Shown: positions 1 to 64,000 of the stretch, in pieces
Layout of the letters: every line of letters begins with the position of its first letter
Numbering within the stretch: position 1 is the stretch's first letter
Assembly: GCA_907165135.1 (NCBI GenBank)
Contig: OU015568.1
Span: forward strand, 4,464,001 to 4,528,000
DNA: 64,000 nt
Reading direction: 5' to 3'
Origin: Oikopleura dioica
Lineage: Eukaryota; Animalia; Chordata
Notes under the pieces: model-generated
The model's database searches: none
Told to the model about the DNA's origin: nothing
Seen by the model: only the letters and a program-made list of their open reading frames with translations
Made by a program: the position numbers and the translations under genes

Positions 1-214
1 TTCTTCCTATTGGAAATTGTGAAGCAGAAATAACCCAATCAGGCATTCCAGGAAGTCGCTGAAGATAGTCAACGAGTCGTTTTTGGTAGTCGATCGCTTC
101 TCGTCTTGATTCGATGAAATCGGACATTGAATGCTCGTTGTTTTCAACGTAAAAATTTGCAACTGATGTTTCGCTTTTTGGAAAAATAAGAAATAAAAGC
201 GTCGAAAAATTCAT
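1..214 (-). CDS. Possible 5' part of a gene running off the left edge (MNFSTLLFLIFPKSETSVANFYVENNEHS...)
   Basis: ATG at 212-214 on the minus strand, open for 71 codons to position 1; hydrophobic N-terminus; an AG lies just upstream. No recognisable domain. Confidence 0.3.
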   Translation of the reverse strand, partial: MNFSTLLFLIFPKSETSVANFYVENNEHSMSDFIESRREAIDYQKRLVDYLQRLPGMPDWVISASQFPIGR

Positions 215-1646
215 CTTTGCCTGTCGCTTTCTGGGAACTTTCTTTTATACACAAAGAAACGTATTTAACATATGCTCCGGATTCGATCCAGAACACTTTT
301 CAATCACTTCCCATTTGTTTTCGCCGACCTGAATAACTAAAACAACAGTTTTGACGCACATACAGTTTTATCTTAAAGTTCACGCCCTCCTCTTTTCTTC
401 CTCCCTTTTTATCCCTTAGAACGTAATCCTCTTTCAACTTTTTGATAAGGACAACATTCAGTTAGGAAGTCTCCCCTCCAAGGGAAGGCAAATAAGCTGA
501 TTTCAACACGAACCCAACGTAGAATTTGGGGATGATGCGAACAAAAGCCAAAGTGTTTTTCTTCAAAAAAAGGGGGAGAAATTTTTAAAAAATTCAGGAG
601 CTTGATCATCACACGCTGATAAAAAGTACTGATAAGCGTTATCGCTGATTTTTAAGCGGCCTTTGAGCTGGCTGACAAATATTCATCGTGGCCGGAAGAA
701 GAAAAATCAGAGACAATTTTGATTTTTTCTTCTTTACTAAAGAAAAAAGTTGCAATTGCAATTATAAAAAATTGAGCAAGCAGCATTCCCCGGATGCTGC
801 ATGGAATTAGTTAGATTTCGGGTCATGTAGCACTTGAACCTGTTATTTATTATTGTTGAGACGGGACTTCGTTAATACGAGATGATTTTAATTGAGGTTC
901 TTTTCAATCTTGAAATGAATTTTTCTAGAGAAAGAATTCCCCCGTTTTCAAGGCTTGGAGTTTTCCCGCACACGTTCTGATACTGTTTCACTTCAGCTCG
1001 ATGCACGTGATTACCCAATGATCCGAGCGAGGTTTGACTAAACTCATTTCGAAGTCAAAAGCAATATGCGGCCGGCGAGCGAGCAAAAAAGCGATTTCCA
1101 CAGCTTCTGAATACTTTAACCAAGTTGAGCAGAGCTGAGTCTTTTTCGGAAAAAAACTTATGAAATTTACTTCTAATTTCAGCCGCCAACTTCAGTGTTG
1201 TTAGAATATCAAGAAAAGAAGCGATAAGAGAGTATCTTCAGTAAATCGAATACCTTCCCAATCTTCGATAGTCTTATCAGTAAGAGGCTTATCAAATAAA
1301 ACCTAACCCTATCGATACGTAGCGCGTAATCTTCTGAGCCGATTTTCGTGAACCCTTCTAAAACGGCGTTAATTCTTGGCCATTGTCTTCGTCTCTTCTT
1401 TTTCTTCTTATCATAAATAGCAGTTTTGGAACCATTGTCAGCATTTATCAGCAGCTCCGCGTTGCTAACTATTCGTTTGCGGAGTGGATACCGTAAATTT
1501 CTAAGCAGCTCAACTAAAAAGCGTAGCAGAAGAAACGTCCGCCCAGATCGCTAGCGGAAATGTTCCGGACGGGTTAAAAACGTGCCGAATATACGAGACA
1601 TACACCCTTAAGAATTTCAAATTTTCGCTGAAAATATTTTTCTTAA

Positions 1647-1935
1647 GGTCGTTTTTAGAATTATCGATCGAAATTACTGTTTTCTCTGAAAATTAAAATA
1701 AGTTTGTGACACCCTTATTTTATGACGAAGAGGGGGTCATTTTTTGTCACCTTACTTGAGTCACTAACCTTAATCGTTAGGGGCTAGCAACGGTTAAGGA
1801 TAGGGACTCAAGTAAGGTGACAAAAGATGATCCTCTTTTTTTCATTAAATAAGGGTGTCACAGTGACACTGTCACTCACATATATGTTAGTTTTCAGAGA
1901 AAACAGAAATTTCGATCGATAATTTTTAAAACGGC
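1647..1935. mobile_element. Palindromic MITE-like (foldback) element
   Basis: Outer arms ggtcgtttttagaattatcgatcgaaattactgttttctctgaaaa / ttttcagagaaaacagaaatttcgatcgataatttttaaaacggcc; inner arms gtgacacccttattt...gtcaccttacttgagtc / gactcaagtaaggtgac...aaataagggtgtcac. No clear TSD. Confidence 0.75.
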
Positions 1936-4900
1936 CCTCTCAGCACTTTCATAAAACGCAAAATTCGAATTCAACAAAATTATTCTGCTTTGTGCTCATA
2001 AAATACATGTCCTTCTATAGTGGCTCGTGCGGTATTTTGGATGGGATTGTTTCGAGAATTCTCTTGAGTTAGAGAACCGCAAAATATTGAAAAAATAATC
2101 GAAAAAGCGGGGCCTGTTATTCAACTCATTTTGAGAAACATGGTCACTAATAAATTGCGAAAGTATGTTTTTTGCGGCTCTAGAATGTTTTTTTTTCAAC
2201 GGGTTTCCCCTTATGTAAGAGGTCAAGCCCTAAGCTAGGGTCCCTAACACTTAGCCCTAAATCAACCATTTCCTTTTTCAAGAAACTAAAAATTGTATTA
2301 ACCAACTATTTACATTCCCAAGTGTAGAAGATGTCACTCGCTGTCCAGTTTCACCAACCCTAGAATTAGCGATGTGTCCATTTCAGGTGCAAACTACTTC
2401 CAAGTGTCTCCGCCTCTGATCCCTCTTTTTCGCGATTCCGGGAGGAGCGGTAGTATTATTATCGGCTCCACCAGCGTCGATTATCGAACCTGTAACCGGC
2501 CATTTGGGAAAGCGAAATTTTCGAAAAAAAATGCAAGTTATTTGCATAACGACTTCACAAATGAGGCCCAGCTTTTTGAGGCGGGCGATAGTTTTTTGAA
2601 TTGAGAATATTCAATTTTTTATCAAAAAAACTTTCGCCTATAATCCATTTTTTCGGGTCAAACCAATTTATGGATCAGGGTTTTGATTGGCCATCAGGAA
2701 AAATACAGCAATCTTATTGGTTATCCGAAAATTCACTTCCAGAAATTCGTTTCGTCCATTTTTTCTGAAAATCAGAGAATTATCTTCATAAAATATTTAT
2801 TATTTCCAAAGGAAAAAATCCAGCATCCTCATTTTTGGCCTTTTCTTCGTCGTTTTCCGTTCTCAAAACTCGTAAATTCAACATCGATGGATTGAAATTT
2901 TCGTAGATTTCCATTTCCTCAAATTCCTCATGAATCTTCTCTCTAAAAAGAAATTTGTGAAACCTTCAAAAACAATATATTTAGCGGCACCTTTGAGATT
3001 TTTCAGGAGCAGCGCAATCTGTTAATCTCTAAAGGAGGTTTAAAAACGACGAAGGCGGAAGTTACTACCTTTAAGAAAAGCTTGAAGGAAGCGTAAAGCA
3101 ATCCCAGTCCGGCGATCAAATAAAAGAAAAATAACCAGCACTAGAAAAAACAACTTTTCTTTTGTTTTCAAAAGTGATTTTTACCTCTCCTTCGCATTTT
3201 CCAATTTCCATTTTTTGACCGTGCTAAAATCAATTTTCTCTTCTTCGGCGACTATTTATCCTTGAATGAAGGCAGTGCCAATTTATTTCTTTTGCTGGAG
3301 TCAAAACGGTCAGCATATTGCTCGAGCTTTGATGAAGCGAATAAAATATCTCAGAATTGATTTCGACGTAAGAATCGCCATCAAAATTAGAGCAGAAAAT
3401 ATCGCATCTAAGTTCATTTTTTTTCTGAAATCTGATTGGTGCAGCGGCCTTATACACAGATCTGATTGGCCGACTTATATTTTTAAAGGTTTAATGAAAA
3501 TTTTAAATGAAAAAAGGTCGCTGATTATATAAGCTATTAAATATTTTTTTATTTAATAAAATTAATAAATTTGCTTAATTATAACAACAGCATTAACTCA
3601 CAATTAATCCTATAGCGCCTTTCAGAAAGAATCGACCCTCTAGCTCCCCTTTTGAAAATCTCCTTGCTCGTGACAACGCATCGAGCGCATAAGGTGGCGC
3701 TAGCGGGCAAAGTTCCGCGCAGTACTGCGCGTAACCATCATGGCCGAAAATTTGCTCCCTTGAATAGTTTTTTTGTACTTTGTATCTTGAGCAACTCGTT
3801 GTGTAATTTTTTTTTCTCAATTGCGGTTTAGGGGTTGACCCAAAAACGCAAAATCAACTGAAATCAAGAGCAAAGAAAAATTTATAATTTTTTTTCGGAA
3901 AAGAGACAGAACTCATCTCAAGAGATAATCTGAGAGATAAGAACATTTGGAAAGAAGAAAAAACAATTTATGATTGAAAAAAATTTGCCCTTTCCTGGAT
4001 CGGCGGTACGCCAATGCGCATCGCCAGATCAGGATGAGGAGAGACGCTTTCAGGAAAAGTTCAGAAACATCAAACGATTTTTCTTTTAAAAATTTTTGAG
4101 TCCATTTTTTTCAAAAAAATATCGAATACAATATGAAAAATGATCTTTCTTTACAATTTTTTAAAGCTTATTTGAAGGTCTCTCGTGAGGCTTTTTTATA
4201 AAAGACTTTTATAAAAAAATTTTTTAAAAAATTAGAACTTTATTTTTCGTGTATTATTTTTTGGGGCTGAAACTAACATTTTTCGATTATTTTTTAAGAA
4301 GGGTGTCACTTTTTTAGCGAAAAACTTATTTATAACTCGTGCTTTTCGAAATACTTACGTAAATGAAGTAAAAAGTCCTCTGATCAATAGACTATTGACA
4401 ATAGTTCTATTAGAAATCCGCTAAGTTGCTTCCCGGAAATGTTATTATTAAATTTGGAAATAATAACCTATTCAGAAAGTCGATTCTAAACATATTTTGT
4501 AAATTCGATCGTGTCAGCGTCGCATTTTTTTCAATCTCGATTCCGCATGTTTGATTTTAAAATGATTAAAATTGTTGTCCCATATTAAAATTACTCAGTC
4601 CGTTTTTTTGACTCTAACTTGGCGATTTAATCACGTGTCTTATTGGGGTCTAAACGAGTTGTTTTTTGAAAAAATCGGATTTGGGTTTTAACTAAAGCTA
4701 AGCTGAATAATATGTTAAGTAACTAATCGGATTTGAAGATAAATTTTTCGAAGAAAAAGTGTGATATTTTCAACCCATCCGCGCTTATTTTAAAGCAATT
4801 TAACCCCTTTTGAGAGGTATGACAAAAAATTGGCGAAACAACGCGGATGGGTTAAAATTTGGTTTTTTCTTGAAAAATATTGAAAATAACTATAGGTTCG

Positions 4901-5263
4901 AGCCCCCAATAAGGAAAAAAGCTCCACAAAAAATTCACTCTTTGCGCAATTTTTAACCCATTCCCGGAAGCAGTCCCGGAAACGCCGGGTGCCAAAAGAA
5001 GCGAAAAAGTTACAGAATAAACTTGACACGGGAATTAGGAGCTCGGTCATTTTAAACGGATTCTTGAAGAGATTCTAGTGCTGCACCACCGCACGTTTTG
5101 AAGACAATGTCAATTTCTTCACTAATCCGGTTTTCTCCAAGGCCAAACCGCCGGAAACTCACCGCCAGATTATGGTCAAGGGCATTGAAAAACACTCTTT
5201 GAGGGAAAAAGTGAAGGACTTTGTCGATTTTTGTTTGACTAAGGGTTTCATCGTCTTATCATA

Positions 5264-5362
5264 AGAGTCATGTAATAAGTCATACATGAGTCATATATAT
5301 GAGTCATTTAATTAGTCACATATATGAGTCATCTGATATGACTCATAAATTTATTTGAGTTA
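5264..5362. repeat. Tandem array of about 8 AP-1-like TGAGTCA/TGACTCA units, 12-14 bp period
   Basis: Perfect TGAGTCA at 5287, 5300, 5325; TGACTCA at 5339; near matches at 5264, 5277, 5312, 5356. Confidence 0.8.
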
Positions 5363-6659
5363 TATGTGTTAAATAAAATAAGGGTGTCCCTAACCGTATT
5401 TTCTTGGAAAAAAATGCTAGAAAATGATGAAGTCGGAGCTGTGAAATTGTCTCAGAACTCACTCTCTAAAAATGAGCTTCTGAAACAAAGTGAAGTGTCC
5501 CTAATAACCCCGGAATTTTCTTCAGCTTTTTCTTTGTTTAAAATTTTTCCGCCCTTCTTGGACTCTGTTTTTTCGTAAATTGATAAAAAAGCGAAAAGTT
5601 ATTCTTTCGAATGCAATTGAAAGACTTTAGATTCGAGAGTGGTGTTATTGCTAGCGAAAGAGAGCATTTTCCAAAGGGCTTTTTTCCGGAATATTCACCC
5701 GTTAGTCTTTTTTTTGCGTTGCTAAGGGGGTTTTTTTATTTGAAATAAAGTAAATTTTTCGCGATAAAGCGAAAAAGGAAACAAAACGCTCCAAAAGGCC
5801 ACAACGTTTACTGATAGTCATCAGTGAAAACGGGGAAAACGTTGTTTAGAGACAGGTTCAACTTTTTTTAACGCTGTCGTCAATTTTTCTGACAAGAGAT
5901 ATCGCAATCTAAGGACGCGTTTTTTTCTTGTAGTTCGGGACTAGTTCAATTGAAAGAAGAAGACTTTAATAGGCTTTAACTTTTCCGGGCGACAATTTTT
6001 TCAAAACTGAGCGTTGATTGGCTTCCTTCTGGCCGGTCACCCCAAATCCGGCCCAATGATTGGTCGAAAATTTCGCTGAATTTTTTTTCGGAAAGTTGTC
6101 GATTTCGATTGTCGAAAAACCGAGAAAAATTTACAAAATTGTTTTTTCGTGTCGAAATTTGTCTCGATTCGCCATCCCTGGCCGTCAGTCTGAAAGTTGA
6201 CTTATCCAAGCGTTCCCGGCCTCTCCAAACTCGGCAGCGTTGAACGTCACTCGCAAGAGCTTTGGGACGCGTATTTGCGTCAGTTTAACGATCTTGGCTG
6301 TCTCGATTTGGCAGGATTAGATGAGTTGATTGAAATGCAATTTTAATTTTCGAAAATTTCGCTGAGGATCCTCGAAAAGGAGCGGTTCAAAATCGAAATT
6401 GCCAAGCCTAATTAAGAGGCAAAAAAGAAAATTCGGAGACACCTCAAGCGCGACCAGCACGGATACAACCTGCGGACAGCCGGTAGACTCTAAGGGTGAC
6501 GATGGGGATAATTAACGAGACGTGAACTCGAACCGACTTCTTCCGGGAAGGAAAGTTCAGGGCGATCGAAAAGTTTGTTTTAGAGGATAGTTTTGAGACA
6601 AGATGGTTTACGTCGAGAATTCATTTTCTTATAGACCAAATTCTTGGTTGTTATGTAAC

Positions 6660-7023
6660 CAAATGTCCCTAAATGTTCCCAAATGTCCTAAATATCTCAG
6701 AATATCTCAAATCTACCGAATGTCCCTGAATGTCCCAATTGTCTCCGAATGTCTCAAATGTCCGTGAATGTCCTGAATGTCTACGGATATCCGTGAATGT
6801 CTCGAATATCCCCAAATGTGTCAAATGTCTCCGAATATCTCAAATTTCCCGAATGTCCATGATTGTCACTGAATCTCCCAATTGACTACGAATGTCTCAA
6901 ATGTCTGTGAATGTCCATGATGTCCCCAGATGTCTCAAATGTCTCTGAATATCTATAACCTCCCGAATGGCTCTAAATGTCTCAAATGTCCCAAATGTTC
7001 TTGAATGTCCCCGAATGTTCCGA
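6660..7023 (+). repeat. Degenerate minisatellite, roughly 38 units of 9-10 bp (consensus AATGTCYCNG/A)
   Basis: Continuous run such as aaatgtccct aaatgttccc aaatgtccta aatatctcag ... aatgtccccg aatgttccg. Confidence 0.9.
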
Positions 7024-7946
7024 AATCAATATCGCTTGAATACAAATTGTGAACTTAGTCTTTCGTAAAAGAATCTAGGGTCATCTTAGTAAGAATGATT
7101 TGAGCGCGTAAAATGGCTTCTATCTGATTCAATCTAAAATTCTTACGCATGAAAAAATGAGAAAAAATGGCGGCAATGATTTAATTCTTCGTCTGCAAAT
7201 TCTAGCGCGCATTCTTCAAATCTTTCGAATGTGTTTTTTCAAAGATAGAAGAGTAGAGTGATGCACTACCTTTCGAAGAAGAAAAGGTTAGATCCACGAG
7301 GCAAAGGTCCTGCTGGAACGCATTAAATACGACCCAGCGGAAGTACTCAGGTCATAAGAAGTGAATTTTGATTTGTCTAGTGAACACACCGGAAAATTTT
7401 CTTCAAAAAGAAAACTCTTTATTTGCATTTTTTTCTTCAATTTCTCTTTTATTTTGCAAATTAAGATTATCTTTTGCAAAAAATAGTATTTTCGAGCCTT
7501 TTTTATAAAAAAGAGTTTGGTCGTTTTGGTAAAATAAGGGTTGAAAATACTGTTAAGACTTAGAACCCTTATATTTAATTCAGTCATCCTTTCTAGCGAA
7601 CAGTCGAAAACCCTAAGCTCCTCTTTGATCCAAACAAAACATTAACAATTTGAATCTAACAATGGTTGCATTTGCAAATTTTCATTACTAGATCCTCTTA
7701 TCCAGCAAGAAGAACAAGTAGAAGCATCAACAACTTTTCGATTTCTTTCGCTCGAAACGAGAAGAAAAATGAGCCCATCTCTTTCTTGGTTGTAAGATAG
7801 ATCACACAAAGAAAAAAACACGCCGGATCTCATTAGACGCATCATTTTAGAAATTGCCCGATAAGAGCTCGTGCTCGATTGAATTCGCACCGCAAAAGTC
7901 AAAAAGAACGACGTTTTGAGCAATAGAGCTGTCGATCAAACGTGGC

Positions 7947-8206
7947 TTGGCGGTAACGCCAAATTTTTTTTTTTCAACAAAAAATTTTACTTTAATTTTC
8001 GAAGACAAAAATTAAGGGTGCAACCATCGATTAACCTTGACTGGGCAGAATGTGTAAAAAACCTGAGTCAGGGTCTTTTAAAGCTTTTAATGACCCTGAC
8101 TCAGGTATGTCGGGTCAAGATTTATCGATGGTTACACCCTTAATTTTTGTCTTCGAATTAGAGTAAAAATTTTATTTGAAGAAATTAAATAAGGCGTTAC
8201 CGCCAA
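7947..8206. mobile_element. Nested palindromic element of about 260 bp
   Basis: ttggcggtaacgcc...ggcgttaccgccaa outer arms; ttcgaagacaaaaattaagggtg...cacccttaatttttgtcttcgaa middle arms; acctgagtcagggtc...gaccctgactcaggt inner arms. Confidence 0.85.
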
Positions 8207-8636
8207 ATTATCAAGCTGATCATTTCTTTGCGGCTAAAAAATACGGGAAAAGCGATGGCTCGTCAGATGAACACCTGCGCAGACGTCGTGAGTGAATTCC
8301 TTATTTTAGTGGAATTCAGTGCCAACTGTCCTCGGAATGCGTGTGTGTGTCCCTTGCTCCAGATGAAACGTCGTTTTGCGGGAGTAAGCTTCTTCCTTTT
8401 TCAACAAGAAAGGATGGACGAAAATATGGAGGAGGGACGTGTTTGATCATTTATGGAATCTTACACGCCGCCGGTCCTAGTACGGATTTCGCATTTTTTG
8501 ATTTCACTTTCTTTTTTGCAAAAGATGAGAGTTTCGTTTGGTCATTTTTGGTCAGATTTTTTTTGCTCATTTATTCGATTTTTGTCTTTTTATCGATCAT
8601 ATTCAGGATTTTTTGTTATTCTTGACCGGTTTTTTA

Positions 8637-8795
8637 GGGATTGTGTTTGGAACCGACTAAAAAATTTCAAAAAAAATTCGCGTAGGCGGCTACTCGGCTG
8701 CTGATTGGCCGGTTTGCTGAATCCAGGCTTCTGATCGGTTGAAAATTTCCACGCAAAATTTGTCGAAATTTTTTGTCGGTTCCAGACACCTCCCC
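8637..8795 (-). mobile_element. MITE family A copy (~160 bp, GGG-type termini, 8 bp TSD gtttttta)
   Basis: TIR (ggg)attgtgtttggaaccgac / gtcggttccagacacctcccc; gtttttta at 8629-8636 and 8796-8803; internal CTGATTGG boxes shared with the other copies. Confidence 0.85.
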
Positions 8796-9408
8796 GTTTT
8801 TTATTATTTCTTGTCGATTTTCTTGCTTTTTTGAGTCAATTTAAGTCATTTGATTTGCTTTTTTCGGATTTTATTTTACAAAATAATAATGAGGTTGATT
8901 TTGGACCAAAAGGGTCATTTATAAAATGAAAACAAAGCTTTTTGGTTATTTTTTGGTCGTAAAATTAACTTAAAAACTTGTTCCCAAAAAGTTAAGTAAT
9001 AAAAAGCACTCCTCGAGTGTGCATTTAGAACAGACCCTTGGACGCTGAAAGTCTGAAGGGCTAGAAATACACAATTTCGCGCGAAAAGCACAAGCGCAGT
9101 TAGCCCAAACGTGGAGCTGAGCAGCTTAGACCCGCTTATTTCGTAAACCTGTTTAACGTTGCGTTCCGAGCAGCGGCTTTGTTTTCTGTTTTTCATTTTT
9201 TGAATTGTTTCTGAACTGATCGGAGCCGAGCCCACCTCGCTTTCCTCTCCCGCCGCCTGGTTATATTGGACAGGTAATGTTCTTTTATACCTTTTATTAT
9301 CAAAAAATCCTTTTGGGACGATGGCTTGAATCAACAAAAAGAGCGCGAAAAAAATAGAAAAATTTCGCTATTTTTTCTAAGATCTGATTGGCCTACCAGC
9401 CAAAAACT

Positions 9409-9568
9409 GGGGAGGTGTCTGGAACCGACAAAAATATTTCGACAAATTTTACGTGGAAATTTTTTGACCGACCAGAAGCCCGGATTCGGCAAATCGACCA
9501 ATCAGAAACCGAGTAGCCGCCCACGCAAAATTTGTCGAAATTTTTTTGTCGGTTCCAGACACCATCCC
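9409..9568 (+). mobile_element. MITE family A copy (8 bp TSD caaaaact)
   Basis: TIR ggggaggtgtctggaaccgacaaaaa / tttttgtcggttccagacaccatccc; caaaaact at 9401-9408 and 9569-9576. Confidence 0.9.
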
Positions 9569-9589
9569 CAAAAACTGTTATCTAATTTC

Positions 9590-9746
9590 GGGGTGGCGCC
9601 AGGAACCGACAAAAAATTTCGACAAATTTTGCGTGGGCGGCTACTCGACTGCTTATTGGCCGGTCAGCCAAGTCCGGGCTTCTGATTGGTTGAAAATTTC
9701 CAAACAAAAGTTGTCGAATTTTTTTTCGATTCGTGACATGACCCCC
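9590..9746 (-). mobile_element. Older MITE family A copy forming the core of a larger palindrome (~9345-9815)
   Basis: ggggtggcgccaggaaccgacaaaaaatttcgac...gacatgaccccc; flanks are inverted (tctaattt / aaattaga) rather than direct and continue as atctgattggcctaccagccaaaaact / agtttttgcctggttggccaatcagat. Confidence 0.75.
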
Positions 9747-10697
9747 AAATTAGATGTCAGTTTTTGCCTGGTTGGCCAATCAGATTTTCAAAAAAAAAAT
9801 AAGAGAAACTTTTCTTCTTTTTCGCGGGATTATTACATTTTAAGACCCGATTTTCATCAATTATTTTCGCCGGATTTCGAAAATGATTTATAGTTACATT
9901 TTCCTCCTTACATAAGATAAGATAAGAAACAAGTAGAAAACATGATCATTCATTCCCTTCTTGTCGTTTTCATCCTTTTTTCGCCGCGTCCGGATGTTCT
10001 CGCCAATTTCTCCACCGCGCGCTATCGTCAAATCCTGTTCTAATTCATTTTAGAAGCGCCCCAAGAAAAAACCGCTTTTCTTCCTCATTTGGGATTACGT
10101 AGCCCGGACGTCGCAAAACGGGAAATTCATTTTAACGCTTACCTCAGATAGTCAAGTCAAGAAAAAAAGGAGACTTAAGCCAGTTTTAGCGACGAAAACA
10201 TGCATTTTTTCAAGCAGGCTTTGTCATTTTCGCGTGTTACTTGAACGCGTAAACAATTGTTTTAGACGGTTTCTTGCGCTAGAAAAAATGAAAAGCATAT
10301 TTTTATCGCAAACAAAATTATCGAAAATTGTTCAATAAAGAACGAAACCAGGGCAAAAAGTAACATTTATAATTCAAAAGTTGCTTTGAAAACAATTTTT
10401 TTTCTTGAATGAATGAAAATTGTTATCCAATTTTAGGGTAAACACACCTACCGCAAATCGGCACTCAATTTTTTTCTTCTAATGAGAGTAAGAATTTCAC
10501 AACTTATTGACTAACTTGCTCCTTTTTCACGCAACTGGCTTATCAATAATTAAAACAACTACTTACCAAGGAAAAAATCAAGAGGAAAAACATTCAAGTT
10601 ATTTTCTTTGGCCCTTGAGGTTACTATTGTACCTCGAATATTGAGCAAAAAAACAAGCTAAAAACTTCCCTAGAACTTTGCAAATCCGCACTGCATC

Positions 10698-13600
10698 ATG
10701 CCGGATCTGCGTGACCGTGGAGGAACACCAGATCAGCTGACGCCCAAAGATGATGATGACGAAGACGATGATGAACCAATTATTGAAAGCTGCTGCTTTT
10801 GCTGTAACCTCGGATTTGGAATTCTTTTTGGAGCGCTTTTCTTCTTGGTAAGTTTGGTTTTCAGGGTAGAATTTCAAGAACAGGTTTAAAAAAAGGCAAA
10901 AAAGGCAGGAAAGAATATCGTAGGGAGAGCCTTAAGTAAAAATAGAGTTCGAATGGGCAATTTTTGAATTGAGCCAATCAGAAGGCATTTACTAGCTCGG
11001 CAGCCAATAGTTGAAATAAACCTGCAAAAGAGAAAATGCATATCAAAAACAAACAAAAATGAGCAGTACAGGAAAACTAAAAATTGCCGAATCGTTTGAA
11101 CTGTATTTTCGAATTCCGGCTGTCTGCCTCGGAATCGGATGATTGTTCACTCAACGTGATGGATTATAACTTCGAGACGCGAGCCTTCCGACATGATTCT
11201 TCCGGCTCAGCGACGTACTAAACATTAACGCACTTACATCCTTCTTCAAATTTTTCCATCAACCGTCTTCTGACTAAGGGCCTCCTCTTCGGTCAAGTAC
11301 TACCACCAGAATCAACATTTACTTGTAAGGGTATTTCATTTTCTAAAAGAACTATCAAGGAAAGTTTACCTGGACTTAAGGATATTTCCTCTGAAAAAAT
11401 GATACAAAAGACAACTTAGTCTTAAGGGTACACCCTTAGAAAGAAACGTCTCTTTTGATCCCTTCATTTTTTAGCAAAATTGTGTCAAATAAAAGGGGTA
11501 CACCCTTAAGAATGAAGTCATACGCAATGAAAAAGTTTCCTTCGAAATCGCTGTGGATACCCTTAAGAAAAAATACTGAATTAGCCATTTTATGTTAGAT
11601 TGCGCCATATCTTGAGCAAAATATTTAACCCGTTAGGCATATCAGTACTTGAAAGTGTTCGCTGGGGCTTTTTTATCGCTTGTTTTAAAGAAGAATGTGT
11701 TCATAGAACCTTCGATAAGATACCCCCCCTAAACATACATCCTTAGCGATCACATCCTTTCTAAATAAAGATATATAAAATCCTGTTTCTAGCCGAGTCA
11801 AAAGTCGGCTCAATCAGTTTTGCGCAAAATTAAGTGGCTCATGTCTTGAGAGAGGGTACTTCCGTCATGTCAAATGAGAATGTCAAAATGTCTAACGTCA
11901 AAAATGTCCAATGTCCAATGTCACTCCAATCTGACAAGTATTCATGCTGCTATGATTTAACTTCAGATTTTTGGACAGAAATTGACCTTTTTAAAGAGAT
12001 ACAGGAATATCAAGAATATTGAAATATGCAGAGTTTATACAGTCTCCCTGCCTGTTGTTAAATTTATGCAGAAATTCGCTCTTACTTTTGCTTTTGTTTT
12101 TGCGAGGAACGGAAGGACCCACTCGAGTTGATTTCTTAAGGACTTGGATAACTGTTGCTTCGGCCCGGGCAAATGGGTACCTAGAAAGGATTTCTAAAAA
12201 AGGACGGGCTCTTTTATTGAACGATTATTACGAGGGGCTAATCCCGCTATTCTAGCTCTTTGAACAAATGACAATACCTTGCTAAGGAGAAATCAACTTA
12301 TCAGCTTATCATGTAATTTAATTAACGTTAAGTGAGAGACATTCGCAGCTGGTAAAATCTTGTTAACCCGAAGTTTTAGTGGCCTGTTATTATGAAAATT
12401 GGCGCTTAACCTTTTTTGTGACCGCAAATCGCGAATTGCGCGAAAAAAAAAAAGAACCGTATTGGCATGTTAATTCTTTTACCTGCACATTTTCAACGAG
12501 CAAATTCTTGTGCTGTTTTATACTTGCATAATCTTCGAGAGAGCCATTCCTTTTCCACGTTTTTTTTTATGGAGGATTACTTGATCACTTCCTCTTTCTC
12601 ATGAAAAAAGCTAGGGTCGGCAACCTGTGTAGGAATCCTGATAGCGGCTTTTAATAAAAAAAGAAGCCGTTTTGCTTCGCGAAAGTCCATTTTAAAGTCA
12701 AATTATCAAATCCTTTCTCTGAGATTTAGCCAACTTTTTATTGAGAAAATAGAAAACGGCTCTGGCAGATTAAGGATCTAGGAAAGATCTGCTTAAAGAC
12801 ATCAGAGAGTAAGCTCAAGCATTCATAAGTTCAGATTTATTCAAGGCCAAAATTTGGGAAATCGATAGTGGTACCCTTAACCTAAATTATTTGAGCATAT
12901 GTGTGGGTAGGGTTAATTTTGGTGGTTGATTCTAGCTCAATTCAACCGACAACGACAAAATAATCCGGTAATTTCTGCGGAAATGTTTGACGCGGAAACA
13001 TCAAATAGAATTTGTCATTTCTTAAATTTGGCTTTTAGAGAGTTTTTATATATTTCGGTTGAATGAGTTTTTTTTCTGAAAATTAAGGAATGGTTATTTT
13101 TGAAAGATTCTATATTTGAATCCTTCCGTTCACGTAATTTTGCGCGAATCTGGTCTATTTTGGAAGCGATAAGATCCAAAAATGAACATTTTTGCGGCCT
13201 CGAAAATAATGACTTCGCGAAAAAGTGGGTTCCAAAAAGATCAAACGTGGGACATTCCATCAGAAAGCAGTTAATGGCACCTCTTGGAGGAAGCGATGAA
13301 GATGAAAGAGGGCGAGTTTTTAGGAGCTGAGTGTTAGGGACTTTCGTGGAAAACGTTGCACAAAAAATCACGTTGTTTGAGATTATTCTTCTTTTAACGT
13401 AGAATTCTTCCAGCAGAAGGAGTCCTCCAGGCACTCGAGAAAACAAAATTTGCTCGCTTGGTGTCGCTTATTCGGGCTTTCGTTTTCAGGGAAATTATCA
13501 AAAATCATCGGTAATTTAAGAAACTGCACGGCAACCTCAACCTGAGTCAGGGCTGAGATATGTCAAATATAAAGCCGCCTAGCGGCTTCTCTAAAGACGA

Positions 13601-16600
13601 AGCCGCAAAGCGGCTTCGCAATATTATCTCTGAAATAAATAAACAGATTCTTACGAAGCCGCGATGCGGCTTTGTTTTGAAAAAGCCGCTACGCGGCTTT
13701 TCTATTGATATATTTAAGCCCTGACTCAGGTTTTAAAAGATGAACCTTTCAGGAACTTGAAAATTCTACGACTTCGGGTCTAATAAAATTCCTCGTCATT
13801 TCTGGAACATCTAACTTTTTTCTCTTTCATTTGCGTCATTTGATGTCGCCGACGACGATAAGCCGCGTGAATATATAACTCTAAGGGTTTTGACTAAGCT
13901 TGCGGTGGCGCGGTGCACCTGATTTGGCTCCAGCAGCCGGACTTTGATAAGGATAAATTCAATTTCGAGGGAATTTTCGACAGAGCTGGACACTCTCTTC
14001 TTTTTCAATCATTTTGAGGCGAAATTACGCGGTGCGGATTTACGTGGACTTCTTTAATGACGACTCGGATAAATTCTGGAGCGCTAGAAAATCGTTCAAT
14101 TGATGATGAAGTCATTATTATAGCATCAGATTTTTCATACAAACCTTGAAATAAGGGCGTCACTGTTTTATTGCGGCTTAAAATGAACTAAAATTGAAGG
14201 GTATAGACCTCGATTTCGCCGATTAAAGACCCGACCAAAATCGATGAGTATACCCTTAAGCCGCAAAAAGCGCGGCTTTTTATTCAGAAATATTTCTAGC
14301 CGCACGCGGCTTTTCTTTGCTCAATACATTTCTTTATTTAGTTGAACTTTTCATGATCAATAAATCAAGCCAAGAAAAGAAAATACGATCAGGGAGGCCC
14401 TTAAACTTTCTTGATCCATAGTTCTTTGTCTAATCGACATCTACAAATCTCATCTCAATCCCTCTGTCCCCCGTTGCGTAATCCCTTTTCTCGATCTGAT
14501 TTCGCCGTTCAAAATTTGGTGGAATTTTTTAACGCGAATTCTCGACCCTTGTATCTTATTCTGCTGAATCATCATTTCTTTCTTTTCTAGCGACTCAAGA
14601 ACTTCTCCCAAGAGAGAAAACTAGAGTACCTCTATTTTGCGGGTTACACGTTGACAAGTGCCACTTTTGACATGTAATCCATCATCCTCGCTTCTTTTCG
14701 GTGAGAAAGTGAGAAACTTTAGAACCACGGGGCGGGGACAGGGAAAATATTATAATTCGCTTTATCAGCCGTCAGCAAAACTGACAGAATGATAGAATCG
14801 AATTCAAATTGGAAAATTTTTCAAAAAAAATTTTTTTTATTTTTTCTTTTTTATCAATTATTTCTTATGAAATTAAAATTCCAAGCGTTAGTAACCCCAT
14901 GTTCTCCTTACCGGGCCGTTTCTTGTAAAATCATTAATTTCGAAAAAAATCCCCAAGCAACATCCCTCTCTCACGTTTTTGCCTATTTATGCTTGTCATT
15001 TTTGTTTTGACAAAATGCCTGGCGATTTTGATAACAAGCTCGAATTTGCATCAATTCAAACAAGCATACTTTCTCGCCCCTAACTGGCTAGTCGAGGTTT
15101 CTATATTATTTTGGTTACTATTGGACATTGTCTTAAGGGTGTCACGAGCAATTAAAAAATTTTCTCTAATTTAAATTTTGAAGAAAAGGGCGTTGGGCGA
15201 AATAAATGAGCTGAAGCTATTTTTGCAGCTGAATTTACCTTAACTAGTTGGCTTAGGATTAACCCGCTTGAGCAAAGATGGCGGAATAAAGGCGCGTCTA
15301 GCACAACGTGAATAGGTCAACGAAGGGTTAAACGTTTCGAATTTTGTAATTCATGGATTTAGACGGATTTCAAGCAAGAATTTCGCGCGACTTTTTGAAC
15401 TCCATGCGTCAATCTATCAAAATACTGACATCTTCAAATAAGAAAATATTGATTGTCTGATAGACAGTCTAAAAGACATTTTCGTTGAAAACTGAATCGT
15501 TCTATTCTTTCGGCGAGAAGCCGAATTTTGACGAATCACGGGGCAATTAGTCAAAAAGAAAAGCGCTCGTCTAAGTTTCTCTTTCTAAGTTGATTTCGCT
15601 AGTTTTCGCGGCTTTTTTAGTTGGGGTGGTCGTGTTTGGAAAGAACCGATTTTCGAATTGTGGCAAATTGAAAACGTTCCAATTCTCTGACGGCTGATGT
15701 GTGATTTCACGCGCTTCTTTTTCGCAACAGGAGCAAGTTTTTTTATGTATGCGCCTCGCGGGGGAACTTTTTCCCCGCGCCCCTTTTTGCAAATTTCTCG
15801 GCCAATTTTTGTCCAAATTAGAAAATTCAAAAAGAATAAGAATCTACGGCAGATTTTTTATCTGCTTGAGACATAAAAATGATATACTAGTATTTTTCAT
15901 CATCGAGTAAATCGTAAAAAACAGTAGAAAATGACCCTTTTTGTCTCGAGAACATGAAATTTGTCTAGAGAATCGAATGAACGCGCGTGAAGTTGGTGCG
16001 TTTTCGTCTCGAGAATTTGATAATTATTACATAACAGTCTCTAGCTCGACTAAAAAACAACAAAAATTGAGGATGTTCTGTCTCCGAGACTGTGATAACA
16101 CGAGAGTCAGCGCATTTTGCTCCGAAGAAGCGTAAAATAATGCATAACATTGTTCTAGATGGGCGGGTGAAAAAATTCCCCGCGAGCCGCACAGGGGGTG
16201 CTCTGACCGAGACGCATAGGTAGGGTAAATCACTAAGAATTCGACTTTTTCTGGGCTTATTAGGGTGGGCATATAATATAGTTTTAGAAAGCCCAGGAGC
16301 TGGGGATCATTTTGACTATTGAAACTGGGGTGCGATTTCGTACCCTGAGGGCATTAGGCCCCCGGAAGTCCCAAAATCTGGGTACTTTCGGAAATGGGAT
16401 TTTGAGGGCGAAACTAGCTCTTTCTGATGGAGTGGTTTCTACCAAATTGTAGCCCAGGTTCTGACGGTCATTTTGAGCCGTTCAAAAGTATGTCCCGGGG
16501 GTCTAGGAGGTGGTGGTGGTGGTGCAAAGTTGGGTTGAAGCCGGAAATCCGGCCAAAATGGACTCTTCTCAACACGATACCACTCAAATAACTACTGTTT

Positions 16601-19600
16601 ATGTACAAATTATCACTTCAGGTCACCTAAAGGTCAATTCGAGGTCACCGGGGTCCTTCGGGGTCAACTCAAAATTTCGAAGAAAAAGGCAATCTAGGAA
16701 AAATAGAGTTTTGGAACTTGACCCCGAATGACCTCAAGTGACCTCAACTTGACCACACTTGACTACTTATACATATACAGTAGTTGTTTGAGTGGTATCG
16801 TGTTGAGAAGAGTCCATTTTGGCTGGATTTCCGGCTTCAACCCAACTTTGCACCACCACCACCACCTCCTAGACCCCCGGGACATACTTTTGAACGGCTC
16901 AAAATGACCGTCAGAACCTGAGCTACAATTTGGTAGAAACCACTCCATCAGAAAAAGCTAGTTTCGCCCTCAAAAATCCCATTTCCGAGAGTACCCAGAT
17001 TTTGGAACTTCCGGGGGCCTAAATGCCCTCAGGGTACGAAATCGCACCCCAGTTTCAATAGTCAAAATGATCCCCAGCTCCTGGGCTTTCTAAAACTATA
17101 TTAAATGCCCACCCTACTAAACCCAGAAAAAGTCCAAATTATTAGTGATTTACCCTACGCATAGGGTTAATTAGCGATAAATGATTGATCAGAGTCTTTT
17201 ATCTATTAACCTTTTCAGTAATTAATGCAGGTGATGAGCTAATAGTTGTAAAATTTGATGAAAATACAGCTTTTATTAAGAAAATTGCTGCTGAAAATTA
17301 AGTGAGAAAAAACCAGAAAATGGTCGATTTTTCCCGACAACATATTCTGAAATCTGATTAGCTATCTGCTGAATACAAAGTTCTGGTTGGTCGAAAAGTT
17401 TGTAAAAGAAATTTGGTCGAAATCGTCTTATTTTTTCCGATACTTCCAAAAAATGACGATATCGATGTTTACACCCTTAATCTTACACAAGTAAAACCTG
17501 TAAAAGTTTAAGTCGAAAATAAAAATGATAGCGGCACTTTTCAAATAATTCTTTCGGTGAAGAATTCCTTGGATTTCAAGGTGTTGAGCTAATCCAAATT
17601 GGATTGAGCTGGTGGCTCATCATAAAGCCAAGATTATCGGTGATATTTTGACGCTCCTGAGAAAAGAATCAGAAGAGCACTGATTTTTTTAAAAGGTCAA
17701 TACGAAGAGTCTCAAGACTCTCTTGAAAAATTCAAGCGAGGAAAGAAGAATTGTTTGCTTTTGCATTTATTCGCTGCATATTCTTGCGAAAGTATTTCCG
17801 GACGAGCCCTCATTTTTTGGGAGAAGCTCTTGGAATATTGTTGGAGAAGGGGCTTTTCGAAATTCTTCTGAATTTTGAAATTAACCCGCAGTCGGAATGC
17901 GGCCTCGCAACTGCCCAAAGAGAGGTCGCAAGTTAAAAACGCATCATTCCGCGGGATCAGGATTTTACGCACGTTGTATTAATGCTTGCCCAGGCGGTTT
18001 TTATGCAAGATTTGGGAGTTTCACTAAAAAACATTAAAATGATTATTTTGAAAAATTAATCAAATAATTAATTAAATAATTATTTTTCTAATGAATATAA
18101 AAAAACAAATAAAGTAATGAAAAAAATTTTTTAAACTTAGGAATTTTATTCTTTAAATTATTAAAATAATTAATTTAAAAATAAAATAATTTATTTATAA
18201 TATTTTCTTTTATAACTTTTATTATTAAGATAATTACTGTTTAATTTATTTATAAAATAATTATTTTAAAAAATGAATAAAAAATGATTTTTATTCATCA
18301 TTTTTCATACAAATGAGAATTTATCTCCAACAAAATAAAAAATCCGCTGAATTGAACCAGAAGGCGAAATCCTTATCTATCTGTTTAAATTTCCTGGCTA
18401 CTTAGCTTCTTAAGAATCCCCCGAAAAAAACAAGCACTGATTTAATTAGCTTCTAAATCCTGGGCGCGTACGTTTTCGCAAAAATATTCGGCAGCGCTAA
18501 TTTGCGTTAGTTTGGTTTCTCACTAATTATCTCTTTACCAATCCGCTAGAATTCAAGCTCGGGCGACGATTAAGGGTCGAACCAACGATTTAAGCTCGTT
18601 AGGCGGCTGACTGGAGCGCCCAGCTAAGAGACGTTTTAAACGAAATTAAGGACTGGGAATCAAATTTGGGATAAACAACCATTTTGACGACTAAGAAAAA
18701 ATTTTAACCCGTCGACGCAAAAAGCCAATTTTCGATAAACTTTGAAAAAGCATGGAAATTCATGTTTTGAAACTTATGGATGAGATACCCTTAAGAATCT
18801 GCTCATAACTGAACTTGATTTGTGAGTCGATTTTGCATAGTGACACCCTTAATTTCTCCTTCAGACCATTAAGCTTGACATGAATAAGGGCAACGCTATC
18901 TTTTTGGTTTGAATTAAGGGTGTCACTATGTTAATTTTCATAAAGAAAATCAGAATTGTTGGATGAGAATTCCAATTTTTTTTCCCTGAGAGAGATTATT
19001 TATTTGAATTCTTCGAAGACAAAAGTTCCGTCATTGATGTTTACACCCTTAAAATCCTCCTGAATGCTTTCAATCGTGAATCACTCGATTGCGTATACCG
19101 GGATGCGGCAGACAACGTGAATTTTCAGATCTTTCGAGTGGTCCATTCTGCGTTGAGTACTCTCTCTCCCAAAAACCCTTTCTTATCAATTGGAAAAAAT
19201 TGATGCTGGGAAATTGAGCTGGAAGAGAATTCATGTTTGAATGAGTTGATAAGGACAGTTTGAAATATTCGTACATTTTAATTTGGTTCTCATACTTTTA
19301 AAATGAGCGATAACGAAAAAAATCTCAAGAGAATTGATTTGAACTCCGGAGATAGTTCTTCTTTCACTTTGAAATTTTTCCAGTAGGAGGGGTCCTCCAG
19401 GCAGGAACGAAAGAGAAATATGCTTGCTAGGTGTCGCTTATTCGGGCTTTAGTTTTCCGGGCAATCATCAAAAATCATCGGTAATTTTAATCTTAAATAT
19501 AAGATTCTTTATTATTATAATCTTTATGGTGTTCGATATCGATCTTCTAGAGATTTATTTTGTTATGTTTTTAGAACTGTTCCATGCTCTCTTTTTTTTT

Positions 19601-22600
19601 GTAAGAGCTCACGCGAGAACACCGCAAGTGTATGTTTAAAAATTTTGAAAATGATCAGCCCAGTAAATTTTTGACTGGCACGTAGAGTTTTTGCAGCTGC
19701 GAGGAGTACATCTAAATGATGATGACCGCGAGCAATTTATTTTGACGTGAGCGACTTTGACAGGTGCGAACTTCCGCGAGCTTGAGGAGATATTGATAGG
19801 GAAACTCGATGAAAAATGAGCTTTTTTCTGGGCTTAGTAGGGGGGACATGTAATACAGTTTCAGAAAGCCAAGAAGCTGGGGATCATTTTTACTATTTAC
19901 AGTAAGGGGTTTGACTCATGCCCTGGGGCGTTAAGGGACGTCTAAAGTCCCAAAATTGGGCAATCTCGGAAAAATGGCCACAACTTTTTTTCTGTCGAGC
20001 TTCAGAGAATGCAAGTACTTCCTACTTGTAGAGGAGGCTCTGACGATTCAGAATCAGTATAGAAACCCTTTGTCACCCCCCTATTTTAGGGGCTCTAGAA
20101 GCTCTAGAAGTTGAGGAAGTCATCCGAAAATCGGTACTTTTTAGGAAAATTGGGTAAAAGTTTAATTTTTGTCGGAAATCAACTAAGCCAAGTTAGAATC
20201 GACTTCACGCCGACAAAAATGCAGTTTAGGGTCATTTTGATACGCTTCGGACTTAATTTCGTCGAAATTCTAGTTTTTCTCATTTGATGACCCCAAGTGA
20301 CCGCGAATGACCCTAAACTGTATTTTTTCGGCGAGAAGTCGATTCTTACTTGGCTAAATCGATTTCCGACAAAAATTAAACTTTTACCCAATTTTCCTAA
20401 AAGTTCCGATTTTCGGATGACTTCCTCAACTTCTAGAGCTTCTAGAGCCCCTAAAATAGGGGGGTGACAAAGGGTTTCTATACTGATTCTGAATCGTCAG
20501 AGCCTCCTCTACAAGTAGGAAGTACTCGCATTTTCTGAAGCTCGACAGAAAAAAAGTTATGGCCATTTTTCCGAGATTGCCCAATTTTTGGGACTTTAGA
20601 CGTCCCTTAACGCCCCAGGGCATGAGTCAAACCCCTTACTGTAAATAGTAAAAATGATCCCCAGCTTCTGGGCTTTCTGAAACTGTATTATATGTCCCCC
20701 CTACTAAGCCCAGAAAAAAGCTCATTTTTCATCGAGTTTCCCTAGATATTGAACATCCGGAGTTGATATTGTAATATATACTTGGATGGGAAGCGCGGAG
20801 AAGGGAAAGTACAGTTATTAGCCAGGTGCGACGAGGATGGAATACGGTAGTTTTCCGCGTTGGAACGTGGTTAGAGATACTTTTCGGCGAGAAAGATCAT
20901 CCAAAGAGTATTAGAAATTGATTTCCTAGTAACGAAAATTTCTGGAAATTCAAGCCAAACACGGAATTATGATTGGTCTAAAATCTGACAAATATTTAGG
21001 GCGAAATTGTAGAAATATCGGTAATAATATGGTAGTTTCGCAATATTAGCCTTTTAATATATTTATTAGAATTGGAACAGCCGCTTCGCGGCTGCCTTTT
21101 AAAAAGCCGCTACGCGGCTTTTCATTGAAGCTTTTCAGAGCCGTACTCAGATTTTCATTGCAGGTTCCCAGGGCTACAATCCATTTCTTGTTCTAACAGC
21201 ATCACTTCTTGAAATCTGCTGATGGGTGCATTATCGTTATCTTCCCGGTTCTGATTTGTCTTTGTGCCATTTCCTGAAGCTGTCAAGAAGGGAGCTTTCA
21301 CGTTGATTGAAAACATGCGCGTAAGGATATAACTGGAATTTATTTTGAGAGTCGACAGAAGCCCGCCCGGTTTATTTTCGCAAAGGTGTCTCAATTGTTT
21401 GAGCTCATCCGTACTCGAGAATCAATCTCACAAGCGGGGCCAATTTGCATAACATTGGATAATCGACTTGTTCTAAGAAAAATATATTACATGGTTTTTT
21501 ATTAACCCGGGGTTGAAAAGAGCTTATTTGAATAAAACCTGGAAAAAAAGTTATTGAAAACATTAAGTCAAAAACAAGTCAAAAAGATCTTTTCCACAAC
21601 TTTCGACAAATCAGAAGCATGGATTCGGCTAACCGACCAATCAGAAGCCGAGTAGTTGCTCATGAAAAATTTGCCGAAATTTTTTGTCAGTTCCTGACGC
21701 CAACCCATTTTTTAGTCTTTCATTGGCGGATAGATCAAATACAGGCTTCTTATTGGTTGAAAATTTTCCTGAAATTTCATTGAAGAATTCTAGGGTTCAT
21801 GGCTTGAATGGACAAAATTCGATTTTTCTTGGTATTTTCTAGAAATCTGATTGGCCTAACGGTCGAATATAGAATCTGATTGGTCCAAAATCTGAACAAA
21901 CTTTTAGCAAATTTCAAACATGTTCGGATTTTTTCGATATTCTGATTTCGTCATTAATCCAGATTTCAATTTTTATCCAGGTCCTTTGAGTCGGTTGAGA
22001 AACCATTTATTTACAATCAATATAAACTTAGATGCGCCACCTCAGATCACGTTACTTTCAAAAACGTGACTTTTGCTTATGCAAGAAATTATGCTCATAA
22101 CTGGCCGTTACTAAGCCCTGCCGGTTTCAGTTTTTTTCTTCTCTCTTGTGCACCTTTTTAGAGCTCCTTTTTCGAGTGATTTGAAAAGTTCCAATTGAAA
22201 CTCGAAGCACTTGAGCTAGGAAAAAAGAGGGATGAAAAAAGAAAGCACTTGCGAGTAATGGTATTCAACACGAAAGGGACACTTGGAACAGAAACCGCAT
22301 TTTTGCTCCTAAAGAGTCAGAATTTCAAAGTTAAAAAAATTTTCGACTCGAAGCTGTTTTTTGACACTTTTTTTTCACCAAAACCAAAAATGGAAGTGCA
22401 TCATTGCCAATGATTCATTGGATGACCAATAAGATTGCTGTATTTGGCCGACCAGCCAATCAAAATCCTCATCCAGGAAATCACTCCTTTTTTCGCCTCT
22501 GAATCTTTTTCTTGGAAATCTTGGGTGAACGTAACAATCCCTTCCACACTGCTCTTCATCCCCTTTTCTTCGCTGCCTATCTTTACCGATTTCACAGGCT

Positions 22601-25421
22601 TAAAAGATTCTAGCGGAAACGCGATTCTACGTGTTCTCGGTTCCCAAAAAATGAATTTTGCTACCGTTCTCTTAACCTCTTTTCGAGAATCTATTTTCAA
22701 AGCATCTTTTAACATCTTGTCAAAATATGGGCGTCACTTTCTTTTCGCATGCAAAACCAGCGAGCATACAATCAGCAAAAAAGCACGAAACAAGAAGAAA
22801 CGTAAATCCCAAGTACAGTTTTAACTCCCCCCAAATCCAGGATTCCAGGTGGCCGGTCAAGATCAGCGCCCGCTTTTGCGGTCAAAATTAGAATGAAAAA
22901 GACTTCAATTGATTCATTTGTACTTTTAGATTTTCGATGTTGTATTTTTGGTGCGAAAGACGAAGAATATGTTTTATACGGAACTGGTCGATACTGTCTT
23001 TGAAATTGAAGAAAACAAGATAACGACGGCTATGGAGATTATCAGCACAATCTTTTCAGGTAAAAATTGCATAAAAGATTGAACAAAATTTTGAGGTTTA
23101 TAACTAGGACAAGATCTGGCCATTTTCGCTCCAATTTTGGCCACTTTTTGGCTGAATATGGCTTCGAAAAAGATCAATTTCGGACTAAACTACAGAATCA
23201 AAGTTTTTGGATAACCAATAAGATTACTGTATTTGGCCAATCGGCCAATCAAAACCCTGATTTATAGAAACACTTCCATTTTTGATTCTGTGGCAGAAAT
23301 TCTGCCATCAATTTTGATATTTCTGGTTGAACTTTTGAATCAACTCTGACTCAACCAAAATCGTCAAAAATCATTTGATCGACAACAGACAAAGAGTCAA
23401 ATGACGCATGTTTTACATGTCCTGAGCATGAAAAATAATCCAACAAGATCCGAACACAAGATTTGTTGCTCTATCTTTCTTATTTCAACAAATCCAAATA
23501 ACTGCCTATTTGAGCTTCTTCTTCCCCCCTTTTCTTCCCTTTTCCTCCCCTCCCTCGTGTTTTTTACTAATGAGGTTTCGTAAAAATTCGAAGAAAATTC
23601 CACACGTACAAGGTCGTACCGTTTTACGACGTGGAGTACATTCTTTCACAAAACTTTAGCTCATTTTTCTGCTTGGAAAAACTTACTTTTTCAGAAAACT
23701 AATTTTTAACGGATTTTTTTAAGCGTTCGCGGTTTTGGCGAGCTTCATTTTGCTGGTTTCTGTCTGTGTTTGTGGATCACCTGATAAGAAGAAAACTATG
23801 GGGATCGTCTCCAGATACTGGGCCTTCCAAATCGGTAGGTTAAATTTGAATAAGAGTGTGACAGTTCTTTTGGCGAAGCCGCTTCGCGGCTTTGTTTTTT
23901 TAAAGCCGCTGTGCGGCTTTTCTTAAAATTATTCATCAAATTGTAAGAGACTTTTTTACAAACCTTTTTCTCGAGACTAGAATCAAAGTTATAGAAAATG
24001 ACACAATTATTAGCAAGTTTAACTCACAAAATAGCAAGGAGACACCCTTAATCCTTAATTTCAGGTCTGAATGCCCTTTTCCAAGCAGTCGAAAGTCTTT
24101 TCAACACGATGCCACGCGACGATTCCGAGTTCTTTGTCTCCCTCCCCGGGATAGGTTTGATATCAATAAATAGCGATTCCAGTTGAAAACAAATTTGAAA
24201 TTAATCGCTCGTTCTGCTTTCTTACAATGTTTTAGGAGTGGACGAAGTTGTGGGCGGAGTTGCTATTGCAGTGACTTGGATATTTACTGTGGGATACATT
24301 TTTGCTTATTTCTTCATGATAGGTTTGTATTCACGAAGCAAAATCTCTTGAATTTCGATTCGAAAGTGAAATTTTTTATCATTTTTACTTGAAAAAATTT
24401 GCCATCTTAGCAGAAACAGCGCTAATCAAACCGCAAATTCCGGGCTTTTATTTCCTCGCCACATAATTCCTTGTTTCTTTAATTTTGGCAGTGTCCCCTT
24501 CTATATTCGGGATATCGCGGGGCGGCTATCTACTGAAGTATCAATATTATTCTAGTGATTCTCATCTCCTACTCCGCCGTTTTGAAGCGCATGGCAAAGA
24601 AGAAAATGGAGTCTCTCTACGCAAAAAGAAGAATAAGACAAGTCGAGAGCGATTTGCAGTCGCAGATTACCGTTTCTGATAGGATTTCTGACATGGTAAG
24701 AGAAACAACATACTCTTCCTTGATTTCAAATACTCCCCTAGTCCGCGTACGAGTCCTCCGTTTCCCCGACAATCGGGGAGGGCAACTATCAGGATGTAAT
24801 GAGCATGAACGGAAAAGAAAATCTGGAAGAAATTTATCAACAGCGCCGATTGCCAGTCAGACGACCAACTGGTTATTTACCAAGGAATCGAAGCGTTTCG
24901 CCAGACCCGATTCTTCAGGCGCAATTGGCGATGCTTCATCCTATGCAAAAATTTCAGTTCTTACAGGTAAGGAACTCCTTTTTATCCATTTCAAACCCTT
25001 CTTCCAGCAGCAAATCACGGCCCGCCAGCAAATGATGCTCCCAAATCGACCGCTGCCGAAAATTTCCGAAGACCAATCTGTAAATACCCCGCCTCTACTT
25101 TCTCCTTCTTCTTTCTTGAACCCCTCTCTAACTCGTTTTCAGGATCAGATTTCCGAGCTTTCAGTGAAGAGCAAGCCCAACTCGTCCGGCCACAACGTCC
25201 GCTTCTCCAACATCAACAAGGAAGCCACGATCATTGAGGATTCGACTCAAGTGGCGCCGAGTTTTGGTCCCCGGCCAGCTAATTATGTCCCTGAATTTAC
25301 CCTCCCAAATCAAATGAATATGGAAGCGAATAATTATTCAAGGCCAATGAGGGCTTTTCCGGCTCCGAGAAGGAATTTGAGCTTTTCGCTTCAGCAAAAT
25401 AATCAAAACGGCACCCTCTAA
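10698..25421 (+). CDS. Four-TM membrane protein (LAPTM/tetraspan-like N-terminus CCFCC..G..G) with a long Pro/Gln-rich cytoplasmic tail; 9 exons
   Basis: Phase-consistent GT-AG model: 10698-10847, 22930-23059, 23724-23834, 24065-24154, 24236-24322, 24556-24695, 24742-24966, 25008-25079, 25143-25421. It gives MPDLRD...ESCCFCCNLGFGILFGALFFL-IFDVVFL...MEIISTIFSAFAVLASFILLVSVCVCG...YWAFQIGLNALFQ...GVAIAVTWIFTVGYIFAYFFMIVILISYSAVLKRMAKKK...NGTL*. The exon1-exon2 join is the least certain. Confidence 0.75.
13539..13732. mobile_element. MITE with TIR aacctgagtcagggct and internal AAGCCGC-n-GCGGCTT hairpins
   Basis: aacctgagtcagggct (13539-13554) / agccctgactcaggtt (13717-13732); four internal aagccgc...gcggctt hairpins. 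Related fragments at 14259-14333, 21078-21150, 23875-23923 and 30434-30488. Confidence 0.8.
15751..16190. repeat. Old degenerate inverted repeat
   Basis: gcgcctcgcgggggaactttttccccgcgccc (15751-15783) vs gggcgggtgaaaaaattccccgcgagccgc (about 16161-16190). Confidence 0.5.
16221..17157. mobile_element. 937 bp near-fully palindromic non-autonomous hAT-type (foldback) element
   Basis: Starts tagggtaaatcactaa and ends ttagtgatttacccta; perfect 8 bp TSD cgcatagg (16213-16220, 17158-17165); arms of about 390 bp are nearly identical in reverse complement. Confidence 0.93.
18031..18300. repeat. Extremely AT-rich low-complexity island
   Basis: Counted 15 G+C in 180 nt over 18061-18240 (about 8% GC). 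Confidence 0.85.
18836..18930. mobile_element. Short palindrome of the ACACCCTTAA/TTAAGGGTGT family
   Basis: catagtgacacccttaatt ... aattaagggtgtcactatg. Confidence 0.6.
19797..20744. mobile_element. 948 bp near-fully palindromic non-autonomous hAT-type element, related to 16221-17157
   Basis: Starts tagggaaactcgatg and ends catcgagtttcccta; perfect 8 bp TSD gatattga (19789-19796, 20745-20752); subterminal tttttctgggctta...agaaagcc..gaagctggggatcatttt is shared with the 16221 element. Confidence 0.93.
21590..21705 (+). mobile_element. Truncated MITE family A copy
   Basis: ggattcggctaaccgaccaatcagaagccgagtagttgc...ttttttgtcagttcctgacgccaaccc matches the right half of 9409-9568. Confidence 0.65.
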
Positions 25422-25948
25422 AATCAAATTTTTTTTCGAAATACTGGCATGATTTTTTTTAGAATCAAGCCTCCAAGATGACTCGAAGTCGTCATGTTTT
25501 ACTATAGAAAAAGCTTAATTAAGCTTCTATGAAACAACCAACCCTTTCTGTAAATAGTCTAACATAGACCTTTTTATACATAAATCATCAAACTTGCCGT
25601 CCAGGTAATCCAAAACCAGCATAATCTCAATGTCTGATACAAGATAAAAAATATGCTTCCAAACCCTACCTCTCAAAAAGAACCTCTTTTGATAGACAAC
25701 TAATTTTTTGTACAGTGGCCCCGTTTTGTGAGTAGCAAATACTAACACATTCAGAATCAAATTGAAAAAATGATGCGTTTTTGGAAAAAAAGTCCAAATC
25801 AACAATTTCCAGAAGTGCGTTATGCGAAGAAAAAGCAACTTGTAAATATGAAATATTTTACTGTGAATAAACAAAAACTTTAAAATCACTTCAAGTCTCA
25901 AATTTTATTAAAAAAATTTATCTACAGTGGTCATTTTCGTCCAGGAAA

Positions 25949-27512
25949 TCAATCTCGAATCATTTCCCATTCGTATCGATCTACAGGTTTGAACCAATAC
26001 GGCGCTAGAATTTGTTAGAAATGGGGATTTTCGAAGAGCTTACTTTCAAGAGGATCATTTCCTCGGTTGCACCAATTACTGTGGCAGCATTGGCGACAGA
26101 CGGAATACGGCATGATCCACTCTGGTCGGCATTGCGTCAGTCTTAAGCCCTTTACAAACGATTTCTAGAGCAATTCGAACCTTGGGTAGGGATGAATGAA
26201 GTTCTGCTTCTTATTCGCTTCGCACGTCCACGAGCTCTGGCATCCCATTTGAACACCAACAACCCTTCCGTCCCTCTTTCTCAATTCGATCGCGCAAGTT
26301 CTTTGATCAGCTGGGCATTTTTGAGCAGTACCAATTTTATTGCACTGCTCGAAGTTTTGAGCAGAGCATTTCCAGCAGAAGAGATCGTCGAAACTGTGAT
26401 GAAAATAGGAAATGAGAAAGAAAGTCGGTCTTACTTTGGGATTTCATTCTTTGACAACATGAAGGACTCTCTGTTATGATTTGCGGACTGGAGTGGTTTT
26501 TGTGTTGTAGTTGTAGATGTGGTTGAAGTTGATGTAGTTGACGTTGTGGATGTTGTGCTCGTTGTTGAAGTCATTGTTGAAGTCGTAGTTGTTGATGTTG
26601 TTGTTGTGGAAGTAGTTGTTTTCTTAGTTCGAAGAGGCCTTTTAGTTGGTCTGCCTTTTGGCCGCTTTCTTCTTGTTGTCTGACTTGTTGTCGTCGAAGT
26701 TGTAGTTATCGAAGTCGTAGAGGTTGTTGTTATCCCAGCTTCAGTTGTCGTTATTTCCTGAGTTGACGTTTTTGCCTTCTTCTTTTTTGCTTCTTTTGCC
26801 TCTTTTCTAATAAAATTTCACGAAACGAAATTGGCGGAGACTTACTTTTTCTTTCGCTCTGCTCGTATTTCCGCGAGTTCTTTCTTTTCCTTGGGACTCA
26901 ACTTCTTCTTGCTTCGTAGCAAGTTTTTGACCAAAGATGAAACGGATTTTTCTTCTTTGATTCCATCTTCGAATTGGGCGGACATTCGAGAGCTGAGAGA
27001 TGATTTTGTTTTCTCTTTTTCAATTGTTCGCTCATCAATATCATCTGAAACGGTTTAGAGAAAAAATTCGAATTGTGAGTACCTAAAAACTGTTTTTCCA
27101 CGATTTCGTCAAATTCATCCGCTGAAATCCCGACTTCGTCCATCGTTCGTTGCAGCCCAATGTCATTGAACATTTCGTATTCGACTGGAATGCCTTCGAC
27201 ATCGATTTCCGGAGAAATGTCGCCGTACCAGAAAGCGGCGTAATCTGGTACCTGCTCTTCGGGAAGCTTATTTGGCGAATAATCGAACGTCTCTGCCAGC
27301 TCATATTCAATATCCGACTCTGGAGGGATCTCGGGAAGGATGATTTCTCCAAGAGGGTCCTTAGTAGCTTCAATTTTCTGGCTCTTTTCGAGCTCTTTTT
27401 CTGCCCTTCTTGCGGCCACGGCCTTTTCCCATTTTCGCAGTTTTGCTTTTGTGATGACTTTTTTCTGCGCAGAAATCTGAGTTATAAAAAGAAGACTCTT
27501 GAAAATTTTCAT
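25949..27512 (-). CDS. Secreted oikosin-like protein: signal peptide, acidic/Lys-rich region, Thr-rich mucin tract, C-terminal Cys-rich (Ly6-like CC-x4-CN) domain
   Basis: MKIFKSLLFITQISA signal; GT-AG introns of about 40 bp (e.g. 27045-27082); poly-Thr tract about 26500-26750; spliced C-terminus CWKCSAQNFEQCNKIGTAQKCPADQRTCAIELRKRDGRVVGVQMGCQSSWTCEANKKQNFIHPYPRLTQCRPEWIMPYSVCRQCCHSNWCN...MIRD*, stop at 25949-25951. Confidence 0.8.
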
Positions 27513-27875
27513 GATATTGAATTATTGAAATATCACGAGATTACAGGCGCTTTATATGAGAAGTGGAAAGGTGATATTTTGAAAATTAAGCGGTTACAGC
27601 GACAAGAATAACGTGGTGAAGGTCAATTTTTATGAGAAATTTTTCATTTTAGAACACTAAGAAAAAAACGGAAAAGCGAAAATGTTTTAAAGTCAAATAA
27701 GTCAAACAGAAGATGAAAAACCAATAAACAAAAAATACATATAAAAAAGGGAAATCATTCGTTTCGCCTAAGAGGATAATTAACGACATGATTATTAGAA
27801 GATCTTTCCTTCTTTTATCACCTCCAACGCGCCATTTTTAGATAGCTGGTCTTACATATACATTCAAGAAAGAGA

Positions 27876-28742
27876 ATGGAACGGTCAAACAGCATCGAAA
27901 CTATCACCGAGGGTTCCTCAATCGCGCCGTCCGAAAGCGTGGTTGATTGGAAAAGTATCCTTTTGTCTGAAGAAAACAGCAATTCAACGCTTCAAAGAGT
28001 ACAAATTGAAGAGCTGATCCGCAACTTGGAGAGATTGTTCTCATTCAAGTTTTTCGATCTTGAGAAAATCTGGCTGGAGAAATTTGAAGAACTTAAAAAC
28101 CAGCTTGAAAATAAAGATCTGAATATCAAGGAACTTGAAGAAAAAATTGAATTCATTCAAATCGAAAACGAGCAAAATGAACAAAAACGAGATCAACAAG
28201 CGAAAGAAAACATCCTTGAAATTGAGGAAAAAATGAAGATGAATGATGAGTTGATTTTGAAACTGAACAAACTTCAAGAGCAATCGAAAGTTATCACTTT
28301 CAACTTTGAAGCGATGAAACAGTTGATTTTTGGCAAACTAAGGTCGCTTCAAATTTGGGTTTTGACAAGCATTCCGCACGATTTGGTGAAAAAATTTATT
28401 GTCGATCAATTTCGGAGAATCTACCAAGAGGCGGTGGATTACCTTCCCGATCTGATTTTCTTGATCATTTGTATTGTTTTTATGACGATTAGCATCATAT
28501 TTCCGACATGGCTCCTCCGCATCATCATTTTTCTTGTCGCCCTTTTTATGTTCATTTATTGGGAAAAGTATCACAATGAGGAGATTCTGCTTTTGGGAAC
28601 AGTCTCCAAGAAGATTTTGTCATTACGTGAAAGATTTTTTCCTCCGCATCGCCAGATGAGCAGATGGAACGCCGAAATGGATCTTACCCGTATTCCCGAA
28701 GAAAATGAATTTTCACTGGACGAGGAAAGAGACAACTCATGA
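27876..28742 (+). CDS. Single-exon 288 aa protein with a long coiled coil and two C-terminal TM helices
   Basis: ATG-initiated ORF with an E/K/Q-rich heptad region, hydrophobic segments LIFLIICIVFMTISIIF and WLLRIIIFLVALFMFIYW, and AATAAA near 28809. Confidence 0.75.
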   Translation: MERSNSIETITEGSSIAPSESVVDWKSILLSEENSNSTLQRVQIEELIRNLERLFSFKFFDLEKIWLEKFEELKNQLENKDLNIKELEEKIEFIQIENEQNEQKRDQQAKENILEIEEKMKMNDELILKLNKLQEQSKVITFNFEAMKQLIFGKLRSLQIWVLTSIPHDLVKKFIVDQFRRIYQEAVDYLPDLIFLIICIVFMTISIIFPTWLLRIIIFLVALFMFIYWEKYHNEEILLLGTVSKKILSLRERFFPPHRQMSRWNAEMDLTRIPEENEFSLDEERDNS

Positions 28743-29079
28743 GTTAATGAAAAATTTTAAAATTTTTTTCGTTCCGAATTCTATTAAAAATCTTTTTTAG
28801 TTTTTCCAATAAACATGCCTCGCATTATCATTGCATTTCTTGATTTTATTCACATTTTTAAGTCATCTTATCGTTTATCTTAAGACAACTGTGTCAGTTT
28901 GAGTATTCAATGTAATAAATTTCACAATGTACTGTCATTACATTGTGTGTTACAGAGAGGTTAGCGTATAAAAAGCAGATTCTTCCATTGAGATGTGTTT
29001 TTGTACAAGCGATGATGATCTTCATCTGTCGAGGTCGAGAGGAGTATTTACAAATTATTCAGAATCATTACTGAAAGAT

Positions 29080-30726
29080 CTAGTAGTCGATCTTAGAGTA
29101 TGGTGGTGGAGGAAGAGCTCGGTTTCGGTTTGGATAGCCTCTGGTTGGTCGATTTTGCTGGATGGAGAAGTTGACTTGTCGAGAGCCAGAGTGTCGTCCG
29201 GACGAGAGATCGGAGCCAATTTCTGAAGAATTCGTCGATTGGCTGGAATATCCGTGGACGCCAGAGTCGTAACCGTGCTTGGTGTTGAAATTTTGGAACT
29301 GGTTGAAATTTTGCCATTGAGGATTTGGCTTGTAATTGACGTTACCGTTACCATTTTGCATCTAGAATATATTTTAAAGCGGAAAAATGGCCTTTCTTAC
29401 GTTGAATCGTCGCATCTGCTGAATTGGTGTTCCGGAGTTCACATTTGGTCCCTTTTTGATCCTTCTGGCAAATACAGTGAGCGTGACTGTAAGAACGATA
29501 GCGGCCAAGGAGCCAACTACGCTCAAAGTCAGCCACTGAGATTTGCCATTATCTCGATTTTCGCCAGTAATGAGTCGCGGGTTTCGTCGAGACTCGTACT
29601 TTTCGAAAGACGGGAGATCGTCAAGATTTGCGTAGGGGACCTTTAGATCGTATTGAAAAGAGTGAGCGATTGATGAAAGTACCTGTTTGACTTTGGATTT
29701 TGAATTCTCCTCAAGCATATTGACCTCCAAGCTTCCATCATCTTCAATTTCATCGGAGAAGACAACATCATCATTGGCGATGACGTCATCAATGAGACCA
29801 TGTCTGACGAGCATGCTGATATCATCATTAAACTCGCCGCTTGTCAGCAACTCCTCAGTATCAACCATCCAATCTCCACTTCCTCCTTTGTCGATCGTCT
29901 CCTCGTTGTCTCCAGATGACTCATCATCATCAGCTCGTTCGGGTAAATTCGCCAGGAGCGAGAGCAAGTCTGTCCTGAGGCCGCGCAGGCGGGTGGCAGC
30001 ACGCGCAGTTTCCTGATAATCAAGATTAACTCTTTTAACGATAGGCGCGTTGCCGCCCGCGTCGACCGCCCAGGCCCAGGCGCTGATCAACTCGCTCAAC
30101 TCGGCGCCCTTCTTGCTGAGCGCGGCTAGCCGCGTCAACGAACGTTGCACGCGCCCAGCAGTCGCCCGCGACTCGATCAGATCCGCCATGAGCATGACCG
30201 TGCGGGCCTTTTGCTCTGCAACATGTGCCCGCCAACGTTCATCCGCTAAGCGGAGCATGTAACCGCTCGCCCAAGTATTCGAGCGGCGCAACAATCGATC
30301 AACCACAAACGGCAAATCTTCGTGTGAGACACCGACTGGCTACAAGCAAAATTGTTTTAACTTGGAATCGCCAGTGGTCCTCTTCACCAGATTTTGATCA
30401 AAGTTTTTGCGAAGCAAAAACTCCAAAAAAAAAAAGCCGCGCAGCGGCTTTTATCCGACCGCAAAGGGTAAGCCGCGCAGCGGCTTTTTTATCAGTGTTC
30501 TCTCTGTTAAGGATAAACGAAAGTCATCCATGATTTCGAGTCAAAAAATATTTTTTATAAAAAATCCGCACCCTTGAAAACTGCTTACCATTTTGACTTG
30601 TTTTCCGCTTATGGGTGCTTCTGCCAATGCCTCGTGTGCCCATTCATCGAAGTTTACCAGTTCTTTGAGCTCATCGCTCACAGAAAGTGCGCAAGAAACG
30701 CCTGCCAAGAGAAGTCCAATCTTCAT
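29080..30726 (-). CDS. Type I membrane protein of unknown family (signal peptide, helical and acidic ectodomain, TM, N/Q/S-rich tail ending PPPPYSKIDY)
   Basis: Exons 30589-30726, 29401-30339, 29080-29361 with phase-0 GT-AG introns; MKIGLLLAGVSCALS signal; TM LTLSVVGSLAAIVLTVTLTVFA. Confidence 0.8.
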
Positions 30727-31155
30727 TTTAGCGTTTTAAGATTGTCTGTTTCTTTTAGTTCTCGGCGATTTGAAGAGTTAAAATATTTTTAACTCAAGGC
30801 TTGCGCTTGTCTGTGGTTGAAAAAGAAAGTTTTTTTTTATCTCGGCGGAAGAATCCGAAATGAATGATTTTGAAAAATAATGCGTTTCTTAAATAGCAAG
30901 GGAGAAGAGCAGGGATTCTTTTCGAAAGCCGCGATGTTTGTAAACCTTCCGACGGGAGAAGAAGCGATCAGCGCGTCATATTTTTTTAACGTTCAACAAA
31001 CGCAGAATTAAACAACGGAAATCTAACGTGGAGGAACATCAACAAGTCAAATTTTTATTTCTGCAGTAATTCGAGAATTTAATTTTCAGTAAGATGATTT
31101 TTATCAATGTTTGACTGCTTTCCAATAAAAGCATTTCAAAGACAACATAGCGGAA

Positions 31156-32177
31156 CTACCAAAACTTTCTAAAAAATCCTTTCGATTCATTGTAAACTTT
31201 TGCGTCATCAATCGCTCGTGCGTCCTTAACTTTTCGTTCGTCAATTTCATGTTGATTTCGGATTCTTTGTTCTTGAAGTGTCATTTCATAAGCGTGCATC
31301 TTTTCCTTTGACTCCCTGTCTAGAGCTTCCCGTCTTTCCTTCAATGCGAGAGAGTTTTCATGCTTTGCAACGTCGGCCTTGACTTGCATTTTGTCCAAAG
31401 AGAGTTTCGCTTCTCGATCTGAAAACATGATAAGCTTCGTATTTATTATCTTCGAGATTAGGAAAAGAAAATCACCTTTATCCTGGCAGATTTTATTATT
31501 CTCAATCTCGATTCTTGCTGTTGTTTCTTTAAGTTTTTTATATTCAAGATCTTTATTCAACTCGAATTGAATTCGACGAGTCTCCTCTTCTTGATCAAAA
31601 CGACGCTGCTCTAATTCGCGTTTTCTGTTGGTGTCTTGAAATTTCAACTCAGCTTGAATGCGTTTCGTCTCCTCTTCTGTTGTAAACTTGGCTAGTTCTT
31701 GATCTCGTTTTCTTGATTCTGCTTCAAGAATAGCTTTCTCATGAGTTTGACGTCCTTCTATTTCTTTTAATTGTTTCTTAAAAAACATTAGCTCTTTAAT
31801 TCTTTTTTTTAAATTTACTTTGATGTCTTCAGCTGATTGCTGTCTGAATGTAATTTCCTGTTCGATCGCATATTTTGCCATAAAGAAAAGAATTATAATG
31901 GCAAAGGCCTGAAAATAAATTAAAAATTTGAGCCATAAATAGACAGTTAAACGGCGTATTAGCTTACTTTCTATTCAAAAATGCAAACCAAACTGTATAT
32001 TTTATTTCTCGTAGTATATTTGATTACCAGAAAAGGTGCTTTGTCATATGTAAAATAACTTGCGGCGAAGACGACTCCCAGTTGCACCTTCGAAAAAATA
32101 AATCGTTAAATACAAAAATTTCAGAATCATCAAACCGTATCAGAAGAAAAAATATTCCGCCTTTCGATATCAGCCAT
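31156..32177 (-). CDS. Membrane-anchored long coiled-coil protein
   Basis: Exons 32136-32177, 32028-32087, then from 31908 down to 31156 (probable in-frame 57 nt intron near 31420-31480). MADIERRNIFSSDT-VQLGVVFAASYFTYDKAPFL-AFAIIILFFMAKYAIEQ followed by E/K/R-rich heptads. Confidence 0.75.
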
Positions 32178-32260
32178 AATTCAATGATCCTAAGAACCGT
32201 CCGAAAAATCTTTTTTCTAAAAAAAATGGATTTCAACAGATGTGATTGAGAAAACATACG

Positions 32261-33350
32261 TCAGACTTTAAAAGAGACTTTTTTTGTCTTTAGGGGGTCG
32301 ACAAGAATCGGGATTTCCTTGACCAAAAATACGAGTAAACCTGAAAAGATAGGCAAAATTTGAGGGGGAGAACGGATTCGGTTGGCCCAACTCCCGCCGA
32401 GTATGAATGTCACCTCCGAGGTGTCAAGCCAAGTAAAAGAGATGCAAGGGACCACGCCGCCGGTGTGAACTCCTGCAGAGGGTAGTATGATCTCAAAATT
32501 CGGCCAAATGCCGAATTTTCATAAACTCATATTTTGAATGAATAATTCGGCCAGGTTGGCCGAATTTTTCGACCGAAATTGAACGATTTTTGAATGAAAA
32601 ATTCGGTCCCCAAGAATAAAGGCCGCGTCCTAAACCCACTAATTTATTCAGAGTCTCCATTTTATCAGAAGAAAATAATCTAATCAAATGGTCCTAACCT
32701 CGGGGCTCCGCCCCTTCGGGCCTAAGATGCCGGGGTCTAGTCTCGGGTTACTTAGGGTTTCCTTCGGTAACCCTAACTAACCCTAGCCTATCCCCCTCGG
32801 GTAATTTGTTCCGTCATTTTTGCAGGTGCCCCCTAACCCTAACCTTTATACTAGCAATACTACAATTTTAATTTTCTTGACGAAAAAATAGTCTTGGGGG
32901 AGCTGCAACTTTCTCCTAGCCATCTAGGGCAAATCAGTTATTATTATAACGAGGTCGATCGGAATTTTCGTGGTAATGAAAAGTCGAGTTACATTCCTAG
33001 ATATTCGAATTATCAGAATTGATAACAAGCATTCATAGCGATTGAAAGAGCCCTCAAAAAAGAATAATGAGTGTCCACCCAGAATTTCGCTGACCGAATT
33101 TTTCACCAGAATACTTTGTGAAATCTGCCCAATAATTCGGCCAGTTTGGCCGAATTTTTCATTCAGAATGATTGAAAATTCAGACGAATAATTCGGCTAT
33201 AGGTGGCCGAATTTTGAGATCATACTACGCTGCAGAGACTGCTCCTGGGCCAAAGTTGGAGCAAGTCTCGGTGTGACTCCTTGAGTAAACATAAAGTCGG
33301 GGCATCTTGAGCCAGAGATCATGATCAAGCTCAGCCTGGATGATCTTCAA
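32261..33350 (-). pseudogene. Coding fragment of unknown family, interrupted by a transposon; paralog of 33612-33863
   Basis: Removing 32481-33229 plus one TSD restores LKIIQAELDHDLWLKMPRLYVYSRSHTETCSNFGPGAVSAGVHTGGVVPCISFTWLDTSEVTFILGGSWANRIR. Confidence 0.6.
32481..33229. mobile_element. 749 bp non-autonomous DNA transposon with 8 bp TSD ctgcagag
   Basis: TIR ggtagtatgatctcaaaattcggcc / ggccgaattttgagatcatactacg; ctgcagag at 32473-32480 and 33230-33237; subterminal aattcggcc..ggccgaatt repeats; internal ccctaa-rich stretch at 32695-32845. Confidence 0.9.
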
Positions 33351-33611
33351 GAATGAAGATTTGGAAAACAGCAAATACAGACAGGCCCTTCTTGTTCGTA
33401 AATTCAGCTAGAAGAAATCGTTTGTTAACCACAATCTTTTTCGAAGATTGTTACTTTGATTCAAGTAGCTAATAATAATTGGAAGTGATCTATTTCGAAA
33501 ATTTATCATCAAAAGACTTTAACGATAGCGCCATCAGAATCAGTATCAAATTTTACCCTGTCATGGAAGTTTTCAGAGAATTCTAATTCTTAGTCTTCCA
33601 TATTTTCAGTT

Positions 33612-33863
33612 TTGAAGATCATATAGGTCGTGCTTGATCACAATTCCCGGCTCAAGATGCCTCCAGTTTATGTTTACTCAAGGAGCCACACCGAGACTTG
33701 CTCCAACTTGGGCCCAGGAGCAGTCTCTGCAGGAGTGCACACCGGCGGCGTGGTCCCTTGCATCTCCTTCACTCGCCTCGACACCTCCTGCACGTTCTCA
33801 CTCAGCGGGAGTTGGGCCAACCGAATCCGTTGTCACCCAAAATTTGAATCAACTTGCGAATAA
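33612..33863 (+). pseudogene. Inverted paralog of the 32261-33350 fragment, with an in-frame TAG near its 5' end
   Basis: ttg aag atc ata TAG gtc gtg ctt gat cac...LKMPPVYVYSRSHTETCSNLGPGAVSAGVHTGGVVPCISFTRLDTSCTFSLSGSWANRIR; many differences from the other copy are synonymous third-position changes. Confidence 0.55.
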
Positions 33864-33883
33864 AAAGGCTCGACACAATTTTT

Positions 33884-34116
33884 GGAGTTATGAAGATTTG
33901 GAGTAACAAAACCTGGAGCAACCGAAATTTTCAAACCGATTTTTAAGGGTGTTGAGGGCCTCCCGGCCCTCTCAAACCCTGGCGAAAACCCGGCTTTGGG
34001 CCCGGGCTTTCTTTTGACCGAGTCAGATACCCTTAATTATGACATTAACACCCTTAAAAATCGGTTTGAAAATTTTGGTTGCTCCAGATTTTGTTACTCC
34101 AAATCTTCTTAACTCC
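33884..34116. mobile_element. Palindromic MITE with about 70 bp arms
   Basis: ggagttatgaagatttggagtaacaaaacctggagcaaccgaaattttcaaaccgatttttaagggtgtt / aacacccttaaaaatcggtttgaaaattttggttgctccagattttgttactccaaatcttcttaactcc. Confidence 0.85.
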
Positions 34117-35091
34117 TGAAATTGACTTTTGCCAATAAAAAGGGCTGAGAAAATTAACCAGCGAGAATTTAAAAAATTGGGAAGAAAAAACAGTCAAAAA
34201 AACGTCCAAGAACTTAACTTGATTCCCTAAATCTCATTTTATCAAACGATTTGAGGCAGGGGCTCGAAAAATCGTTGTGCGCCCGTTGTTTTAGCGCCCC
34301 CACTCACGCCGGACATCGCTTCGCCCGTTGTTCAATTTCGAAAACAACGCGGGCTCGTTGTCCAAAATAAGGCTTGCGCTAGAGGGGAATCAGGTCAAGC
34401 GACGCCCGCGCTGCGCAATCCGAACCACTACACAGTTCGTTCCGATTGAAGATCCAAAGTGAAAAACGAAGAAGCCACTATTCAAAAAAGTCGAATAAGA
34501 CTAAAATAACTTTACTAGTCCATTTGAGAGTAAGATGGGATTAGTAAAGTTATGTATTTTTGTGAAAATAGGAATATATATTATTAAAAAGAAAAGAAGA
34601 TTAATATTTTGGTATGGCTCTAATCTTGTCCGCCAGATCTTTGAGCTTGTCTTCATCTTGACCTAGTCGAATTAGAATATGCTTGGGGTTGCGCCAGTGG
34701 GAAAACGGACTTTTTGCACTTGACCTGAAGGGATGAAATTTTGTGGACATATATCTGAGGTCCTAATCAAGAAAAAATCAAAAAACCTCGAAAAATTAAG
34801 GGTATAGGGGTCGAAAAATCGATTTTTTTATTTTTGCAAAATTAAGCCTGAGAAAACCTAGACTATCATTTTGAAAGCTCAAAAATGATTTTTTCGAGTC
34901 GAAAAAGTCAGAGCAAATTAATGAATCCGCAAATAAAGAAATTTTAATTTTAAAAAATTAAGATAAAAACCATAATTAAGCGGAAAACACGAATAATTTG
35001 TATTTTTATCCCGAATGGGTGTGGGTGGGGTTGGAGACATAACTGAGATTGATCACCTCAGAGTCCAACGCCGATCTCAAGCCCCTTAAAT

Positions 35092-35180
35092 TTAATAATC
35101 AAGGAACGGGGCTGAGACGGCCCGAAGGGCCGTCAAGCCCTTAAATTTAATAATCAAGGAACGGGGCTGAGACGGCCCCC
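35092..35180 (+). repeat. Tandem direct duplication (~55 bp unit) inside the hAT element
   Basis: cccttaaatttaataatcaaggaacggggctgagacggccc occurs twice. Confidence 0.85.
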
Positions 35181-35486
35181 TTTTGCACCTTTTTGTTATT
35201 TTTATCTTTAATTTTTTAAAATCGGCGATTTTGACGCAAAAACGAAAATTTTCAAACGGGCCGCATTTTCGTTGCCGGGCGTTGCCGGACGAGATTCGAG
35301 TGGTTCCATGGAAAGCATCGTCTGAGCTTTCTTTTCGTGGTGTCAGTTTGGTTGGCCAAGGTTGTCCACGTGAGAAAATGGGCAAAACGTGCGAAAAACT
35401 TGCTATTTTTTGAATAAAATCGCCATTTTCCGTCCAAAAGCCAAAATTTTTAATTTTAACTATTTTTATGGAATCTCCACCAATTT

Positions 35487-36706
35487 TTACACATGGTCAC
35501 GTGGTTTCAGCATTTTTGAAAACAGACCATTTTCGGCCAAAATCCCACCAGCGCAACCCCAAATATGCTCCTTCCACTGGTCCATATCACACATGGAACA
35601 TGTATCTTGTCTGATACTTTCAGTGCATACAGCACACGCCTTCGAAACATAGCCGCAGCCCCCACAGAATGTACTTGTTTTCGAGCATCGGCTTGTATTG
35701 AAAAAGCTAGAAATTGAGATTTCGGAATGATACCGATATAAGTCCATATTCTGCAAGGATATCGCGAAGATGAGTGCGCATCCCTTTATCTGAGCAGTCG
35801 AGCACTCGTCGAAAAGAGATGAACCATCGAAGGCATTTTGTTCCTTCTGTGCCGAACGTGCAGAGGAGGATGCCGCAGTACTTCGCGCTTTGATGATCGT
35901 AGTTATCCAGGCAGATGGCCACTCGGCCTTCGTTTGCAAGTTGGAGTGCTCGTTTCTTGATTCGATCCGTGATTTCGCCTTCAAGAATACTGAAAAGAGA
36001 TTTTATAACTCCCTTGTTTTTGATTTCTCATCGCTTATTTTTTGAGTCTTATTCCAAGTTCAAACTTACCGAATATGTTTTTCGATGATGTGCCGCGAGA
36101 CGCCGTTCTTGTACTTCTCGTCGAGAATTTCCAAGACTTTTTCATCAACGGATGGTCAAAGACGTCGAGAGGAAGGCCGATTCCAACGACAGCTTCTGCA
36201 ACAGCCGAGTAGAGTGCTTTGGTCTTGTTGAAGTGTCGTGTATTCTCATGTCGAGTCACCGCACCCGCGTCCAATTTTCTGTTTTTCGATTTCGCTCCAA
36301 CTGCCCGGTAGAGAGCTTTGTTAAGATCGTTCCGGCAATACTCGTGATCGCAGTAGACAAAGAAGGTTGGTCGTGTTTCTCCGGCTTCTCTGTAGGAAAG
36401 TGCAAAAATATCATAATCTAAGTCTTTCCTATGGCTTGATTTCTCCTTGATGACGGTATCGCGTAATGTTTCATCTTCGAGAAGTTCCTTGAGCTTTACT
36501 TTGACGTCTTCTTCCTTTTTTCCGGGAGTTTTCTGGGGAGTCAATGGAATATCTAGAACGACTGGCACGATCGGGACTGCCTCATCTCTCTTTCGTTTTA
36601 GCACTGGCCTTTTTGGCGTTCTCAGAATAACTGGCTTACTTGGCGTTCTCAAGGTGCTTGGAGCTGGAGCCATTTTTACTTTTTTCAATTTAATGACAAG
36701 TGACAT
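35487..36706 (-). pseudogene. hAT transposase remnant: BED-type Zn finger, DNA-binding region and start of the RNase H-like domain
   Basis: YCDHEYC...VTRHENTRH (C2H2); AVAEAVVGIGLPLDVFDHPLMKK; frameshift at an A5 run (36138-36142) into KVLEILDEKYKNGVSRHIIEKHIR; GT-AG intron 35990-36069; then AICLDNYDHQSAKYCGILLC (first catalytic Asp context). The frame is lost after about 35720. Confidence 0.8.
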
Positions 36707-38396
36707 TTGCTTTTATATCAGATTTATGTGAAAAGAGGGAGCTACGTGAGCATCCTTCGCCCTGCTGGAGACCAGATATCGCTGATAACCATCATCATGA
36801 TTAGCTTCCTGATTAGTTATCAGTGTCGATCTTCACTCCACTAGTTCAAAGCTTCAGCTGCACGTAATTTCAATCCTTTGAAGTTAATTTCTTTTTAAAA
36901 GAAAAAGGTTTTTACGAATGATTTTTTTTAATTTGTTAAGATTCTTTTAAGGCAATAAATAGCTAGTATTTATTAATATTATGATTTTAAAATATTATTT
37001 ACAATATTTAATATAGTATTTTTATCATAAAAGCTCGGACATTGAAGTTCAGATTCTAAAGAAATAAGCGCGGCACTCGCGGAGGGCGGCAAAATACATC
37101 GAGCCTCATTCACCGAACAACGGGTCGCTCGTTGTTTCATCGCGTTGTGGTTGTGGGCAACGCGCCTCGGATGATGGCGCTACAACGGGCCTGCGGGTGT
37201 TTTTTCGCGCCAACAACGAAAGCGCGGGGGTTGAAAATGAGTGGGGGCGCTCAAACAACGGGCGCGCAACGATTTTTTCGAGACCCTGATTTGAGGTTAA
37301 ACAGATTAGGAAAAATTTGTTGACTCCAAAAATTAAGGTTTCATATCCAGACTATGTGTAAATACGATCACCCCGGAAAGAATTCTCGTCGATGTTTCTC
37401 TGTAAGTTGGAATTCTCAACTTGGAATAAAAATTGTGTGGAGAGAATTCGATGCGCCCTCCTAGCTTTCCTTTTCTTATTTGATTATCAGTAAAAGCAAA
37501 ACGCTTTATTGACAGAATGCTTTATCTTAGTCGGCTTTCAAATTTAATGGGTAGTTTTTCGTTCTTAAAGTCTTCTATTGCCAGCTTTCGGTAGTTTTCA
37601 AAGTAAGTTTTTCTTAATCCCTTGACAACAATCGGGATTTTTTCAACAAAAATTCCGGAAAAACCCGCTTTGATCGAGAAATTCTGATTGGTTTTGTGAC
37701 TAGAAGAGGGTTTGAAAAATACAGCGGCGAAAGCTAGAATTTTCGCTTTTTATTCTCTGCTATATTTGGTAATGAAGAACTTTTTATCTCTTTCTTCTCT
37801 GAGCTAAAATACATCGTCAAGCATGCTAGTTACATCTCTTATTTTGCAGGTCAATAATTGTTCGGGCATTGATAAGTTTACGCGAAAACTTTCCCTTTTT
37901 AACGGTGTTATTTCGCTGATGTGACGCTTTCTTCACAATTAGTAATACAATTGATTTACGTTTTTTCCGAATCAAAGTCCTGAATAATTCACGCATTGTT
38001 TCTTTGTCGGTATCTTTCAAAGTAAGTTTTTCTAAGTCCCTTTCACTAAATCCCCTCGAGTGTTTCTTTGATATCAAGGATGAGAGCGAGGCTTAAAGTT
38101 TTTAACATTTATTGTTAATAAAGTTTTTTGTTGATTTGAGATATTGTATTTGTTGAAGTTGGGAATAATTGAACTGAGTTTTCGCCAACTTCGAAATGAC
38201 AGTAAAAGTTGCAGTAAGTTTTGAAGTTGAAGGGCAATTCCGGGTAAAGATTGTCTTAGACTAATATTATCGATATGCTGAAAACAGCATATTGAAGGAA
38301 ATTTTAAAGTTTCAATGAAATTTTACAGCTCAAATGTACAGGAAAAAATATTTTTCAATTTTGATCGTTTCTCATAATTTAGATTTTTATCGTTTT

Positions 38397-41300
38397 TTAC
38401 ATCGATCCATAAGTTGATGCTTCGAAATTTCTTTTCACAGATTCTGGCAATTTTTCCAGGTCAATATCTTGTTCTGTATCGTCGTCGTCGCTGAGATCGG
38501 ACATGTTTGAAATCATCGAATTTCGACCTTCGTATTCGAATTGGAGAAGCGTGTTGGGAACTTGTTCCTCGTTGTCGGCCTGTTGCTTAGCGTCGCGGAT
38601 GATGTTGCCCAAGTTGTCAGTTGGTTCTTCGACGATTCGAGGGAGAGGGGCTTTCTGCTCGCATCCTGGATCGTCTGGGGAGAGGAGACGGTCGTGATCG
38701 TTGAGGGCTTCTTCGTCTTGGAGACCTTCTTAAAGTGTGAGTTACTCTGATCTGGATTCCAGATTGATGAGTTACGATTTTTTGCGGTAAAGCGAGTGAA
38801 TCATTTCAAAAAATCGCGGGCGAGAAATTTGAAGATTCTTACCTTCAAGCTTTCCTTCTGGCTTTCTTCGGACAAAGAGGGCAAGGACGACGATGATAGT
38901 GACAATGATGACGATGACAACAATAATCCACCAGGGGAAACCGTTGGCGACATTGGTGCCGGCGAAATTGTTGTGACATGCTCCTTGGAATTCGCCGTCT
39001 TCGTTACAGCTGCAGATCAAAAATGGAAGACTAATGGATTCGACTCCCATTGTAGTTTGAACCTTGAAAAGAAAATGTAAGTCCATTGATGATTGAAAAT
39101 AAATATTACCGAAAGCTGGATGAACTCGAGTCCAGTGAGCAATTCCGTGGTCGAATCTTGGCTTCCACTGTATTCAAGGAAGAAATGACCCTTTTTAGAC
39201 TCCTGGATTCTCAATCCTTCGACATTTGTGACTTCAATGGAGACGATATCATCGCCGGAATCGGGCTGGATAGCGTAGAAAAGTCGGTTGAGGCCGAGGA
39301 CGTTGGTATTGTCGCAAAGACTAGCAGTGTTAGGTTCCCAGAGAATGGTTTCATCGGCGATGTCTTCGATTTCGACGGTGACTTTTTGAACTGTTCTTGC
39401 TACAAAAAGGAGTAAAAGAATGAAAAAATGAGCGGATCAAACCTGGAGGAAGCCCGTCATCTTCCAAAGTGACTTCAAAGCTGTGTCCGAGAATGGGTCC
39501 AAAGTGCTCCAAATCATCGGTGTTTTTTACATCGTATTCTCGGTCAAGAATTCCGGTCGCATAAACTTCACAGGTAGTTTCATCAATGCTGAAGATACCA
39601 GCAGGGTCGTTGAGAGAGCAGGTGACGGATTGAGTTCCCGTGTCTCCGTCAGTAGCGATCACCAGGCCGATCTTGAATAGGCGTTAGGAAGAAAAGAGAT
39701 CGGTTTTAATTACCAGAAGATTGTCGATGTTCTCTCCTTCTTTAGGCACAATCGTTTGGTCGAAGTCAACGAAAGCTGGAGGATCATTGGCATCTTCAAC
39801 ATCGACGATGACCGTAATTGAGTTGGTATTCGAATCAGGATCGGCAGCATTTGGGTTGAAAGCAGTGACGGAAAGGACGTATCTGGGTCTAGTTTCGTAG
39901 TCCAGTTTGTCTAAAAAGAAATGAGATACAGTTAGATTTTCAACTTTCTTACTGTTGACAACGAGGTTATTTCCATCAAAAGCAAAGTCCGAATTGTCAA
40001 CTCGAAAGGCGACGTGGTTGTTTTCCTCGTCAATGTCAGCATCCGTCGCACTCAGGCTCAAAACAACTGTTCCGATGTCGGCTCCTTCAGAAATTTTGCG
40101 AGGTACACCGTCGAAATCGATAACTGGTGCTTGGTCGTTGATGTCTGTGATTCTGATGACTTTTTGAGGGTTTCAAATCTAATCGAAATGTAAATTAAGG
40201 AAAAAAGACTCTTTAACAATCTTTTTTTCTTCAAAATTTGATAAAAAATGAATTGAAATCCTTTCCTAATTCTTCCTGAGTCCTTCCATGAACGTCATTA
40301 TCAATATCATCTTCAGCAACCACTTGAAGGACGATTCTAGAGCTCTTCTCAGCATCCAGGAGGTCATCAAAACCACCGAGGTATTTGACTGTACCATACT
40401 TGTCGACAGAAAAAGCACGTCCAAAGGTGGAACCCTGGTTGAGGTCCCGAGATTTGAATTCGGCAATATCAGCTGCAAGGGAATAGACAATTTTAGCAAA
40501 TTTTCCGGTATCAGCGTCCGATGCTTCGAGCTAAAAATGAACCTTGAAAACAAGGAGGACAAAACAAACCGAGCAAGTTCGGCGCCGCGCCGCGTTACGA
40601 CCCAGTGAATAGTGAAATCGTAAAAACAACTCCGAGTGCCAGCGAAGAATGAGTCTATTTTACGGCGCGGCACTCACCCAGAAAAAAAACCAACAATCGT
40701 CTTGTTAATAAGATGGGTGGTCTTTCTTGATTTTCGGAAATAACAGCTCATAATGAGCACCTTCTTAATCTTTTAAGTAATCATTAGGGTTCAAAATGGC
40801 TCAAAAATATGGCATTTCTGTAACAAACTTTGGCTCCGGATTTTACCCCTTTTTTATAAAACTGGCCTATAGAAATGAATCTGCGGCCGTATCCACTCGC
40901 TCGAAACGAAATCAAAGGAGGCCCATTTTAGTATTCCTTTCGCGTTTTTTCACCAAGGCGGTGCGATCAGAAACTGGACCTAATCACCCTCGATCAAGCC
41001 TTCGACTCTCAATCATCATAAAAGCAGTTATTTTTATAATTGGACAATTTTAAAATTTCAAATGTCCGTCTCCGAAAATCTATGACGAAAGAAACTTTTA
41101 TCTTGTCAAAAAGTACTTTTTTTTTAAATTTGATAATCCGAATTTTCAGATCGCACCTCCACGCGACCGCCTGCCGAAGAAAAAAAAATGTGTCAATCCG
41201 GGCATGTTTATTTCGGATCCGAAAGCGGTTCTGAAAATCCCGGGTCAGGGTTGAAATTTCTCATGCTTTTTCGGCATCAAATAAACAAATTGTAATCCCT

Positions 41301-42353
41301 GATGAGTCCAAAGCATAATTTTTACGGCGCATTTTTCAAATTGTATATCGCAGTTGATAAAAAAAGTCCCATTCATAGGCAACTCTGGAGAGGAGGTCGC
41401 ATTTCGCCGGCTACTCAAAGCTTCCTGACCTCTATTCAACAAGAAGCCTAGCCAATTGTTCTAGTCTTTGTTTTGTTAACAGGTGCCTCTTTCGAAAATT
41501 GACGCGTTCTATTCAAACTTTTCGACTGTACCCCCTCCTTTGTCCGTTTCAAAATTCTTATTCACTGAGGATGAACGAATGATGACTGTACCTTTCCGAC
41601 GATTGTATCAGCTTTGGCGTTCTCAGCAATCGTCATCGTCAGCGTTTTCTTGTCAAAGACCGGCTTGTTATCGTTGACATCAGAAACCCCGACAGCAATG
41701 CTCTCATCAGTTACAATCTTCCCATCCGCAGTTTCGGATGTAATATGCACTTCGATTTGGTCACCGGTGATTTCTCGATCAAGTTCTTCTGTGACGCGTA
41801 GTTTTATTGAAGGCCCGGAGCCTTCGATTGAGAAGAAATTTGTGTCGGGGAAGGCGGGGACGTCATAGCTCCAAGAATCGACGGCGGAATTCGTGTCGAC
41901 CAATTCGATGAAGTTGACGTCGTTGACATTGTACTCGGTGACAGTATAACCTGAAAATGAACATTTATCAAATGAAATTTTCAATCAGAAAAAAAAACGC
42001 GGAAAAACGCGAAAATATTAATTAAAATTTTGAAGTCGGATTTTTTTGAAGAATCAAATCTGTGGGATGAAACCTGTCGGAAGTAAAAAGTAAGATAAAA
42101 AGCCGTGGCAAAGCGAGGACTCCGCTAAAGAGTTGAAATCCTGTCTAATTAACGGGCTTAAATTTCGAGTGCATCGATGCTCCTCTTTCTCTTACTCACA
42201 CTCTCTCACGGATCCCCTGCCTTTATCTTAAGGGCATTTCTTTCAAAAATCTGCAGAAAATTTTCTCAAAAGGGAAATATTTAACTTACGGTTCTTTTTA
42301 TCCTTGATAGCTCCATACGCCAAATACGGCAAGGCGTACTGTAATATCTTCAT
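38397..42353 (-). CDS. Classical-type cadherin (5 EC repeats, TM, catenin-binding cytoplasmic domain)
   Basis: Signal exon MKILQYALPYLAYGA (42290-42353); cadherin motifs LDRE, DVNDNKP, SDAD, TDINDQAP, LDYE, EDANDPP, ATDGD; TM WWIIVVIVIIVTIIVVLALFV; tail IIRDAKQQADNEEQVPNTLLQFEYEGRNS..SDL. Introns include 40531-41591 (GT-AG) and 40160-40265 (GA-AG). Confidence 0.92.
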
Positions 42354-44766
42354 GCTTCTGTAGCTCTTGTCTCTTGAATCTCCTGTTTCTCTTTTTCAAA
42401 AATCGTAATCGTAATCGAGCTGCCGCTTCAATTTCTTGATCAAGTGAGTTGCGATCTGCTCCGGCGGTTCTGGTTTTAGTAGCTTTTTGTCGTCTTCTTT
42501 CTGAATCACGGTCTCTTTCTCAATTTTTACGACTTCTTCTTCAATTATTTTTTTCCAAAAAAAGAGAGAGAAAAAGGCTCTTTTTTCGCGAGTAGATGGT
42601 AGTGCGCTACCGGGGGTAAGGTGCGCGGCACTTTTGCGCCACCAAGGATACCGAAGCGTACAATAAGGGCAGCTACGCGGCTCTATAATTGTTCCACCCG
42701 CCAATCACCGGACAGACGATTAATCATTTACTGAAGAATTTTGCCTTATATGGAAGGGCTCGTCAGACAATGACGAAGAAGAACTTTTAGATACACTGAT
42801 AATTGAGAATTTTTACGAATTTGTATCACTAGAAGATATTATGACAGATCAGCTTCGAATCTTTTTCGACTCAAAATAAAATTTTTAACTATTAAAAGAC
42901 CGCGTTTTCTGTTTCAAATAAAATTCAAGAACGGCCAAAATATCGAATAATATTCGAATTTTCGAATTTTTTTGGCAATATTTCCTTTTTTTTAATATCA
43001 GAAGCGAAAGGACGATGAAATTTATGATTTCTTCATTATTATCAGCAAGAGAAAAAATCTCCCTAACAGTATGACTACGACTAGAGATGTCCGTTTATTC
43101 AAGCAGAAAAAAACGCCTCTCAAAGGAGCCCTTTTGTGAGGAAATCTATTGAATTCAGATGAGACGGAACAAGCAAAATCCACGTCTTTGTCAATAGAAT
43201 GAACTTAGGGCAATGATAAATTTGCCCTCAGGCGAGTACTTTGATAATTTCTTCCAAATTAAGATTGATCAGATTCTGATTGAGCTATTGGTAAGTTCAG
43301 ATGTTCGGAAATGAACTCATATTTTTGACTCCTTTCTTTTTTGGGGTGGTCTTAAAATCAACCGCGTCTGTGAAGAAAAACAGGGGGAATTGAAGTTGCG
43401 TGAATTGATGAATGTTCCTCATAAAAAATTAACCCGAAACTTGGAACGAGTTCTAGAGCTGTTTGAATATTCATCTTACGGCTTCCTGTTGCCATAAATA
43501 TATTCTGACGACTTTTGTTAAAATTTAATCCCTGATGATCTTCTTCATATTTACCTTTTTCATTGTCGCCGTATTTGCGCCTCGGATTGACCTGTTTGGC
43601 ACCCCACCGAGAACAACCTCGCTCCCTCCTTCTTTTTTACGCTATTTAGGGGATGAAGAGTCGAGTATTTGCGCAAGTCATTGTTCCAAAATCCTCCATT
43701 TTCCACAAGTGGACTCCAGCTTTTTTTGTTGCTTGGAGAAGCTAGTCATCCTCTTACCTCGAGTGGAATCGACTTGATATCAATAATTTTGGAGAAGAGA
43801 GAGCGGAGGATTAGACGTGAAGGAGGGGAAAAGTCTGAAAGTGGCCAGGTGTCGAGGAATCATCATATTTCTTGGAAGGCAATTTTGATTGGTCCTGATC
43901 CCAAAATCATCACTTTTAGGACGATTAAAAATGAGTCTTTATGCTTATTCCTCGATATTATCAATCATACCAATTTCTTCTCAATAAGCTTTGACTGGCT
44001 ATGACTCATAGAAAAAAGCCTGAGACAGCTCAAGAATCTCCTATGAATCGCCAGCCTTGATTGAATAGGCCGCCGTATATACCGCATAGTGACGCGCCCT
44101 GATCGTAAAAAAAGAGAGTGATTTTTTATGGGAAAGAGTCGGATCCACATGAGCGCGCTAGCCACGTGGTTAGAAACGCCGACGGAAATTTCAAAAGGAA
44201 ACAGCCATCATACTTTCAACTGACAGCCACAACAGCCAAAAAGAGTGTAAGTGGACGTTTGGGGGCAAACTTGCCGGAAAACAGTAAAAAAATGATCATC
44301 CGGTTTTCCCAAGCGCCATTTTTTGGGAAGTGAGCTTCAAGTTCAAGAAAACCTGGAAGTCCATTTTACAAAATAAAATGCAGATTTTTTTTCTCCCTTC
44401 GAAAACTAATTCAAAGAAGGAAATTTTTAGACACTAACCGAAGAAAAAAGAGTACAAGTAATTCGTCCGTTTTCAACCTGATGCGCCCACCGCCAGCGGA
44501 CCGCTTTGATTTCGTTCTGACTCGCTGAAGATGATGAATCGACCAATTTATCAATCAAGAAAATATCGTTCTGGTTCCTATTTGAATTTCTCACGCGAAA
44601 ATTGCCCTGCCCCGGAAACTTTTATCGTCTGATGAAAATATATCGATGTCTTAAATTGTGGCTTTGTTTCCAGAAAAGGGTTGACAAATTTGCCTAAAAT
44701 AGTCACAATGGAAAAGTAAAGGCTTTTAGACATAAAACGGTCAGAAATAATTTTTTTTTCAGAACT

Positions 44767-45097
44767 TCAGAAAGCAGAAGATTGTTGCTGAATAGCGAGT
44801 TTTGCGAGTTCGTCGGAGATGTTCCATTCTAGCTCTCGCTCGAAAACGTCTTTGGGACTTGGTAGCACACTCATCAAGATACTAAGGTCGATATCGTTGT
44901 CGAACGATTGCCGCCGATTTCTGAAATTGCTGCGTTGAAATCAAGGAAGACTAACCCAAACCCTAACCCTGATGACTCATCAGTGATGAGCGTTTTCATT
45001 TGTATTACCTGACGGAATCTGGAAGTTGTCGAAGAAACTTGGGAGGATCTTTTCTCTTTTCCGTTTTTCTATCGGGTAGTGACGGAATCAGAGGCAT
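44767..45097 (-). CDS. Small two-exon orphan gene (80 aa) directly downstream of the arylsulfatase
   Basis: ATG 45095-45097; GT-AG intron 44921-45008 (phase 2); MPLIPSLPDRKTEKRKDPPKFLRQLPDSVRNRRQSFDNDIDLSILMSVLPSPKDVFERELEWNISDELAKLAIQQQSSAF*. Confidence 0.5.
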
Positions 45098-45246
45098 ATT
45101 CGGTGTCAATCAACTTTCTTTTCGACAAATTTTAGAATCGAGAGTCGCAAAAAGACCCGTGAATTCATAAATTTTGAAAATCGACGCGATGAATTTTTAA
45201 TTTCTGCGCGAGAAAAAAAAGGAAGCTGGATTCAAGACGGTTTGGT

Positions 45247-48200
45247 TTATTGACAGCTTTTGCGGTTGACAGAGGATCTGAGCAGCTCTTGCTTTGTCGG
45301 TTTCGAGATAAAGAGTTGTTCAAGAGATTTTTGCTCAAACAAGCATTTTGTCTGCTGCATCGAGAAGTTGTTTTTGTAAGAGTGCTGGGTGTAGTCGAAA
45401 ACTTCTGTGTCTCGCCAGGGCATCCAAACTCCACCATGGTTGTCCGGGTCAGCATTCGGGCTTTCTTTCCGCTTTTGCGGCATCACCTGTTCATCATAGA
45501 AATCAGCGAGTTTTTCCAAAAGCTTCTTGGTCATCCACGGTTTTGAATCTACAAGAATAACAAAAATATTTAGGAGCTGTTTTAGCCACCTGATTTGTCG
45601 AATTTCTCCCCTCTGTCTGCCCACATGTCGTAGAGTCGCACATTTTTATTCTTCTCCTTCTTCATATCTGTCAATTTCGTATTATCCTTCGCATAACTTG
45701 GATTTCTTGAGCTTTTTATGTACCCACAACCGTTTCCACAAGGCTTGCCTGTTATGATCTTCCATCTTCCGCTTCGATAAGACGCCTAATCAGCTGTTAC
45801 TTTGTCTTTTTGATTAAAATACCTTGATGGTTACGTTGAAAGCTCGATTATTCAGGTAGGAGAATTCTCTTTCGTCATTGAAATCATGCTGAACCAGCGG
45901 ATCGAGAAAGTGGAGAATGTTATTTCTAGCTGCTTTTGGCTGGTGGACGAATAGTTCTTGAGCTTTTCCATCTAGTGGTCGCCCGGCCGACTCTGGAATC
46001 TCGCAACCAGACAGCTTGAGAAGCGTTGGGAACCAATCGGAGACATGGAAGAGAGGTTTGTATTCTTCACCCTAGAAAAAAATAGATTTCCCCGTGAAAT
46101 TGTTTCTACCTTGATTCGATTTTGCAAGAGAGGTGAAACAATAAACGCTCTGGATTTCAACCCTCCATCAAAAATCGTGCCCTTCGATCCTCTCAATGGC
46201 CAGTTCGAAGCGCCTTCGCGAGGCTGACCCCCGTTGTCCGATGTGAAAATGAGAATGGTGTTCTCCCAATAGTTGTATTGTTTGAGAGCATCGACCATTC
46301 GGCCAAGGTGAAAATCGAGGGTGGAGACTTTTGTGGAGTACTCGATTCGCTCATGAGTCCACGTGTCTGTTTTGTCTTCGTAGAGGTTTTTGAAACGGTT
46401 GACTGTTTGAAGGGGTCCATGGACATCCTGATAACTTATCAGGGGCAAGATTGGATTGGATATAGGTGATAGGAAAATGCGGTCGTTTTTTAAAATGACA
46501 GAAATTCATATTGATAAAAAATGTTGATGATTTATGGTCTTTCTTTTTGAAACTTGAAAACCACAAAATTCTTACGAGTGGTCTCCGTTTGCCCAAGTCG
46601 CCGTTTGCCCAAGTCGCCGTCTGCCCAAGATCGCCGTTTGCCCAACTTGGGCAGACGGAGACTTGGGCAAACGGCGATCTTGGGCAGACGGCGATCAAAT
46701 TGAAAATATAATCATGATTCTATTTAAAGAAATTAATTCAAGGTTTCTGAACTTTATGAGCGCAAAGAAGACTTTGATTTCAGTTTATAATTACTAAGAT
46801 CGGGAATTTTCTCATCTAAGATGAGTCATCTTGAATTATGAAATCAAAACCAGCAGGATAGGATAGATAGAGATGGTAAAGTTATATCGCTAGTTTTACG
46901 TCCGAGGCCTACAGATTGAGGAAACGATAGATGTGCCGAGTCCTCACAAGCGCTAATCCCCAACTTGGTTGAATTGATGGTCACATATTGCTGTTTCTTG
47001 TGATTCATTATCGGTTCGTTCTATTTTTGGAGTTATTTCTGATTGAAACTCAGGGAAACAGTCATTGTGAGAAGTGAGAAAAAAAGAAAAAAGGGGAAAA
47101 CTGATGAAACTCTTCCCAAAACCTCCTCCCAGCGAAGAGGGGTACTCAGGCTTGATTTACAAACATCAAATGCACAATCTTATGACAACCGAATAATGAT
47201 CCAGTCTCAGTAAACCGGATTCTTTTTCTTCTTGATTAACTCTTCCAGGAATAGTTTATTAGGACTTTGATTGAGAATTTAGCGACTCTCATAATTAGAC
47301 CACCCATTACGAAGGCTCTTCGTGATCTATCTAAACGATGTCATAATTCGGAAAGCTTACTTCTATTATTTTATGATCAATCAATTAAAAAAAAAAATTC
47401 ACATCGCCGTTTGCCTAAGATCTCCGTCTGCCCAAGTTGGGCAAACGGCGACTTGGGCAGACGGCGACTTGGGCAAACGGCGACTTGGGCAAACGGAGAC
47501 CACTCAATTCTTACCTGAAAAGAAACATAATTAAAAAGTGGCTCTTCTGGACTGTTAATCTGAAGTTGACTGATAAAATCGTCAACAAAAAGCTTCGTCG
47601 AATAAGTTCCATTTGTATAAGTATCATCCAAGATCTTGTCATTTTCTTCTCCTCCTGGAAACGCTTCTCTGAAATCATATCCCCACGGTCGGCCCCAAGT
47701 TCCTTGCGAGAATCGAGTATTGTGCACGCCGGAGATCTCATTTTCGTAGCTGTATTTGTGCTCATTTGCTCGTCCAGAATCGTGGAAAAAGTAATCTTGC
47801 GCTCCAAGATAAAAGCCATAGAACCGATCAAACCCGCGATTTTGCGGACAATGGTGGTACGTGTAAAAGCCCAAATGCCACTTTCCCTGAAGTCCAGTTC
47901 TGTAGCCACACTGTTTGAACGCATCGGAGAGGAGTGTTTCTTGGAGAGGAATTCCTTCCGGCTCTTCTGGCCTGATCACGCCGCTTTGCATGCCCATTCG
48001 GATATTGTACCGGCCTGTCATTAGAGCGGCGCGGGAGGGAGTGCATGAAGGCTGGTTGTAGTAATTTTTGAGGTGAAGGGCATCTTTTGCAAGAGCGTCG
48101 ATATTTGGCGAGTGGACATCTTTATTGACGTATCCAACATCGTCAAATCCGAGGTCATCAACCAGGACGAAGATCACGTGGGGCTTCTTCTTCAAAACTT

Positions 48201-48296
48201 TCTAGAAACAATCTCTCTGCTTAAAAATCTCTCTGTAAGTCAAACCTGGGAAATCGAAAAATGATGCAGCAGGAAAAAGAATTTCAAAGAGCCCAT
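45247..48296 (-). CDS. Arylsulfatase, ARSB/ARSI/ARSJ-like
   Basis: PHVIFVLVDDLG, formylglycine motif CTPSRAALMTGRY, GKWHLG, RGFDRFYG, SFQ-DVHGPLQ, FTSDNGG, NWPLRGSKGTIFDGG, HVSDWFPTLL, C-terminal DPDNHGGVWMPW. Large intron 46428-47514. Confidence 0.95.
46576..47505. mobile_element. 930 bp Mutator/foldback-like element with modular 16 bp terminal repeats and a 9 bp TSD
   Basis: Ends gagtggtctccgtttgcccaag / cttgggcaaacggagaccactc; TSD aattcttac at 46567-46575 and 47506-47514; unit tcgccgtttgcccaag repeated in both orientations at each end. Confidence 0.92.
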
Positions 48297-49138
48297 CGCT
48301 CTTTTAAATTAATAAAAATTCCTCGTGAGAAATTCAAAGAAGCTCGGCTCCTCCCTTATCCGTCAGAAAGATAATCAACGATGCCATTATCTCAACAAGC
48401 ATCTTTGTCGGAGTAAATGCAAAGAATAGCTGACTAAATAAATTAATATTAATGAAATGATATAATGTTTCGACTCATTTAATTTCACGAAATTGACAAC
48501 AAAATCTCGAAGACACCATGAAATTAGACTGTCAATTCTTCTCCCCAAAAAAAGAGGAGACGCAAAATTATAAACCTGTCCAATTTTAAATGAGTATGCC
48601 GCAAAGTAATTTGACCTAATGAAAATGCACTGTCAGTGCCCTACAAATCCTTTCCATCTTTGCAGCGTTCTTCTGAAAAAGAAGATAAACAGAAAGAGAG
48701 AATGAAATGAACGTAAGCAGATGGCATCTTTAATTCATGAAAAGGGGGTCGACTGTCAGCGTTCTTCCTTCATTTTGAGATTGTTTTTTTTTGTGTTTTT
48801 ATTTTGATTTCAGCGAATCCGGAAGAAGGCCAAGTAAGAAGCTGGGGCTGCTCTAGAATCAATTGAGTCAGAAGCTGAAGAAACAGTTGACGAAGATGAA
48901 GAGGGACCAAGAAAGATAAGGGATCATTAAGGGTATCAACATCGATATCGCCTTTATTTTTTTCGATCTATCGAGATTTTTTTTCGTTTTCCTTTCCTTT
49001 TTAATGATCTCTGATTGATAAACCGCCAGGAAAAAGACTGGCAAGAGGATATATTATTCATCCTTCCTTATATATGCCTGTAAGTATAGATAAAAAAGAA
49101 TCCGGTAGAAAATAAAGATGACTTTTCTTCAGATAATT

Positions 49139-49381
49139 ATGGTTGCTGCCTTAGTGTTGACCTCGATATATCTGGTCCTAAAAGTTCCCAGGTAAGGGGG
49201 TATTTTGCTATTTTTTCCCTTTTCAAAAATCAGTGAGATTCCCGAGACGCACAAAATGATCGAATTTGAACTGAGAGAATATGAATATGATGACTGGCTA
49301 ATGGATTACGATTTCACCAATTTATATGTTGCCAATTATTACGGCTTCAAAACAAACTTGAATAAAAGGAAGAAAACATGA
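49139..49381 (+). CDS. Small two-exon gene (about 66 aa, hydrophobic N-terminus); may have further upstream exons
   Basis: ttttcttcag acceptor just before the ATG; GT-AG intron 49192-49233; MVAALVLTSIYLVLKVPSEIPETHKMIEFELREYEYDDWLMDYDFTNLYVANYYGFKTNLNKRKKT*. Confidence 0.5.
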
Positions 49382-49512
49382 CAACCTTCTAGCAATTTCC
49401 TTGCCTTTTTCAATGATGGAGAATTAAGTCGACAATGGATGATTTTTTAAGTGCTTCCGAGAGTCTTGGGGAAAGTAATAGGTCGAAAAGCCAGGGACAT
49501 AGTAGCTTAAAA

Positions 49513-50750
49513 ATGTCGATGTTTTGGTTATTATTATTCAGAGTTATTTACGCCCAGAGATGTTTGGAAGAGACAACGTACTCAGAACAAAGTGGAGAAA
49601 TTGAAAGCCATCAGGGCTACCCAAATTTGAGATATGATAATGGACTTTCTTGTGAATATTTGATCGATGTTAATGGAGAGGTGACCCTAGGTACCGGATT
49701 ATAACTTATAAATTGCAATGTAATTAGTGCTTCCATTTCCTTTTGAAATTCGAAAAAAGAAATACTTGCAGTTGACATTGAAAACCATGTTCAATGCGCA
49801 TGGGACAAGCTTGAACTCATTTTTTCCGACGAAACTACCATCACAATCTGCGGCCGAGAACTTGATGACCCCCGTTGGTCTCGGAGAAATACTGGCCAGG
49901 GACCTGTAAGACTAGTTTTTACAACTGATGGGTCCACAACAGGACAAGGCTTTGTGCTTGGATATTCTGTTTCTCAACCGATTGGGAGTTTTTGTGATGA
50001 GAATGAGTGTCAAAATGGAGCTGTTTGTAATGATGAGCTAGAAGAGTGTATTTGCAATGAGGGATTTGAAGGGTTGACGTGCGAGCTTGATGTTAATGAG
50101 TGCATCAGGAAATTGACTCCAATCCAAAACACAGCTAAAAACCAGAATTAGATGAGTCATGAAAAGTCGCCCTTGTAGACTTCCAAATAGCGTTTGTCTG
50201 AACACAATCGGAAGCTTCCGCTGTCGTTGTCTCGATGGCTTTGGTGGAGAAAACTGCTCCCCACTTCAGGTCGAGGCACAATCTCAAGAGCCACCGAGGC
50301 GTCAAGAATCTGAAGGCTTGTTCGATGGAGAATTTTTAATTGTCGCTGGGGTTCTTGGACTGATTTTTGCTGGCGGTGGATTTTCTGTTGTCTATGGCCT
50401 GAGACTTTTAATGAGGTAATTTCTAGAGCTAATTTATCAGCTAAATTTCATTAATTTTTGATGTTTTTCGAGAAGGCCCTATTCGAAAATTTTTTATTTT
50501 TCTGATCAAAGCTAATTTTATGGTCTTCAGATCAATCAAAGATCGAATGCGAAAGTCGACAAAACATTCATCCCCATTCTCTTTCCAAAAAGAAAAATCA
50601 GTCGATCTTTGGCGACAGCGAAACTCTAGAATCCTTCTCGAAAGCTTTCCCAGGCTAACCACAAAGATCCGTAACGAAATTATGCCAAGAAGAACAGCTG
50701 GTTTATCAGAAAATAATCGACCGTCGCGGTTTTTTCTCAACCTTGGGTGA
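49513..50750 (+). CDS. CUB-EGF-cbEGF single-pass membrane protein
   Basis: Signal MSMFWLLLFRVIYA; CUB motifs SGEIESHQGYPNLRYDNGLSCEYLI, DIENHVQCAWDKL, ICG, LVFTTDGSTTGQGF; EGF CDENECQNGAVC...CICNEGFEGLTCE; DVNECISRPC...CLNTIGSFRCRCLDGFGGENC (needs the GA-AG intron 50109-50166); TM FLIVAGVLGLIFAGGGFSVVYGL. Confidence 0.88.
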
Positions 50751-50973
50751 GACTGAACTTGCTTTTAATTCATTTTGAACCTTCTTCTTAGGCCATTGCC
50801 GGGTCACGTGGAGCCTTTGAGAAGAAATGTCAGCTATAATTACAATCTTCAATTTCGTGAAAATAAAATTACTATTTAATATTTGAAAAATCATTGAAAA
50901 AAACGCCCACTGCACACACATTTTTATTATCAGTTAGAAAATATACAAAAAGGTAAAGTAAGCAGCACCGAAA

Positions 50974-53900
50974 TTATGCATCCTGTTCACCAGGCATTCC
51001 CGGAATTTCAAAGGGATTCATGATGTTGCTCGGAGAAGCAGCTCGTATTCCATTTTTCTGAGGACTATCGGATTCTGCCATGACGGAGTTGGAGCTTGAG
51101 CGCATCAGGTAGTCGAAGTCGTCGGGGTCTTCCATTGTTGGATCGCCAGTTATCATGTCAGCGGGAGCTTTTTTCGGTTCAATTTCCGATCAATTAGTGA
51201 CAATCAAGAATTTTAATGGAACCTTCCTGAGTTTGCTTCTGGCTCAGCTTTGACTGTATCTTTCGCGAGCATCATTGCAGAAAACTCTTCCAGTTTTCTC
51301 TGAACTTCCAATTTATCTGCTTCGACTTTTCGCCTGATCTCCGCGGGGTCCATAAAGTCTACCCAATCTTTCGGATTGCTGACCCCAATCGGCATCGGGG
51401 GGATCGGCGGCTGCTCGACTTGCTGATGCTCGCCGGAGTAGAAGGCAGTTCCTCCAGGAGAATGGTAAGGATTTTGGGCGTTGAAGTCTTCATCTTGTTG
51501 AATCTTATCTTCCATGCTCACTGAAAAAATAGATCTTGATGAGATAAGGTAGATAATATTCCCCAGAAAATTGAAATTTTACGGTCTAAAGCGCCACATT
51601 TGACTGTATAAGTAGATGTACCAGACGATTTATGGAGCAATTTTTTTAAGCAAATGAAACATTTTTAGTCTTATACTTTTCCATTATTGTCCCTATTTCT
51701 GAAATGACACAGTATCATCAGTGATGATTCATCACTAATATGTTCAGATAATGTTTGAAGCTCAATAAATATTAATGAACTTACTCTGAATCATGGGAGG
51801 AATAGAAATATGACCATTTTCGTCATCTTCCATTCGCTCTTCATTTTCTCCTTTATCAGACCCTGTTGGAGTTAGATCTTGCATTTCGACCTCGCCACCG
51901 TCAAATGCTGGATTTGACTTGCCCTGTGCTCGATCAGCTTCCATTTGCTCGTAGGGATTTTTGATTGATTCGTAGTTCGTAAAGGCGGATTGATTCGAGA
52001 TAAGACCTTGTTCATCTTCGTCTGAAAAGGATGAGAAAAAGTCCAAATTAGACTTCATACCGGGAACGGATAAGAGTCCTTTAGCAGCAACGGCGACTCC
52101 AGTCACTCGTTTCTTCTGCTTATTGCTTCTGATCGAGTCCTGTCCTCCTCCTCCGTCTCCTGAAAAGTTCACGGCAACTGTTGCTGCAGCCACACCAATG
52201 CCCGTCACATTTTTCGTTGAGTTCTCGTCCGACTCATCATCTGGCTCTTCGTATGGCGATTTGAATTCGTTAGTCTATCGATTTTATGAGCTCTTTTCTC
52301 ACAAAGAAAATACCTGTTCAACAAGCATGCCGAATTCATCATCATCTGCGTCGAGGAAATCGTCATCGTAATCTTCATCATCATCATCGTCGAATTCGCT
52401 TTCTTCTAGCATTCGGTCCATTTCTTGTCGATGTTTCTAGAGACCATTTTATGAATGCAAGATGAAAGAAGGCCAACCTGAATGATGTTTTCTTTCAGCT
52501 CGAGTTGATCTTCAGCAAGCGACTTTTCGATTTTGACATCGATGTAGGCAATGTAATGGTACAATGTCGACAAACTATGAAATAAAATTGAGAGTACTCT
52601 GTATCAAAATATTCTCTTACCGATGCCATAGCATGCAGCCAAACTGGACGAAAATGATGACAATGTAAATGAATAGGAAAAACAGTGAAAACGGCTGAAG
52701 AACGAGGACTCTTTGATCTTCATCGTCAGAATTGCCGTTTCCGTAATCAGGAAATCCTATTCCAATATCTTTGAATGACGGTCCGGCCATACTTCGTGAG
52801 CGGTTGGTTGGAATCATTTTGAAATATGCCCCTCGCATTCGCATAAATTCATCTGGTGATTCGTCTTCTACGACTTCTCCGCATCCTGGCTGAGGGGTTA
52901 TTTAGCGTATTTATCGTAAAATCGATGGCTTACCAAGCTTATGTCCCCAAGCGGAATCTCTATTGACATCAACATGTAAGAGTACTTCAGAATCACGCAG
53001 GAAATGATGATCCACATGACATTGATGAAAATGTAGTACATAAACTTTTCATCTCTGAAGTTTGACATTTCTTCTGCAAGCCAGGCTTCGTGCTCCTTGA
53101 TTTTCTGGAAGTTCTTTCCCTTGTTTCTGATGCCTATGTAACCTTCTGTCGGGTCTTGCATAGTCTCCCAGAATGTTTGCTCGGGATTTGACAGCGTGTA
53201 GACTTTGCATCCTAAAAATTGATGAAGAAAAGTCATTTTCTTCCTTGATTTCAAAACTTACTCTTGTCAAAGGGCGCATTTTTGCCAATAATCCAGCTCA
53301 AATAATTCGTCCCACCAACTTCCTTGTAAAGCTTAATTTCTCGGTCCCGAACGTCTCCAAGAGTATATTCTTCCGAATAACCAATGGGTTTTGCTTGATA
53401 ACATGTTTTTCCCGTTTTCGGATTGATCATGTAGCTCTGCCAGTCATCAGCGCCGATCTGCCGAAGTTTTCTGATTTGGAAGCCGCCGTATAATCTCTCG
53501 TTCTTGATTTCTTTGTCGAATTCTCGCGGGTCAAGGTATTGCGCGTTCATACCGGTTTCATCGCCGATGATAGCTGTTTGTCGGGCGCCCATGAAGCCGG
53601 AATGCTCGAGCATGCTCTGAGGCACGGCGCTGTCACCATGAAGGAAATCGTTTATTGTATTTCTCGTCTCTTGGTCGACGGCTAAAAAGGTTCCTTTAGA
53701 AGCAACAGAGGCTGTGGTCAATCGTGGCTCTGCTTTTTCAACTCGTTCTGGTGCTGGAGGCGGTGGCGGTGGTGGCTGAGATGCAGGCGCTGGTTGCTCC
53801 TCAACCACTGGTTTTCCATGATTTTTCATCATATCAAGCACTTCATCTTTAATTCTGATTTCATATCTTGGATCTAAGCAAAGAACACAAGTGCAGTTTG

Positions 53901-56900
53901 TTCCATCCACATCTCCGGCGTTTTCCTTTGCGATTTCGTCGTCACTTTTGCCACAAAGTCGCTGCCAGAAGGTCTTTTTGATGCCTGTATCTGCTTTTTT
54001 CGCCTGCCTAGTACCCCAAGAGCAATCGTTCAGGTTAGCAATCGAGTAGATTTGAAGGAAAATGAAACAAGAGGGAATGAAAAGAAAGTAGATTACGCCG
54101 CAAATGATTGCATAGATGTCACCGTGAAGAAGCGCACCGAAAATATGGATAAAAGCCATGGCGGCGAAAAACAAGAAACTCGGGGAAAGAGGGCAATTGA
54201 CACCTTCGATGATGATTCCAATAAGGACAAGTGCCATGAGAAATGAAAACATAAGAGAGAACCAAGTCGCCAGGGAGAGCTGAAGCTCCCCGTCTTTTGA
54301 AATGTAGCAAGCGAAAGTGAAAATGGTCACAGGAGTTATGACAATTAGATAAGTCGCCCATCGCGGGAGTGCTCCACCGAGACCGAGGGCCAAAGCTTCG
54401 GCAACCATCATCATCGTCGTTGAAACACCAATAAGGGAGAAAACCAAAACTGTGAACTGATACATGATGTACGGGACCGAAATATACGGGTTCGACTTTC
54501 GAGCCATTTTCTGCTCAGCAACGAGATTCCAGATATTGGCCGTGGTCGATGGACCCCACCGACGCCGCTGCTTATAGAATGTTCCAAGATCTTCTGGAGC
54601 ATAAGTGTTGCAGTGAGAGGATCCTTCGTACTCGATTCGCCCGCCAGAAAAGAGCATGAGAGTACAGAGCCAACGATCTTCGCCCTGATCGTATTGAAGC
54701 TTTTCCATCGGATTTTGAGCGAGAGATTTGTACATGGCCATGACATTTGGGTTGTTGAGGTAACTGACTCTCATCAAAGAAAAGCATCCTAAAAATGAAT
54801 TTTTTTGAAAAAATTTTTTTGGCAAAGAAATGAAAACGATAAAGCTTTGATTTTAGAATTTATTGGGGCTCAGTTTTAACAGAGATTTTACAGTTTTCTT
54901 CGAAAAGTGGATCTGGAACAGAAATTGTGAAGTGTCTCTCGGAATTCGCGATCATGATCGTTGCGTTCCCTCTATCTTCCGGTTGGATTTCTTCACATGC
55001 TGTTGAGACAATTTCGTATTCTTCCTCTTCTTCGACGGCTGGTTCAGTCTTGACGATCACTGGTGGGTTAAACTGGGTGGACATTGGCTTGGATCGGCAA
55101 ATCTGGCTCCGCAGAGTCGAAGACAAGATGAAGTCTTTGATAGTCGAGTGCATCTTCTTATTGCACGCGTCGCAGGGACTGAAGATGACGACTGGGGAGA
55201 AGGGGATCTGGAAGGCGGTATTGACGAGGCAGCCGCATGGTTTTTTGATTGTTTCGACAAGTGGATTGTGCATTTCTTTCTTTTGACGAGTTGTTCTGTT
55301 TTTGCACCAGTTTTATTCAGATTTTTCTCTAGCGCCGTCATAGCGCAGCTGTCAGAAGAAAATAAAGTAGATAAAAATTCAGAGCAGCGATGGTCTGATT
55401 GTATCTTTATCAGAATTTGCAATCAAACATAAGGCCGTAAAAATCACCTGGTGAGCACAAAACGCAGCCCAAGACATGCTCTGCCGACTTCTGAAGCCAA
55501 TGACCGACGGCATACTCAAAGTTCTGATAAGCAACAAGCCATCCAGACCCTTTCGGATGAATAGCACCGCAACAAGCAGCCAATTTGTCATTCCTCATGC
55601 ATCTGTCCAGGACAAGTTCAAATGCTGGCGGGTCGAAATCGACGTCTCCATCGAGAGCGAGAATGAAGGATTTCTTCTTGTCGATGGTTTTCTTTGAAAA
55701 TGGAGTTTTTTGACGACAGGCGTCGATTTTCCAACCGATGAGGTAGTAAAGATACATGACCTGGGACCATCGTTTCCCTCTCTGGACCAAGTTCGCGTCT
55801 TTCAAGTGAATGACGAACGGATATCCAGCGATTTCATAAACGACTCTTCCTCCATAAGGAGTTCTGATGATCTTTCCATCTTTCAGCTGATTCGGGCTAA
55901 GGTAAGTTCCATCTCCATAGATATTCAAGACTTCTTTGAAAACACGCTGGAATTGCTTGACCCAATCGTTGAGCTCGAGCCACTCCGGGGCGTTGAGGAA
56001 ATCATCTGGCCCGTCTTTGTCCGCTTTTTTCGTCTCGAAGACATTGTCGAAGAAGATGTGCATTTCGAGATGATACTGATTCGGATCGTTGTTTCTTTCT
56101 TTTCTTCTCGCATGTCGGAGCAATTTGGAGACAGATCGCAAGAGCGTGGCCATTTCAAAATCTTCTTCGTGCCAAAGAGTGGTGCAAATGAAGATCATTG
56201 GGAATTCTTGTCCTTTATCCCAAAGAGTCGTTTTCTTGCCAGATGTCGGAGCTGATCCTTTCACTGTCGTCGTTCGAGCGGATTTTCGAGACATTGTCAT
56301 TCGCGTTGATCTTTTTGAAGATTCAGGATTGATTTTACTGAAAAAATTCATGAAAACTGAGAAGTCTTTAGTTAGAATCTCTTCCTTGATTTCCGATCTG
56401 GTTGAAATTTCTTCATTGCTTCTGACTGTAACTCAGCTTCGATGTCAACCGTTCTTCTATTCAGCAAGGTAAACGTAGAAGTACCGACGGGTCGATAACT
56501 CGGCAGCATGAACACATCTCGCTCGAGTGGATAAATCCACGATTCCGGATGCCAAATGTAATGAGTCAGGAATCCAAAGCTCAAAGCTCCGACAGCACCG
56601 ATCACGAGTGGAACGATGTGTTCGACACTGACGGAGAAGTTTTCATCGTTGGCGGATTCTTTCATCATATCAGCAATAGCGACTCCGACCAGCGCTAGAA
56701 TAGTGATCAATATTCGGTCTAAGAATCAATCCTACCTATGATGGGACCAACAATGCCAGGAATCGCAAAACCAGCGATTTGAAGATCAACCCGGACGGAA
56801 ACTTTTTGAAAATACGACGTCACCGCGCTTGAAATTCCAAAAACCCAGACCCACGTAGTGAAGCACTTGGGACTTTTATGATTCCAGAAATCATCGAAAG

Positions 56901-59448
56901 AGTTGCAGTCGCAATTCCGCTCGTATTCATTCCAATCTTGGTTGCTCATTAGCGGGTTGTCTTCGAGGTTGTTAAAGAAAGTGTAGAAGTACCAGCAGCC
57001 GACGATGGCGGCGATTCGGAAGGGGGTGACGCCGAAGTAGGCCACGATAAGGGAGAGATCTGCGTTTTGAGGAAGGCCTTTTAGTGGATATTTATTTTCT
57101 TGGATTTCAATGACTTCAATCACTCTACTTATGATGAGATGTCTAATTATTATTTATCGCAAATTCGAAGAAGTAAAAAACCAATTAATCACTGCTTAAG
57201 GGGGTAGAAACAGCTTCTTTCCGAAAAAGGCGATTTTTGACCGGCGCTACAGTCAAGAGAATCTTACATTTTCAAATTTTCTCTTCTGGTTTAGATAGAT
57301 ACATCTTAGATCTAGGAGCATCTCCCTCGAAATTTGTTTTAGTCATCAAATTTTTGAGTAAGCGGGCTCAGAAGCAGCTCATCTCTCCGAAATTCACTAT
57401 TTTCGCAAATTTTTAAACACGTATATCTCGAGTCCCCTGATAGTTAAACAAATTTCATGCACATTTTTGTTAAGCTCAACCCTTTTTCTAGGAACATTTA
57501 TGAGGAAATTCCGTGAACATAAATAAATCTTATGTTTTCTTTTATGTAGCTGCAGTCCAAAATCGAGAAAGCTGTTTCTACCCCCTTAAAACTCTCTTAT
57601 GGTTTCTCTTATCCATTTCCTGTAAGGCAGTCTTTATATTTCGAGATTCCTCTGACTTTCTCCGACAAGCTCAAAATCTTCTTCGACCCAGAGCAAAGCG
57701 CAAAATTCACCCAATTTATCAAACTCATCAAAGCGACGCAAATAATCGCCACAATTGCAATGACTGGATCTTCGATTCCGAAAAAGAAGAGAAATACTCC
57801 GACGCACCAGAGAATCAGTAGCGAGAAACGAAGAAAGTACATGATGATTTTTCGTGTTGTCGGTCCACAGCCGAGGCAAAAGGAGGATTCTTCGGTTGGG
57901 GCGAAAATGAGCATGATGATGGGCATGATCGTCGGGAAAAGAAGCATCGCAATCGTCATCGTTCTCGAGACCTCCGGCGCAACAATGAAGAGGAAAACTC
58001 CCATTCCGGCGGTGTAGAGAAATTCGACGAGGAGAATGATGAAGAACTGAGACCAGCTCGGGCGGTCAGCTTTTTTGAAAGTGATGAAATAGAAGGCGTA
58101 CAAGAAGCACCAGAACTCTGGGACGAGAAGCACCCAAAAGACCATTTGAGAATTGTGAAACATGATTGCGGATCCGTGCTGCTCCATTTTGCAAGGTCCA
58201 CTTTTCGAGTTCAAATTTGAAAAATGGAAGAGAGCGCAAATTGAAAGATTTTTTTCAAAAACCATAAAAAGAATTAATTTTTCTTTCTTTTTGGGGAAGT
58301 GTCTAGAACCTTCAAAAAATCGACAAATTTTGCGTGGTAATTTTCAACCAATCAGAAGCCTCGATTCGGCGAACCGGCCAATTAGCAGCCCAGTAGCCGC
58401 CCACGCAAAAGTTGTCGAAATTTTATGTCGGTTCTAGACATTTTCCCTTCTTTTTTACCCAAAAATAGCGAAAATAATTCATCAATAATTTTAATTATAA
58501 AGAAATTTTCGATTTTAAACTCGTCCGTATCATGCGTAAAACTAGTATTAAGCATGGCGCCAATCATTGCGGAAGAAACGTATTGCGCGACGACTGAAGC
58601 CATGGAAAACACAAAGAATACGACGGTAAAGACGTGATGCCAGAAAATTCTCCATCGATGGGGCCAAGGATCTGGCAGAGCAAAATCAGTAATTGCTGGC
58701 TCGATTATTGCCTTGTCCCATGGTTCGACGTTTTCTTTCTTTGACTCGCGCATTGAGCTAGAATTTTGATGATGAAAATTTCGGCGATTCTGGAATTTTG
58801 ATCATGAGCTCGTGAAATGAAAAATTCAGGTGCCAGCTGAAGCTATCCGAGCTTTGACGTAGAATCAATCATTCGCCCCTGCATGGGATGGCCTTTGGCT
58901 TTAACGGCAGCGCTATTTACGATTCATAAAGATCAAGCGTGCCCAGATTGAGTAACTCCATGCGTCAAAAGATGCTCCTTTCGAATCATTGAATAGGACT
59001 TACGTTTGGGAAGGTCGAGGTCCTCCGCCGGGACCTTGACCTGATGGTAGACCGACTTTGATGGCTGATTTTGGCACTTCATCGGGAGGGGCGGGTTGAT
59101 AGACTGTCTTTCGGATCGTGCTTTTGGAAGTTTTTAAAGAAGAAAATTGATCGAAAATCGACTCGAAAATTTAAATAAATTTCGGTTATTAAAAAATTTT
59201 TCATGGAAGAAAATCTTCTTTTTCGATTAAAAACTGTGCCTGTGCTCTTTTTCCACAACATCTTCTGTAAATTTCACGCTCTTCCTTGGCTTCGACCCTG
59301 TATCATAAGCTGGCGGTGATCCATCTAAACTTCCATTATTCGGACTATTCCCTTCATTGGTATTTTTCAGAACTCCATGAGGAAGTGGCTCAATTCTCGA
59401 CTTTCGCCTTCCGAATTGAACCTTTTTTGGAGCCACTGGCTCTGGCAT
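50974..59448 (-). CDS. CHS: Chitin synthase (GT2), multi-exon
   Basis: CTTLWHE, HIFFD, HLKD, RGKRWSQVMYLYY, LDGDVDF, ACCGAIHP, YQNFEYAVGHWLQKSAEHVLGCVLCSPGCFSLMR, QYDQGEDRWLCTL, QRRRW, ANLNDCSWGTR; N- and C-terminal TM clusters. Exon 1 59240-59448 (GC-AG intron 59121-59239), exon 2 59004-59120, exon 3 58521-58757. The final exon assignment is uncertain. Confidence 0.96.
54860..55341 (-). CDS. Candidate nested same-strand gene inside chitin synthase intron 54789-55447
   Basis: Pyrimidine-rich acceptor ttttcttctgacag (AG at 55349-55350); overlapping ORFs from ATG 55341 (94 aa, KRKK, RSPSP) and ATG 55273 (137 aa, CGC..CDAC, two VKTEP motifs, acidic run); AATAAA overlapping the stop (54859-54864). 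Confidence 0.55.
57200..57585. mobile_element. 386 bp MITE with TTAA TSD and GGG termini (Kolobok-like) in a chitin synthase intron
   Basis: ttaa|gggggtagaaacagctt ... aagctgtttctaccccc|ttaa (TTAA at 57196-57199 and 57586-57589). Confidence 0.85.
58293..58447 (+). mobile_element. MITE family A copy in chitin synthase intron 58201-58520 (8 bp TSD ttcttttt)
   Basis: ggggaagtgtctagaacc...gtcggttctagacattttccc; ttcttttt at 58285-58292 and 58448-58455. Confidence 0.85.
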
Positions 59449-61622
59449 GAAAAAAAAGCTCTGGAAATTGAATTGAAGAGTTTTTTTTTTGCTCTTTGGA
59501 AATTATGATTTCTGCGGGAGAACGTGTCAGAAAGCAATATAAATTGCCCCTCGACACTGTCAATTCTGCCCTTTAAAACTCTCACCTGGAGCTGGAGGGG
59601 GCGCCTTCCCTTTCCCCATTTATTTTTCTCTCTCTTTGACTGTGAGTTTCTTCTTTTAGTTCCGTTCTCTTACTTTGAATCTGATCTCCCCGCAACGAGC
59701 AATTTCTGGATAGTGGCCTAAAATAATTTTTTTCTCAAATATTTGAGACTAAGTGACCTTTCAGGACAGTAAAAACGCAAGTTTTGACTGTTGTGGTTGA
59801 ATTGTTTTGATAGGCAGTAATGAAACTCACTCATGGAACTTTTGACTAGTCACTTTTAATAATCATGCCGCAAGATTTTTATTTATAATGAAAAATGATG
59901 ATTTCTGATTGAGGACACTAGAAACCCTCCTTATGACATTCATCTTTAAATTTCATGGTTCTCTATCTTGCATCTATCGTTAGGGAAACTTTTCAGAAGC
60001 CGTCTTTTGAAAAGTGGCTCGGGCTAGGGTAGCCCTCGAAATACACCTGGCCTTTGCTCAAACTTCAGAAAAAGCTCGACAGGTTAAATTTGATCATGCC
60101 AGATTATGACGCTTTTGAGAAGCTTTTGAGAACGTTGATCATTTTTTTCCTTCACTACCGAAATTTCCTGACGACGAGGATCATTTTCCAAGTTTCAAGA
60201 AAGACTCTTATTAACCCGATGTTATTACAAGCATTTCTCACAATCGACAGCTCCGGCAGATTTATGAGCATCAATTGCATTCGTGGGAATTCATGAAACT
60301 GCCTTCAGATGCAATTTTATTCCTCCATCATCAGATTTTTCCCATTAGAGATTTTTGCCCAAGATTTCAACATTCAGAAATGTCAGGATTCCAATCGAAA
60401 ACTGACAAGCTTTCGGCCGAGTGATCAATAGCCGCCAGTCCAAAATTACTCGTTACAGTTTCTTTCTTTAGAAAAAAAATGCGAAAGCTTGGCTTTTTGA
60501 TAACTTTTCTCGTTTTTCCATTAGCATCAATTTTACTCGTTTTTCTTTTTCCCGTCAAAAGTTGGAAATTCATGACGTTCGTGAAAATAACAGAAACGTC
60601 CATTATTTTGAGAGACATTCTTCTAGAGCTCGAAGAAGCGATAACTTTATTCAAGAGAAAGAATCACCATCATTAATTGGTTTCTCCTACTAAAATTTTA
60701 CGATTCAAAAACAGTCAGTTTACACGCTGAAATCACAAATGCTCATTCAAATTCTCGGTGCCATCTTTTCCTCGGCATTCCTTTGCTTCGCCGTTAGAAA
60801 AATCTCGTATTGCCAGATGGACGAATGCTACAGGATTGTCTACAGTAGTCTATTCAAATCAAGCCATGGAAAGCATAGACATATCCTGGAACAAGTGTGA
60901 TTTTTTCCTGTTTTGTGAGCGCTGGATTCATCTTGTATGTGTCTGTGTCTGTTGCGCAGAATTTGAAGATGCTAAATGAGCCTGACAAGCTTGCTGCTTA
61001 TCGATCTCCTCTTGTCGCTCTCTGTGGTAAGAAGTAGGAAGTTCTCCTTCACCATCTTGAAACTTAATCCTTAGAGGACAACGGATTCCGCTCCGCAAAT
61101 GGATCGAATCGATCCAGCACCCGTCGCGCCTCAAGTCGATCTTCTACTCGGTCCAGCTTCCGGTCAGGCTACACAGGGGCCTACTCTTCAGCATCTTCGA
61201 GAAAACAATCACTTCGTTCTGATTCGGCTGTAACCCTCAGAAACGTAAAGGTAAGGCAAAGATGAAGGAAAATGGATCAAATTATACAGCCCCCATTTGT
61301 GTCGATATTGACGGTATAACCCTCTTAAGTATGGTTCATTTCTTGCGCCGCCCGTAAATGAAGATGCTGTCTGATGCTTATGAAGACCCAGCGCCTTTTA
61401 AATGACGCTATTCCCTCGAAATAAACCAAAATCATAGGAAAAAATGGGTATCGATCACGAATTTTCTAAGCGCTCTTGATATGGAGATTCACGGGTGTGC
61501 GATCTCATTCTTGACCATATATGACGCACGCATCTTACCATCTCGTATTTCCGGTATTTCAGTGCTCCAAATGAAAGAGATATAATCAAGGCGATGATTT
61601 AGCTGCCCAACAGTTATCTAAA

Positions 61623-62174
61623 ATGATGAACGCTTCTGCTGATGAAGATATGGAGCTGCCAAAATTCTGCCCGATGAAAATCTGCAACCTCTGCCAAAAG
61701 TACGTCTTCTCTCCCGACCTGCGATACATTCAAAACTTGCGCATCGTAACCCGCTGTACCAACATCTTCGAACGAGGATGCTGCGAGGACTTGGTTGATG
61801 AATTCCTCGTCACTTCTTCCAACGATGAAAGCACAGGCTCAACAACTGCCAATCTCATTTTCTCCTTCCTCTTCGGAATCGCCTGCTGCGGCGCCGTCTT
61901 CCTGATCGGCAAGTACATCAAAGATCGCGAAGCGGAAAAGTCCAACTTCAACTCGATGCGACGCCTTTCCAGAGCTCGATCCATCACTTCCGAGGCCAAT
62001 GGAAATCAACGAAGACTTTCCATGTTGTCCGCCGGTCGCCAATTCACTGACATGACATTTCCTTTAGCACCGGAGGCGGGTTTCTACTCGAATAGGCGAC
62101 GATCAACCCTCGTTACCTGCGCCGCGCATCAAAAACTTGGAAGAAAGCTTTCTCTGCAACCAATGCTTGAGTGA
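61623..62174 (+). CDS. Single-exon 183 aa protein: Cys-rich N-terminus, one TM helix, Arg/Ser-rich tail
   Basis: ATG ORF; TM ANLIFSFLFGIACCGAVFLIG; several RRxS motifs; AATAAA near 62177. Confidence 0.7.
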   Translation: MMNASADEDMELPKFCPMKICNLCQKYVFSPDLRYIQNLRIVTRCTNIFERGCCEDLVDEFLVTSSNDESTGSTTANLIFSFLFGIACCGAVFLIGKYIKDREAEKSNFNSMRRLSRARSITSEANGNQRRLSMLSAGRQFTDMTFPLAPEAGFYSNRRRSTLVTCAAHQKLGRKLSLQPMLE

Positions 62175-62240
62175 AAAATAAAATACAAATAGAGAAATAT
62201 CCTTGTGAAATTTATTAATAAATAGTTTTGTTTGATCTTT

Positions 62241-63905
62241 TTAGTTATTCAAGATCTTCGACTCTTCGATTTCTTTGTGCGAATACATCGGGCATCGGTC
62301 GGGTTTCTTAGAATAAGCTTTGTAGACGATGTAGAAGTATGTTGGAAATGTCACAAGCCCGGGAATAACGAGGAGATTGGTGAAACCGGCTCGGAATAAT
62401 TCATTGTCGTAGAATTGGCAGCTTGTTCGCTCGCCACAGCCATCTTGTTTCCAGAAGATGCAGGTCGTATCTGAGAGAACTGTATTCAAATCATCGAATA
62501 GTAAGTCCTACCGATCGCGGATCCAGCCAAAAACGGCCCTGGAGCGTAGCCGATCAACTTCATCCCCAAGTGCATGAGTCCAAATGTCACAACTTTCGTA
62601 TTCGCTGGAACTCGCGACAGCAACAGCGAAACATAAGGACCACCAACTATCCCGTGGAAGAAAGAACTGATCGCGAAGCAGATCAGAACCTGTTGAAGAA
62701 TCGAGTCTGGACAAGTTCGAAATTTACTTGAAGCCCAATCCGAGTTTGATTCTTTATAAAAGATGAAAAAGTATTTTTGAAATCAACGAAGAAAATATGA
62801 TTTTTTTCACCTCACCTGAAACTGAAGATAAACAGCTACAGTCAGAAAAGTTCGATGGTCCGCTGACCGTCTGACATCCTGCCATACAAGGGCTTGAGAA
62901 GATATTTCCAGCTTCATCCTTTACGAGTTGAATTTCTTGAGTCGGACAAGAACATGATTCGCTGAAGTCGGAGCAAATTGAATTCGGTTCAACAGAGCCA
63001 ACATTGTTTTCATCGATATTCAGACCGATAACTTCCGGAGTATCACAGCCTGAATTCATCCATGTTGTCGGAAAGAAGTTGAATCGTATGCTTACCGAGG
63101 TAATAGAGCGGCGCAAGGGCAATGACGGAAACGACTGTACAGGAAAGAATCAGCCAAGAAGTTCCTTTTTCCTGCAAATTGAATCTTTTGTGAAACCAGC
63201 CGCCGAACAAAGCGCCAAAAAACGCCCCAAGAATCGTGATCATCCCGTACTGAACTCCTGCTTCTTTCGCTGTGAGACCAAATTGGCGTTCGAGATATTT
63301 CATGCCGAAGCCATTCAAAGCGGCCGTGGTGATGGAGAGAATCCCATGATTGACGATGAGGATGACTGGGACGGAAGATGTGAGGACGAGTTTTGCCATT
63401 TTTGCCGCCGCAGCGGGTCCTGAAAATTAAGTTTGAAAAGAAAATCGGGAGGATGATAACCTTTCGGTCCATCAAACTCGACAGAAGTTAGACAAGGCGG
63501 GACTTTGGGAAAGCAAAGCATTGGCAGTGAAGCGGCGAGAGCGAAAATTCCGCTAATCAAGTATCCAATCCACCAAGCTCCCACCCATTCCGGATCGGAA
63601 GGGTCCATGATTGTTTCGGAGCGGTAAAAATCTACGTAAAGCAGGGAAGCAACTGGCTGAATGAAAGCAAAGGCGATCAATGGTCCGCAGACGAAGATGG
63701 CCAGAAGAATTCCCTTTTCAGAGGCTTTCTAGTGCCAGGAATCGATGTTGAAGGAATCAAGAAAAGCCCATTTCCTGATAGTAACCTCTTTTTCTCGTGC
63801 TCGTCAGCGAGTCGTGCAAATACGACATGCCCAGCGGCATGAACCCAGAAAACCCAAGGCCCATGAAGATCTCCCCAATCAGGAGGAAGAAGAAATATTT
63901 CGAAG
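62241..63905 (-). CDS. Organic anion transporting polypeptide (OATP/SLCO family), 3' part; 5' part lies beyond the window
   Basis: MPLGMSYLHD, GILLAIFVCGPLIAF, DPEWVGAWWIGYLISG, MKYLERQFG, LGCDTP, Kazal-like CSC...FSSPCMAGC...FSDCSC, GYAPGPFLAGSAIDTTCIFWKQDGCGERTSCQFYDN; GA-AG intron 63714-63774. Confidence 0.93.
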
Positions 63906-64000
63906 CACTTTCGGTGCATGTCTTATTTTCCGCGTCGCATAAAATTCCTTGGCTAGAATCTCCAGTGGCGTCGTAAGGAGGTGAGAGGAATTGAGGTAAG

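Follow-up and report, generated by a model that had tools for sequence, protein, structure and literature searches.

The window, a 64,000-nt stretch of Oikopleura dioica contig OU015568.1, carries a chitin synthase gene on its minus strand, on which all features described here lie. Between CSPG and CFSL the coding sequence is split by an intron of 659 nt in phase 1 (54789–55447; gt at 55447–55446, ag at 54790–54789). The exon upstream of this intron (55448–56351) ends in ...LGCVLCSPG and matches Pfam PF03142 (Chitin_synth_2) with an E-value of 1.6e-07; the downstream exon (53254–54788) starts with CFSLMRVSYL, contains the QRRRW motif and matches the same family with an E-value of 3.7e-11. With Pfam matches in both flanking exons, the GT..AG intron that a preliminary description had placed at CSPG|CFSL was borne out. 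The same intron position was found in six related contigs (L023, L024, L025, L028, L035 and L036). Compared exon by exon rather than as a spliced protein, the upstream exon shares 96% amino acid identity with L024, and the downstream exon 94–99% with L025 and L023. Synonymous sites of the host gene are saturated between the window genome and these relatives (pS 0.62–0.76). A 2026 single-cell preprint (10.64898/2026.03.31.715263) reports chitin synthase genes from perioral cells and from giant Eisen cells.

The intron is long for its surroundings, as the preliminary description had noted, though its statement that neighbouring introns are mostly shorter than 100 bp was correct only in part. One neighbouring chitin synthase intron is 41 nt (56735–56695, inferred borders), and the median intron of the species is 49 bp (PMC8008620), but two further introns of the same gene are ~300 and up to ~530 nt, and each contains multicopy MITEs. 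The borders of the first chitin synthase intron are approximate, because its donors were ambiguous in the guide-based enumeration. The 659-nt segment itself is single copy in the genome, and no terminal inverted or direct repeats were found at its ends.

The intron contains an intronless open reading frame of 137 codons plus stop (54860–55273; codons 55273–54863, stop 54862–54860) on the host strand, and an AATAAA poly(A) signal, read from the sequence, overlaps the stop (54859–54864). Both had been described beforehand, as had the CGC and CDAC cysteines, the two VKTEP motifs and the EEEEEY run, all of which are present in the translation. The predicted protein combines a CxC...CxxC module in its N-terminal part with an acidic run and, towards the C terminus, the conserved motif NSE..FT.S. 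Of 5000 first-order Markov resamplings of the intron, 0.44% yielded a sense-strand ATG frame of 137 codons or more, and 1.3% did so when any frame was counted. The codon usage of the frame resembles that of real exons: its in-frame margin (+0.164) exceeds those of all 48 spurious frames scored and corresponds to the 55th percentile among chunks of true exons. A 94-residue frame that overlaps it in another register (55057–55341, ATG at 55341) exists as previously reported, but it begins 7 nt past the intronic AG rather than 9, its codon-usage margin is −0.078 and no counterpart was found in the relatives; judged by these sequence properties, it is a chance frame. Fusion of the 137-codon frame to chitin synthase through the internal acceptor was rejected, as a 55448 to 55348 splice reaches a TGA after three codons.

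A word-index protein search with the single frame returned no match; homologues emerged with a full HMMER scan, which recovered proteins of 134 and 141 residues with E-values of ~5e-17. A profile search then gave eight clusters (E 1e-21 to 1e-64), and a later search added members. The ten homologous copies come from marine-metagenome and Logan contigs, and among ~15 billion proteins no match has an NCBI or UniProt source. The gene is thus apparently unannotated and restricted to the Oikopleura lineage. In the window genome itself, the protein and the family profile, each used as query, found only the gene and weak matches to acidic low-complexity stretches.

The copies fall into two groups. 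Group A has five intact copies, in the same chitin synthase intron and on the same strand; the frame lies wholly within the one host intron in the window and in the six related contigs alike. The nested copies end 85–105 nt before the CFSLMRVSYL exon, and those of L023, L025, L028 and L035 are intact, while those of L024 and L036 share a reproducible +1 frameshift, found in one lineage. Group B (L026, L027, L029, L037 and L038) lies outside chitin synthase, ~260 nt past the stop of a SUEL-lectin gene and ~200 nt past that gene's own AATAAA; one contig (L026) carries a nonsense allele. These frameshifts and the nonsense allele indicate that the gene is dispensable in some backgrounds. DNA homology between the groups spans from ~95 nt upstream of the ATG through the stop, and AATAAA is found at the stop or within ~15 nt after it in all relatives.

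Both groups evolve under purifying selection, seen in at least three lineages, with dN/dS of 0.10–0.34, bootstrap upper bounds below 0.6 and Fisher p-values from 1e-5 to 1e-13, and intact copies differ in length by whole codons only. In protein sequence the nested gene evolves 15–90 times faster than chitin synthase. The window copy shares 33–38% identity with all relatives, and its branch is very long, at 3.1 changes per site. Evidence that this particular copy is under selection comes from the integrity of its frame, its codon usage and its invariant residues, and not from dN/dS. It retains all 26 family-invariant positions, including C13, C15, C34 and C37. The suspicion that this coding-like frame is a real gene was therefore upheld by its homologues, their dN/dS, the invariant cysteines and the codon usage, and, on this comparative sequence evidence, positions 55273–54863 very probably are a conserved protein-coding gene with the orientation of its host, nested in the intron of chitin synthase.

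Two readings would deny the window copy a function. That a chance frame, a transposon fragment or a retrocopy came to lie in a long intron could draw on the 0.4–1.3% of resampled introns that contain a frame of this size, and on two further long introns of chitin synthase that are filled with MITEs. We regard it as refuted, with next to no probability left to it: the segment is single copy, it has neither terminal repeats nor a remnant of a poly(A) tail, and its homologues are under purifying selection. The check for paralogues of retrocopy or transposon origin proposed in the preliminary description thus came out against such an origin. The window frame might instead be a decaying, non-functional remnant under relaxed constraint, of a gene that works only in relatives. 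Its very long terminal branch and low identity, its degenerate TATA sequence (see below) and the disrupted copies of other lineages speak for such decay. Against it, the 137-codon frame is still open in the window genome despite saturated synonymous divergence from the relatives, every family-invariant residue is kept, and codon usage is typical of the genome's real exons in what is the sole copy of the gene. We therefore hold decay to be very improbable.

The product resembles no known family. Pfam searches with the frame and all family members, to an E-value of 10, gave nothing meaningful, and a PDB profile search, Foldseek against the PDB and the ESM Atlas gave no usable match for the nested protein. 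An AlphaFold2 model is poor overall (mean pLDDT 55) but places three strands and a helix in residues 1–45 (pLDDT 66–81); the CxC falls between strands and the CxxC where the helix begins. The four-cysteine CxC-18-CxxC module probably binds zinc. It has four invariant cysteines in common with Cys4 treble-clef and zinc-ribbon modules, the predicted model showing a knuckle flanked by two strands and a CxxC where the helix starts; it differs from them in that its first pair is CxC, not CxxC, and in that no Pfam family or PDB chain is matched by sequence or fold. The VKTEP pair, which fits the SUMO consensus psi-K-x-E, occurs in the window copy only, relatives having IIKTPV or no lysine at these positions, so that the proposal of a small nuclear protein has no basis.

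All copies, nested or not, share a block upstream of the ATG that consists of a CANCTG box, an invariant CGCTAGA and a TATA box, here aligned across eight upstream regions. The CANCTG box of the window reads CAGCTG (55346–55351) and is the site described earlier as an internal acceptor: the acceptor-like signal is present, as a pyrimidine tract plus CAG ending at 55349, and an equally good one is found in group B, whose box also reads CAGCTG. At this site the remaining nested copies have CACCTG, CATCTG or CAACTG, so that the box is conserved and the acceptor AG within it is not. Downstream lies the GGCGCTAGAGA box (55326–55336), with a core, CGCTAGA, that is invariant in the eight aligned regions; every copy has CGCTAGA(G/A)A, with G+C-rich surroundings. 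Of the ten copies measured, nine have the CTAGA core 51–61 nt before the ATG; in L027 the distance is 68 nt, and a second CTAG, contained in an insertion of 10 nt, lies at 61 nt. The AG inside CTAGA is thereby conserved, and further AGs occur between the TATA box and the ATG. In most copies CGCTAGA is 13–15 nt upstream of the TATA position, which itself lies 37–51 nt before the ATG in all copies. Relatives all have TATAAAA there (TATAAAAA or TATAAAAG in group A, TATAAAAT or TATAAAGT in group B), whereas the window has a degenerate AATAAAA 44 nt before its ATG (55311–55317, AATAAAAC). The distal part of the block (55384–55412), with the GATA-like TGATAAAG and a degenerate first CANCTG box (TCGCTGC), is more weakly conserved; that GATAAG and CATCAAAG resemble groups A and B is a visual judgement. 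A genome-wide search for CGCTAGAR-N6-14-TATAAAA gave three matches against two in the control, so the combination is not enriched and does not mark a recognised promoter class.

The explanation that we favour, and consider likely, is that the locus holds a genuine, lineage-restricted, intronless nested gene with its own promoter, transcribed independently of chitin synthase. The nested gene would then be a self-contained unit of ~0.6 kb in which the two CANCTG boxes, the invariant CGCTAGA and the TATA box (degenerate here) may act as the promoter. Transcription would start 5–20 nt before the ATG and end by means of the unit's own AATAAA at the stop, and the host would splice out the whole unit, leaving the two transcripts independent of each other. 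An autonomous promoter is favoured by the group B paralogues, which lie outside chitin synthase, keep both the upstream block and the AATAAA, and are under purifying selection. Sharp adult promoters of O. dioica have TATA boxes 28–31 nt before the start site, and internal promoters within its operons are documented (PMC6389100). Against an own promoter, the TATA position of the window reads AATAAAA, not TATAAAA, and a start so close to the ATG would leave a very short 5′ UTR. Promoter activity, the start site and any tissue or sex specificity are what we infer from the nucleotide sequence. The preliminary description had named an internally promoted gene expressed independently of chitin synthase as a finding that would refute its own model, and, as far as sequence alone can show, the block kept in the paralogues points to just such a gene.

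That model made the nested gene a promoterless cistron, freed from the chitin synthase pre-mRNA by spliced-leader (SL) trans-splicing at the intronic AG and by polyadenylation at the AATAAA, so that the two products compete in an “intronic operon” or built-in switch. Its premise was correct, since O. dioica does use SL trans-splicing and operons. Nested and group B copies both lie downstream of same-strand transcription, the window and group B have equally good pyrimidine tracts with CAG, and the invariant CGCTAG|A offers an AG followed by A, the preferred trans-splice context; such sites reportedly overlap with 89 promoters of the species (PMC6389100). We nevertheless consider SL release unlikely, and the switch unsupported. 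The AG at 55350–55349 is not conserved in group A, and the tag directly before CGCTAGA is absent in L025. A promoterless cistron would have no need of the TATA box, which, like CGCTAGA, is conserved in all copies and sits at a fixed distance from the ATG. The group B copies retain the block outside chitin synthase, ~200 nt past the lectin gene's AATAAA; operon genes in O. dioica are only tens of nucleotides apart. Nothing at the sequence level connects expression of the nested gene with that of chitin synthase. Both modes might also operate: the unit would use its own promoter in one tissue, such as the male germ line, and would also be released by SL trans-splicing at CTAG|A of the invariant box where chitin synthase is expressed. 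Such double use has been described for the 89 promoters, some of them TCTAGA promoters (Danks et al. 2018, PMC6389100), and the position of the CTAGA in nine of ten copies fits a start site 40–50 nt downstream. However, the box reads GCTAGA and is G+C-rich, the published element is TCTAGA and T-rich, and genome-wide the motif combination shows no enrichment; we therefore think a dual mode improbable. Equally improbable is the specific form in which CGCTAG|A would serve as both core-promoter element and SL acceptor while polyadenylation at 54859–54864 ends host transcripts before the QRRRW exon. If it were true, the dual use of CGCTAG|A would mean that competition between host and guest has been conserved since before the O. 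dioica lineages split.

Same-strand intron-nested genes have been described in Drosophila, C. elegans and vertebrates. The locus is like them in that a complete small gene sits in one intron, on the host strand, and has a poly(A) signal of its own and, it seems, a promoter too. It differs in that the guest nearly fills its host intron in a genome with a median intron of 49 bp, in that the nesting has been kept across lineages with saturated synonymous divergence, and in that the guest belongs to no known family and its independent transcription is predicted from sequence. A preprint lists intron-nested genes among the features of compact genomes, that of O. dioica included (bioRxiv 10.64898/2025.12.04.692336). 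With the internal promoters of O. dioica operons and the male-specific TCTAGA core promoter (PMC6389100), the nested gene shares a positioned CTAGA box ~45 nt upstream of the expected start in an already transcribed region, and the AG|A of its box could double as a trans-splice site. The published TCTAGA element was treated as a class apart from TATA promoters, whereas the nested gene has a TATA box next to its CTAGA box; no copy has the exact TCTAGA with T-rich surroundings, although the spacing to the ATG would fit. SL-resolved operon cistrons of O. dioica and C. elegans are likewise on the same strand, downstream of another gene's transcription, in trans-splicing animals. The nested gene differs from these cistrons in lying in an intron rather than past the 3′ end of an upstream gene, and in having a TATA box that is conserved and a candidate acceptor that is not.

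The nested gene adds an apparently unannotated, Oikopleura-restricted family, all of whose relatives come from metagenome or Logan contigs. Its signature is four invariant cysteines, fast protein evolution and a paralogue that carried ~100 nt of upstream sequence to a new locus. Host and guest have stayed together across O. dioica lineages despite saturated synonymous sites, in a species whose gene order is reported to be extremely scrambled between lineages (PMC11067885). At least two different causes lie behind the long introns of this compact genome, a resident gene in this case and MITEs in two neighbouring long introns, and small intron-resident genes of this kind can be missed by annotation pipelines.

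Within PAR, the window occupies 4.464–4.528 Mb of the short arm. The Oikopleura dioica OKI2018_I69 genome spans 64.3 Mbp in 19 scaffolds, and its introns have a median length of 49 bp, with 11% non-canonical (Bliznina et al. 2021, PMC8008620). Genome-wide counts were made on the window's own assembly (64,281,565 bases, 19 contigs), and chitin synthase was analysed exon by exon. On the minus strand, an upstream exon matching Pfam Chitin_synth_2 ends with ...LGCVLCSPG at 55448; the downstream exon, which matches the same family, starts with CFSLMRVSYL and contains QRRRW. The phase 1 intron between them, read from the sequence, runs from gt at 55447 to ag at 54789, confirming the preliminary description of a 659-nt intron that splits CSPG from CFSL on the same strand as the nested gene. 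The host has other long introns, of ~300 nt and up to ~530 nt, each holding a multicopy MITE. Unlike these two, the 659-nt intron is single copy in its own genome, and no terminal repeats were found at its ends.

Within this intron we read, again on the minus strand, an ORF of 137 codons starting with ATG (55273..54863, stop 54862–54860) and an AATAAA at 54864–54859, which bears out the earlier observation of a poly(A) signal over the stop. When the intron was resampled 5000 times under a first-order Markov model, 0.44% of the resampled sequences had a sense ORF of this length. In a codon model trained on 31 long ORFs (244 kb of the same genome), the ORF was favoured in its own frame by a margin of +0.164 nat per codon; this exceeds the score of each of the 48 spurious ORFs and falls at the 55th percentile for chunks of real exons. 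A second minus-strand ORF of 94 codons, which starts at 55341 in another frame and overlaps the first, failed as a coding candidate (−0.078), as did the plus-strand ORFs.

No known family matched the 137-codon ORF in Pfam, a word-index search, the ESM Atlas, a PDB profile search or Foldseek. HMMER against 1.84 billion representatives returned two homologues of 134 and 141 aa (E ~5e-17, 38–39% identity over the full length); profile searching added six further clusters, and the cluster listing more members. Every one is from a Logan assembly or a marine metagenome (JGI, ENA including Tara Oceans); none has an NCBI or UniProt source or a name beyond "hypothetical protein". With the family profile, the intronic copy was the only one in its own genome.

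We compared 11 contigs carrying 10 distinct copies, since L036 repeats L024; the only ties of the metagenome contigs to Oikopleura are synteny at the lectin locus and chitin synthase exons that are 94–99% identical. The copies fall into two groups. Those of group A (L023, L025, L028, L035 and L024 = L036) lie in the corresponding intron of chitin synthase and on the host's strand, with 85–105 nt from the guest gene to ...ag/G CFSLMRVSYLNNP...; the L024 intron is 676 nt long. Those of group B (L026, L027, L029, L037 and L038) lie at a lectin locus: in all but L029, the copy sits between a gene with a SUEL-lectin domain (Pfam PF02140), ~260 nt past its stop, and the 3′ end of a convergently transcribed gene. 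L029 stops short of the lectin gene and has the group B downstream flank. The orthologous lectin locus of the window's own genome (L030; G000:C1:2651100–2654210, ~2.65 Mb) has a 138-nt spacer, compared to ~700 nt in the relatives, and no trace of the guest gene was found there. On the minus strand of this spacer (~1345–1325 of L030), in T-rich surroundings, stands TTTTCTAGCGCTTCTTTTT, the reverse complement of the guest family's GCGCTAGAA box; we estimate its chance occurrence in that interval at ~0.3%, and a remnant, coincidence and a promoter element belonging to a neighbour are all conceivable.

The guest is under purifying selection in both groups. For pairs with unsaturated dS (0.35–0.9), Nei-Gojobori dN/dS was 0.10–0.34, with bootstrap upper bounds <0.6 and Fisher p of 1e-5 to 1e-13; this range is that of the other copies, because the branch leading to the window copy is so long that dN/dS is not measurable on it. 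Intact copies differ in length by whole codons and have 26 invariant positions, including M1-H-N-P, C13-G-C15, C34, C37, M41, S43, L54-R55 and N110-S-E..F115-T.S118. Between this genome and its relatives, host synonymous sites are saturated (pS 0.62–0.76), and dN is 0.007–0.05 for the host and 0.6–0.7 for the guest, which thus evolves 15–90 times faster while keeping its frame and invariant residues. Two copies are disrupted, and were compared with X placed at the break. The L024 guest has a +1 T within a T-run; the frameshift is real, since L036, an independent Logan contig, shows it too. In the Tara Oceans contig L026, invariant Cys15 is changed from TGT to TGA (385–387), and its near-twin L038, from another Tara sample, has the codon intact; a null allele of this group B gene may be segregating.

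Several features of the host were observed alongside. The intron of up to ~530 nt (minus strand, between 57609 and 57082), which appears to have a non-canonical donor (G/GA), contains a 394-bp MITE (57196–57589) with perfect 21-nt terminal inverted repeats (TTAAGGGGGTAGAAACAGCTT), making it larger than its L024 counterpart (up to ~190 nt). This element is young and active-looking, because at least 40 copies at 90–99% identity (128 first-look candidates) are spread over all large contigs. The ~300-nt intron (minus strand, roughly 58519–58214, borders approximate) is specific to the window: it splits the first large host exon at THDT/GPCKMEQHG, where L024 and L036 have uninterrupted coding sequence, and its donor also looks non-canonical. 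Its core is a ~160-bp foldback MITE (foldback 58285–58448) with two TCTAGA sites and at least 40 copies at 83–90% identity (504 first-look candidates). A 41-nt GT..AG intron on the minus strand (56695–56735) was inferred from frame restoration and from an L024 counterpart of 42 nt (KLSALDSISIIFL), which is in frame so that gene callers translate through it. In the lineage with the frameshifted guest, unrelated sequence (GCAGGGCTCTAAATTCGCAATGCGAATTCGC...) breaks the downstream host exon after ...LQYDQ, identically in two independent assemblies (L024:6006–6121 and L036:4155–4188); the lineage has probably gained an insertion of its own or a new intron there.

An AlphaFold2 model built from a seven-sequence alignment was poor overall (mean pLDDT 55), with residues 1–45 at 66–81. 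There, three strands and a helix are predicted, with CxC between strands and CxxC at the helix start, a modelled arrangement that is treble-clef-like. Residues 58–87, the acidic linker, are predicted to be disordered, and the acidic run is kept in relatives (EEEEFE, DDDEDLFE). The two VKTEP motifs, earlier read as SUMO sites of a small nuclear protein, are not conserved, leaving that suggestion without comparative support.

The window copy is equidistant from groups A and B (33–38% identity), which share 43–49% with each other and show parallel internal divergence. Contigs of both groups occur together in JGI 3300009436 (L024 and L029) and in ENA ERZ27250226 (L035 and L037). The chitin synthase location is common to the Okinawa and other lineages, and the simplest account is that this intron was the ancestral home. 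Group B would then have arisen later, by duplication in non-Okinawan lineages, and one A copy would have decayed afterwards. The rooting of the guest tree is uncertain because of the window copy's long branch.

How the guest is expressed can be approached through its upstream sequence. The preliminary description proposed an intronic operon, with the nested gene released by SL trans-splicing as a switch against chitin synthase. Its premise is right, as O. dioica has spliced-leader trans-splicing and operons (PMC6389100), and an acceptor-like pyrimidine tract and CAG do end at 55349 on the minus strand. Alignment of the upstream regions revealed a block common to the window and both groups, although neutral sequence outside it cannot be aligned among them. 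It consists of a CANCTG box (degenerate in the window), a pyrimidine-rich stretch, a second CANCTG box (CAGCTG, 55351–55346 in the window), an invariant CGCTAGA 11 nt farther on in the window and 25–26 nt in A and B, TATAAAA (AATAAAA in the window) after another 13–15 nt (24 nt in L027, with a 10-nt insertion), and the ATG 37–51 nt after the TATA position. The AG of the supposed strong acceptor is that of the second box, which reads CACCTG, CATCTG or CAACTG in group A: the box is conserved and its AG is not. DNA homology between A and B extends from ~95 nt upstream of the ATG through the stop, so the duplicate took the block along, and purifying selection on group B persists outside chitin synthase. 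The comparative evidence, with the acceptor AG unconserved and the block kept outside chitin synthase, thus lends the operon and switch mechanism no support.

The best-supported reading, which we consider fairly probable from these comparisons, is that the guest has an autonomous promoter. TATA boxes in O. dioica lie 28–31 nt before the start site at sharp adult-specific promoters, promoters internal to operons are documented, and a male-specific TCTAGA element lies 40–50 nt before the start site, its AGA coinciding with a trans-splice site at 89 promoters (PMC6389100). In the guest family, CTAGA lies ~15 nt before the TATA and, in 9 of 10 copies, 51–61 nt before the ATG, a geometry that fits these core promoters; a promoter here would give a 5′ UTR of 5–20 nt. 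The guest box differs from the published element, being GCTAGA in a G+C-rich context, and so is not that element. The composite CGCTAGA-TATA motif is not enriched genome-wide. SL trans-splicing of the guest, alone or as a second mode beside an autonomous promoter, is possible; the operon and switch reading is the more exciting one and cheap to test.

Same-strand genes nested in introns are a known kind. The guest family has no named or sourced match in the collections searched, and on that basis we regard it as new and apparently unannotated; its nesting in the chitin synthase intron is conserved.
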